From Octopus sinensis (lineage: Eukaryota), in NCBI RefSeq assembly GCF_006345805.1, contig NC_043006.1, positions 37,510,001 through 37,574,000 on the forward strand: a stretch of 64,000 bases of DNA, given 5' to 3'. The notes below the pieces were generated by a model. That model saw only the letters and a program-made list of their open reading frames with translations. It was not told where the DNA came from and made no database searches. Below, in pieces: positions 1 to 64,000 of this stretch. Position 1 is the first letter of the stretch. Every line of letters starts with the position of its first letter. The position numbers and the translations under genes were made by a program.

Positions 1-287
1 CACGCACATTTTATTATTAAGATAGATATATGCTATCGTACATTGACATTATGCAAACTATTGCACACACACACACGCATACACAAACACACTCACGAAG
101 GTTCGTTCTTTATGTTACTTGTCTTGTTTTCCATTTGTTTCTCTTGTTGTTTACATATTTCATGTTGTTTACTGTACCCATTTATGCATGTGTGTATATA
201 TATATATATATACTGTTAGTTGGGAGCAGATCTTCGAGAGGGTATGTTCTTATTTTCAGTGTTTCCAAATCCAAACCAAGGAATTTC

Positions 288-339
288 CGAGCCGATGATA
301 GAAATGTTGTTTTGACTAATCTTGAAACGTACGTTCTCG
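288..339 (+). ncRNA. Minimal type-I hammerhead ribozyme motif (CCGAUGA core variant)
   Basis: CGAG-CCGAUGA-(imperfect stem II)-GAAA-C-GUAC-G-UU-CUCG; stem I CGAG/CUCG; palindromic stem-III loop GUAC. Confidence 0.65.
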
Positions 340-621
340 AATAACCTTAGCATTTGATTTTTCGATGTCATTACCCCAAACTTTTGTGAGTTAAATTATG
401 CAAACACTATATATGAGAGAGATTTTCTTTAAGTATTAGAAATAGCCTTAAAAAAGTTTTTTAGCTGCTATTTCTAATGAGTTCAGTATGCGGCAAAGTA
501 ATTTATTTTACTAAGCCCTTTTATATAATGTAATAATTTGAATTCGCCTTGAATGGTCCCTTTGCATACTGAACACTTGGTGAAATTGATTAATAATTAA
601 TTAATTTTGCCCTCAATTGTT

Positions 622-673
<52 letters not shown>

Positions 674-692
674 TATATATATATATATAATT

Positions 693-727
<35 letters not shown>

Positions 728-738
728 CTACTGATGAA

Positions 739-894
739 CATTAAGATGCGTTAGGCATCAGAATGGAAAAATCATCGGTGATCTATTTCAATCTGCGACC
801 ATAGGGGGCTTGCCTCTCTTGTCAGCTTATTAGGATAGTGCTTTTTGTGGTTATAGAGTCGTTTTGACTCTCATTTCTAGCAATGCTGGTGCTG
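739..894. repeat. ~155-bp interspersed repeat, copy 1 (copy 2 at 2142-2296)
   Basis: Direct alignment cattaagat...gctggtgct between the two loci; copy 1 is preceded by ctgatga and contains a hairpin followed by gaaa. Confidence 0.8.
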
Positions 895-895
895 A

Positions 896-1520
896 TGACA
901 GTAGTCGAGTGTGGGTCTGGAGTCTGTGATCAAGAATTTGATGTGAAAAGATTTCAGCCAACAATGAAACACGACAGCGATTCTGTGATGACCTGGGGAG
1001 CAATTTGGAGCAATGGTTGATCAGAGCTGGTGGAGTGTGCGAGAAATATAAACTCAGATAAATGTGTCCAATCTCCTCCAGTAGTGAATGATAAATAAAG
1101 GCTCTTTATTTATAGAAGATGGTGCTTCTTGTCACTCGGCTAAAATGATACAAGATTTGTTGGATGAGAATGGCATTAAAAAGCTTCCATGATCAAGCCA
1201 GTCACCAGATATGAACCCCATGGAACACTTCTGGGGCATAATGGACAGGACACTTCATAAAAAGAACAAGAAAGCATCTTCAAAGCCAGATGTTTTGAGA
1301 TCACTGCATGAAACTTGGCAAAGAAATTCCGCAAGAGAATATTCGTCATCTGATCAGTAACAGGACTAATAGGGTCCTGGTATTGAAAAATGCAAAGGTC
1401 ATGTCTTCTAAATGTTAAATATTCACATTATAGCAATTAATAAATAATTTGAATGTATAATTTCATATTTAAATACATTTTAATGATTATAAGGGTGTCT
1501 ATTTACTTCCGTCATGTCTG
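896..1520 (+). mobile_element. Tc1-family transposon 3' remnant (disrupted DD34E transposase plus right TIR)
   Basis: Translates with frameshifts/stops to SVMTWGAIWSNG, EDGASCHSAK and KKLP*SSQSPDMNPMEHFWGIMDR; ends in ggtgtctatttacttccgtcatgtctg, homologous to the copy at 51837-52700. Confidence 0.9.
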
Positions 1521-2141
1521 TGTCTATACATTATAATATAAATGTACACGTTCATGTGTGTGTAGGAGTGTGTGCTCGTGTAACTGTATTTGTGTATGCT
1601 TATGTCAGTGAAGATAAGTGTACGCCTGTATGTGTATCTGTTTGGGAGAGTAAAAGGGTATCTATTTATCACAAATATAATCTAGAAATAACTGATTGAT
1701 GCAGCCACCAAGCATCACTATCGCTAATCACTACACACGTACAAAGCCACGCCCCAGCATATTGCTAGACACCAATGATAGCATCAACAACCCCATCATC
1801 GCTATCGTTACTATCATCAACAACAACACTTTCCGACCCAAATTGGTAGCCTCTACATCAGTGGTTCGTTCTCAAGTAGGGTCCATACAAGATTTTGTGC
1901 TATAGATTCGTTATGCTGCTGCAATACAAAAAATCTTTTAACAATTCGTTTATGCAATTCCTCCCAAAATTTAATTATAGAAATATAAGATTTTTTAAGC
2001 ATTGAATGGTTATGAGAGTAAAATAGGAATACCAGGGGTCCATAGATTTAAAAAATGGTTGAGAACCGCTGCTCTGCATAATCACTCGATCTGCTACAAA
2101 CAGCAACTAAATCCCCTTCAAATCACACCCTACTCTCTAAG

Positions 2142-2296
2142 CATTAAGATACGTTAGGCATTAGAATGCAAAATCATCGGTGATCAAGCTCAATCTGCGA
2201 CCATTGGGGACTTGCCTCTCTTGTCAGCTCATTAAGATAGAGCTTTATGTGGTTATTGAGTCGTTTTGACTCTCATTTCCAGCAACGCTGGTGCTA
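2142..2296. repeat. ~155-bp interspersed repeat, copy 2
   Basis: Matches 739-894 in the same orientation. Confidence 0.8.
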
Positions 2297-2684
2297 GATT
2301 ATAAAAGGTGTAGTTGTACTAACAAGTTATGTTCGTGGTTGTGCTACCAAGTAATGTTCGTAGCTACTTCAACATGTCTGCCAGTTCGAGCGGAATTTGC
2401 TGCGATTTTTTAACCCCAAGAGGACATCTCCTCTATCTGGTTAACGATGCACAGTTGCATCCGATATGTTGCAACATATGTGTGTGTGCGCGCGTGCGTG
2501 GGTGTGTGAGCATGGAGAATTACCTCCTACACACATCCTTCTAGCAATGGATTTCTTCTCATGCGCTACCTTTCACTGTTGCCCAGCACATAAATATCTA
2601 AGCAGATAACATTCAACAGATCTAACCACTGACTTCGTTAAACCTGAAGTTTGAATCTCCAAAAATGTGAATCGCCGATAATGT

Positions 2685-2875
2685 AAATTTTCAGTAATGT
2701 AAATCACCTTGTATTGTGAATAAACATGTAATGTGAATCAACATGTATTGTGAATCTCCAGTAATGTGAATCTTCAGTAATGTGAATCAACATGTAATGT
2801 GAATCGACCTGTAATGCGAATCAGCATGTAGCGTGAATCAACGAGTTATGTGAATCTCCAGTAATGTGGATCAAC
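2685..2875. repeat. 16-17-bp minisatellite (gtaatgtgaatcaacat / gtaatgtgaatctcca)
   Basis: About 11 degenerate tandem units visible. Confidence 0.85.
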
Positions 2876-4953
2876 TTTAGCAGTACTGATCTGGGTCCAT
2901 GGAGAGCTGGGGTAAGGTTGTAAAAGCCTAATATTTTAAAAGGTTTCTGTATAAAATTATCATTAATCAGTTGTATATAATTTACTCTGCCACACATATC
3001 TTTCAATTTGGAGGTTAATCTTGGGAAACAAGTTCGTTATAAGTTTGTAAAATTAGCTTATTCGGTACACAGTGACAGATATTTATTCAGTAGATGGCGC
3101 CGATAGAAATATTCACTTAAATATAAAGAGTCCTTAACCGTGAAATGTTTGGGAACCGATTCTAATTCCGCGTGGGGTCGGTGATTATGCTGAGGCTCTG
3201 TTGATGGCATGTATTAATGAAAATGTCCTTGGTGTTGTCTGAAGAATTTTCTTAAGTAGTCTGTGATTGAGGGAAATGTCGCACTATTTAAAGCACACCT
3301 AGCAACGTGATATAGTGTCCCTCATTAACACGTAACAGCAACGCTTCCCAAATATTCAACCACAACAAAAGAATAGGAATAGGAACATTCCTATCCAACG
3401 TACAGATTACGATTGCTGCAACACCAGGCGCTGATAATTTAAGGACCATTCTCCAGTAACCAACACTTGACCTTGTGGTGGAGACACCCCAATTAGTGAA
3501 ACTAAAAGTCAGGGCTGATAGGTAACAAATCCTTGAATTTTATCTCTTGAAAAAGTATTAAAATCTGCCTATTAACACAAATCAACCAAGAGTGTTTTCC
3601 GATTTCTCTTCTCAAATGGCCAACCTAGTTATCAAGAACTAAAATAATAAAATGTGTTGGAATAATGCCCAATAATGATAAAATAATTTGAAGGTGATAA
3701 CGAAATGGCGTAAAGGTAGAAAGAATTACAAGTCAATGTGTTGAAAAACTCAATATGTCCTCCTCGTAACGAAAGTGTCACTGTTAAATATTATAATGAA
3801 GTAATTATGCCAAAAAAGGGCCACCAGTTTAGGTTTTTATACAACTAAGATTGGCAATTTACCAACATGATAATGCTTTTACTCATTCTGCCAAATTAGT
3901 CGAAAGTTTTCTCCAAGATAGTGAATTTAAATTTTTGTTTTTGCTTGGACATTGTCCAGAGAAGAAACCAACTAAAAACACATGGCTGGTCATTACGTCA
4001 ATGTTAAAATCAGGTACTTAAAAAGTAATTAATTCTAATTTGTGTCAACTGGGAAGGAATGAATATAAATTAGGGTGAAAATTATAGCAAAACAATCGAC
4101 TTGGACTCCACCTAATTTCTAACATTAGCGAGAAGTAAGAATTTTTGTCTAGTGGGGAAGTATAGCCGATAAAATCTTCATCAGTTTTTGTTTTTATACG
4201 TAATTTGATTTTTCGGCATCGAAAGGAAGAAGTGTGAAGTTATCATGGAAGATGATTCGAAATCTGAGCGTAAAGAGGAAGAAAGGAATATCGTAAAGAG
4301 GAAGAACGAAATACCGTAAAGCAGTTTCTCAGGGACTCTACATATTCGGCGAATCCACTTCCGTTAACCGATTGCAACACTGAAAGAGCTACAAAAGTAA
4401 CCATGAGATAATCTATACAGGATTATTGATTGTTAAAGAATATTATTAACTATCATTAAAATGGCGAATTGGCAGAATCGGTAGCACGCCAGGCAAAATG
4501 CTGAGCGGCATTTCGCTCGTCTTTGCGTTCTTAGTTCAAATTCCACCGAGATATATACATGTGTGTGTGTGTGTGTGTGTGTCAACATGAAGAATTACCT
4601 TCTACCTTAGTCAATGAAATCAACATACCTATATATATAAGGAGCAATATCTGGTGAATATGGAGGGTGGGGTAATACATCCCAGCCGAGCTGCAGCAAT
4701 TTTTGTCTGGTTCCACAAGCATCAAGTGCCGAAATAAACTTTCTTATCTTTTTAAAGGGTTACAGAATGAACACAGTTTATAGGAACATAAACCTTCTTC
4801 CACGCAAAGATAACTTAAACTGTGCTCTAAATGGAGGTGTAGTCAGATCCTATTTTATGGACTGAACCGTGTTCTAAAATAAGTCGAAAGGTAAGCTACT
4901 ATAAATCGGCACGAACTTTCCGGACAACCCAATATATATATATATACAGACAT

Positions 4954-4997
<44 letters not shown>

Positions 4998-5015
4998 CAC
5001 ACATGTACATATTAA

Positions 5016-5215
5016 GTAATCCCTCGACTATCGCAGGTGTTACGTCCCAAAACCCTCCGCGATACGTGAAAACCCGCGAAGTAGAAACAGTAGTGTACTG
5101 CATATTTTTTAATTATTTTTATAATTTGTATATATTTTATTGTAAATGCAAAACAAAACCACAGAAATCGTCGTAAGCTTAAATAATGAACCGCGGTATA
5201 TGAACCGCTATTACT
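5016..5215. mobile_element. Tigger/pogo-like MITE remnant
   Basis: Starts agtaatccctcgactatcgc..., with ccgcgata/ccgcgaag subterminal motifs typical of pogo-derived MITE ends; the other end is decayed. Confidence 0.4.
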
Positions 5216-5228
5216 TCATGTATGTGTT

Positions 5229-5283
<55 letters not shown>

Positions 5284-7175
5284 ACATGTACACACACACA
5301 CAATATGTGTGTGCGCGCGCCTATATTTGTCCCTCACCACCGCTCGACAACCGGTGCTTGTGTGTTTATGTTCCCATGACTTATCGGCTCAGCCAAAGAG
5401 ACCGACAGAATAAGTACCAGGCTTTACAAAATATTTGAGTACTGGGATTCGATTCATTCGACGAAAATTCTTGAAGGCGGTGCCCCAGCATGGCCGCGGT
5501 CTAATGATTGAAACAAGTAAACGATAAAAGATAAGCGATAAAAAAATAGCTTAAAATTAAAAGTTCATTTTGTAACCTGTTTGAAAATAACTAAAACCTT
5601 TTTCATTGTAAGAGGTCGGGTGTTGTGAAGAATATCGGTTCTTGCATAATCGGTTATTAAAAATTTGTGTGTCTTAAATGGTGTTAGGGGCACTGATATT
5701 TTATAGGCGCAGGAGTGGCTGTGTTGTAAGTAGCTTGCTTTCGTCACACCTTTCTCTCACTCTTTCCTCCTGCATCTTGCAGCTCACCTACGACGGACAG
5801 GCATGGCTCGAGAAGGAACAAACAACAACAACTTATGATATGAGTGATATCATCCACACTAGTATGGCATAATCGACATTTCCTATCATAGTGTAGGGAT
5901 TTAGAGGCATCCGTATCTCTTTTGTTGATCAGGTATTTAGTAGCTCTATTCTTAGAAATGTAACCTACTTACCGCAGGTCAAGGAGAGGTTATTATCCCT
6001 GTCAATGTTACCGGCATCCTCTTGCTTGGGGGACACATACCCATACATAAATTTCTGCCTCTATGGTAAGTACTAGACTTACAAATAATAAGTCCTGGGG
6101 TTGATTTCTTCGACTAAATGCGGTGCTCCAGCATGGTCGCAGTCAAATGACTGAAACAAGTAAAAGAGTAAAAGAGTTTCTAAAGCAAAATTTGTTTACG
6201 CAAATGATCTTTGTGAAAATTGGTAAAGATTTAAAATGCTGAAAATATTACCATTAACGAAACGTTACAAAATTCAAGAAACACCGCACTTTATCAATGC
6301 TATGTATGTGGTTAAGTGTAACTATTTTAAGCTACGGTGCGGGTGGTTGGGTGGTAATCTGATTAAGGAGAATCAGCTTTTAGGAGAGAGAGGGAGAGAG
6401 AGAGAAATTGAAAAACAAATTAACATGACCTAACAAGTTGGGTGGAGCATAACAACCGAAATACTGTAAAAAAAAGTAGCAATGTAGTCGAGGAATATAG
6501 TCCGACTAAACCACATACAATGATTAGAACATTGCCTAACAAAATACAGACACAAAATATTGTATTTCTTCTTCATTGATGTAAATAGAAATAATTTACT
6601 CAAAAATTTTACTGAAATTCTTAGCATTGTAGTATTTTTTAAACTTCCCTAATATTTAATATATCAACGATGTTATAACTTGTAAATTGTCTTCGAGATG
6701 TATATCTGTCTATCTTAACCTAGTTTTGAACTTAATTTTCATTCTAGAAAAAACTTTGTTCGCATTTCTGTGCATTTGCCAGTTTAGTGACATATCTTCT
6801 GGTAAAACTATTATGGGGTAGATTTCTTTCGGAAGAGGTCCATAAAACTGTAATAAACTTTCATCTTCACATTTTTCCCGAAGAAATTCATCACATTGAA
6901 TCCCAAATTTCCATTTGCAGTTCCATTCGAACTATGTTTTAGGGCATAGCCACTGATTTCCAAAATGGTTAAAACCAGCTTCTCTTTGAAATCCGCCATT
7001 TTGTCAAATCATTTAACTCCAGAGCGAATCTATAGCATCCAGACTTTCTGTGATTGGCTAGAGTGGAGGAAATAGAAAACGCCACTATTTCCGAATTGAT
7101 TCTCTCAAACCTTAAGTTTTGCTTCAAAAGCTTTGACATGAGACTATAAGAATAAACCTAATTAATCAACTGATT

Positions 7176-7302
7176 TTGTTATAATGTCACCAATAGAGAC
7201 GCCAATTTAAGGCTCATGAATGTCTAGTTGGTTGCAAATTGACTCTGAAGCATGTTGAAAATTACACGGATAACTGACTAATAGTCAGTGACTATGACGA
7301 AT
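7176..7302. repeat. ~127-bp direct repeat, copy 1 (copy 2 at 9782-9908)
   Basis: ttgttataatgtc...gactatgaYgaat shared with few mismatches. Confidence 0.85.
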
Positions 7303-7476
7303 ATTTTAACTTTTCTTATTGGTGGTATCCATTACGCAACACTTGTTATATACTTTAAGGAGGTTAATAGTTATTTCCCTTAGACACAGATTCAGTTACC
7401 ATCCGTCAGCTCGGAGACAAATTTACTCTTCATTTCTAAGAGGGCGCATAACTCTTCTCCGCGGCTATAAAACCGT

Positions 7477-7790
7477 TACTCTTTACTCTTTTACTTGTTT
7501 CAGTCATTTGACTACGGCCATGCTGGAGCACCGCCTTTAGTCGAGTAAATCGACCCAGGACTTATTCTTTGTAAGCCTAGTACTTATTCTATCGGTCTCT
7601 TTTGCCGAAACGCTAAGTTACGGGAACATAAACACACCAGCATTGGTTGTCAAGCGGTTGTTCCGTCTACCAAATCCACTCACAAGGCTTTGGTCGGCCC
7701 GAGGCTATAGTAGAAGACGCCCAAGGTGCCACGCAGTGGGACTGAATCCGGAACCATGTGGTTCGTAAGCAAGCTACTTACCACACTGCC
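7477..7790 (-). mobile_element. tRNA-derived SINE family A (internally deleted copy)
   Basis: Same head/body/tail as 14585-15034, 37654-38040 and 40281-40685. Confidence 0.85.
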
Positions 7791-7869
7791 AAACCAGTGA
7801 ACTTCACAGTAATAGACCATATCACAATACTCTGATTCAGGTTATTCTAAGAACTCTTTAAACTGGCAA

Positions 7870-9200
7870 TGATTAAGTACTCAGGATTTCATAAAATTTA
7901 TGATTGTAACAAACGCATGCATAACATTTTCAAATATTATTGACTGCATATCTTAATGAATTTTACAATGAATCATTGCTAAGTTACTGCTAAATTCAAA
8001 GAGGTTAATTTGTTTTATAATTTGGGTAGATAGCCTGTCTGTTGTTTACACTGACGAGCTATTGACACAAAAATACATCTCATAATTCAACTAATTTTGC
8101 CTTCGCAATTTAAATTGAGATTATTTAATTGGGAAATGATATCTATGAAAAATGCAAGGTCACAAATCCAGTTATCACTTATCAAATCCAGAACAAATTT
8201 ACCCTTCAGTTCTAAGAAGGCACATTTCCTCTTCTCTGGGATACGCACCTTCTTAGAAATGAAGTGTTGCGTGAAGGCATGCGGCTTTGTGGTTAGTGCA
8301 TTCGGCTCACGATCGTAAGGTCGTGAGTTCAATTCCCAGCGACTCGTTGTGTCCTTGAGCAAGACACTTTATTTCACCCTACTCCAGTCCACTCTGCTGG
8401 CAAAAAATGAGTATTTCAAAGGGACAGCCTTATCACATTCTATGTCACGCTGAATTTCCCTGAGAACTACATTATGAGTAAATGTGACTGTGGCGTACTC
8501 AGCCACTTGCACATTAATTTCACAAGTAGGCTGTTCCGTTGATCCGATCAGCTGGAGCACTCGTCGTCCTAACCGACAGTATGCCAGTTCTTCATAAATG
8601 TTATATCCTGCAACGGTGTCTTTCATTGTCTGAAGAGGAAGCAATTCTTTTATAATATTAAATGATTTATCGATACACAAATGAAAATTGCAAGTTGAGC
8701 CGAATCGGATTTACCTGTTCTTTCGTTTATAACCAGTAAAAAGAAAAATTAACATCTCTTATTTTTTCTGATAGTCTAACCTCGATATCTGCTGCAATTT
8801 CTTCGACTCGTGTTGTTATTGTCTTGCGAGACAATCTAATCTTGTCAAACATATTTAACTTTTCCGGGCATTAAAAGTTCAGCCACTGCCAAAAGACATT
8901 CTTTTACAAATTCATCGTCTGTATACTCGTTTTCATTCCCCAAAATAGCTTGCATGTACAATTTCTTTGAATTCTGTCTGCCATTTAGAAAAGAGCATAT
9001 TTAGACTACTGATCTGTTTCTTGAAGGTTTCAATGTTTTGTTATTCAAATGTATCCATTCAATTTATTGTACCCCGAATGTTTTGAAACAGAATGCTGCT
9101 TAACATTAATTTCTTTAAATGTGGAGGCGGATTCTTGACATATCAAGCACATTGGTCTGACGCCTACTTCAACAAAGAAGTAATCATTTGTCCACTTAGC
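7870..9200 (-). pseudogene. Decayed hAT transposase (SPIN/Charlie, GTF2IRD2-like), interrupted by a SINE
   Basis: Minus-strand peptides ENEYTDDEFVKECLLAVAE, IDKSFNIIKELLPLQTMKDTVAGYNIYEEL and DNWICDLAFFIDIISQLNNLNL match the hAT Charlie/SPIN transposase pattern; frameshifted. Confidence 0.8.
8271..8586 (+). mobile_element. tRNA-derived SINE family D inserted in the hAT remnant
   Basis: Head with A/B boxes (gtggttagtg...gagttcaattcc), CORE-like tgtccttgagcaagacacttta, tail ctcgtcgtcctaaccgac; homologous to 61410-61728 and 62052-62363. Confidence 0.85.
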
Positions 9201-9781
9201 CTAGAATTTTCAAAAATCTTTACTTTTTACTCTTTTACTCATTTCAGTCATTTGACTGTGGCCATGCTGGAGCACCGCCTTTAGTCGAGCAAATTGACCT
9301 CAGGACTTATTCTTTGTAAGCCTAGTACTTATTCTATCGGTCTTTTCTTATCTTTTTTTTTTTTTGATGAAGCCATAAGTTGTGAAATTAACCCCATCAA
9401 ATCTTCTTTCTCTGTCTGTGAAGAGATTGTATGCAAATAAAAAGTATTTATACACCTTTTCTTTATATACAGTATAGGTAAATATACATATACTATTTCT
9501 ACAATGACACAAAAGACTGTTACTTCAGCAACTTCTTAATCAACCATCAAACTAATAGTTAAAAATTAAAATTTAAAAAGAAATACATAGATTTAAAGTT
9601 CAATTTTTGTTTGTGCCACTAATAACGATTTATTGGATTGATTCACTGACTTGCCTACACGTGCGTTTGTATTGTGTAACTTTGTGGAATAACGCTTTGG
9701 AAATAGTCTTGTCTGTTGTGCCTGAAAAGTCGTTATAAGTGAATGAAACAAATAGAACATTAAATCAATAATTTCCGTTTG

Positions 9782-9906
9782 TTGTTATAATGTCCTCAAT
9801 AGGGGTGCCAATTTAAGGCTCGTGAATGTCTGGTTGGCTGCAAATTGACTCTGAAGCATGTTGAAAATTACACGGATGACTGACTAATAGTCACTGACTA
9901 TGATGA

Positions 9907-9908
<2 letters not shown>
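9782..9908. repeat. ~127-bp direct repeat, copy 2
   Basis: Matches 7176-7302. Confidence 0.85.
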
Positions 9909-9948
<40 letters not shown>

Positions 9949-10016
9949 AAAATTATTTTCCGTAATGAGATAAAAAACCAAGGCTGTGTAGATTTTAGAA
10001 CATTTATAAATAGAAG

Positions 10017-10064
10017 GTCTTACAGCTGTTTCTAGGATATTTATTATATCCCTTCATCGGAGAC
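10017..10064 (-). ncRNA. Minimal type-I hammerhead ribozyme motif (CCGAUGA core variant)
   Basis: Minus strand GUCU-CCGAUGA-A-GGGAUA-UAAUAAA-UAUCCU-A-GAAA-C-AGCU-G-UA-AGAC. Confidence 0.7.
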
Positions 10065-10271
10065 GGTGTGAGCAGATGGTTAAGCAATAGTTAATTTAGA
10101 TAAGATACGAAATATTTTTTAGATAAGATACAAAATATTTTTTATATACACACGCTGATATATGGCCTACGTTGGACTCCTTATTCGCATAATCACCGAA
10201 CCTGGAACTTAACTATGGTCTATCCATAGCACTTATCCGACACCTCGGGGTCTCACTGACACCATTACCTC

Positions 10272-10332
<61 letters not shown>

Positions 10333-10333
<1 letters not shown>

Positions 10334-11040
10334 AATCAAATTGACTGACAGATTTTCATAGGTCAAGTTCCTTTATCATGGAAATACAAAGTACATGAAA
10401 AATTCATCGAGATGTTAGGTTTCAAGCGCTCCAATATTACATTCCGAAGAAAAGCAGTATTACAAAACCTTACGATCGTTTCGAGAAATGCGTTTGTATT
10501 GGGCAAGGTTTCCGGCCGATTCAAATATTCGCATCAGAGATACAAATAAATCGATTAAAATAGTTTAAAAATTGAGAATGCTTAATATATCTCCTACTTA
10601 CAGAACTTGAAATCATATCGAGTAAGGTTATATATTTTTTTAATGTTATAGTATTTTTTAAAAAGTTCGCAAGAATGTAGAGAGGCTTTGTGAAGTGGAA
10701 AATGCTTTAAAGTAAAACATTTGTGCGAATGAAAATGAAATTAAAAATATTTGTAAAAATAAATTAAAATGAGAACTCAAATTTCGGGCTAAACATGGTT
10801 AAATTATCTTAATCGATTTATTTGCACTTCTTATGCAAGTATTTGTATCGGTTGAGAAACTCACCCAATACAAACGCATTCCTCGAAACGATCGTAAGGT
10901 TTTGTAATACTGCTTTTGCTTTTCTTTGGATTGTAATATTATAGCGCTTGAAACTTAACATCTCGATGAATTTTTATGTACTTTTATTCCTATGATAAAG
11001 GAACTTGAACTACGAAAATCCGTCATCCACTTTGATTTTT
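10333..11040. repeat. Long inverted repeat (arms ~10333-10570 and ~10795-11040) containing a degraded hammerhead-like motif
   Basis: aaaaattcatcgagatgtta / taacatctcgatgaattttt and ccttacgatcgtttcgag / ctcgaaacgatcgtaagg are reverse complements. Confidence 0.85.
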
Positions 11041-11089
11041 ATTATATTTTGATCATATCGAGCACTAATTATTTGCGCTGCAATAAAGG

Positions 11090-11560
<471 letters not shown>

Positions 11561-12705
11561 TATATATGTATGTGTGTGTGTGTACGGCACTAAATACTAT
11601 GTGTGCGAACTAAAAGGTGGAAAAAGAAAAAGAAAAACCTGAAAAGAGCCCAAAACGTTCCCACCTCCTTCATCATTTTTAGACTCAACCAACAAAATCA
11701 ATCGCTCGTTGGCGATCGCATTTCTACTTACCATCACGACTGTGTTCGCATTTTGTTTCCTCTCAAATTATGTGTAATATTCTCGGACTAGACTTTGAAA
11801 CTCTACAATGCCTTTGTCTGCTTCACTTCTCGAAAGGAGACACTTGGACGCAGCTGTTTGGACGCTGACGATTTGTCACGGCTAACTGGAGATTCAACAT
11901 GTTTTGGTGACGGTAATTTTTGGCACTGGAAGCAAAAACACGCGTGCGCGCGAATGGAGGTATGCTCTTATTGTTAGACAACGAAAGGAGGAAAAAAGGC
12001 ATTACAGCTTATAATGATTGATGTAAATACTCTCTCTCCTCGTCCATTCGATTACAGGTAAGTTCATCATAAGAGAGTTTACTCTCATCAATTCACCGTG
12101 AGGAAAGTTCCCTGCGAGGAGTTCGAAAATAAGGTGCTTTTTATTATATTCTTTTACTATGGGCTTATCTCTCCTTAAACTTTCCTTGCTGTGAACTTTA
12201 CTCGCAATGAACATTCTTTACTGTGAAATTTCCCTGCGGTGAATTGATAACGGTGAACTTACCGGACATGTCCTCATTCAGATAAGAAGAAATGTGCTCA
12301 CACATTTAAACACAGAAATTTAGAAACAGGGAGAGAGAGTGAAAGAGCGATGGAGAGATTACAATTTATTAATTAAACGTAACTGATATGAATACTTTCC
12401 CTCTTCTCGTGCACACAAAGAGAAATATGTTCATAAACCGAAAGGGAAAGGGAGAAAGAGAAACACTAAGATGAGAGAAGCGTTAAAACGTTTGATGTCA
12501 AACAAGTCAGCGTCGAATCAGCGGCGCCAAAAACGGCTGTGCCAAAACGTCTCCTTCTCTTCATTGCTGGTTTGTCGAACATTTCACACTCAGCAATTTC
12601 TTTAATATTAAGCCACAACAGTTACAATAAACGTTACGATAAAAGTCGTGATATTTGCCGGATAAAACCGTGCCAAAGTAACAAATACATAGCAGTAAGC
12701 ACCAT

Positions 12706-12742
<37 letters not shown>

Positions 12743-12964
12743 AGAGCACGCACATACACACACACACACACTTACATACTTGTACACACGCGCTCATAGA
12801 CACAGACAAATATTCAATTTAGAATCAGTGCTAGACTCGTAAGTAAATGTCGACCGTTTTTTCTCTTTTTTGAGTCGATGATTCATTGTTTTTTTAATTT
12901 ACAACTCCCTTCGAAACATTTACACACGCGCGCGCGCACACACATGCGCACACACACTTTCACA

Positions 12965-13130
12965 CACATATACATACGTACATACATACATACGTACAAA
13001 CATACATACATACATACATACATACATACATACATGCATACATACATACATACATACATACATACATACATACATACATGCATGCATACATACATACATA
13101 CATACATACATACATACATACATACATACT
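12965..13130. repeat. (TACA)n microsatellite
   Basis: Direct; similar tracts at 29700-29935, 33035-33130, 33845-33910, 55755-55840, 60670-60745. Confidence 0.95.
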
Positions 13131-13599
13131 AAAATAAGTATATACAAGTATGCAGATATACGTGCGTACATATACATATACACATACATACGTATGTGTG
13201 TGGGGGGGCACAGACAGATACAGCATAAGAGAGAGAAAGAGTAGAGAGAGAGCGAGAGAAAGAGAATGAACGAGAGATGATGGAGTAATTAAACAACAGG
13301 AGGGGAAATTTTGACATCAAAGCAATTTAGTAGTCAAAATAAACGCTAAGATCAATGGCAAAGAATAATATGCTACATAACTCCACAGAATATATCCATA
13401 AACTTTAATCAATACTACATGTATACGCTGTATTTATTTACAATATTTTCATGACCTCAAAAAGGGGGATCAATAATCGGACTAGTTATTATCCTGTGTC
13501 GGGATTTCATCAGTGACCGTCTATCCTCACATCTGTTATTAGAATTTAGACTTAGTTCTGTCATAAGCCATAGACCTCAAAAAGCTGTGGTTTGGTCCA

Positions 13600-13810
13600 A
13601 TTACCATGACATAGAAGTGACTGAGATTACAACACTTCCCCTAAACAGGACGCCAGTCCATCGTAGAGTTAACTTCCCAGCTATTACTGAGATTCGTTTA
13701 GAGCTGAGTGAACTGGAGCAACGTGAAATGAAGTATTTTTCTCAAGGACACAATGCACCACCCAGTTCAGGAATCGAAACCACAATATTACTCAGCCACA
13801 TGCCTTCACC
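13600..13810 (-). mobile_element. SINE with family-D-like head and V-SINE-like block
   Basis: Minus strand contains ctacgatggactggcgtcctgtttaggg, resembling the V-SINE domain; similar copy at ~61830-62050. Confidence 0.55.
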
Positions 13811-14166
13811 TTACATCTGTCTAGGGGGACCCAAGTGGGGAAACGTTTATAGAACTGATTTGCTTCTTGTTGATCTGAAAATGACAAATGAAGAGACACT
13901 GAAAAAGAATTTGCAACGAGTAGAGCTATGCATGAGATTTGTCAATTGTGACTCTCGGATTACCAACAGAGTGCAACGTCATCGTTCAGTAAGTTACGTC
14001 CCGGTGCTTAAGCATGTATTGTGCAGTCACTAGATTTAGGGCATTTGACACAGTCGAGTGCAAAGAAACAAATAATGAATATATGACTTGTGATGGATGA
14101 TGTAGTAGAAACAATGTAACCCACAACAGACAATGATACATTATATATTTGCTTAATCACATGCTA

Positions 14167-14237
14167 AGCTAATGGCGTAGTAGAAGCGCGCTGGGTCCAT
14201 AACCCAGAGATCTGTATGTCGAAACTAGGCTCTGCTG
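14167..14237 (+). pseudogene. Initiator tRNA-Met (CAU) pseudogene
   Basis: tggcgtagtagaagcgcgctgggtccataacccagag...tcgaaac...ctctgct matches eukaryotic tRNA-iMet; acceptor and T stems are mispaired; TTTTT ~15 nt downstream. Confidence 0.75.
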
Positions 14238-14584
14238 TGAAATGGATACTATTTTTGATACTTAGGCATCGCAACTGGGTTGTCTACAAATTTATTAATC
14301 GTATTCATTCATATGTACCTACAGGAAGGGCTTAGTGGGTAGAGACAATGGCAGTAAGATTTTTCCCTTAGTATATCTGGAATAACATTGAAGCATATTG
14401 AAGCATAAGACTGTTAAAGAACCAACAACATTAATCAAACAATCTGGAAAAATGCGCTGTGTTATGCATATTGGTCTATCCGATTTATTTCGATCCTTCA
14501 TAACAATGGTCTTATAAGCAATGCTTCCATCGATACTTCATTTTCAATCTATGAAGATACTGTATGTAAAGAAAAGGTGTTTAT

Positions 14585-14750
14585 AGGCGTAGGTGTGGCT
14601 GCGTGGTAAGTAACTTGCTTACGAACCACATGGTTCCGGGTTCAGTCCCACTGCATGGCACATTGGGCAAGTGTCTTCTACTATAGCCTCGGGCCTACCA
14701 AAGTCTTGTGAGTGGATTTGGTAGACGGAAACTGAAACAAGCCCGTCGTA

Positions 14751-14836
<86 letters not shown>

Positions 14837-15034
14837 AGTATGTATGTGTATATGTTTGTGTGTCTGTGTTTGTTCCCAACATCGCTTGACAATCGATGCT
14901 GGTGTGTTTACGTCCCCGTAACTTAGCGGTTCGGCAAAACAAACCGATAGAATAAGTACTAGGCTTACAAAGAATAAGTCCTGGGGTCGATTTGCTCGAC
15001 CATAGTCAAAATGACTGAAACAAGTAAAAGAGTA
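14585..15034 (+). mobile_element. tRNA-derived SINE family A, near full length
   Basis: Head aggcgtaggtgtggctgcgtggtaag with B box ggttcagtccc, CORE-like ttgggcaagtgtct, internal (TA)n(TG)n, tail gaaacaagtaaaagagta; about 20 further full or partial copies in the window. Confidence 0.9.
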
Positions 15035-15443
15035 TATAAATTTTAGTTAAATACTGTATTGGCAAATATACACATGTCCTCTCGTACAATTTCACAAAAG
15101 ACTGTTGATGCCCCAGCAATCTCTCAATCGAGCATCAAGCTTATAGCTAAAAATGTGTCACACATGCAAATCAAACTTTCCGTTTTATTTATCAGTGTTC
15201 GAGTTGTCTCCATGGGCTGTTAAAGAAAGTAATTAGTCGATAACGAAATTGCAATACAGGACTGAGGTAACTCTGGCTAACACCGCTTTTTTCTGTTCAC
15301 GAAGATCTCGTATATAAAGACAAGGTGCTTATCTTTGTCTATCGTATGCAATGGTTATCGTTATCTTTTACTTGTTTCGGTCTTTGAACGGCCATGAGGG
15401 CTTTTAGCTGAACAAATTACCGCCTTTTGTTTGGTATTTACTC

Positions 15444-15838
15444 TTTTCTACTCTAGGCACAAGGTCCAAAATTTTGGGGGACGGGACCAGTCGATTAGCT
15501 CAACCCCAGTACGCAACTGGTACTTAATTTATCGACCCGGAAAGGATGAAAGGCAAAGTCGATCTTGGCAGAATTTGAACTCAGAACGTAAAGACAGACG
15601 AAATACCTATTTCTTTATTACCCACAAGGGGCTAAACATAGAGGGGACAAACAAGGACAGACATAGGTATTAAGTCGATTACATCGACCCCAGTGCGTTA
15701 CTGGTACTTAATTTATCGACCCCGAAAGGATGAAAGGCAAAGTCGATCTTGGCAGAATTTGAACTCAGAACGTAAAGACAGACGAAATACCGCTAAGCAT
15801 TTCGCCCGGCGTGCTAGCGTTTCTGCTAGCTCGCCGCC
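15444..15838 (-). mobile_element. SINE family B (internally duplicated body)
   Basis: Reverse complement of ggcggcgagct...gagttcaaattc...ttgcctttcatcctttcggggtcgataaattaagtacc, with the body present twice; matches 63436-63832. Confidence 0.9.
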
Positions 15839-15942
15839 CTGTTTGGTACTGTTTTTTCCTGAACTGCTAAATTACGGGTACGTAAACAAAACAACAGCGG
15901 TTCTCAAGCGATGAGCAGTTACAAATGCAGACATGTACACAC

Positions 15943-15943
15943 T

Positions 15944-16031
<88 letters not shown>

Positions 16032-16091
16032 GATAGATAGATAGATAGATAGATAGAGATAGATAGATAGATAGATAGATAGAAAGGTAGG

Positions 16092-16143
<52 letters not shown>

Positions 16144-16151
16144 AAGGTAGG

Positions 16152-16216
<65 letters not shown>
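15943..16216. repeat. (GATA)n microsatellite
   Basis: Direct; another tract at 46889-47017. Confidence 0.95.
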
Positions 16217-17039
16217 GCGATGGGCTTTAATACAGTTTACGTCTATCAAATTTACGTCTATCAAATTCACTCGCAAGGCATTGGTCGGATCAGCGCAATA
16301 GATCGGTGGGAGCGAACATGAAACTACAACCTTAACCACACAGCCATGCCTACGCCTACATATACAATGCGTGCTAAAATCTATAAATATATTCTGTTAC
16401 AATATAGCCTTGAAACAAAACACTATTGATGCAACACTAATTAATCAATGAATAATATATATAAAAATACATGAGGCATGTTCACGATGGTCGATATATT
16501 ACGAAGAAAACAATCGATTTTCTCGTTCTGGTTTTCAAATAATAATGGTCAACTGCATATAATTTCAAGGAGTCATTTTTTTTTGTTACTGCTGTTTTTG
16601 TTGTTATCTTCGTTGTCTTCGTCTTTGTTGTTGCTTATGCTTAACTCCAAGTCAATCGTCATTGAACAAAAAGATCAATAATCAAATATATTCCAAATGA
16701 ATGACCGCTCGAATCTAGGGTTGCGTTAACTGATCGATCATTTTATCTTTTTTTTTATTTGTTTCAGTTATTGGACTGTGGCCATGCTGGGGCACTGCCC
16801 TGGAGGGTTTGGGTCCAACAAGTAGATCTCTGAATTTATTTTGTTAAGTCTGGTGCTTAATCTATCGGTTCGCCTATTTACGGGCGCGAAAACAAACTAG
16901 CACAGGTTGTCAAACGGTGGGGTGGGGAAACAAGCACAAAGACAAACACACGCGCGCTCGTGCACACACACATACACACACGCAGAGGCACTCGCACGCA
17001 AATACAGAGGCACTTGCACACGCACGCACACACATATAC

Positions 17040-17077
<38 letters not shown>

Positions 17078-17226
17078 TATATATATATAATTATATTATA
17101 TTAATATATTAAGGGCATTACTACACATAAATGCCTCACGCTATGAGTAATTCTTAAAGTCAAAACTACCATAATAAATACAAAACTATCATAATAAAGG
17201 AATAATTATAATTATAATAATAAAAT

Positions 17227-17782
17227 ACCCTGATACAGTACTAGGCAGTGGCTCTTATGGCTTCTGATCTTAACTGATTGGAAGTGTTACCATGTACATT
17301 GTTTTGTCTTGGTATAAAAGATGAACTACAGCAAATATTCTGCTCAATATCACAGATTTGTTTGTTAGTTGTTTGACCTTAACCAGTTGAGCATGTCCCT
17401 TAGTGGCTGACGATATGTGCATCTCTGATCACGAGCAGAAGTAGTGGGGGAGCATCATAGCCATGTGTTGAGAGGGATTCTTTGGGGTTTGAATAACTCA
17501 CCTCTGGAAACATGAGTATTTCGTTCAACATCATTAAGCAACCCTTATTCTAGGACCTTTTGAGCGGTATGGGCTACTCGACCAGAAGAAAATTCTAACT
17601 GGGCCCCACCTGCAAGGTCATGCGCTGTTTATCTTGATATAAGATCAAAATGTCACGTACATATGGCTGTGATGCATGTGCCTGGTGTACCCTTATCAGA
17701 CGGGTAGTCATGATGGGTATACTGGGCTTCGTATATTTTAACCCCAGTGTCACTTTGATGGCATGCACTGCTCTCTCACTCA
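17227..17782. mobile_element. ~555-bp element embedded in (TAA)n, copy 1
   Basis: Both ends abut aataat tracts; full-length homolog at 17991-18540. Confidence 0.8.
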
Positions 17783-17827
<45 letters not shown>

Positions 17828-17884
17828 TAATAATATAATAATATAATAATAATAATGATGATAATAATAATAATAATAATAATA

Positions 17885-17925
<41 letters not shown>

Positions 17926-17946
17926 TAATAAATTAATAATAATATA

Positions 17947-17978
<32 letters not shown>

Positions 17979-17990
17979 TAATAATAATAT

Positions 17991-18540
17991 GCCCTGATGT
18001 AGTACCAGTATTGACTTCATGCTTCTAATCTTAACTGATTGGAAGTGTTATCATGTACATGTTTTGTCTTGGTATAAAAGATGGGCTACAACAAATATTC
18101 TGCTCAATACCACAGATTTGCTTATCATATGTTTGACCTTAACCAGTTGAGCATGTCCCTTGGTGGCTGACGATATGTGCATTTCTGATCACGAGCAGAA
18201 GTAGTGGGGGAGCATCATAGCCATGTGTTACGAGGAATTCTTTGAAGTTTGAATAATTCACCTCTGGAAACATGGGTGTTTCGTTCATCATCCTTAAACA
18301 ACACTTACTTCAGGACCAGTTGAGCGGGATGGGCTACTCGACCTAAAGAAAGTTTTAACTGGGCCCCCACCTGCAAGGCCATGCGCTGTTTATCTTGATA
18401 TATCACCACGTCGCACACATATGGTTGTGATGCATGTGCTTGGCGTACCCTTATCAGACGGGTAGTCATGATGGGTATACTGGGCTTTGTATATCTTATC
18501 CCAGTGTCACTTTGAGGGCATGCACTGCTCTCTCATTCAA
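17991..18540. mobile_element. ~550-bp element embedded in (TAA)n, copy 2
   Basis: Same boundaries as copy 1 (Rccctgat...ctctcaYtcaat); flanked by (TAA)n on both sides. Confidence 0.8.
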
Positions 18541-18553
18541 TAATAATAATAAA

Positions 18554-18609
<56 letters not shown>

Positions 18610-20131
18610 GTTTATACACTGTTCGTTAACAGAATAAGACATTCTAGATTCGTTCTGGTCAAGATAATGGAACTATTCTACCTCATGAATAGTAACCACA
18701 ACTTGCTGTCATCGAAAGCATTAGCTAGTTTTGTTTTATCATTTGTGTACGAACACTCTATTACTCTTGTCCCATGCTGACTAACTTGCATGTCTATACG
18801 TTCATTGATTACGCCCCTGCATGCATAAACTCTCTTGCATACTTGCAAACTCTCTTGTATGTACATATGCATACAAAAAAGCACCTTAAGTTGTTCTGGG
18901 CCCAAAGGCACCTAAAAGCTGTTTAAACTTGGCAGGATCCAACTCTCTCTAGGATAACACACATATTCAACACCCCATTTGTAGTGAGCTGTTTTCACTT
19001 CTATCGCAGAATATTTCACCAAATTTCGTTGCCGACAGAAATCCTTTCGTATCAGACTTTCACATTCAAACTAACTTTCCACTGCAACCAAAGAATATAT
19101 ATTTCCATTTTGAGAGTTTTATAAAATAAAACCCATGCTATCTATTATTTCCTCTTCCTTACTGGTTTAATCTATATATTGTTTACTATTTTGTTTACAA
19201 ATAAGAATAAGTTGGTGAAGAATTTTATTGATTTTAAGTCCAACTTTAGTTTAGCAGGCATAACATATCGTTATTTCTGCTTTAAAATACTAAGCTCTTT
19301 CAAAAAACTAAATAGATTAATTTCCAATACAAGTACATTGTTTTCTTTTTTTTTGTGTTCGCTAATGGTGGGCGACTCCTTAATTTGAATTTAAAACAAT
19401 GCCTGCTCTTATGTAATTAACAGATCGCTTCACAACGTAAACACTTTATCACATTTTCTGTTTCCTCGGAGATTGCAGAATTTCCGAGGTGGAATCAACA
19501 ATTTCTTTCACAAGTACTTTAGAGCTATTGTTTCCATTATTTGCGTTCCATATCTATTTGCAATATGTATGAAAGCCGATAATCCCCAGCTGTAGAGAGG
19601 AGATAGTGTATTGTTTTTGTTTTGTTTTTTTTTTGCTTAAGCTCTTATACAAAAAACATGTAGGTGTAGACTAATCATATATGTGTGTGTGTGTGTGAGT
19701 GCGTGTGTGTGTGTGTGTGTATGTATGTTAATATCTGTTTATTTACATATCTACTTTATATCTACTTTTATATCTATAAATCTATTACAATAAATTAAAC
19801 CTTATTCCTCCTTGGACGCTCCTACTTTTTATTGTCTCTGGTTTTATTTTATTTTATTTTATTTTATTCCACCTTCCTCCTAACCACCCTAACCTCTCCT
19901 ACTAACGACGCTACCATGTTATCTAACTGTGTATGTATATATGCATATATGTACAAATATATACATATATATTTATGCATGTATATATACATGAATATAT
20001 ACATGCATATACATACAAGTATTTGTGTTTGCGCGCACGTGCGTAAGCATGGCTGTGTGTTTTAGAATTTCAATTTGCCCGCACTTGGTTTCGGATTCAT
20101 TCATGTACACGGCCTCTTATGCGGGTATCTA

Positions 20132-20272
20132 TTAGGTTGTCCCAAAAGTTCGTAAACACTTGCGAAAATTGAATTTTTACTCGCCAAGTACTAACAAAAA
20201 CAACAAAAATTATTCCTCAAAATAAAGACCATTATTTTCCAAGACTTTCTACGAACTTTTGGGACAACCTTA
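20132..20272. mobile_element. Tc1/mariner-type MITE
   Basis: TIRs aggttgtcccaaaagttcgta / tacgaacttttgggacaacct flanked by TA; a related TIR end lies at ~4905-4934. Confidence 0.85.
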
Positions 20273-21099
20273 TAAAAAATAGATTGGTAGAAAGGAAGAA
20301 ACTTCTCACATACATACATAGATACATACAAACCTACATACATGCATATACATATATATATATATAAGTGTGTATGTATCCATATATGTATATGTGTGTG
20401 TATGTGTGTCTGTTTATGTATGTAATATATATTTTTACCGATCAAATCTTTTGTGAGTTAACATGGGATCCCTTGACGACGATGTAACATCCATTTAAAT
20501 ATGGTATTTTCGGCCTGTTGTGTAGCTAGTGGAGTACCCTTCATTAAGTTACTACCACTTCCGAGGTTCTACTAACTACAAAACATATGTCGTCTGAATT
20601 TTACCAGCTCCATTCCCTAAATTTCGATTTTTATTCGCATACATAGCAACGTTAGTTGTTAACCGTAAACTATAGAATTAATTTTTTCAGCTTATCTAAC
20701 TTCAACATAGCGAAAAATTTACAACCTCCAACGTCAATAAACCACTATTATACATGAAAGTTGTTTTTCATACTTTTCTATGGACTTCTCGAAGCGTACT
20801 AGCTTCGTATACATTGATCCTTGAAACTTAGCTTTATGAAGAAGATTAGGAAATATTTCATCCACCAAATCATCGACGGAATCAGTTGAATTACATTTTC
20901 GATTGAGTGTAAGAAATTAGGCAATAGTATAATAGCTTCCCTTGAACTAGGTACTTTCATTTTGCCGGAGAAAGAAAGACATAGAATTTCGATTTTATAT
21001 AAGAGAAATGCCATAATAGCTTCCCCTGAACTATTTAGTTTCATCTTGGTGGACAAACAAACAGACAAAATCTCTGATATATATATATATATATATATG

Positions 21100-21142
<43 letters not shown>

Positions 21143-21239
21143 TGTGTGTGTATTTGTGTGTGTGTATGTGTGTGCATGTGTGTGTGAGTGTGAGTGTGTG
21201 TGTATATGTGTGTATATATATGTGTGTACATATATGTAT

Positions 21240-21423
21240 ATATATATATGAATGTATATATATATATGAATGTATATATATATATGAATGTATATATATA
21301 TATGAATGTATATATATATATGAATGTATATATATATATGAATGTATATATATATATGAATGTATATATATATATGAATGTATATATATATATGAATGTA
21401 TGTATATATATGAATGTATATAT

Positions 21424-21425
<2 letters not shown>
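21240..21425. repeat. 18-bp minisatellite (atgaatgtatatatatat)n
   Basis: About 10 near-identical units; produces the YECIYI ORF artefact. Confidence 0.9.
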
Positions 21426-21457
<32 letters not shown>

Positions 21458-21570
21458 GATATATATATAGTTAATCCAAACATGAAAACACAAAGAGAAA
21501 ACACAACAACGCGAGGACGTGGAACAAATATAGTATTATTGGACGCTCAGGAAGGAAGGGAAGAAGGAGG

Positions 21571-21605
21571 GTTTTACGTTTCGAGCGTAGCTCTTCGTCA
21601 GAAAC
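21571..21605 (-). ncRNA. Ultra-minimal type-I hammerhead motif
   Basis: Minus strand GUUU-CUGACGA-A-GAGC-UAC-GCUC-GAAA-CG-UA-AAAC. Confidence 0.7.
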
Positions 21606-22026
21606 ATAGGAAAAGGAAAGATCAAGAGAAGGGAAGACGGAGGGAAAAAATCGCCAACGGTACACACACGCACATATATATATATACATATATATATATA
21701 TACTTTATTTAAAGCAGCAGAAAATTCAACAAAACCTGTTACTCTGTAATGTCCTTTATACCTCACACAGTCCTTCCACTCATGACCTACCTCACTTTGT
21801 CTTAAACGATTGAACTGCGCATATTAAAATCCTCTACATCTATTCCGGAAACAGCTGTAAGAGACCATCTGCACACCATCATACACACTTACTTCTTACG
21901 ATATACTCTTTTCTAACAGCTGTATGGTAAAAACTCAGAAACTGAAAGCTCTAAACCAGTTATATATATATATATATATACACGCACACTCTTTAAGTTG
22001 CATAAGTTGAAGGCCACATTCATTAG

Positions 22027-22158
<132 letters not shown>

Positions 22159-23158
22159 CGGCAACGGGAAACTCAGAGTAACAGGTTTTGTTGAATTTTC
22201 TGCTGCTTTAAATAAAGCATATTACTCTACCACTGGTATTTGAGTACTCTTTTTTCTACCTTGTTTCACATTTATGTGTTTACTCCGGCATATATATATA
22301 TATATATAATATATATATATATTCACATACATAATTGAGGTGGTTACCACCACGTTAGCATGATTGCCAAAATCACAGTCTATAAAGCAACTGAAGAAAG
22401 CGTACAACACGTCTCACAACATGAAATATAGTTAAAACATTTATTTTTAAACTATATAAGTTTTTAAAAGTCAGGTTTATAACTTCGAAGCCACTGACAC
22501 TTCTTTACTATAAATGCATAAATAAATTGTGTATTACGTGCATACGGTTAAAATCTAGGTGTATAGCTCTGTCCTAAAAAAAACTTTGAAAATTTTTATT
22601 TATAGTCGAGTTGTAAGTACAGACGTTTACAAATCTTTTTATTGTCGTAGAGAAAAGATTGTATTCTCTATTCTGCGTGTTATACTTTGGTTTTATTGAT
22701 GACCTTGTGCACAAAGGTTTAGCATATTAATTACAATGTTGCTTTGACACACGAATTGGCATGCTATTTCCCTTCAAACGGGAATGCAGTGGCCGAAATT
22801 GTAGTTGGGTTTTATGGACAACAAATGACGTAATGTATAAAAAACAGTATGGGAATCAAGTTTATTAATCTGGTTTATTTCTCACGATATTATACAAAAC
22901 AGTGGAAGATAAAAGTAATATGTAAGACACGGTGATAAAAACATTTAGAACATGTGAGAACACCAATGAATACAAATCATTTGACACAAGTTTAAATACC
23001 AACCGTTGGTGGTGAAGGACTCACTAAACTCGGTTATTTGTAATAGTGTATGAGTACTCTTAAGCATGTTATAAAGCACAAGTCCTTAATATCGGTAATA
23101 AAACATTCTACAAAAAGTACACTTTACATTACGTGACACACATGAACTGACAAATGGT

Positions 23159-24135
23159 GGATCTTTTCTTTTTGAAGGCCAGATTTTCCTAGTTAACTAA
23201 ACAATTTGAAACTTCGTATACTGGTAGAATGTGTCAAAAGAAAACATTATTGTAAACAAAATTGAAAACAAAATTGTAATTTGTAACTTAAACGTAGTTT
23301 AATTTTTACGAATTTTAACCAATGAAATCCCAACATCTTCGAATATTAACCAATGAAATCCCAACATAGCTGCGTTATCGATATTGATAAAGAAATATAG
23401 CAGACGCACGACACACACGACACACACACACATTTGCACAAGCACATAGTAATTAATATATAAGCGTACACACACATACAAACGGACATATACATACACA
23501 CACATACGCACACAAGCAAAAATACACGTTGTGTTTTGCCACTTGCTGCAACAAATTTGCACAGAAGGGGGGGGGGCAATGTTTCATCGTTTCGGGGTCG
23601 ATAAATTAAGTACCAATTACGCACTGGTGTCGAGGATTTTTTTGCCAATTTATATCACAGCTTCCGAAAAGCTGGGGGCATCCTTTTATGAAGAAATATT
23701 TCGCAAATTTTTACAATACGACTCACACTCCACGCGCAAACTCGAGACCGATTTAGGCATATTATTGTTTTGTTTTTGTTGTTTCTGGCCCTTCAAAACC
23801 ATGGGAGAAGCCTTTTCGGTAAAAAAAAAAGAAAGAAAATATTCAAAAATTATCGTTAATATTTTTATTGGGCGACGAAATTAATCGATTTAAGAGATAT
23901 AGCTGTTATTTCTAGCACATGTAGAAGACAGAAGAAGAGGTAAATAATTTGAGCTCGAATGCTGCGATTTCATTGGTTAAAATTCTTAAAATTAAACTAC
24001 GTTTAAGTTACGAATTACAATTTTGTTTTCAATTTTGTTTACAATAATGTTTTCTTTTGACACATTCTACCAGTATACGAAGTTTCAAATTGTTTAGTTA
24101 ACTAGGAAAATCTGGCCTTCAAAAAGAAAAGATCC
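23159..24135. mobile_element. Young non-autonomous DNA transposon with ~190-bp TIRs and 8-bp TSD CAAATGGT (Merlin- or MuDR-like)
   Basis: ggatcttttc...gaaaagatcc with near-identical long TIRs; caaatggt at 23151-23158 and 24136-24143. Confidence 0.9.
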
Positions 24136-24161
24136 CAAATGGTTAGGCGAGCTGGTAGAAT

Positions 24162-24365
24162 GAGGGCTGCGAGTTGGCAAAAACGTTAGCACGCCGGGCG
24201 AAATACTTAGCGGTATTTCGTCTGCTGCTACGTTCTGAGTTCAAATTCCGCCGAGGTCGACTTTGCCTTTCATCCTTTCGGGGTCGATTAAATAAGTACC
24301 AGTAACGCACTGGGGTCGATATAATCGATTTAATCCGTTTGTCTGTCCTTGTTTGTCCTCTCTGA
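24162..24365 (+). mobile_element. SINE family B (3' truncated)
   Basis: Homologous to 63436-63640; further copies at 24660-24875, 27906-28108, 54820-55062, 55122-55325 and 59805-60170. Confidence 0.85.
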
Positions 24366-24605
24366 GTAAAACATTACTCAGAAATTTATATTATATCTCC
24401 ACAGCTTTTATCATCTGTTGGTGAAAATTCATACCCCAGCAACAACTATGTTAAACATTTTTCTTGCAGAGAAACCACCAAAACAAGCGATGGTGGTGGT
24501 GGTGGTTCCAAACATAGACATGAAGGTACATGCACACACGCAATCACACATGCACTCAGAGATACACACACGCATATTCACAGATACTCACTCACACATA
24601 CACAC

Positions 24606-24639
<34 letters not shown>

Positions 24640-24897
24640 TCATATTTAACAACTCTGTAAAGGCGGCGAGCTGGTAGAATCGTTAGCACGCTGGACGAAA
24701 TGCTTAGCGGTATTCTGCCCGTCGATACGTTCTGAGTTCAAATTCTGCCGAGGTCGACTTTGCCTTTTATCCCTTTCGGGGTCGATAAATCAATTACCTG
24801 TTGAGCACTGGGATCGATGTAATCGACTATCCCCTTCCCAAATTTCGGGCTTTGTGCCTATAGTAGAAAGGATATTTAACAACCATATATATTTACT

Positions 24898-25228
24898 TAT
24901 GATGGCAGTCCACTCGTGACCGAGGAAGACCATTGCCGACCTTCAGGAACATTGTGCGCTCTAGGACTAACTTATATTTTGCATTTGCGGCTCCGTTGGT
25001 GGCTAATGAGCCCTGCTCTTGACAAGCATACACGACTGCAAACATTGCAGACCAAGCTTTCCTCATTCGCTATACGAGCCGTGCGCTTTCGCGCAACTCG
25101 CTTAAGTTCTTCATGCTGGATACGTGCTCTCTCAAGAGTGTCGATCCCCTCCTTAACCTGCTTCCTCCATCTGTGGCGATGACAGGCATTGTTCTCCCAG
25201 TCAGTGTCCTGCATATCACAGGCCTTTA
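24898..25228 (-). mobile_element. RTE-clade LINE 3' fragment (C-terminal C2H2-like finger plus 3' UTR)
   Basis: LKACDM..DWENNACHRHRWRKQV...CNVCSRVCLSRAGLISHQRSRKC* is typical of RTE-type ORF ends; 5' truncated at (TA)n. Confidence 0.8.
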
Positions 25229-26416
25229 ATATATATATACACACACTATGATATTTGTAATATATTATATATATATTATATTACAGATAGATATACATAA
25301 AAATAAACATACACTCAAGCACATACACATATATACATACACATATACACACACAAGCACAGACTCACCACACCTTACCAATTCCAAGCTGTTTATATTG
25401 AAACATGGTCTTGAGCATGCTGTGCTGTGATATAATGTTCTGTGAGACTAGCGGAAGTTCAGCTCATACTGGAAACACTTAGGGAGAGGTAGTATTCCAC
25501 TCCTTCAATGACATCACACACAAACATACGCACATAAATACACACATATGCACACACCACATATACATACGTTCACACTCACACATAGTCACGTCCACAC
25601 ATAACCTCTTTCGGTCTGTCTGTCTCGCTCCCCTTCTCTTTCTCTCTCTCTGTAGCTTTCTCTCACACGCACACATACACATACACAAAACAACTATCTA
25701 TCAATCTATCTCAGTCGTTTATATGTGGTTGTATGGCAAGAAGTTTGTTTCCCAACCATATGGTTCCGGGTTCAGTTCCACTGTATAGCACCTTGGGAAA
25801 GTGTCCTTTACTATAGCCCTGGGCCTACCGAAGTCTTGTGAGAGGATTTGGTAGACGGAAACTGAAAGAAGCCCGTCGTATTAGTGTGTGTGTATATTAT
25901 TATTTCTGTGTTTGTCCTACTGCCATCGCTGGACAGCCGATGTTGGTGTGTTTAACGTTGTGCGTCTGCGTGAGATATTATCTCAAGACGAAGTTAATAT
26001 GACTTTCCTTGACGTATCTGCATTAAGTATGGTAAACAGATTGCTATTTTGAACTAATATTGCTTTCATTGCATGGAATGAATTTTTATTCAGCCTGCTG
26101 CTAACCGCAACATCAGTTATTTTTTAATCTCTGTTTTCCTACATCAATGACGACAGGTTTAGTGCTAGCATGTTGTTGCGACTGGGCGCTTGCATCTGAC
26201 AAAGCTCAAAGAGGCTGAAATGCATATCTAGCAAGCCATCAGCGCTGCTCGGCGATTCTCATTCGCAAGTAATATATTTGTGTGCTATTTAACACTGCAC
26301 GTCTATAAAAGATATTATCTCAGGGTGGATGTTGCAGTTAATTTCGCCTTCCCTGTTGTGTTAGCATTATGTGCAATACACAATTCCGATTTTGTATTGA
26401 TCTCGTTCGGGTAGGT

Positions 26417-26606
26417 CAGTGGTTCCCAACCTTTTCACCACCAAAGACTTCTATTATTTAAATGAGTTTTCCCACGGCCCCCTTTTAATATGCTTATCCT
26501 TATGTATGTAGATATAAGAAATTTTGAATTTAGTTCACGGACCCTCAGTACTATCTTTGCAGACCACGGGTCCGCGGGTCCGCGGATCACAGTTTGGGAA
26601 CCTCTG
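26417..26606. mobile_element. hAT (Charlie/MER5-like) MITE
   Basis: TIRs cagtggttcccaac / tttgggaacctctg. Confidence 0.75.
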
Positions 26607-27058
26607 GGATAAATTTTAGAGTAGTTCCAAATCAAGACAAGTGAAAATTTGCGTTGCCTTTGCGGATTTACAAAGAGCGATCACTGTTGCCTCTTTTGCT
26701 GAAGAAGGGTAACTGAGCAAGTCGTGAGTTCGCTTGGTAGAAACTGGATTTATGTCAGCGCTAAATCTTGTATTGTCTACTTGTTCAAGTCATTCGATTG
26801 TGGCCATGCTTGGGCGCCGCCTTGAACAAAAAACCAATGGACTCTGCTACGTATTTATTAATATTTTTAAAATTCTAATACTTATCCTATCAGTTTCTTT
26901 TGCCGAGCTGCTTTTCTAAGAGGACGTAAACAAACCAGCACTGTTATCAAACAGTGGTGGTGTATGTGTGTGTGTGTGTTGGTGTGACCTATGTAGTCTA
27001 TATATAAACAAGGCAAATTTAACTATTTTTCCATAGATTGGAAAAAATCGATGACCAT

Positions 27059-27099
27059 CCTTAATTGATTTTCGAGCCTTATTGGATTCTCATCAGAGG
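27059..27099 (-). ncRNA. Minimal type-I hammerhead motif
   Basis: Minus strand CCU-CUGAUGA-GAAUCC-AAUAA-GGCUC-GAAA-AUCAAU-UA-AGG; stem II imperfect. Confidence 0.55.
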
Positions 27100-27142
27100 T
27101 GTTTACTACATAAGTAAACACTTATGGTTGTTCCGATGGCCG

Positions 27143-27203
27143 GATAACTGAAGAGATAGCGGCGTTAATTCCCACCTCGGCATCCGAAACTCGGAGTTTT
27201 ATC
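27143..27203 (+). ncRNA. Type-I hammerhead motif
   Basis: GAUAA-CUGAAGA-(GAU...AUC-C)-GAAA-CUC-G-GAG-UU-UUAUC; 5-bp stem I; near-palindromic stem III. Confidence 0.7.
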
Positions 27204-27327
27204 ATGGCTACCGAATAATTGTCACATATTACATTTATAAATAAATTCTTCTATTCACATAATATCGAGGTCTCTTTCTTTCTTTTGTTATCTCACCGTT
27301 TTATCAATATATATATGTATGTACATA

Positions 27328-27363
<36 letters not shown>

Positions 27364-27495
27364 TGTATGTATGTATGTATGTATGTATGTATGTATGTAT
27401 AGCTGAAATTTATAGAAAAATAAAAAAAGGGGAAGACAGGCGTATGAATAACAAGCAAGTTTATTAGTTTGACGCTCGTGAAAAATGAAAAAGAT

Positions 27496-27531
27496 CTTTT
27501 ATGTTTCGTGCCTACGCTCTTCAACAGAAAG
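27496..27531 (-). ncRNA. Degenerate ultra-minimal hammerhead motif (CUGUUGA), related to 21571-21605
   Basis: Minus strand CUUU-CUGUUGA-A-GAGC-GUAG-GCAC-GAAA-CA-UA-AAAG. Confidence 0.5.
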
Positions 27532-29934
27532 GAATAAGAGAAAATAAACACAGGGAGAATGTAAAAAACCTTGTAGATTTCAGCGGTCGAGCATGGCGAG
27601 TTATTGAAAAAATGTTATATATATATGTGCGTGTGTGTGTGTTTGTTTGTTTGTAGAACTTGACAAGATTTCGCACAGCCAATCCTTGTATGAAGCCCTG
27701 GGATTTCAGTATGAATAAATGTAGGAGCTAAACAAAACAGCTTATATTTATCGTTTAAAGTATTAAACAAACAGTTTCTTATATTCAGATCTAACACTAC
27801 TTTATGCAAACTATTTTCTCACACCAGTTTTCAATACACTTTGATCTGACCGCGAATACGAAATGATTATCTTAGAAAGAAATTTCACGGGTTACCTTTG
27901 AACGTAAGGCGGCAGGCTGGCACAATGGTTAGCACGTTGAACAATACGCTTGGCGGCATTTGTTTCGACGTTCTACGTTCCGAGTTCAAATATCACTGAG
28001 GTCAGCTTTGCTTTTCATCCCGTCGAAGTTGATAAAATAAAGTGCTAATCAAGTACTGGGGTCGATGTAGTCGACTGGTCCCTTTTCTTTGAAATTTCAG
28101 GCCTTGGATCCTACAACGGACCGGCGTCCCATTTAGGGGTAATGTTGTGTGCCCTCGGTCACTTACACGGCATGGTAACTGGGTAACCAGTCACATGTAT
28201 CTCGAACACAAGTAAAATTCAGTGATGCATAAGTTGAAATCTTTTTCATTCGAGATTATTTAGACCAAAATTATTTAGATCTTTTTAAAGAACTGTTTTT
28301 TTAAAACGATATTTTTCTTTCACTTTCCGACATACCGTGTTTGGGTTAGAATTAGAAAAGCAAACTTGTCGTTAATGTTTATTCGTTGAAGTAGGAAATT
28401 TTCGATAACGTTTATCGATAAGTTTTTCATGGAAGCCCTTGAGGTCATACTTTGAAGTTATAAACTTCCCTTCTGAAGTGTAGAATTTTCGTGCTTTCTA
28501 GTTAGTTTTTTCACAAGATATAGCTTGGACTATTGTTCAAATTACGTTATGTTCGATTCCGCAGCAAAAGCTGATGGTATTTCCATCTAGTTTCATTGTC
28601 CACATGGGCTCCTTACGTTTAGTTATTACATAACTACATACACATTACTGTACTTTCAAAGCCATAACAGTTGTATACAGGCAAATATTGATTGCCAATG
28701 TGTGTTATCACAAACTTCGCCATCGTCTCGAATGGTTAGTTTCTTTTTCCCAGATTCTGTTATCTAAAGATTGTTTAGAGAAACTGAAAAAATTCTTCTC
28801 AAAGTGCAGTTTTAAATCGTTTTAATACTTTATATTTTACAGTCATCTGTACTGCATCGGTTTCAACAGAGATTTGAGTAATGAGTAATAGTGATAGTAG
28901 CAATAATGTTTGCTACATATTTTGTATTTTTTTTCATTTTATACAGACTTAGAGGTACGTGGCCTAATGGTTAAAGCGTCGGGCACATGATCCCAAGATC
29001 TAGTGCGGTTTTGATTCCTGAATTAGGCGATCCGTTGTGCTATTGAGCAAGGTGCTTCATATCACATAATTCCAGTCTACTTAAATGAAAATTAGTACCA
29101 ATTTACTACTGGTGCAGCATTTTTTAATTTCTAATGGTCACATCCTCGATATTCTGTTGGGTCGAGAAAGGATTGAGGGGTTCAGAGAATGCGTCTCTCT
29201 GTTCACGGACAAATAATCGCCTAAAACAATTAACGAAAACATGGCACAAACTGTTAGATCATGTTTCCGAGTGATCGCCATGGTTATATGAGAATTGAGC
29301 AATGGTGGTAGTAGTGACAGTGGGGATGACAATGATGATGTTAATGATGGGGTTGAGGTAGGTGATAAAGATGATGGAGCACTCTTAACTTAAACCTCAA
29401 TTAGCGCACCCTTAATGAAACCCTTAATTAATGTACCCATTATGTTATCAGCGTGGCACAGTATTTGGTAAACTGGTCGTATACGGAATAGGTGCAATTC
29501 GTCCGACGGGCTTCCGTACAGTTTTCATTTACACAAATTTACTCACATGCCCTCGATCAGTCTAGGGCTCTAGTAGAATACACGTGCTTTAAAGTATCAC
29601 ATGGTGTACGATTGAACTCGAAATCACGTGGTTGCAAAGCAAACTTCATGTCCACATGACAATGCCGGCACCTAGCCATGACAAATACATACACACACGC
29701 ACGCACACATACATACATTCATGCATACATACATACATACATACATACATACATACATACATACATACATAATACATACATACATACGTACGTACGTACG
29801 TATGTACGTACATACATACATACATACATACATACATACATACATACATACATACATACATACATACATACATACATACATACATACATACATACATACA
29901 TACGTACGTACGTACATACGTACATACATACATG

Positions 29935-30150
29935 CGAGAGGTGCTGAAAAGTTCCCGACTTTGGGCAAAAGAAAATACAGGAGGATCGGTTAATTATGAT
30001 TATATTCAACATAACTCCCTTCTCAGATTCACTCACTTATTGCAGCGGTTCTTCAGTTTTTCTAAGCCTTGTAAAAGAACTCGGAAGATTGGGCCTCCTC
30101 CCAGGTCTTTCGCGATACCCATAAAGCAAGGAGCTCTTCAGCACCATCTC
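29935..30150 (-). mobile_element. mariner 3' end remnant
   Basis: Minus strand QGLEKLKNRCNK..NLRRE..E followed by TIR ...gggaacttttcagcacctctcg; homolog on plus strand at 51635-51785. Confidence 0.75.
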
Positions 30151-30324
30151 GTAATGAAGAATGAATACTGCACCACCATTGACAGTATGAAAATGGAAAA
30201 TATACTAAAGGTGCAGGAAAAGTTCTTGATCAGAAAGTGCCAGAGACAAGCCAAATACTTGGGTACGAGCACAAAAATTTTGATATTCTACATAAAGCCA
30301 CTTACCTACATTATATATATATAG

Positions 30325-30394
<70 letters not shown>

Positions 30395-30615
30395 GTGGTG
30401 TGTAGCGTTAACAAGGATGTTGGTTCGAGTCCCACGCGGATAGGAAAGCCTTCTTTTTTCTGTCGAGGGCTTATATGCCCTTTATTAGACTATTTTCCTT
30501 AGTCATTGCACGTGATTGCCATAAGTTTTAAGCTTATATAAAAATACCAACCATCATTATTATTTACAGGATTGTAAAACACGGCGCCGTATAAAAAACA
30601 CATTCGCACCGAAAG

Positions 30616-30670
<55 letters not shown>

Positions 30671-32130
30671 TATATCTATATATATAATATATATATATAT
30701 ATAATATATATATTATATATATATATATATATATATCATACATACATACATATATATGTGTGTAGTGTGGTGTGTGTGTGTTGTGGGTGTGTGTGTTGTG
30801 TGTGCATGTATATGTATGTATAAAAATTATAAATGGCTAAATTCCATGCTAATTCTTTTGTCGTAATAAAGTTAACGTTAACCTATTTAATGCAGTGCGC
30901 ATTAAAAAGCTCATTAGAAAAAGTTATGCGTTGAAGAAAAGATAAACATTAATATCATTTTTATTATCCAACAGTGTGAGAAAAAAACTGACTATTTTTC
31001 CGGTTTATTATAACCTCAGCACAGCAAAGACATCACCGTACTTTCCGAAGTGGGGATGAGAGGTCACAAAGTAATTGTTCTGTATGGTATACTAGTTGAA
31101 ATAGACATTAACATATTTTTAAAATCTAAGTTTCTCAGAGACGCCATTCCCATGAAAAGCAATAGATAAGCTGATGTTAACATATTTAATGCAAGGAGCA
31201 TTAACAAGCCAATAATTATGCAAATGAGTCGCGCTATTTACCCCTTCCACCAAGTACGGGAGATAACTCAGGACATATTTCTGCATCAAAACTTTTTCAG
31301 CGAAGCATAGACTTCATTCTATCAGCTGATGATTCGTTTTGATTACGGTTTACCATAATCTTTGATGAATGAAAAAGATAGAGGCTTCTTACTAGCTTAA
31401 ACATTATGCATAAGCTGTACAGAAGCAGTTTAAACAAATTCATCCAGATTTTTTCTTTTATAAGTTTTTGTCTCAAACAAGGCCTGATACGATGTAGTTT
31501 AAGAGACTACAGAGAAGAATAAGGAGGGACTTCCACATTCAAAAGATATCGATTGGCTGAAAGCTTAAAGGATTGAATACCATAGACCAGATGAAAATAA
31601 AACGATGGGAGTAAGTTCCAGAGGTCAGCAGTTCGAGGAAAGAATCTATCAGAATAAAAGGAAGTGTGATAAAATGTTCACAGAGAAACGATATGCCCGA
31701 GAAGAAAAACACGTTTAAAGGTCTTAATGGAGGGCACGAAATCAGAAAGTTCATCATAGCATTGATCTTGAAAGAACTTGAAGGAAAGTCACAAAGAAGA
31801 TACACTGTTAGCGCAACAAGCGAGTGATTGACGAGCAAAGTATGTTAATAGAAGGAGTGGAAGAATATGTCAAGGAATGTTTAAGATTAAAGCTGTGCTT
31901 TCTAAATTACAAATGGAGAATAAGAAACAACATAGAAATTCATTGAGCAAAAAAGCTTTGATAAAACACCACAAAATATGATAGAAAATGTCAATTATGT
32001 CATATCAATGTGGGAGATTTTACACATGGGGTGACCAGTCAATCTAAAATGTCACCAAGGCATTACAAAAGCATAACGGTCTAAACAAAAACAATGTGTG
32101 TGTGTGTATATATATATATGTATATATATG

Positions 32131-32179
<49 letters not shown>

Positions 32180-32409
32180 CGTGTGTGTGTGTATGTGTGT
32201 GTGTGTGGTGTGTTTGAAGTGGTGTACAGAAATTGTATATTGAGGAAAAACGTGGCAGTCAGAATTTTGGATAATCCTTTATTAGCGCTTTCGTCCGTTT
32301 TCGAACTCGACAAGACAAAATCTAAATCAAAGTACACACACACACACACACACACCACACATACACATATACACACACACACCACACACACACACATACA
32401 CACACACAC

Positions 32410-32462
<53 letters not shown>

Positions 32463-32992
32463 CACACACAAATGTGTATGTGTGCGTGTATGTATATTTC
32501 TGCTGTTATGATTATTTATAAATTCCAACAAGAATTTTGATAGAACATTGCCGTCTGTAAACTTCAACCAAACATAATCACAGCGCTCTTGTTTTATGAG
32601 TGTTGTGATTAGAAAACAAAACAATGACCAAAAATATATTTGTCGAAAGCTACTTAGAAATCTACAGCTTCACAATACAGACCACAAATTCACATTTGTA
32701 CCCGAAATAATTGGCGCAATTGTTTATATTACTGAATATCTGAATATCTCTGTCTAACATCCCAGTTTGCTGAGAGTGTAGACATGAGATGTAACATGAC
32801 TAACCTGCGCTCGTCAAATTCGTGCTGCAGGTCAAACAGAGAGAATATGCAAGGCTTTTCTGAAACAAAACATGTAACGGTTTTTTTTTTCTTCTGTTCT
32901 TCTTATCAACATTCCAGCGATGAAAATTTGTTTACAGTTTGGCAGCGAAACCCATCTTTACAGAATGAAGTTAGAGAAATGAAGAGAAAAGC

Positions 32993-33091
32993 GTTCATTT
33001 GCATGTGCATCCATTTATGCAGAAACATACGTGCATACATACATACGTACATACATACATACATACATACATACATACATACATACATACA

Positions 33092-33125
<34 letters not shown>

Positions 33126-33131
33126 CATACA

Positions 33132-33178
<47 letters not shown>

Positions 33179-33546
33179 TCATACATATATATGGTATTTT
33201 GAATTTATGGGAGGAAATCCCATAAAAAAACTAAACAATTTTGTTAAAAATGGAGAAGAGAAGATGTTAAAATATATAAGAGAATTTTAATTCATGCAGA
33301 CGATCGTTTCGTACAGCGATATAAAAATCATGCAAATTCATGGTTGAATAGAATTAATTACATAATTAAATTAAATTAAATTAATTATATATCACTGTAC
33401 TCTTCAGTGCAAGAAGTATAAACAAAATTTTTACAAAGGACTTGAGAAAGGAAAAAGCAGAATAGGATCTTAGAGATTCATATTTGTCCTTATGAGAAAA
33501 AGAGATGTGAATCCAGTTAGGTTATAACTAAAACTAAACACACACA

Positions 33547-33601
<55 letters not shown>

Positions 33602-33954
33602 TACATACATAAATACATATATATATACATACATACATATATACATGTATATATATATATATATTATATATATATATATATAATAGAAATATGAAAATTA
33701 TTAAGTCTCTCTAATACAGATACATAATGCATACGTACATGACACACATACCAGATATAAGGATCAAGAGTAGTGAAGGAAATTACAAAACACCATATAT
33801 ATATGTATGAGTGTGTATGTATATATATATATATATATATATATGTATGCATGTATGTATGTATGTATGTATGTATGTATGTATGTATGTATGTATGTAT
33901 GTATGTATGTGTGCACGTATGTGTCTGCATAAATGGATGCACATGCAAATGAAC
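32993..33954. repeat. Inverted repeat (arms 32993-33207 and 33780-33954) enclosing a hammerhead
   Basis: gttcatttgcatgtgcatccatttatgcaga / tctgcataaatggatgcacatgcaaatgaac plus mirrored microsatellite blocks. Confidence 0.85.
33295..33411 (-). ncRNA. Canonical type-I hammerhead ribozyme with long stem II
   Basis: Minus strand UGCA-CUGAAGA-GUACAGUGAUAUA-(AU-rich loop)-UAUAUCGCUGUAC-GAAA-C-GAUC-G-UC-UGCA; perfect core, 13-bp stem II, GUC cleavage triplet. Confidence 0.85.
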
Positions 33955-34648
33955 ATTAATGTAGGTTGGTTGCTCAGCAGATGTTAACACAATGGTAAAG
34001 ATAAGTGAAAGCAAGAAAGCATCTATGCTGAACTAATGAGAAATACTCTGATGTAGGTGCAAGCGCATGTGTGTATGTATGTACGTATGTATATCAAAAC
34101 AAAGAGAGATTATCAAGGAATTAGTAATCCAGGCAAAGTACTTCTTAAGCTGTCTGCAGATAAAAAAATACACCGGACTAACAGAAGGGTCTTATGACCT
34201 GCATTGTAGTCCGGGTAATCCGAAGTTGAAAGCCGAACACGAAGTTCAATGCCAATCAGATTTTAAATCCATGTTGCGTTACGTAGTTAAGATGCTATGG
34301 TTCTACGGAAGCTGCTAGTTTCTACGGAAAATACACAGGAGATAAATGGTTTAAATACATTTATTTAGTTACCTATTACCTATTTATTTATTTATATGTT
34401 TACAGCTGTTTCAGATGATATCCACTAGGGTGCATTCATGCTTCAGGTTTATCAATCAATCGATTGATCGACTGAAAGTATAGCGAACCACCAGCTTAAT
34501 GCTATCTTCCGCAGAACCGAAACAAATCACACACACACACGTACACACACATATATATGAATACATATGTATAGCTATGCATATATATATAAATATATAA
34601 TGTATGTATACTATACATATACATAGACATATATATATAATTATATGC

Positions 34649-34700
<52 letters not shown>

Positions 34701-34802
34701 ATGTTTGTATATATATATATGGAAACTGAAAGAAGCCCATCGCATACACACACACGCACACGTGTATACATATATATAGATATATACATCTATCTATCAA
34801 TC

Positions 34803-34837
<35 letters not shown>

Positions 34838-36140
34838 TGTGTGTGTGTGTAATTCATTCGAAAGGTAAATCCTGGGGTCGCTTCGCTGGATTGTGAATAT
34901 TTTAATGAGTGTATATCCAAGAAAATTACAATGAATGCAGAGATTAGTGAATCTGCATATTTTTTTTTTTTTTTTGGTTTCCACAGTCAATTATACTGCA
35001 TATCCGGTTTCAGTTCGACCGGCGCACGTTTCTGCGACATAAAAAAAACTCGCAATTGCATTTATATGCAGCTATTTTCATCAGGATAGCAGTCTATGCA
35101 ACTTTATTCAAGGTCAGTCCACGAACGTGGTCCGATACGAAGTGAATGTATTTAGGTTTGGATAACGTTACTAATGCTTTTGAGAGAAAAGATTGTAAGG
35201 GGAAGATTTGGAAACTTGATATGGCTATAAAACCTACAATATGGCTGACCTCATCCCTACTTTAGGTTTTAGTTCGAAATGGCGGTCCTAGACATTTAAG
35301 TACGTCAAAGTGCATTTTTCAACCCTAGTCTTAAGTGGGCTATGAGTTTGTAATCTTGCGATATTGTGTACAACTACTGGCTATTAAATAAAATAAGATT
35401 AAATATATAAGGTATGACGAATTTATTTATGAGGTCCATACCAAATTTTGAATTGGCCTTGTTCTAAAACAAGTAAAGGATAGAAGATGAACATTTCCAA
35501 ACTTACCAGACTTTTAAAAAATGGTACGTACGAAGAATAACCAATTTGTTCAACTAAAACCCTTGAAGCGGTGCCCCAGCATGGTCGTGGGTCAATAACT
35601 GAAACAAGTCAAAAATAAAAGGTATATATTTCTATGTAGTCATTCAAATGTGTGTGTAAATACGTATGTGTGTATATATTATATATATATATTATATATA
35701 TATAATATATACACACACATATATATATCAAACACATATATTTATGTGTATGTGCGTGTGCGTATGTATGCCCGTATTTCTAAAACACAGTAAAAATCCA
35801 AACATTCAATAAAATCCATATTTTCGTACATAGACACACATGCGTACATACACACGCACGCACGCACACACACGCATACACACACACACTCATAAACACA
35901 CACACACACACAGTGAAGCATGCACGCAGACAAACGGACGCAGGGGCACACACATACATAGAGACATGCATAGATGCAAACACATTGCATTCATTTGCGA
36001 ATATTTACACGCATGTATGCATAAATGCTTTTCCCGTCACAACACCACATATGTATGCATAATATATAGATAATATATAATATATATATATATATATATA
36101 TAATATAATAAGATATATATGTATATAGATATATATAAAT

Positions 36141-36197
<57 letters not shown>

Positions 36198-36201
36198 GAT
36201 G

Positions 36202-36252
<51 letters not shown>

Positions 36253-36705
36253 TATATATATATATATAATCTATATATCTATATATATATATAATATATA
36301 TATTATATTATATATATATATGTAGAGACATACTGCAACGCATACACATGTGTACGCCGACGTAAATGCATTATATATGTACAGCACTCTCTTGTCGATC
36401 AGCTGCTGCCCAGCAAATGCGAATACCTGCTGTAAAGATAAAGAAGAAAAACTCTACCACGGTGAGTTTTTGGGAAACCTGCTGGTTCTTACACTGACTA
36501 AATGTGCATATTTTTAGCCCATTATTGTATATGCGTTGAATTATGTAAGAGAATGCAGAAAACTAGAAGTAACTGGTTCATCTATGTCTTAAAAATGGAA
36601 AATATGAAATACTAAGGTGCTTGAAAGCAAAGCACATTACATACGTTTTAAACGGGCGCGTGTGGTGTGTGCATGTGTGTGTACGTGTGTGTGTGTGTGT
36701 GGTGT

Positions 36706-36758
<53 letters not shown>

Positions 36759-36901
36759 GATGTTACTAACTAAATACTTGCAGAAAACAGAACAATGAGA
36801 AAAGGACTCGATGCAGAGGAGAAGAGTATTACAGTAAAATTACCTTCAAATATGAAAGTCACAAATTACGAAGCTTCAGGGGAATCTGTACACTTGCACG
36901 T

Positions 36902-36947
<46 letters not shown>

Positions 36948-37180
36948 CAAACTTACGGATACATGCATACATACTTAATGGGGTCGATTTGCTCGACTAT
37001 AGGCAGTGCTCCAGCATGGCCGCAGTCAAATAACTGAAGCAAGTAAAAGAATAAAAGAATATATATACATATACATACATACATATATGTATACATATAT
37101 ATATATGGCGGTGCCCCAGCATGGCCACAGCTCATGAGCTAAAACTGGTAAAATGGAAAAATCAAAATAAATCGAAAAAT

Positions 37181-37218
<38 letters not shown>

Positions 37219-37250
37219 AAAAAAGGGGAGATGTGGAACACGAGTTGTGA

Positions 37251-37585
37251 TATATAAAAAAGGAAATGAAGAAAAGGCTGACAAAAATTTTAAGTAAGGG
37301 AGAGTGTATTTAATTAGGTGAAAGTTCTTTTACCGTTGCGCATTTGTTATGCTTATCAAAAGATATTTTTTTAGAGAGATAGAGTTCCTTTCTGATAGAT
37401 TTTTTTCTCTTATCTGATAAGATAAGAGAAAAAAATCTATCAGAAAGGAACTCTATCTCTCTAAAAAAATATTTCTTTGATAAGCATAACAAATGCGCAA
37501 CCGGTAAAAGAACTTTTACCCTAATTAAATACACTCTCCCCTTACTTAAATTATTTTGTCAGCATTTCTTCATTTCCTTTATATT
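37251..37585. repeat. Near-perfect ~330-bp palindrome with mirrored hammerhead-like motifs
   Basis: Arms are reverse complements apart from a few substitutions and homopolymer indels; centre ~37415-37420. Confidence 0.9.
37472..37512 (+). ncRNA. Hammerhead-like motif with UUGAUAA core and GCAA in place of GAAA (mirror at 37325-37363 minus)
   Basis: UUUCU-UUGAUAA-GCAU-AACAA-AUGC-GCAA-CCGG-UA-AAAGAA. Confidence 0.5.
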
Positions 37586-37653
37586 ATATACTATATACTA
37601 TATATATATAATATATATATTATAATATATATAAATATAATATATATATATTC

Positions 37654-38040
37654 ACTCTTTTACTTCTTTCAGTCATTTGACTGCGGCCATGCTTGAGCAC
37701 CCTTTAATCGAGCAACTCGACCCCGGGACTTATTCTTTGTAAGCCAGTACTTAATCTATCGGTCTCTTTTGCCGAACCGCTAGTGACGGGGACATAATCA
37801 CACCAGCATCGGTTGTCAAGCAATGCTAGGGGGACAAACACAAACATACACGCACACATATATATATACATATATACGACGGGCTTCTTTCAGTTTCCGT
37901 CTACCAAATCCACTCACAAGGCTTTGGTCGGCCCGAGGCTATAGTAGAAGACACTTGCCCAAGGTGCCACGCAGTGGGACTGAACCCGGAACCATCTGGT
38001 TGGTAAACAAGCTACTTACCACACAGCCACTCCTGCGCCT
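37654..38040 (-). mobile_element. SINE family A, full length
   Basis: Head aggcgcaggagtggctgtgtggtaag on the minus strand through to the tail. Confidence 0.9.
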
Positions 38041-38115
38041 TATATATATATATATTTACGTTTGTGTATTCGCTTTGTAAGATTCTTGATATGAACTCGT
38101 GTGTTGAAACAGATG

Positions 38116-38420
38116 ATGTTGTATTTGGGGATGGTCATGTTGCCAATTTAGCCAATGGAAACACAAGCACTATTGAGTTGGTGTTCACTAGCTTCAGCTT
38201 CATTTCATATTAATTGTATTTCGCCAGATCGATTGGAAGGAGAGGCACAAAAAAGAAAGAAGAAAGCAAAGGACCACCGATGAGGTCACAGAAGTGTGAC
38301 GAAAGAACTCTGGCCGAAATACAATTAATATGAAATAAACCTGAAGCAAGTGAACACCGAATATATTTGTGTGCGTTTTCATGGGCTAAAGTAGCAACAT
38401 GACCATCTCCAAATACAACA
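38116..38420. repeat. Inverted repeat (arms ~38116-38227 and ~38310-38420)
   Basis: atttcatattaattgtatttcg / cgaaatacaattaatatgaaat and tgttgtatttgg / ccaaatacaaca. Confidence 0.8.
38274..38313 (+). ncRNA. Minimal type-I hammerhead motif (CCGAUGA core variant)
   Basis: CCA-CCGAUGA-G-GUCAC-AGAAGU-GUGAC-GAAA-GAAC-UC-UGG. Confidence 0.65.
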
Positions 38421-38421
38421 A

Positions 38422-38485
<64 letters not shown>

Positions 38486-38751
38486 AAAGTAAAAAATATA
38501 TACAAACTGGACAAGAACGTGAAACACCTAGAAGACGACACAAGAACCACAGGACGGGACATTCGAAGCCCTCAGTCATCAGTCAAGAACCGGATCATCT
38601 TAGCAATTTCGGCTGATTAATCTTGGTATATATATATGTATGTATGTATATATGTATATGTATGTATATATATATTACGTTTATAAACTGGCAAAATGCC
38701 CATTCCTAAATACAACAATATATATATATGATGATAATAATAATAATGATA

Positions 38752-38790
<39 letters not shown>

Positions 38791-38817
38791 TAATAATAAT
38801 AATAATAATAATAATAA

Positions 38818-39474
38818 CTTTCAAGTTTCTGTGTTTGTGAATTTGTTACTTTAACTCCTCCGAGACTATCCAACAGACCTTGATGAAACATGACACTTGT
38901 GGGGCGCTTATGCCCATGCGGTCACTTACGCACAAGGAAATGTTTTTAAATCGATTTTTAATCAGCATCGATTTTTTCAAAAATCGTAAAATTTCGGCAT
39001 TTTTCGCACTAGCCATCGTGACATCAATTTAACGAAAAATGCCGAAATTTGATAAAGAAATGTTTCACGTGTATTAACAGACGGCTTATTAACGGTAATC
39101 TATTTAGCTGATTCCTCATTCCAATGCGAATTGTTTTATTTGCTAACGTTTATTATACAATTCATTGTTTTAATTTCCCAGTGTTTCAGGTCTTGATTAG
39201 GCAAGAGCATTTTATTTCTCAAGCAAAATTTAGGCATTTTTCACACGAGCCATCGTGACATCAATTTGACGAAATCTACCCCGAAGCATAAAATTTCGGC
39301 ATTTTACGCATATGCACAAAAATGACGACGACACGGGTTCGCTACAATACTCTGCTCATTTTTTTCAGCAAATTCGTCCTACCCATTAATATAGATTTTA
39401 AATTTTTGAAAAATGTTTCATGGCTATAAACAGATATCTATTAGCGGTAAATTTTTACCGGTCACCTCAGCTGG
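38818..39474 (+). mobile_element. Putative non-autonomous Helitron
   Basis: 3' hairpin cggtaa-attt-ttaccg (39445-39460) followed 10 nt later by CTGG then T; internal duplication gccatcgtgacatcaattt; 5' TC end not resolved. Confidence 0.55.
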
Positions 39475-39552
<78 letters not shown>

Positions 39553-39578
39553 ATAGGATTAGCTCGTATACGAGTAGG

Positions 39579-40268
39579 TATATATTTGTAAAAAATGAAG
39601 TTCGAAAATGCTGCTGTATTATACAATTTTTAATTTTTATATATACATTATAACATGTTTCAGTTCCTGAAATGAACCTTATCAAAAAAAGTTATATATA
39701 AAAAAAGACACCTCATGCCGTCAAACACAAGAAATTCATTTATAATACACAACGGAGTCAGACATCTTAGAGTTCATGTATAGTTGATATATAGTTCATG
39801 TATAGTTGATATATAGTTTGAAGTATATGTTCAAAGTGTTTGATGCAGTGGCCAGCGAACTTCCACCATGGGTCATCACAATTGCTTAAGGTAAAAATGA
39901 ATTCCTCGCTCTTTCGGAAACATCAATCTTCTGTATTGACCGCTTTCCACCACTTTGATCTGTTTTTTGTATTGAATACGTATCGCCACCGTGGGCCACT
40001 GCATCGAACACTTTGAACATATACTTCAAACTATATATCAACTATACATGAACTATATATCAACTATACATGAACTCTAAGATGTCTGACTCCGTTGTGT
40101 ATTATAAATGAATTTCTTGTGTTTGACGGCATGAGCTGTCTTTTTTTATATATAACTTTTTTTGATAAGGTTCATTTCAGGAACTGAAACATGTTATAAT
40201 GTATATATAAAAATTAAAAATTGTATAATACAGCAGCATTTTCGAACTTCATTTTTTACAAATATATA
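39579..40268. repeat. Near-identical ~275-bp inverted repeat with 140-bp spacer
   Basis: Arms 39579-39853 and 39994-40268 are reverse complements with only a couple of differences. Confidence 0.95.
40155..40202 (+). ncRNA. Hammerhead-like motif with UUGAUAA core (mirror at ~39645-39692 minus)
   Basis: UUGAUAA-GGUUC-AUUUCAG-GAACU-GAAA-CAUG-UU; stem I AU-rich and imperfect. Confidence 0.55.
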
Positions 40269-40280
40269 TATATATATATA

Positions 40281-40685
40281 TACTCTTTTACTCTTATTTG
40301 TTTCAGTCATTTGACTGCGGCCATGCTGGAGCACCGCCTTTAATCGAGCAACTCGACCCCGGGACTTATTCTTTTGTAAGCCCAGTACTTATTCTATCGG
40401 TCTCTTTTGACGAACCGCTAAGTAACGGGGACATAAACACACCAGCATTGGTTGTCAAGCAATGCTAGGGGGACAAACACAGACACACAAACACACACAC
40501 ATATATATATTATACATATATACGACAGGCTTCTTTCAGTTTCCGTCTACCAAATCCACTCACAAGGCTTTGGTCAGCCCGAGGCTATAGTAGAAGACAC
40601 TTGCCCAAGGTGCCACGCAGTGAGACTGAACCCGGACCATGTGGTTAGTAAACAAGCTACTTACCACACTGCCACTCCTGCTCCT
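40281..40685 (-). mobile_element. SINE family A, full length
   Basis: Homologous to 37654-38040. Confidence 0.9.
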
Positions 40686-40701
40686 ATATATATATATATT
40701 A

Positions 40702-40764
<63 letters not shown>

Positions 40765-41060
40765 ATATATATATATATATATTATAATATATATATATAT
40801 TTAACATACTTATGTATTGTCTTCTATATCATCTGTATGACTGAAACACATTAATGGGTTTACAATATGAATGGTGAGGAACTATAACCTCAGACTCTGC
40901 CACGAGAATACACAGAGTTCTTTACTAATCTAAACAATATTGTTAGCCTGGTATAATAACAGAGAGCTTATGAAATATTTTGTCCAGATTAATAACCCCT
41001 CACTTTAGCTCTGTTATATATATATATATATGTGGTGTGTGTGTGTGTGTGTGTGTGTGT

Positions 41061-41096
<36 letters not shown>

Positions 41097-41460
41097 TGTG
41101 TGTGTGGATGTGTGAGTGGATGCATTTGGATCTGTATTCAGAGAGAATTGAAGAATAAGCATAAAAAATTAATCCACGTAAGTTAAGAACTCAATGACAG
41201 GTCGTTAAACTCCATCACTTTATTCCATATCTTTAAATTCAATGAAACACCTGTTGAGCAGAATTAAGGTATGAATTGAACGTGAAATTTCTTATTTCCT
41301 GCTATAATGAAATAAATGCATATATATTTGGTGGAATTACTGGGAATTACAAATATAGGGGAGAAAATCGCGTCTAAGTTTATTCTTATGTTGAAAAATC
41401 ATTATCAAAGAGTGGAAAGAGCATACAAGCATTTCCATATAATTCGTTTATTAAAGTCAA

Positions 41461-41516
41461 TTATAGCCGTGGGTAGTACCGTTTCATCCTCATTCGAACT
41501 CTTCAGCGCGACATAA
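41461..41516 (-). ncRNA. Type-I hammerhead motif with interrupted stem I
   Basis: Minus strand UUAUGUCGCG-CUGAAGA-GUUC-GAAUGA-GGAU-GAAA-CGG-UA-CUACCCACGGCUAUAA. Confidence 0.55.
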
Positions 41517-41872
41517 CTAATGATTTTAAAATTAGTTAATTTAAAATCATTCAAAATTAAATCCAGCTATTTTTATTTACTGTATGAGTGTGTGCGCACG
41601 CGCGTGCGCGTATTTTCAAGGATACATGTCCCCGTTCACATCGGGTATGTGATAGTGTAATGCACGCTCACACACCACGATACTTTAGAAAACAAGGGTC
41701 GGAAGGCAACTACCAAGAAAGGGAGATTTGTTGGTACACATGTACACACATTTACCCACACACAAGCATCATTACAGATAAAAGTACACATGCATACATT
41801 GACGCACACATATACACGCACACACATGCATACGTACACACACACATATATATATATATATATACACATACG

Positions 41873-41981
<109 letters not shown>

Positions 41982-42100
41982 GTGCCATACTGCACCTCGT
42001 GTGTGTCCGTATTGGTACACTCAAGTTCCCGTGTGAACACTCTTAGACACGCACAAACCTATTCATACATGAACAGTCAGTAAAATGCGCGCGTGTATAA

Positions 42101-42146
<46 letters not shown>

Positions 42147-42151
<5 letters not shown>

Positions 42152-43357
42152 CTTTATTCACCATAAGGTTAAGAAAAAGAGGGGACAAAACAAACGTTGG
42201 GGTCGGGGTATCGAATGAGATGAAACGTATGAATAAACAAACAATTAAAATATATACAATTAAATGAGAATGAGTGAATAACAAAAAAATGAAGCGGAGG
42301 ACGCGGTTGACCCCACAAACCACATACTCACACTGAAGACTTTGCTTTCTCCTTTTTTACATTCTTGATTAAACAGGTTCTTTCACTCGCAACATACTTG
42401 CTATAGACTTCCATCTTTTACGAAACACACTTTGCGACAGGCATTTCTTCTCCAGCCTTATTTTCCGTTTCATGTGGAAAACGAAAAAGTCGATTAGCTC
42501 GAGACTGGAGATAAACATGCCTGTTGCAATTCCTTTTACTCTCGTCTTCCATACTACTTCTTTCGCCATAGCAACACGAGAGAAAACAGGCTCGCTCTCC
42601 CTATTCAGGGAGGTCGGCGGAACTATCTTAATTACAGATTCGCTCGACAGTTGTACTCTTCTCGAATGCGATACCAGGTGTTCGACATAAGCCCAGAGTT
42701 CAGTCACCTTGGGGCATTGCACAATCGCGTGCAGGACAGTTTTACTGTCCCTCTCACGTCTTGCACAAACCGGCGAAGGTGCACACCTATGTCTAAAGAG
42801 CTTATCTCGAACCGGTAAAGCTCCCCTGTAACATTGCCAGGCCAGGGACTTTTGGTAATTATCCATAGGCCCCGGACCGAATGTTCTTTGAAACAGGCTG
42901 GCCAATTGATTTTCGTCGAAGCCCAGAGTTTCTCCCAGGACGCCATCACACTTAAACTCTACTAACCCTCTATAAAAGAACGAGGTAGTACCCCCGCCAC
43001 CGGCATTGCCCGACTGGGAGAGAAGCACGAGTGCCTGATGGCACTCTACATGCCACACGCCCAACCTCGGTCTACACTTGATCCATGGGTTCAGTTCTTT
43101 AAACGATGTGAACTGTGGAAATAACAGCTTGACGAACGGAGACCAAACCTGCTCACCGTCCAGGTAAAGCCAGAGGTGCCTAAGCCTGAGCGCATGTCTG
43201 CGCATTTTTAGCCACGGCATCCCTAACCCTCCCTTCTGTGGTTTTTGGCAGCAAATAGAGCGCCTTACAAGAAGTCTGCTGTCCCTCCACAAAAAGCGAA
43301 AGAGCATGCGTTCCAGTTTGTTCAGCCACGAATCGGGGCAAGGCACGACGGTCAGGC
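42147..43357 (-). mobile_element. 5'-truncated Tx1/L1-clade LINE (ORF2 C-terminus with zf-RVT-like region) inserted in (TC)n
   Basis: Open 325-aa frame (stop at 42369) with KGGLGMP, KSLAWQCYRGALPVRDKL and C..R.RDSKTVLHAIVQCP; 3' UTR ends aataaagaaata-(TC)n; (GA)n on both flanks. Confidence 0.9.
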
Positions 43358-44085
43358 GAGAGAGCGAGAGAGAGCGAGAGAGAGAGACTATGTATACTGA
43401 AAATATTCCAGTTTATGTGAAATGGGTAGGGCTTAAGTGGACTTTATTTATGGAACGAAATAGAGTAAGATGTATCGCATGCACCTAGGTGTCGAAGCCG
43501 TGAGTAACGCTAAAAGGTTACTTAGAGCAGTTACAAAGGAGTACAAATGAAAATGTAGTAACAAACGAAAACTGCACTCCATATCACTTACAGTTCGCAA
43601 ACCTAGCTTTCATAGATTCTTTGATGTTAAGGATCATAATGAAAAGAAATCAATATGGCTTCTAACTGATTATACTTAGAGGTTTTCATTGGTCAGCTCA
43701 GCTCAGGTGAGGATATTGACAGTACAGTGGTCTGCAATCTGTGGGATTTGGAAACTTAACGTTATTAGAAAGAGAATGGAATGTGTATGCATGCTTACTG
43801 TTCATTGTAGCAATGCAACCAACCTGGTGCTATCAAGTTACTAATAAATGTGTCAGCGAAATTCGATGTAAAAGTGCACCTATTGTATAAGATTGCTCGG
43901 TTAGATTTTGCATAACTGCTCTTAGTGTAATTATAGCTGGGTGGTAGCACTGTTATGTCACTAGAAACACTATGAACAAATAGTTACATCGTCAAGGAGG
44001 CTTTCCTTCGAAACCAGATTAGTACCGTATCCCGAAATTCTGCTATCATAAACTAGAACTATCAAGAATAAAGTGTCCTGTAGAT

Positions 44086-44400
44086 TCTCTTTTACTCTTT
44101 TACTTGTTTCAGTCATTTGACGGTGGCCATGCTGGAGCACCGCCTTTAGTCGAGAAAATTGATCTCTTTTGCCGAACCGCTAAGTGACGGTGACGTAAAC
44201 ACACCAGCATCTGTTGTCAAGCGATGTTGGGGGGACAAATACAGATACACAAACATATACACACATGTACACATATATATATACATATATACGACGGGCT
44301 TCTTTCAGTTTCCGTCTACCAAATCCACTCACAATGCTTTGATCGGCTCGAGGCTATAGTAGAAGACACTTTCCCGGAGCCATGTGGTTGGTAAGCAAGT
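44086..44400 (-). mobile_element. SINE family A (deleted copy)
   Basis: Homology to other family A copies. Confidence 0.85.
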
Positions 44401-44796
44401 TTGATATCGTGTATTTCTAAACTTCTATTTAGCCCCATCATTCGCAACGATGCAAATGGATTGTGTCCCATAAACTGGACCCTATTCTGGAACACATTGG
44501 AACGATAATAAAAAAAAACTCTTAGCATGACTAGAACAAATTCCAAGGGGGGATGCCCATTGATGCTACGCCGAGATATGTACTTGCCCATGAAAATTTA
44601 GAAAAGAGCTATATGACACGAAGCTTTAAATCAAACAACAGGGAAAAAAGGCAGATAGCTCCTCATTTACGAAAATACCCTACACTGGCAACAGCAAGAA
44701 GTGCCGTTGGTGCAGCAGCAAGCCACGTATAAACTATAGAATTCGAAACGTTGAGTACGATAAAAGATGCATGGAAAGACACTATAGGGATCGTGA

Positions 44797-45173
44797 CTCT
44801 CCGTCGGTTACGACGACGAGTGTTCCAGTTGAACCGATTAACGGAACAGCCTGCTCGTGAAATTAACGTGTAAGTGGCTGAGTGCTCCACAGACACGTGT
44901 ACCCTTAACGTAGTTCTCGGAGAGATTTGGCGTAGCACAAAGTGTGACGAGGCTGGCCCTTTGAAATACAGGTATAACAGAAACAGGAAGAAAGAGTGAG
45001 AGAAAGTTGTGATGAAAGAATACAGCAGGGTTCGCCACCACCCTCTGCCGGAGCCTTGTGGAGTTTTAGGTGTTTTCGCTCAATAAACACTCACAACGTC
45101 CGGTCTGGGAACAGAAATCGTAATCCTATGACCGCAAGTCCGCTGCCCTAATCACTGGGCCAGTGCGCCTCCA
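44797..45173 (-). mobile_element. SINE family C head joined to family-D-type tail
   Basis: Head tggaggcgcactggcccagtg as in 53617 and 58664; tail gtatttcaaagggccagcc...ctcgtcgtcgtaaccgacggag as in family D. Confidence 0.85.
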
Positions 45174-45696
45174 CTACTGTAGGGAAACCACTACAACCTA
45201 CATAGAAGAATCAGTTCACAGTTTATACACGTATGCAAGGACGGAGAACACTAACGTGAATACACTGGGAGGAAACAAATATCTGTACTCCATCATATAT
45301 GTGTGTGTATGTGTGCGTGTCTGTCTGTAAGTGTACGTGTGTCAGTGTATAGGTGTGTGTGGGTGTGAGGGCGTATGGCATAGTGGTTTCGACCGTGTGG
45401 TGCGCTGTTTCTTGATAAAAACACTCAATGTCACGTCGCTCGTGATCACTTTGACAATAGGTGTAAGATACACAGTGCACCCGTTCAGGTAACGTCCATT
45501 TCATGCAGGGGGTGAGCTAATGCACAAAACATACATTTGATCACTATAAACAAATTATTTGTGCCGAGAGTTCAGCAAAACATTGCAGATTCGTTTTTCT
45601 CAGACATCACATGGTACTACCATCCATCCATCCATTTGTGTGTGTATGTGTGTGTGTGTGTACACATACACACACACACACATACAAACATACTTG

Positions 45697-45728
<32 letters not shown>

Positions 45729-45839
45729 CATATACATACATATGTGTGTGTGTGTGTGTGTGTGAATTCTTACCGACAGGTACATATGGCCTTATGTACC
45801 TGTTCTTGAGAAGTTCAAAATCTTTCATTCTTACCTATA

Positions 45840-45924
45840 TTCACTTGATAAAAACGGTTTTTGCATGATGTCATATTTCTGCTCATCAATAAAAAAAAAA
45901 CATGTTTGAAACAGCTGTAGTGAA
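45840..45924 (+). ncRNA. Type-I hammerhead motif with UUGAUAA (U3:A8) core and long stem II
   Basis: UUCAC-UUGAUAA-AAACG...UGUUU-GAAA-C-AGCU-G-UA-GUGAA; 5-bp stem I. Confidence 0.7.
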
Positions 45925-46506
45925 CTACAATCCATCTCTTGTTATTTGTTTATCTAAATATTATACACATACGCACACATACAATGGATATTGTTACATT
46001 TTACTTCTACTAAATCCCAATCACAACAAGGCAAGGCACTGGGCAGCACAAGTTTTCAGTAAAAGAGACGTACCTAAGGTATCAAGAATGCGTAAGGTTT
46101 ACTTGCCTAAGGTTGCAGTAAAAGAGGCTTGCGCAGTTATCGCGATGGATCCCGGAACCAAATGGTTTAGAATAGGGATGGTTAACCATACAGCTACTTT
46201 ATTCGTTGCTACGAGTTCATTGATCCCAATTCTCCTCCAGCGTTGGTTGCCACCATAAAAGCCGAATGGAATCGCCAGCCTCGGCAATGATTTATATCTG
46301 TTACCAGCCACTTGTATACATGAATACTTACATAACATTGAAAGAGGTTTTTGCAGCAGCTGTGTTAATTTGACATCAGAAAGCAGATATATAAACAAGC
46401 AGAGACCTCTAAAATTGCGACTTCCCACGTTCCAGCCTTATGTACGAAGGGATATAGATGCATGTGTGCATATGTACATGTTTGTATATATATATATACA
46501 TATATA

Positions 46507-46537
<31 letters not shown>

Positions 46538-46633
46538 CATACGTATAAGGAATTTCTCAAAGCGTTTACCGTTTTACTCACAGTTTTCAAAAATTCATAT
46601 ATACATATGTGTGTGTGTTTGTGCGTAATGTAT

Positions 46634-46689
<56 letters not shown>

Positions 46690-46897
46690 CATATACATAT
46701 ATATACATATATATACATATATATACATATACACACACACACATATTAACATACATATAATGCGAACTCTCTTTCAAGTTTGCGCAATATGCATATGTAA
46801 TTCAAATATTGATATGACACAGAAGATCTATACAGGGAATAGGGTGTGCACATACATTCGCGCACACACAAACACACTCACACACACAGATAGATAT

Positions 46898-47017
<120 letters not shown>

Positions 47018-47640
47018 TTAGGTCCATTCATATATACTCTATTGTATATTTAATTGCATAAAAGTGAATCATATATTGAAAAATTCACAAGAAATCTCAT
47101 ACAAAAACTGAATTACGTATGTCCACACATACATACAAAGGCATACACACATACATAGATACTTACATACATATATACATACATGCACATATGCATATAA
47201 TAGATATATACATACACACATGCATACAAGCTTGTCTGTGTCACTAAGAAGCTCACTTTGCAACCACGTGACTTCGGACTTAGTCCCACTACGCGGTATT
47301 TTGGGGAGTCTTTTACTCACCTAGATTGACCAATGCTTTGTGAGTGAATTTGACAGATGGAAAATGTGTGGAAGCCCGTCATAGATAGATAGATTTGCGT
47401 ATATGTGTATATATATATATATAATATATATATAATATATGTATGTATGTATATATATATGTATATATACATATATATTTGTATATGTAGATATGTATTT
47501 ATATATATATTATAAAATAAAATAAGAATAGGAAAATTACATCAAAAAATCATCACAGATGATATATATCCAAAATAATATTGTATTAATAGATAGATGT
47601 ATAAATATATAAAGTATGATTATTTAAAAAGTTTAAAATA

Positions 47641-47728
47641 TCTTACGATCGTTTCGTGAATGTATTGCCCTTAGAAATGGAATCTAAATTTGATATTCAT
47701 TATTAGGTAATACATTCACTCATCAGAG
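47641..47728 (-). ncRNA. Type-I hammerhead motif with long stem II, stem I clipped at Helitron junction
   Basis: Minus strand CU-CUGAUGA-GUGAAUGUAUU...AAUACAUUCAC-GAAA-C-GAUC-G-UA-AG; 11-bp perfect stem II. Confidence 0.75.
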
Positions 47729-49185
47729 TGGGTTGTAGGCTGACCAGTCTGTAGGAGTGATCTCATGTTAATGGTGAGTTGTTTCGATTGGACATGCGAC
47801 AAAGGAGGAATTTTTAAGGCAGGCATTAAGTTCATCAGCGGGTGTTCCTTTGAGTATAATAGGTAGAGTTTGTCGAAAATCTCCTGCAAGAAGTAGAGTC
47901 GCACCTCCAAGCATGTTGTTGTTTGACCTAAAGTCTCTCATTGTGGTATCAAATGCTTGTAGGGAACATTTATGGGACATAGTTGCTTCATCCCAATCAA
48001 TGAGTTTGCACTTTTTCAAAACTGTCGCTTCGTCCGAGGAATGCATTATGTACCACGTAGGGTTTCTTGATGTGCTACATTGAAAGGCAATTTGAAGGTA
48101 GAGTGTGTTGTTCGTCTGCTGCCGAGAAGAGTCGAGGCTATTCCTGAGGGGGCAACAGCAATAGCAAGGTCACCATTATGCCGCAACTTCGCAAGAAGAT
48201 TCAGAAGGAACGTTTTTCCAGTTCCAACGGATGCAACTAAGAAGCTGATTCCGCCAGTGTTTGTGTAGATGTTTCCGAGGACGAAATTGTATACGTCAGC
48301 TTGATCGGAATTTAGAAGGGGCTCGTTGTCAGCAATGGACTGTTTGAGTTTGTGGATATTGTAGGATGTTTCTCTGAGAATGTGGCGATGGAGACAGACG
48401 TCTTTATTTCTGTCTGGAGTGTTGAGAGAATAAGCGTCCAATCGTTGACCTCCAATTGCTACAACCAAATCTTCCAAGAGAAGAATCCCTCCGTTGTAAA
48501 TGGCAGGAATAGTGGGAGTGTCAACGCTACCTGTGATTTGGCGAGTCTGCAACAAAATGACATGGCACATTGAGTCTTAGTATTTATTCCAAAGTGTGTG
48601 TGTGTCTGTCAGGTTGCAGAAAACCAGGATTATTGCGAAGCTTGTATGGAGAACGACACAGAGAGGCCTCTTCAAGTGCATTATCATATTGGTCCTCTGT
48701 ATCCGTTTGAAGCAGGCATCTTTGAAAGTGCCACATAAGTTGCCGTCCACTGTGCGAAGGTCGTCGAAGGAGTTTGGCATGAAGTAAAAGCTTCAGATGG
48801 AAGCTTTCGCAGTTCAGAGGGTGAATTGTGTTGACTGCGTAGGCCGGCCTTGTTTTCGTCATTGAATTCTACGTTGATGTGTGCATGAAATGTTTTGAAG
48901 AGCTTCTTGTTGTAGGGGATGATCCACCGATTGTCAACCAAAAATTCCTGGTTATGACCTTTTTCGATGATTATTGCGTAAGGGAGAAAATCAATTTCTG
49001 ACTGTTACTTCGCAAAATACAGACCTTTTGACGCTAGAAGCCCCATTACTCCTTATTACAGCATAAGTGAAAACTCTAAATAGTGTAGAGCTATCTGTGG
49101 AACATAAGTGATGTATTAGCCAAGCGTGAACGAAATCGGATGAAAAATATTGATTTTGCGCGGGATCAGCGTAATGGTCGGTCAC

Positions 49186-49216
<31 letters not shown>

Positions 49217-49236
49217 TCTTTCTTATATATTATAGA
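47729..49236 (-). mobile_element. Helitron remnant: 5' terminus plus disrupted Rep/PIF1-like helicase
   Basis: VDNRWIIPYN..L.KTFHAHINVE, GTGKTFLLNLL, AVAPSGIASTLL..RTTHSTFKLP, IDWDEATMSHK and LLAGDFRQTLPII across frameshifts; minus-strand 5' end A|TCTATAATATATAAG at 49236. Confidence 0.9.
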
Positions 49237-49957
49237 TAATCAAAACTCCATATGCAGTATGAAATCCATTGAAGTGAACTGAGGATTTACCTGTCGAGTG
49301 AAGTGTGTGTAATTATTTATCTTGAACACTTCGATATGTTCTCTATCACTCGATGTGGTTAGCCAGATCTGGATTGTATCAGAGTTTGTATAAGGTACCT
49401 GCCGCAATTCTAAATCCCTATTCCTTTATTCACACACACACACACACACACGCACACATGATTGGCACCTATACAGTTTCAGTGTACCAAATTCACTCAC
49501 AAGGCATTGGCCTACCCGGGGCTATAGTAGCAATTACTCGTGCAGTAGAATTGAACCCGGGTCCATATGAGTGCAGAGTGAGCTTCTCAACCACACAACT
49601 GTGTCTGGGCCTATGTTCTTTAAAAATTTTTAAGAACAGTCACAGTTCATGTGGAGCAGCTTAATGGAAAAAAAATATTTAGGTTAGCTTTTTTACTGCT
49701 CCCTGCAAAAAACATGCTAACACTAGTTTAATTGAATTGTCTATTGGCCAGCTTCTACAGAAGCTTCGCCATGCTGAATAAATAAATAGCGTTCATCTGA
49801 GAAAGACAATGTTTTCAGTTTTCTCTTTCACTCTCTTTCTCTCTGACTTTCTCTTCTCCTTCTCCTTCTCTCTGTCTTTCTCTTAGAAAATTCAAACTTG
49901 TATTATATGATACCTAACTCAGTATTATCAAAATAAATCAAAATATAGAGGTTAGTT

Positions 49958-50024
<67 letters not shown>

Positions 50025-50207
50025 AAGTAGTAGCAGCAGCAGCAGTAATGTGTGTATACACAAACACACATACACACACACATATATATATACATACACT
50101 CATATATACACATATATATATACATATATATATATACATTTTATATATATGTATATATATCTACATTATATATATATACACACTTACATACAGACATACA
50201 TACAGAC

Positions 50208-50281
<74 letters not shown>

Positions 50282-50821
50282 GTGTGTGTGTGTATATACA
50301 CACATCGGAAACTCTTTAGTTGAAAGCATATTTGCCAAAAGACAAATTATTGCAAAACATATTCGTAGAAAAACAAAATTTTCTTGAAATTAATGTCGAC
50401 TTCAATTGATAAGAAAAAATTATTAATTTATTTGAAATAAAAGTACTTTCCATTTATATGAAAATTTATGTAATGATAAGAAAAATTCGCTTAGCTGTAA
50501 AAAGTTCCTGGCATTTTCTTGAAAATTTTGTTTCGTTCGTGTTTCGGGTGCTATTTCCGAGGGCGCATGGTTAGAGGCAATCAGCTTACTACCCCCTCTT
50601 TCTCTTTCTCTTTTACTTGTTTCAGTCATTTGACTGCGGCCATGCTGGAGCACCGCCTTTAGTCGAGCAAATCGACCCCCAGGACTTATTCTTTGTAAGC
50701 CTAGTACTTATGCTATCGGTATATAATGCAAAAATGCCCTGCAGACGGCACCAGTCAATAAAATGAAAATAATTTTTTTTTAATCTATTCTTTCTGTGCG
50801 GCCCGGTACAGAAAAGGAATT

Positions 50822-51201
50822 CTCTTTTAATCTCTTTTACACGATTCAGTCATTTGATTGCGGCCATGCTAGAGCACCGCCTTTGGTCGAACAAATAGAT
50901 CCCAGGACTTATTCTTTGTAAGCTAAGTACTTATTCCATCCGTCCCTTTTGCCGAACCGCTAAGTTACGGGCACGTAAACACATCACCAACTGTTGTCAA
51001 GCGATAGTGGGGGACAAACACAGACACACAAACATATACACACACGATGGGTTTCTTTCAGTTTCTGTCTACCAAATCCACCCACAAGGCTTCGGTCGGG
51101 CCGAGGCTATTGTAGAAGACACTTGCCCAAAATGCCAAGTAGTGGGACTGAACCCGGAACCCGTGTGGTTGGAAAGCTAGCTTCTTACCATACAGCCACA
51201 C
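50822..51201 (-). mobile_element. SINE family A
   Basis: Homology; an extra tail fragment lies at 50605-50720. Confidence 0.85.
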
Positions 51202-51634
51202 CTGGAGCAATGTAAAATGAAGTGTTTTCTTCAAGAAAACAACGCACTACTTGACCCGAAAATCGAAACCAGAATCTTACAGTCGTGAATGCATCACCCT
51301 AACCATTAGTCCACGCGCCTGAAAATCTATTCCCCGTGAGCCAATATTTAGTCAACAGAGACAAGGTTGTTTTGTTGGTAAAGTCGTTTACACGGATGGG
51401 TGAATATTTAATAGAAGAATTATCGCACCGTTTGTTTGCACTCTCTAATTATCATTTACGATCTGTAAATAACTTGCTTGCATTCTTGTTTATTTTGAAT
51501 TCTGCTTATTTAAAACAATAAACTGTTTCAAATATTAATAGATACTTTTCGTTCTTTTTTAGGGGAGTGGGGTATAATAACATATGTGTGTGTGTAATAT
51601 GAGTGTATACATTTGTGTACATATATATATATGG

Positions 51635-51785
51635 ATAGAGGTCCATCTTTCTGAGTTCTTTTACAGAGTTTAGAAAAACTGAAGGACCGCTGCAATACGT
51701 ATGTGAATCTGAGAGGGGAATGTGTTGAATAAAATCATAATTAACTGATCCTCCTGTATTTTCTTTTACTCAAAGCCAGGAACTA
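51635..51785 (+). mobile_element. mariner 3' end remnant
   Basis: LEKLKDRCNTYVNLRGECVE* followed by partial TIR; homolog of 29935-30150. Confidence 0.75.
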
Positions 51786-51798
51786 CCATGTGTGTGTG

Positions 51799-51831
<33 letters not shown>

Positions 51832-51836
51832 ATTTA

Positions 51837-52700
51837 CAGACATGACAGAAGTAAACAGACGTCCTTATAATCATTAAAATGTATTTAAATCTGAAATTAT
51901 ACATTCAAATTGCTTATTAATCATTATAATGTGAATATTTAATACTTGGTAGACCTTTTTCAGTAGAGGAACCCTATAAGGCATGTTGCTGATCAGATGA
52001 CCAATATTCTCTTGCGGAATTCCTTGCCAAGTTTCGAGGATGCTTTCTGGTTCTTTTTACGAAGTGTCCTGTCCATTATGCCCCAGATGTGTTCAATAGG
52101 GTTCATATCTTGTGACTGGCTGGGCCATGGAAGTTTTTTAATGTCATTCTTTTCCAACCAAGCATGGGTCTTTTTAGCCGCGTGACAAGGAGCTCCGTCT
52201 TCCATAAGCAGTATTCTTTAATCATTTCACAATTGGAGAAGATTAGAAGGAGTCCTTTATGCAATATGGACATATTTATCTGAGTTTGTTTCCCTTACAC
52301 TCCACCAGCTCTGATAAACCATTGCTCCAATTGCTCCTCAGATCATCAAAGAATAGCTGCCATGTTTTATTATTGGCTGCAATCTTTTCATATCAAATTC
52401 TTGATCACAGAGTCTCCAGACCCGCACTCGACCACTGTCAGAATATACAGCAAATCTGGACTCATCAGAGAATAGGACAGCGTCCCAAAATGCTAGTGGT
52501 CTCTCCACCATCTCAGAGGTCCAATTTTTTCTCCGCTTGATGTTGGATAGTCGAAGAAGTGGCTTCCTTCATGCTGCTCTGCCATAGTAACCAAGTTTGT
52601 GGAGATACCTGACAGCTGTTCTGGTACTGACATCAACTTGTTCTGCTATGTCAGAGGCCTCCACACTTTCCTTAACAAAGAGAAGGGTCCTGTCAGAGCG
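51837..52700 (-). mobile_element. Tc1-family transposon remnant (DD34E)
   Basis: VLFSDESRF, EDGAPCHAAK and LPWPSQSQDMNPIEHIWGIMDR; TIR cagacatgacagaagtaaacagacg preceded by TA. Confidence 0.9.
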
Positions 52701-52903
52701 CCCTGGTTAATATGACCAAAAGAAATTATGCTGAGAAAACAATACTAGTCAATGACTAATATTTCTTATATTTCGACACATTCGGCGGACAATTCTTGAC
52801 ATGTTTCGGCCTAATTATGATCTCTTCAACATAGTGTTTACCGAAGTAGTATGGCAAAAAGTACTGATTGAATGTACAAGACTGTACATTGAGTAGTATA
52901 TAA

Positions 52904-53202
52904 CAGTGGTTCTCAACCATTTTTTATCTGCTGGACCCCCATAGCCATTCGATTTTTAAAACTAGACTTATAAATACTTTTTGCAAAATTTCTGTTTTGC
53001 TGTTCAGACACTAACATATGTAGGTTAAACTATTTGAAATATTAGAGAAAAAAACCTAGCTGTTTCTTGCAATAAATACATCTAGAGATGGACCTTTAAA
53101 ATACTACTGTGTGTTCTCAGTTTACTATTTTGCTTGCGTGGCCACCCAAAAAATCTTATGTGAAACCCCAGGTGTCATATAAGCCAAAGTTGAGAACTAC
53201 TG
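52904..53202. mobile_element. hAT (Charlie-like) MITE
   Basis: TIRs cagtggttctcaac / gttgagaactactg; related end at ~2035-2071. Confidence 0.75.
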
Positions 53203-53540
53203 GTACAGAGAAACAAATTTTTACAGTATGGATAACCCAGATAGACTAGTCACATGAAAAGCAATTATCGCGTCAACATACTTAATAATTGGAGTATAAA
53301 CTGTGCGAAGAAAAACAATATTAATCAATGATTAATATCTATAATATTATTCTGTTCTGATCTTCGTACGTAACATTTAAGCTATACAATTATACGAAAG
53401 ATATTATCTGTTATACGTAAAACATTTATATTATTCGTAAAACAAATGACTGATAAATAAGAATGTTATAGTAAGTGATATATATGTATGTGTATGTATA
53501 TATGTATATATATATATGTGTGTGTGTGTATTTATATATG

Positions 53541-53576
<36 letters not shown>

Positions 53577-53616
53577 GTGTATGTGTGTGCGTGTGTATGT
53601 ATGTGTGTGTGTGTGT

Positions 53617-53924
53617 GGAGGTGCAATGGCCCAGTGGTTAGGGCAGCGGACTCGCGGTTGTAGGATCGCGGTTTCGATTACCAGACCGGGCGTTGTGAGT
53701 GTTTATTGAGGGAAAACACCTAAAGCTCCACAAGGCTCCGGCAGGGGGTGGTGGCGATCCCTGCTGTACTCTTTCGCCACACCTTTCTCTCACTCTTTCT
53801 TCTGTTGGCCTGCTCGCTTAGCCAGCAGGGTGGCGTTATTTGAAGGCTAAAACAATGCGAAGCGCATTGTGACCAGTGATGTGTAGCAGCATCTGATAGC
53901 CCAGTCGGTCACAGTGACGGTGAT
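53617..53924 (+). mobile_element. tRNA-derived SINE family C
   Basis: A box tggcccagtggttagg and B box ggtttcgatt; near-identical to 58664-58962. Confidence 0.9.
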
Positions 53925-53930
53925 ATATAT

Positions 53931-54175
53931 AAAACAGAACAAATCTGTGTACATAAAGGAATGTACATAAAAAAGTGTACATAAAAGAGTAATGTTGTAT
54001 AATAAGTAGAATATATATAAAAAAGAGAATATAAATATAAGTAAACTTATATTTATATTTACTTATATTTATATTCTCTTTTTTATATATATATTCTACT
54101 TATTATACAACATTACTCCTTTATGTACACTTTTTTATGTACATTCCTTTATGTACACTGATTTGTTCTGCTTTT
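53931..54175. repeat. Near-perfect ~245-bp palindrome
   Basis: Arms 53931-54045 and 54058-54175 are reverse complements; 12-nt spacer cttatatttata. Confidence 0.9.
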
Positions 54176-55560
54176 TTTATGTTTAACCCCACAGTCTCTT
54201 ATATGGTGGTTTAATAAAGTATGTGATTGAGTATTATCTGGTAATTGATATTTGATTTAGATGTATTTCTCCATTTTCTTATCTTGTATTAGTAATTTGT
54301 GGTAAATCATTTTACCTTTGCCCATATAATACAGTAAATGAATTGATTGCATCGCAATCATTATATTTATGTATTAACTTTGTGGGTACTTCACTAGCAG
54401 TATATTGGATATATGTTATCCCATGGAGGGTTGCATTTACAACCTCTATCTCAATTTGTATATATATATATATATATATATAACTCAGATAAATCTGATA
54501 CTGAATAAACATATAATCCATTTTTTTAACGAGTAGTAGTATGTATGTATGTATGATGTATGGTATGGATGGATGGATGGATGGATGGATGGATGGATGG
54601 ATGGATGGATGGATGGATGATGGATGCGATATGTTTTTAGAATATACTCTTTAGTGGGGAAGCTACTGAACGTTGGTCATAGGGACGGTGGATTCAGATC
54701 CATTCATACACTCCGCGTTCTGATTCGAAAAAAGAAAAGAAAGAAAATAGGATGTAGTGTCGTGTATTAAGATTTATTCAAATGTTAGCTATATAATAAA
54801 ATCGTAAAGGAATAATATTGCTATCAAATTTTGGCACAAGGTTAGTAATTCTCGTAGGATGAGCTTAGTCGATTACATCCATCATCACTACCACCACTAC
54901 CACCACCACCTCAGTGCTGAATTGGTACTTATTTTATCGACCCCGGATGGATGAAATGAATAGTCAATCTGGGCGGGATTGAAACTCAGAACGTAGATAT
55001 CGGAAGAAAAGCTACTAAGCATTTTGTCCGACCTGATAACCATATTTTGAACACGCCGCCTTCCATAACAGATTTATATTAAGGATACATTTTGTTTTGT
55101 TTATTTCTTGACGTAAATACTGGTTTCAAATTTTGGCACAAGGCCAGCAATTTTAGGATCGGGGTAAGTCGATTGCACCAACCCCAGTACTCAGCTGCTA
55201 CTTATTTTATTGATTCCGAAGGGTGAAAGGCAAGGTCGACTTCAGCAGAATTTGAACTCAGAACGTAAAGACGAATGAAATGCCGCTAAGCATTTTGTCC
55301 AACATGCTAACGATTCTGCCAGCTTGCAGTCTTAAGGAATAATCGACCTCAACGAAATTTGAACTCAAGACGGGCAAACTACCGCTAAGCAATTTACCCG
55401 GCGTGCAAAAACATCTGCCAGCGCGTCTCCCTTCTTGATGTAAATAGTAACCCTCTTGGGACACCTGGGTCGACTGACCGGCCCAAGTGACACAAGCTGA
55501 AGTATAATAACCTATCAGAGATCGTCCTTCAGTAGATATAATATAAAAGTATATATTCTG

Positions 55561-55987
55561 TTACTTGTTTCAGACCTTTGACTGCGGCCATGCTGGAGCA
55601 CCGCCTGTAATCGAGCAAATCGACCCCAGGACTCATTCTTTGTAAGCCTAGTAGTTATTTTATCGGTTCCTTTAGTCGAACCGCTAAGTTTGCGGGGACG
55701 TAAATACATCGGTTGTCAAGTGATGCTACGGAGACAAACACAGACACACAAATATATACATACATACATACACACACACACATACATACATACATACATA
55801 CATACATACATACATACATACATACATACATACATACATACGACGGGCTTCTTTCGGTTTCCGTCTACCAAATCCAATCACAAGGCTATAGTAGAAGACA
55901 CTTGCCCAAGATGTCACACAGTGGGACTGAACCCGGAACCATGTGGTTGGGAAGTAAGCTTCTTACCACACAGCTACGCTCGCGCCT
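55561..55987 (-). mobile_element. SINE family A with internal (TACA)n
   Basis: Homology to other family A copies. Confidence 0.85.
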
Positions 55988-57553
55988 ATAATGTATATAG
56001 TTTTACATACTAATGAAAGAATTTTGGGCACTTTATCCTTTGTTTTCTATATGTCCCCTTCGATTTCAGTCTCAACAGAAAATACATTTCGGTCTTATTC
56101 GCTACACATACCAAAACACCGTGTGCCTCAAAAGGGCTAAAACAAGAAAAAACAGAAAGGTAATAATGCTCTGAGTAGAAGAAAATCTAATAGATTTACT
56201 TAGCGAACGAAAGAGATAGGATTCAGATTGCCGGAAAAAACGGGGAGCCTCTACACAGCCACTTAATCTTCTTGAAATAGTAGCTAATCACTTTTAAATA
56301 ACATCACAACAACTAAACACAGATACGACACATTGAAGGTATTTTTGAATACATTAGGTCTGTAATATAAAAAAAAAACAATAGCATGATTATTTCTGAA
56401 AAGTTTTTGTCCTTCGCTCGTGGCATAGAAAAATTGCTGAGAAAATAAATTATTCAGATATATCTAAACCGCTTAACTAATAATTAGAAACTGAGTAGGG
56501 TTTACTTTTAAAATCACGATTGTTGGCTGTTACATTTTTGTGTTGTCAGCACAGAGCATGAATGGCTACAAATATTTTCTCGAATTGAATTAATTATGAC
56601 TATGTGTGTGGTATGGATAACACGTATAGTACAAATAAAATACATCTAGTCTCGTTTATCGCGGGCGTTTGGTTGCAACAAACATAAATAAATACCGAGT
56701 AAAATAAATCACAGATGAATGAATAAAAGAACATATGGGGAAAATAGGTTTCGTTCCGAAAACCCAAGTTGTCCTGAGCATTGTGGTTAATCACTGGGGT
56801 ACACTTTTGCAGTCCAAGCAGAATCTTTGATGGATCGCCAACCCGTGTTATTACAGATCAATTCGTGATAAATGTAACATGGTTCACCATTGAGTGTACC
56901 GTGTTACTTGGATACATATACATGGATCAGTGATAAACGAGGAAAGGTATATTCTTAACTCGACTGGTGGACGAAATGAAGTTAGTTTTCAGTTGAAATT
57001 GAAACTGTTTCATTGTTATTTCATTATGTTTCATTTTTATTGATTTTGTTTGTTCTTTTTAAATGATATCGTTAAAGTTAGCTGCTATTTCTAGCAAGTG
57101 TTGCGGGGCGACTGCGACGGTGTATATAACCAACGTTTGTTCGATCATACAATAATTAATTAAGTCGATGATGTCATCATAACAACCTCATATCCGAAGA
57201 ATAACAAAAATAAACTCGTATGTTTCGCAATGTCGCCGACAGTTCAAAACTTGAAATATCGTAGATATGGGAAAAGAGAATTGAAATAATAAAAAAAAAG
57301 AAAGAAAAATCAAAATTAAAATAAAAAAAAAATTCAAAAGCACTAAATAAAAACTTGTTTGCATTCATGAATAAATTATATTCTCTTGACATTTATATGT
57401 CAGTCTGAAAGGAATGTTGTGTATTTTACACGCTGCTTTTTGTTGTTGCTTTTAATGTTTTAATTTCCATTTATACAATTCCATGCCTTCTGCTATTGTT
57501 CAGTGTTTTTTAGATAAATATGTTAATCGAGTCGATCTACTACAATACACACA

Positions 57554-57591
<38 letters not shown>

Positions 57592-57649
57592 TATCTACTG
57601 TAAGTCATCGCGGCTATGATTGTTCATGGCTTTGTCGTAACTCTCCTTA

Positions 57650-58015
57650 CCAGTCGGTCTTTCACTTTGGGTTTGTCAGTTGCTACAATCAATTCTTTTC
57701 CAATTCATATTCTTTTTCGTTATATCTTTTGAATCTCAATCTTGTCTTCAATGGTTTCTTTTCCCCTTACATAGTCGGGAGTAAAAGGAGCTGTCTGGGG
57801 AGTCTGTTGTTGTCTATCCTGTGTACGTGTCCCAACCAGCATGAATTTCTGACAGCGATGATTTCCATTTCAGGATACGGACCAGCACACCGTAGAACCT
57901 CTTCATTCCTGATTTTGTCAAAGAGAGTGATGTCCACAATTCGTCTCAGCTATGCAGGTAATTTGTTTGCTTGAGCTTTGTAAACTGTCCAGGTTTCAGC
58001 TCCACATATCGGGGA
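57650..58015 (-). mobile_element. Decayed RTE-like LINE reverse transcriptase C-terminal fragment
   Basis: Minus strand ICGAETWTVYKAQ...LRRIVDITLFDKIRNEEVL...WLGHVHRIDNNRLPRQLL. Confidence 0.8.
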
Positions 58016-58606
58016 AGAAAGCACTAAAGCCAGGTACACATTGCATTTAACACCTCTAGAAACATGCTTACACACACACACACACTCACATATATATGTG
58101 TGTGTGTATGTATATATATATATATATGTACGTATGCATATATTTGTGTGTGTGTGTGAGTGTATGTGTGTTTGTGTGTGTGTGTGTTTGCCACCCCCAC
58201 CCCCCGCAATCGCTTGACAACCGATACTGGTGTGATTATGTCCCCGTAACTTAGCGGTTCAGCAAAAGACTGATAGAATAAGTACTAGGCCTATAAAGAA
58301 GAGACACCAAAGTCCTGGGATCAATTTGTTCGACTAACAAATTAGTATAAAGTGGTACTCCACCATGACCGCAGTCAAATGACTATATATATATTCATAA
58401 ATATTGTATATGCATACATTCATATATCATTTATCTTTTACTTGTTTCAGTCATCTGACTGCGGCCTTGCTGGAACACCACCTTGAAGGGTTTTAGTTGA
58501 ACAGATCGACCCCAGGACTTCGTTTTTCAAATTTAAAAGGTATTCTATCGGGTCTCTTTTTTAACGAAACGCTAAGTTAGACGTAAATACATCAACACGG
58601 TTTGTC

Positions 58607-58642
<36 letters not shown>

Positions 58643-58663
58643 ATGTATGTAATGTATGTATGT

Positions 58664-58962
58664 GGAGGCGCAATGGCCCAGTGGTTAAGGCAGCGGACTC
58701 GCGGTCTTAGGATCGCAGTTTCGATTCCCAGACCGGGCTTTGTGAGTGTTTATTGAGCAAAAACACCTAAAGCTCCACGAGGCTCAGACAGGGGGTGGTG
58801 GTGATCCCTGTTGTACTTTTTCACCACAACTTTCTCACTCTTTCTTCTGTTGGCCTGCTCGCTTAGCCAGCGGGGTGGCGTCATCGAAGGCTAAAACAAT
58901 GCGAAGCGCATTGTGACCAGAGATGTGTAGCAACATCTGATAGCCTGGTCGGTCAAGTGATA
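58664..58962 (+). mobile_element. tRNA-derived SINE family C
   Basis: Near-identical to 53617-53924. Confidence 0.9.
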
Positions 58963-60289
58963 TATATATATATTATGTGAAGTTTGGTGTCTCTTCCCAT
59001 ATTCTTCTGAGTTTATCATCCACTAAGATCACATTAGTTAAACCCAAAACTATCCAGAGGGTGCTTTTGTCCCACTTAGAAGATTTTGAATGTGTAGAGG
59101 AGGAGGTTCCTTTGCTGGGTCGATACGCAATCAACTTTCTTTTTATTTTTCACAAGATGCAGTTAGGGTGTGAGCTTATTGTTGAACTCATACACTTTAG
59201 TATGCTATCTAAATACTAAATTTTATTGTTGTCATGGGTCATCAGTTATTGAGCAGATCTCTGATCAACATTGACTAACCGTAAGAATCCCGTCTTTTAT
59301 TCAGTTAGGTAGCATCTATGTAGCACCATTGTCTTATTTTAAGTCGTAAAGCTGAGCTCTAACACACTTATGACCGCTGATTTTATTTCGTTGGCCGACG
59401 ACAAGAGCGACTCACTGTTGAATTAACAATCTGGGTTTTAGTGGGAATGTACGTTCATTATTCTTTGTTCAGTAATTTGAGACTATATTCAGATGTCTTC
59501 TATTTTTACAAGAAAATTCTTGCTGTAGACAGCAGTCTTTCTTCTTTTAAACAAGTGCATCTTTTAGCATAGAAAGGTATTTTGATGACATTTAAAGCAA
59601 AGCACTGAGTATACATACGTAAAAATTGACACAGATGTGTGATATAGTCGGCATTGTTGGTTGCTTCAGAATGGTTCAGAGCTACATTATCGCTTTCATG
59701 CATCACATATCTTGTGGCGGTCTTTTGTTCTTCATATGTATGTACGAATGTATGTATAAGAAAACCATCATCCAGATTTTCTTATTTGAATTCTGTTCGC
59801 CCTGATTTGAAATTTTGACAGAGGACCAGTAATTTCGGTGAAGGAGGTAAGTCGATTACATCAACTCAGTGCTCTCCCGGTGCTTATTTTATCGATCCCG
59901 AAAGAACGATAGGCCAAATCAACAGCGTCGGTATTTGAACTCAGAAAGTAAAGACGGACGAAATACCTTTTTCTTTACTACCCACAAGGGGCTAAACAGA
60001 TAAATGGATTAAGTCGATTACATCGATCCCAGTGCGTAACTGGTACTTAATTTATCGACCCCGAAAGGATGAAAGGCAAAGTCGACCTCGGCGGAATTTG
60101 AAATCAGAACGTAGCGGCAGACGAAATACCGCTAAGCATTTCGCTCGGCGTGCTAACGTTTCTGCCAGCTCACAGCCCAAAATACGGTTTATATTAAACG
60201 ATATTTATCTTTCACTGAACGGAGGAGCACTTTTTGTTGATCAGATCTATAACGGAACAGTAAATAATGTGTGTGTGTGTGTGTGTGTG

Positions 60290-60325
<36 letters not shown>

Positions 60326-60919
60326 CTGAATATTTGTTTATATAAAATCCTTTATATATGAATGTATAATACATTCTATACACACACACGCGCACGCATT
60401 TATATCCTTCTATATGCATGTGTACGCACGCAGGCACGCACGCATGCATGTACGTATGTATGTATATGTGTGTGTATCTTCTTTTATCTTCTATCTTCTA
60501 TTTGTTTCAGTTATCGGACAGCGGCCATGCTGGGTCACCGCCTTGAAGTGTTTAGTCAAACAAATCGGCTCCAATACTTATACTGTTCTTTTGCCGAACT
60601 GCTATCAACCAGGAGTGGGGTGAATACATACATAAACACACACACACTCACACATACACAAACATGCACATACATACATACATACATACATACATACATA
60701 CATACATACATACATACATACATACATACATACATACATACATACATGGTGGCTTCCCCCTCGTTGATAAAGCACGAAGCTTTATCAATGTTGTTATCGT
60801 GCAATGCCTGTGCAAGAATTTTTATTTGAAGTGAGGAAAGGCTGTACACTGAGTCAATCCCACTCACTAAGCAACAACAGCCATAATCCGAAAAGAAAAA
60901 CAAGTCAACATCATCGGTA

Positions 60920-61276
60920 ACCACTGAGCCGCAGATTTATGTCAGAGTTATCCCAGTTACCTTCTAGAAGGATGCCCTAACAAAGGCTAGGAGTCCTTCA
61001 CTCCCAATGGTTTAACCGCGCGATCGGGTATTCAGTCCGATTATTTCTATGTCCCCGCGCATGATACAGCCTTAAGACATTTATTGGATGACCGTTGACT
61101 CTCAAGAGTTCCTCCGCCCTTTGACGGGTTTTGTTTTTCATCCCGCAGGGTGTCCAATAAACACCCTCCTCACCAAACAAGCTTGGTGGGGTTGCCGGTT
61201 TAGTCGCCGACGACCCGACCGTGCAACAGGTTGTACTGGGTTACATGTTACCAGTAGCACTCGAAAGTGACGTGAC
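60920..61276 (-). mobile_element. GC-rich structured repeat resembling an RTE-type 5' UTR
   Basis: Multiple hairpins; cctagcctttgttagggcatccttctagaagg...aactctga resembles an RTE leader motif recalled from memory; starts at a (TACA)n tract. Confidence 0.4.
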
Positions 61277-61409
61277 ATACATACATACATACATACATAC
61301 ATACACGCGACGGGTATCCAAGCAGAATCCGTCAACCAAATTCATGGCCCTTGACTTAGCAGAGAGGAGAATACACACTGTTGTTGCTGCAGTCTGTATT
61401 TTTAGTGAA

Positions 61410-61728
61410 GATGTGTGACTTAGCATTTAGGGTATTCTGTTCACGATCGTTTGGTCATGAGTTCGATTCCCGGTGGCGCTTTGTGTCTTTGAGCAAGACA
61501 CCTTATGTCACCTTGCTCAACTCCACTCAGCGGGCAAAATAGAATGGTACATGTATTTCAAAGGGCCTGCTTTGTCACATTCTATGTCCCACTGAATCTC
61601 TCAGGGAACTACGCTAAGGGTACACATATCTGTGGAGTGCTCAGGCACTTGCGCATTAATTTCACGAGGAGACCGTTGCGATGATTGGATCAACTGGAAC
61701 CCTCGTCGTCGTAACCGACGGAGTTCCA
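61410..61728 (+). mobile_element. SINE family D
   Basis: Homologous to 8271-8586. Confidence 0.85.
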
Positions 61729-62051
61729 CGTAAATATTGCATTAGGAAACGATACCTGTACAGTAATAAAGCAATGTAAGTCCCCTGGACATTGCTGTTT
61801 CAAATCCTTGGACTGACTCACGTAGCCGGTTATTCGATTTCCATGGTGCATAAGTGACTGAGATCACAACAGACTCCCTGGACGGAACGCCAGTCCATCA
61901 CAGAGTTACTCACCTACAGCTGTTTGGAGTGGAGCGACGTGAATTGATTTGCTCAAAAGAAAAATACAACGCATCACCAGGTCTGCGAATAGAAACCCAG
62001 ACCCTTACGTTGTAAGTACAATATCCTAATCATCAGGTGAAGAGCCTTACC

Positions 62052-62363
62052 TGGCATTCTGTCGGTTACAACGAGGATGGTCCCAGGTGATTCGATCAAC
62101 GGAACAGTCTGCTCGTGAAATTAACCTATAAGTGGCTGAGCACTCCACAGACACGTAGTTCTTAGCGGGATTCAGCGTGACACAGAATGTGACACGGCTG
62201 GCCCCTTGAAATACAAGTACAACCCATGTTTGCCAGCTGAATGGATTGGAGTATTGAGAAATAAAGCGTCTTGCTCAAGGACATAATGTGCCGCCGAGAA
62301 TTGAACTCACGACCTTACGAACGTGAGCTTAATAACCCTAAAAAGTAAACCATGCGCCTTCAC
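62052..62363 (-). mobile_element. SINE family D
   Basis: Reverse-complement homolog of 8271-8586. Confidence 0.85.
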
Positions 62364-62692
62364 CTAAGAACTTTGACAAAGTTACAAACGCTTTTATAGG
62401 AATGACACAACCGAAACTGTCAGCATCACCTCCGAAGGTTTTAGTCGACCGAATCAACCCAAGTATTTTTACTGTGTTTTATTATTTTTTTTTGGCGGGG
62501 GTTGCTACTAATTCTATCAGCCACTTTTGCCAAAATCGCAAACACACACACACACACATACACAGCAAGATGTCACGCAGTAGGACTGAATCTAGAACCA
62601 GGTAGATGAAAAGCAACCTTCTTATCAAAGTCATGTCAGAACCTACTTGAACAATCTCTGTTGCGTTTTTTCGTATGATGTCCCATAGTAAA

Positions 62693-63232
62693 TACGAGGA
62701 TGAGTAAAAAAGTAATGCCATTTTGTTAAGGATAGGTGTAATTACCAACACAAGAGCATGTATCATATATCAAAATGAAGCTGGTCCTCTGTAGATCACA
62801 TTCCTATTTCTCAACATAGTCATCGTTTCTCTCAATAGCAATGTTCCACCTCCGAATAAGAGCATGTATCCCTGCCCCGTAAAATTCTGTTGACTGTTCT
62901 TGAGCTACTTCTTCACAACAGTTTTCACTTCCTCGTCACTGGAATAATGTTTGCCCCTCAAGCCCTCTTTCATGGGGCCGAAGAGATGATAGTCTGAAGG
63001 CGCTAAATTTGGTTACGAGGAAGTGGTTAAAAGAACAGAATTTTACGGGGCAGGGATATATGCTCTCATTCGAAGGTGGAACGTTGCTATTGAAAGAAAC
63101 GGTGACTATGTTGAGAGGTAGGGATGTGATCCACAGAGGACCAGGTTCATTTTGATGCATGATACATGCTCCTGTGTCGGTAATTATACCTGTCCTAAAC
63201 AAAATGGCATTACTTTTTGACTCACCCTCCTA
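62693..63232. mobile_element. Palindromic mariner derivative built from two 3' ends
   Basis: Minus strand PNLAPSDYHLFGPMKEGLRGKHY; plus strand GQGIYALIRRWNVAIERNGDYVER*; ~210-bp inverted arms ending in TA. Confidence 0.9.
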
Positions 63233-63435
63233 TATCACATATTGTGATTTATTTCAAAGAAATAAATTACTAAACTTACATGCAGACATTCATGTCCTTT
63301 CTCACGGTGACTTGCCCTGTCATTTTTTTCTCATGTCGTGACTATTCTGTAATTTTTTTCTGTTTTTTTTTCTCGACTAATCATATTATTAACATGAGTT
63401 TTAAAGACTTTGTAGCGAGGCGAATGAGATCGTGT

Positions 63436-63832
63436 AAGGCGGCGTGCTGGCAGAAACGTTAGAACGCTGGGCGAAATGCTTAGCGGTATTTCGTATGCCA
63501 TTACGTTCTGAGTTCAAATTCCGCCGAGGTCGACTTTGCCTTTCATCCTTTCGGAGTCGATAAATTAAGAGCCAGTTACGCACTGGGGTCGATATAATCG
63601 ACTTAATCCGTCTGTCTGTCCTATTTTGTCTCCTCTGTGTTTAGCCCCTTGTGGGTAGTAAAGAAATAGGTATTTCGTCTGGCGCTACGTTCTGATTTCA
63701 AATTCCGCCGGGGTCGACTTTGCCTTTCATCCTTTCGGGGATCGATAAATTAAGTACCAGCTGCGTACTGGGTAGATCTAATCGACCGGTCCCCTCTACA
63801 AAAATTTTGAGCCTTGTGCCTAGAGTAGAAAA
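63436..63832 (+). mobile_element. SINE family B, full length with 14-bp TSD
   Basis: gaatgagatcgtgt (63422-63435) and gaatgacatcgtgt (63833-63846) flank a tRNA-like head plus duplicated body. Confidence 0.9.
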
Positions 63833-63947
63833 GAATGACATCGTGTGTTTTTCATGGCTTCCTTGAAGAAACATAAAGTAAACTATTGTAAAAGTCCATG
63901 TATAATACACCACTATTCACACACACACACACACACCACACACACAC

Positions 63948-64000
<53 letters not shown>

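What the first reader, a model, noticed from the sequence alone, without database searches (positions are those of the whole stretch)
33295..33411. Fully canonical hammerhead with 13-bp stem II and large AU-rich loop: best candidate for activity
Seen on the minus strand: UGCA/UGCA stem I, CUGAAGA, 13-bp stem II (one G-U) capped by a ~64-nt AU-rich loop, then GAAA-C-GAUC-G-UC. Predicted cleavage falls between plus coordinates 33299 and 33298. The copy at 47641 has the same GAAAC-GAUC-GU junction with a completely different long stem II, so structure is conserved without sequence. Inference: a long-stem-II subclass of minimal hammerheads.
Basis: partly seen in the sequence, partly recalled or inferred. 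Interest (0 to 1): 0.75.

Follow-up and report, generated by a model that had tools for sequence, protein, structure and literature searches.

The report
Long-armed hammerhead in Penelope-like retroelement
This is a well-preserved hammerhead self-cutting RNA motif at the end of a truncated copy of a known kind of animal jumping gene; its side arm is much longer than in the published examples I could see, and it is predicted, but untested, to cut only when two copies pair.

Summary
The motif is real and exactly as described. It is a type I hammerhead in a ~350-bp, 5'-truncated terminal-repeat fragment of a Penelope-like retroelement (PLE) inserted in a microsatellite. Longer copies link it to an RT/endonuclease ORF with Hydra-clade signatures (RWK, DKT, CxCX5C). 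Across subfamilies 7 of 13 stem II pairs change on both sides. The monomer is predicted inactive (~0.4% active fold); the homodimer's best fold is the classic double hammerhead. Hammerheads in Hydra PLEs are published. What is new is size: stem II 12-13 bp and 72-100 nt between the core halves, against 3-7 bp stems and 3-10 nt loops; Rfam (15.3 bits, cutoff 34) and the published descriptor miss it. It is the long end of a continuum (about 19-100 nt; 6,729 exact-core copies share this stem III palindrome), not a discrete subclass. The 47641 copy belongs to another PLE family and keeps only 2 bp of stem I. 'Best candidate' holds within the window, but a sister family is far younger. No evidence of cleavage was found. 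The scan noted similar long-stem motifs on other DNA.

The parts
33408..33411 (-). Stem I, 5' strand (UGCA)
33401..33407 (-). Catalytic core, first half, C3-A9 (CUGAAGA)
33388..33400 (-). Stem II, 5' arm (13 nt)
   Evidence: (pair probabilities 0.88-1.00)
33324..33387 (-). 64-nt AU-rich loop II made of TTAAT-like repeats plus a small CAUG...CAUG hairpin; length varies between copies
33311..33323 (-). Stem II, 3' arm
33299..33310 (-). GAA, palindromic stem III ACGAUCGU (33307-33300) and C17; predicted cut between 33299 and 33298
33295..33298 (-). Stem I, 3' strand (UGCA)
33204..33226 (-). 9-bp hairpin about 15 nt before the element's short 3' end; at least 6 of 7 pairs kept in 22 of 30 lineage copies
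33190..33538 (-). Whole insertion: 5'-truncated pLTR fragment of a Hydra-type PLE, from -233 to +108 relative to the cut, ending at the family's short 3' end
   Evidence: 85.6% over 362 nt to the longer copy L032
33025..33189 (.). (ACAT)n/(AT)n microsatellite flank at the 3' end
33539..33682 (.). (AC)n/(AT)n microsatellite flank at the truncated 5' end
47642..47728 (-). Hammerhead of a second, sequence-unrelated PLE family: core 47726-47720, 11-bp stem II, same palindrome, GUA triplet, only 2 bp of stem I; fragment spans about 47504-47728

Best explanation
This is the type I hammerhead of the terminal repeat (pLTR) of a Penelope-like retrotransposon, most likely of the Hydra clade, left here as a 5'-truncated fragment, and it is predicted to cut RNA only as a dimer. 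Shown: the motif, its place in the element (about 1.8 kb after the endonuclease stop; in an upstream pLTR the cut lies about 310 nt before the ORF start), the two fixed 3' ends, and compensatory changes in stem II. Inferred: in a transcript with two pLTRs, or between two RNAs, the ACGAUCGU palindromes pair into an 8-bp stem III and stem I forms between partners, giving the double hammerhead that would cut after GUC, probably slowly and possibly helped by the element's protein, as reported for the Anolis PLE. The long stem II is inferred to be a stable scaffold under selection for pairing, with a loop whose length is tolerated rather than needed. This solo copy is probably an inert relic in the cell, although its RNA should be a good test substrate.
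For: Dispersed repeat: 45 matches from 40 scored of 842 candidates; the best other full-length copies are 87-94% identical. 8 of 10 extended endonuclease-hit loci carry this pLTR linked to the ORF end or start. L090 has pLTR then ORF, ATG at +313 from the cut. RWK in L090, DKT in L092, CxCX5C in L090/L075, CxxC...CxH in the endonuclease tail match the Hydra definition. The RT piece is 43% identical (E 4e-54) to a near-complete sister element with all these motifs; its Atlas look-alikes are eukaryotic RVT_1/HTH_animal clusters, score 0.95-0.97. 32 of 37 family hits end at about +95..108 or +224 and beyond, and inverted pairs usually have one arm of each: the PLE tail signature. Stem II: 7 of 13 pairs changed on both sides, 86.6% cells paired, 0 of 500 shuffles reach the covariation score. 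Monomer active fold 0.4-0.6%; unconstrained homodimer MFE is the double hammerhead, -62.0 against 2 x -25.8 kcal/mol. PLE hammerheads with palindromic helix III are described as dimer-acting with low activity; the Anolis one needs protein.
Against: No cleavage shown. RNA reads from a related organism (46, 41 and 31 reads in three runs) cross the cut site with no pile-up of ends, at low depth and in both orientations. Genomic 5' ends of the family do not gather at the cut: 1 of 30 starts at +1; 1 of 3 copies abutting (TA)n. Only 10 of 31 lineage copies have the active dimer as MFE. The 31 copies were chosen by a pattern fixing core, stem III and two stem I pairs, so those columns say nothing; related copies can beat the shuffles without structure (caveat). 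Pfam finds no RT or GIY-YIG family in the decayed pieces (0 significant among the 6 PLE fragments). No tree with published Hydra proteins was made. The unit is about 4.6-4.8 kb, against 'generally <3 kb' for Hydra.
Confidence: 0.8

Rival explanations
1. The long stem II and its structured loop are functional: a docking site for the element's protein or a tertiary contact that replaces the usual loop I-loop II contact, making this a distinct, faster or protein-switched hammerhead form.
For: 12 stem pairs are kept by compensatory change; many unrelated families carry long arms; a CATG-N5-8-CATG hairpin is exact in 14 of 31 loops; a PLE hammerhead is known to be protein-assisted.
Against: Insert length varies 72-100 nt inside one lineage and from about 19 nt upward between families with the same stem III; loop sequence is not shared between families; a possible 7-bp AU-rich pairing between the loop and the sequence after stem I is not kept in the subfamilies whose flank differs (by eye).
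Confidence: 0.2
2. The hammerhead is kept as a structure (dimer clamp, landmark for reverse transcription or translation) and cleavage is negligible in the element's cycle.
For: In the Anolis PLE, ribozyme mutants do not affect insertion and no reads end at the cut. In the young sister family 14 of the 50 listed inversion junctions (of 78) fall within about 5 nt of the cut, yet one arm nearly always carries 1-5 nt from upstream of it, so uncut RNA was copied.
Against: The catalytic core and an NUH triplet are exact in thousands of copies of unrelated families, which argues for selection on catalysis. A second junction peak (8 of 50) sits on a TTGCAA palindrome, so short palindromes alone can make such peaks.
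Confidence: 0.2
3. A non-autonomous retrozyme or SINE-like unit with its own circular RNA rather than a PLE end.
For: Most copies are short and non-coding; retrozymes are proposed to derive from pLTRs (abstract only).
Against: No direct tandem of short monomers was seen in 30 loci; close second copies are inverted; 5' ends vary and longer copies run into 3' UTR and ORF.
Confidence: 0.04
4. Chance fold in AU-rich repeat DNA.
For: Rfam Hammerhead_1 scores only 15.3 bits, E 0.5, and no hammerhead is among the 150 rows shown of the whole-window scan.
Against: 1,856 and 4,873 exact genome matches against 3 and 4 for the reversed pattern; 0 hits in 200 controls; covariation.
Confidence: 0.01

Closest known systems
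Hammerheads of Hydra-clade PLEs (Craig et al. 2021, PMC8557442; section 11, passages and supplement part 2 of 59 with Files S1/S2 read), e.g. Hydra-1_oBim
   Same: Type I hammerhead near the 3' end; RWK, DKT, CxCX5C, CxxC/CxH motifs; (TA)n targets; inverted 5'-truncated partner copies.
   Different: Listed Hydra hammerheads have stem II of 3-7 bp, loop 2 of 3-10 nt and stem III of 3-4 bp with 1-3 nt loops; GAAACGATCGT has 0 hits in that supplement. Here 12-13 bp, 72-100 nt insert, 2 bp plus palindromic tetraloop; unit about 4.8 kb with a 1.8-kb 3' UTR; tail about 130 nt against 30-40 bp.
min-HHRs and small-palindromic-helix-III variants of metazoan PLEs (Cervera and De la Pena 2014, PMC4209133; parts 1-2 of 4 and supplement passages read)
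   Same: In pLTRs, mostly solo or opposite-strand copies, short helix I, enlarged helix II, palindromic helix III, dimer-dependent.
   Different: Their helix II is 6-8 bp and the example descriptor caps it at 7 bp with a 10-nt loop and allows no helix III insert; the extra nucleotide between 9 and 10.1 is absent here.
PAc Poseidon PLE hammerhead of Anolis (PMC11167929; passages and half of the main section read)
   Same: pLTR hammerhead upstream of two fixed 3' ends set by internal reverse-transcription starts in AC-rich sequence.
   Different: Different clade; there the ORF starts at stem II, here about 310 nt after the cut; tail much longer here.
Animal non-LTR retrozymes (PMC7229834, passages read)
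   Same: Type I hammerhead with 2-bp stem III and tetraloop in AU-rich repeats.
   Different: Retrozymes are direct tandem arrays of about 300-nt non-coding monomers, many with loop 1-loop 2 contacts; not seen here.
PLE-X1_sMoe hammerhead (PMC8557442 File S2)
   Same: A PLE hammerhead with enlarged stem II (9 bp) and a 34-nt loop, so some enlargement has precedent.
   Different: Plant, endonuclease-less Chlamys-related element; smaller arm; marked by the authors as deviating from canonical.

Membership tests
Type I hammerhead ribozyme | Core CUGANGA...GAAA, A15.1-U16.1, NUH triplet | tested here: met
Type I hammerhead ribozyme | Three helices, helix I open-ended | tested here: met
   helix III is stable only in the dimer model
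Type I hammerhead ribozyme | Self-cleavage after H17 | not testable with these tools
   RNA reads too sparse and from a related organism
Canonical (tertiary-stabilised) hammerhead | Loop I-loop II tertiary contact or pseudoknot | tested here: inconclusive
   No conserved contact seen by eye in 30 copies; loop too variable to align
min-HHR of Cervera and De la Pena | No helix III insert (GAAANNUH) | tested here: not met
   Descriptor; here 2 bp plus tetraloop
min-HHR of Cervera and De la Pena | Extra nucleotide between 9 and 10.1 | tested here: not met
   G10.1 follows A9 directly
Rfam RF00163 Hammerhead_1 | Gathering score 34 bits | tested here: not met
   15.3 bits, all 45 model positions aligned around the insert
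Penelope-like element | RT plus GIY-YIG-type endonuclease ORF joined to pLTRs | tested here: met
   Linked decayed copies, Atlas, similarity to L223; the GIY-YIG label rests on motif reading and on the paper, not on a Pfam hit
Penelope-like element | 5' truncation, inverted partner copies, tail on one end | tested here: met
Hydra clade | RWK motif | tested here: met
   L090 RMRWKA; sister L223
Hydra clade | DKT in place of DKG | tested here: met
   L092; L223
Hydra clade | CxCX5C linker; no CCHH; CxxC and CxH around the conserved E and N | tested here: met
   L075, L090; L223; read by eye
Hydra clade | Insertion into (TA)n | tested here: met
   Ends abut (TA)n or (CA)n
Hydra clade | Length generally under 3 kb (descriptive in the paper, not diagnostic) | tested here: not met
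   About 4.8 kb from L090/L094; 4,581-bp period in L223
Hydra clade | Grouping with Hydra RTs in a tree | not tested
   Reference proteins were not available as tool sequences
Non-LTR retrozyme | Direct tandem arrays of short non-coding monomers | tested here: not met
   None seen in 30 loci

The most novel reading that the evidence does not exclude
Animal PLEs carry a large, overlooked population of long-armed hammerheads whose extended stem II is a docking arm for the element's own RT, and whose shared 8-nt stem III palindromes (ACGAUCGU, 6,729 exact copies; ACAGCUGU, 6,552) let unrelated families pair: stem I decides whether the pair cuts, so one family's RNA could block another's. The paired junction would also halt reverse transcription, giving the peak of inversion junctions at the cut site.
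Probability: 0.15. Interest if true: 0.65.

Novelty: new variant of a known kind. Interest (0 to 1): 0.33.

Why it matters
Published counts and size ranges of PLE hammerheads come from descriptors that cannot see these motifs, so both are underestimates: one genome holds over 13,000 exact-core copies with just two stem III palindromes, many with long arms. The role of PLE hammerheads is an open question; natural series with the same core and stem III but arms from about 19 to 100 nt, and a very young family with sharp two-armed insertions, make it easier to test. The locus itself is an ordinary retroelement relic.

Tried and rejected
Whole-window Rfam scan: the 150 rows shown of 218 are microsatellite-driven miRNA-type hits. 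Pfam on the decayed PLE pieces: nothing significant. Sequencing runs: no RNA holder listed. Reads laid on the young family gave 1, 0 and 0 reads, no test. Intron in loop II: no joints, but depth was low and 41 letters at repeats were skipped. ORF start inside the hammerhead, as in Anolis: rejected, the ORF with the family N-terminus starts at +313. RNAalifold recovers only 5 stem II pairs and an inactive core pairing. Twin hairpins before both ends: seen in this lineage, but no hairpin is predicted just before the +41 end of the young family. The young family's homodimer MFE is not the active form; the constrained calculation crashed and was dropped. Lunse et al. (PMC5785218) is not held; only its title was seen, and it may already list long-stem variants. 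One supplement file of PMC4209133 could not be searched. Searches for a description of long-stem-II PLE hammerheads found none.

Full report
Observation. A full descriptor finds this one hit in the window and none in 200 Markov controls. Rfam aligns all 45 positions of Hammerhead_1 to it but scores only 15.3 bits against a cutoff of 34, so routine annotation misses it.

Host element. The motif lies in a dispersed repeat (842 candidates, 40 scored, 45 matches; closest other copy 94%). In the window it spans about 33190-33538, from -233 to +108 relative to the cut, between microsatellites. Longer copies extend upstream through about 1.8 kb of non-coding sequence to the end of an ORF with a CxxC...E...N...CxH tail. 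I took the 20 best of 150 scored hits of that tail and extended 10 of them: 8 carry the same hammerhead-bearing repeat linked to the ORF. In L090 the repeat lies upstream and leads into the ORF start at +313 from the cut, the pLTR arrangement. The decayed ORF shows RWK, DKT and CxCX5C, the signatures that PMC8557442 gives for the Hydra clade of Penelope-like elements (section 11). A near-complete element of a sister family (L223, 4,581-bp period, ORF split over two frames) has all of them and is 43% identical over 223 RT residues. Pfam does not recognise the decayed pieces; the Atlas places the RT piece with eukaryotic RVT_1/HTH_animal clusters. No tree was built, and the unit is longer than the usual Hydra length, so the clade is likely, not proven.

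PLE insertion anatomy. Of 37 family hits that reach the cut, 12 end at +95..108 and 20 at +224 or beyond (2 upstream-only hits left out). Inverted pairs mostly have one arm of each kind. This is the PLE 'tail', which PMC11167929 ties to two internal reverse-transcription starts, but here it is about 130 nt rather than 30-40 bp. The window copy has the short end. A hairpin just before that end keeps at least 6 of 7 pairs in 22 of 30 copies, with G-C in 12 and A-U in 9 at one position (a few rows are misregistered by the fuzzy match).

Is stem II selected? 100 genome copies of this lineage match the exact core, junction and two stem I pairs. I aligned the window copy with 30 distinct copies from the first 30 loci. 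Seven of 13 stem II pairs change on both sides, four of them in 5-14 copies; 86.6% of stem II cells pair; 0 of 500 shuffles reach the covariation score and slid controls pair 16-50%. The thirteenth pair holds in only 14 of 31, and one subfamily has a 2-nt mismatch in mid-stem. These are a few ancestral events shared by subfamilies, and the count of covarying pairs does not beat the shuffles (174 of 500). The insert ranges from 72 to 100 nt, mostly by TTAAT-like repeats, so loop length is not fixed.

Is it a subclass? The exact pattern CTGANGA-N-GAAACGATCGTH has 1,856 matches with a 60-95-nt insert (reversed control 3) and 4,873 with 8-59 nt (control 4). The listed rows show many unrelated families with inserts from about 19 nt upward; most of the long ones folded give long hairpins. 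A second palindrome, ACAGCUGU, has 6,552 matches with both short and long arms (control 7). Long arms are therefore common and graded. Published Hydra hammerheads have 3-7-bp stems and 3-10-nt loops (File S2), and the example descriptor of PMC4209133 caps them at 7 bp and 10 nt, so the published range is censored by method. Six searches found no description of 12-14-bp arms with 40-70-nt loops; Lunse et al. could not be read. Earlier notes of this scan report the same on other genomes.

The 47641 copy. It belongs to another family (373 candidates) with a GUA triplet and a 3-bp stem I in most relatives. Two of its 30 loci hold RT pieces similar to L090, so it is likely also a Hydra-type PLE. 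The window copy starts 2 nt upstream of its core, beside a PIF1 helicase remnant, keeps 2 bp of stem I and has a predicted active fraction of 3e-5.

Mechanism. As a monomer the motif is predicted to mispair its core with the palindrome; the active fold has 0.4-0.6% of the ensemble. Two copies fold, without constraints, into the double hammerhead with an 8-bp intermolecular stem III, -62.0 against 2 x -25.8 kcal/mol. This is the MFE in 10 of 31 lineage copies, the window copy among them. Dimer action and low rates are established for PLE hammerheads, and protein assistance is shown for one. Because stem I forms between partners, a pair from two families is predicted to form stem III only, without stem I.

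Evidence on cleavage in vivo is absent. Reads from a related organism cross the site without a pile-up (46, 41, 31 reads). In this family 1 of 30 copies begins at +1 and 1 of 3 next to (TA)n. In the young family (99-100% identical) 16 of 30 loci have an inverted arm ending at about +41 beside one ending at about +154, often truncated at nearly the same point. Of 78 short inversion junctions, 50 were listed; 14 lie at the cut site (binomial 3e-7 against a flat spread) and 8 at a TTGCAA palindrome. One arm nearly always carries 1-5 nt from upstream of the cut and the site holds a GTAC palindrome, so this does not show a cut template.

Verdict. A real, well-preserved hammerhead of a known retroelement class, in a size variant that standard searches miss. 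New variant of a known kind; interest 0.33. Hammerhead numbering and the GIY-YIG label are from my own knowledge and the cited papers, not from a profile hit. Papers seen: PMC4209133 (parts 1-2 of 4, supplement passages), PMC8557442 and its preprint (passages, section 11, supplement part 2 of 59), PMC11167929 (passages, half of the main section), PMC6765202, PMC3088659, PMC7229834, PMC13725137 (passages), 10.64898/2026.07.22.740005 (abstract).

Noticed in passing
window 10330-11020 (10482 -, 10885 +): Two further degenerate hammerheads with the same ACGAUCGU palindrome in inverted orientation about 400 bp apart, a third family with a typical two-armed insertion.
   Followed up: partly
window 10032 (-), 21848 (+), 34412 (-), 45908 (+), 324 (+): Degenerate hammerhead-like junctions with other palindromes (ACAGCUGU four times, ACGUACGU once); ACAGCUGU has 6,552 exact-core matches in the genome.
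   Followed up: partly
window 32993-33206 and 33781-33954: Inverted duplication (about 89%) of the element's last ~20 nt plus ~170 nt of its flank, including non-repetitive sequence, around the insertion; origin unexplained.
   Followed up: partly
L223:2900-8100: Very young, near-complete Hydra-type PLE: inverted truncated pLTR, pLTR, ORF split over two frames, pLTR; period 4,581 bp; family copies 99-100% identical.
   Followed up: partly
L193-L222, L224-L238: In the young family the two arms of an insertion end at +41 and +154 and are often truncated at the same distance upstream (e.g. -248/-248, -327/-327, -565/-565), suggesting fold-back or two cDNAs from one template; junctions peak at the cut site and at a loop palindrome.
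   Followed up: partly
window 47771-48573 (-): Broken PIF1-like helicase (Pfam PF05970, E 3.5e-18 and 2.3e-19), probably a Helitron remnant, next to the second hammerhead.
   Followed up: no
window 42369-43412 (-): 347-aa ORF with a weak zf-RVT match (E 2.5e-5), probably a LINE remnant.
   Followed up: no
window 7476-7791, 11095-11560, 14587-15000, 37651-38038, 40276-40751, 50822-51199, 55561-55977 and others: An abundant ~430-bp SINE-like repeat with an internal microsatellite, also inserted in the 3' UTR of the PLE copy L032.
   Followed up: no
window 39661 (-) and 40186 (+): Near-identical inverted pair of about 110 nt or more ending in GAAACATGTT, without an intact core.
   Followed up: no
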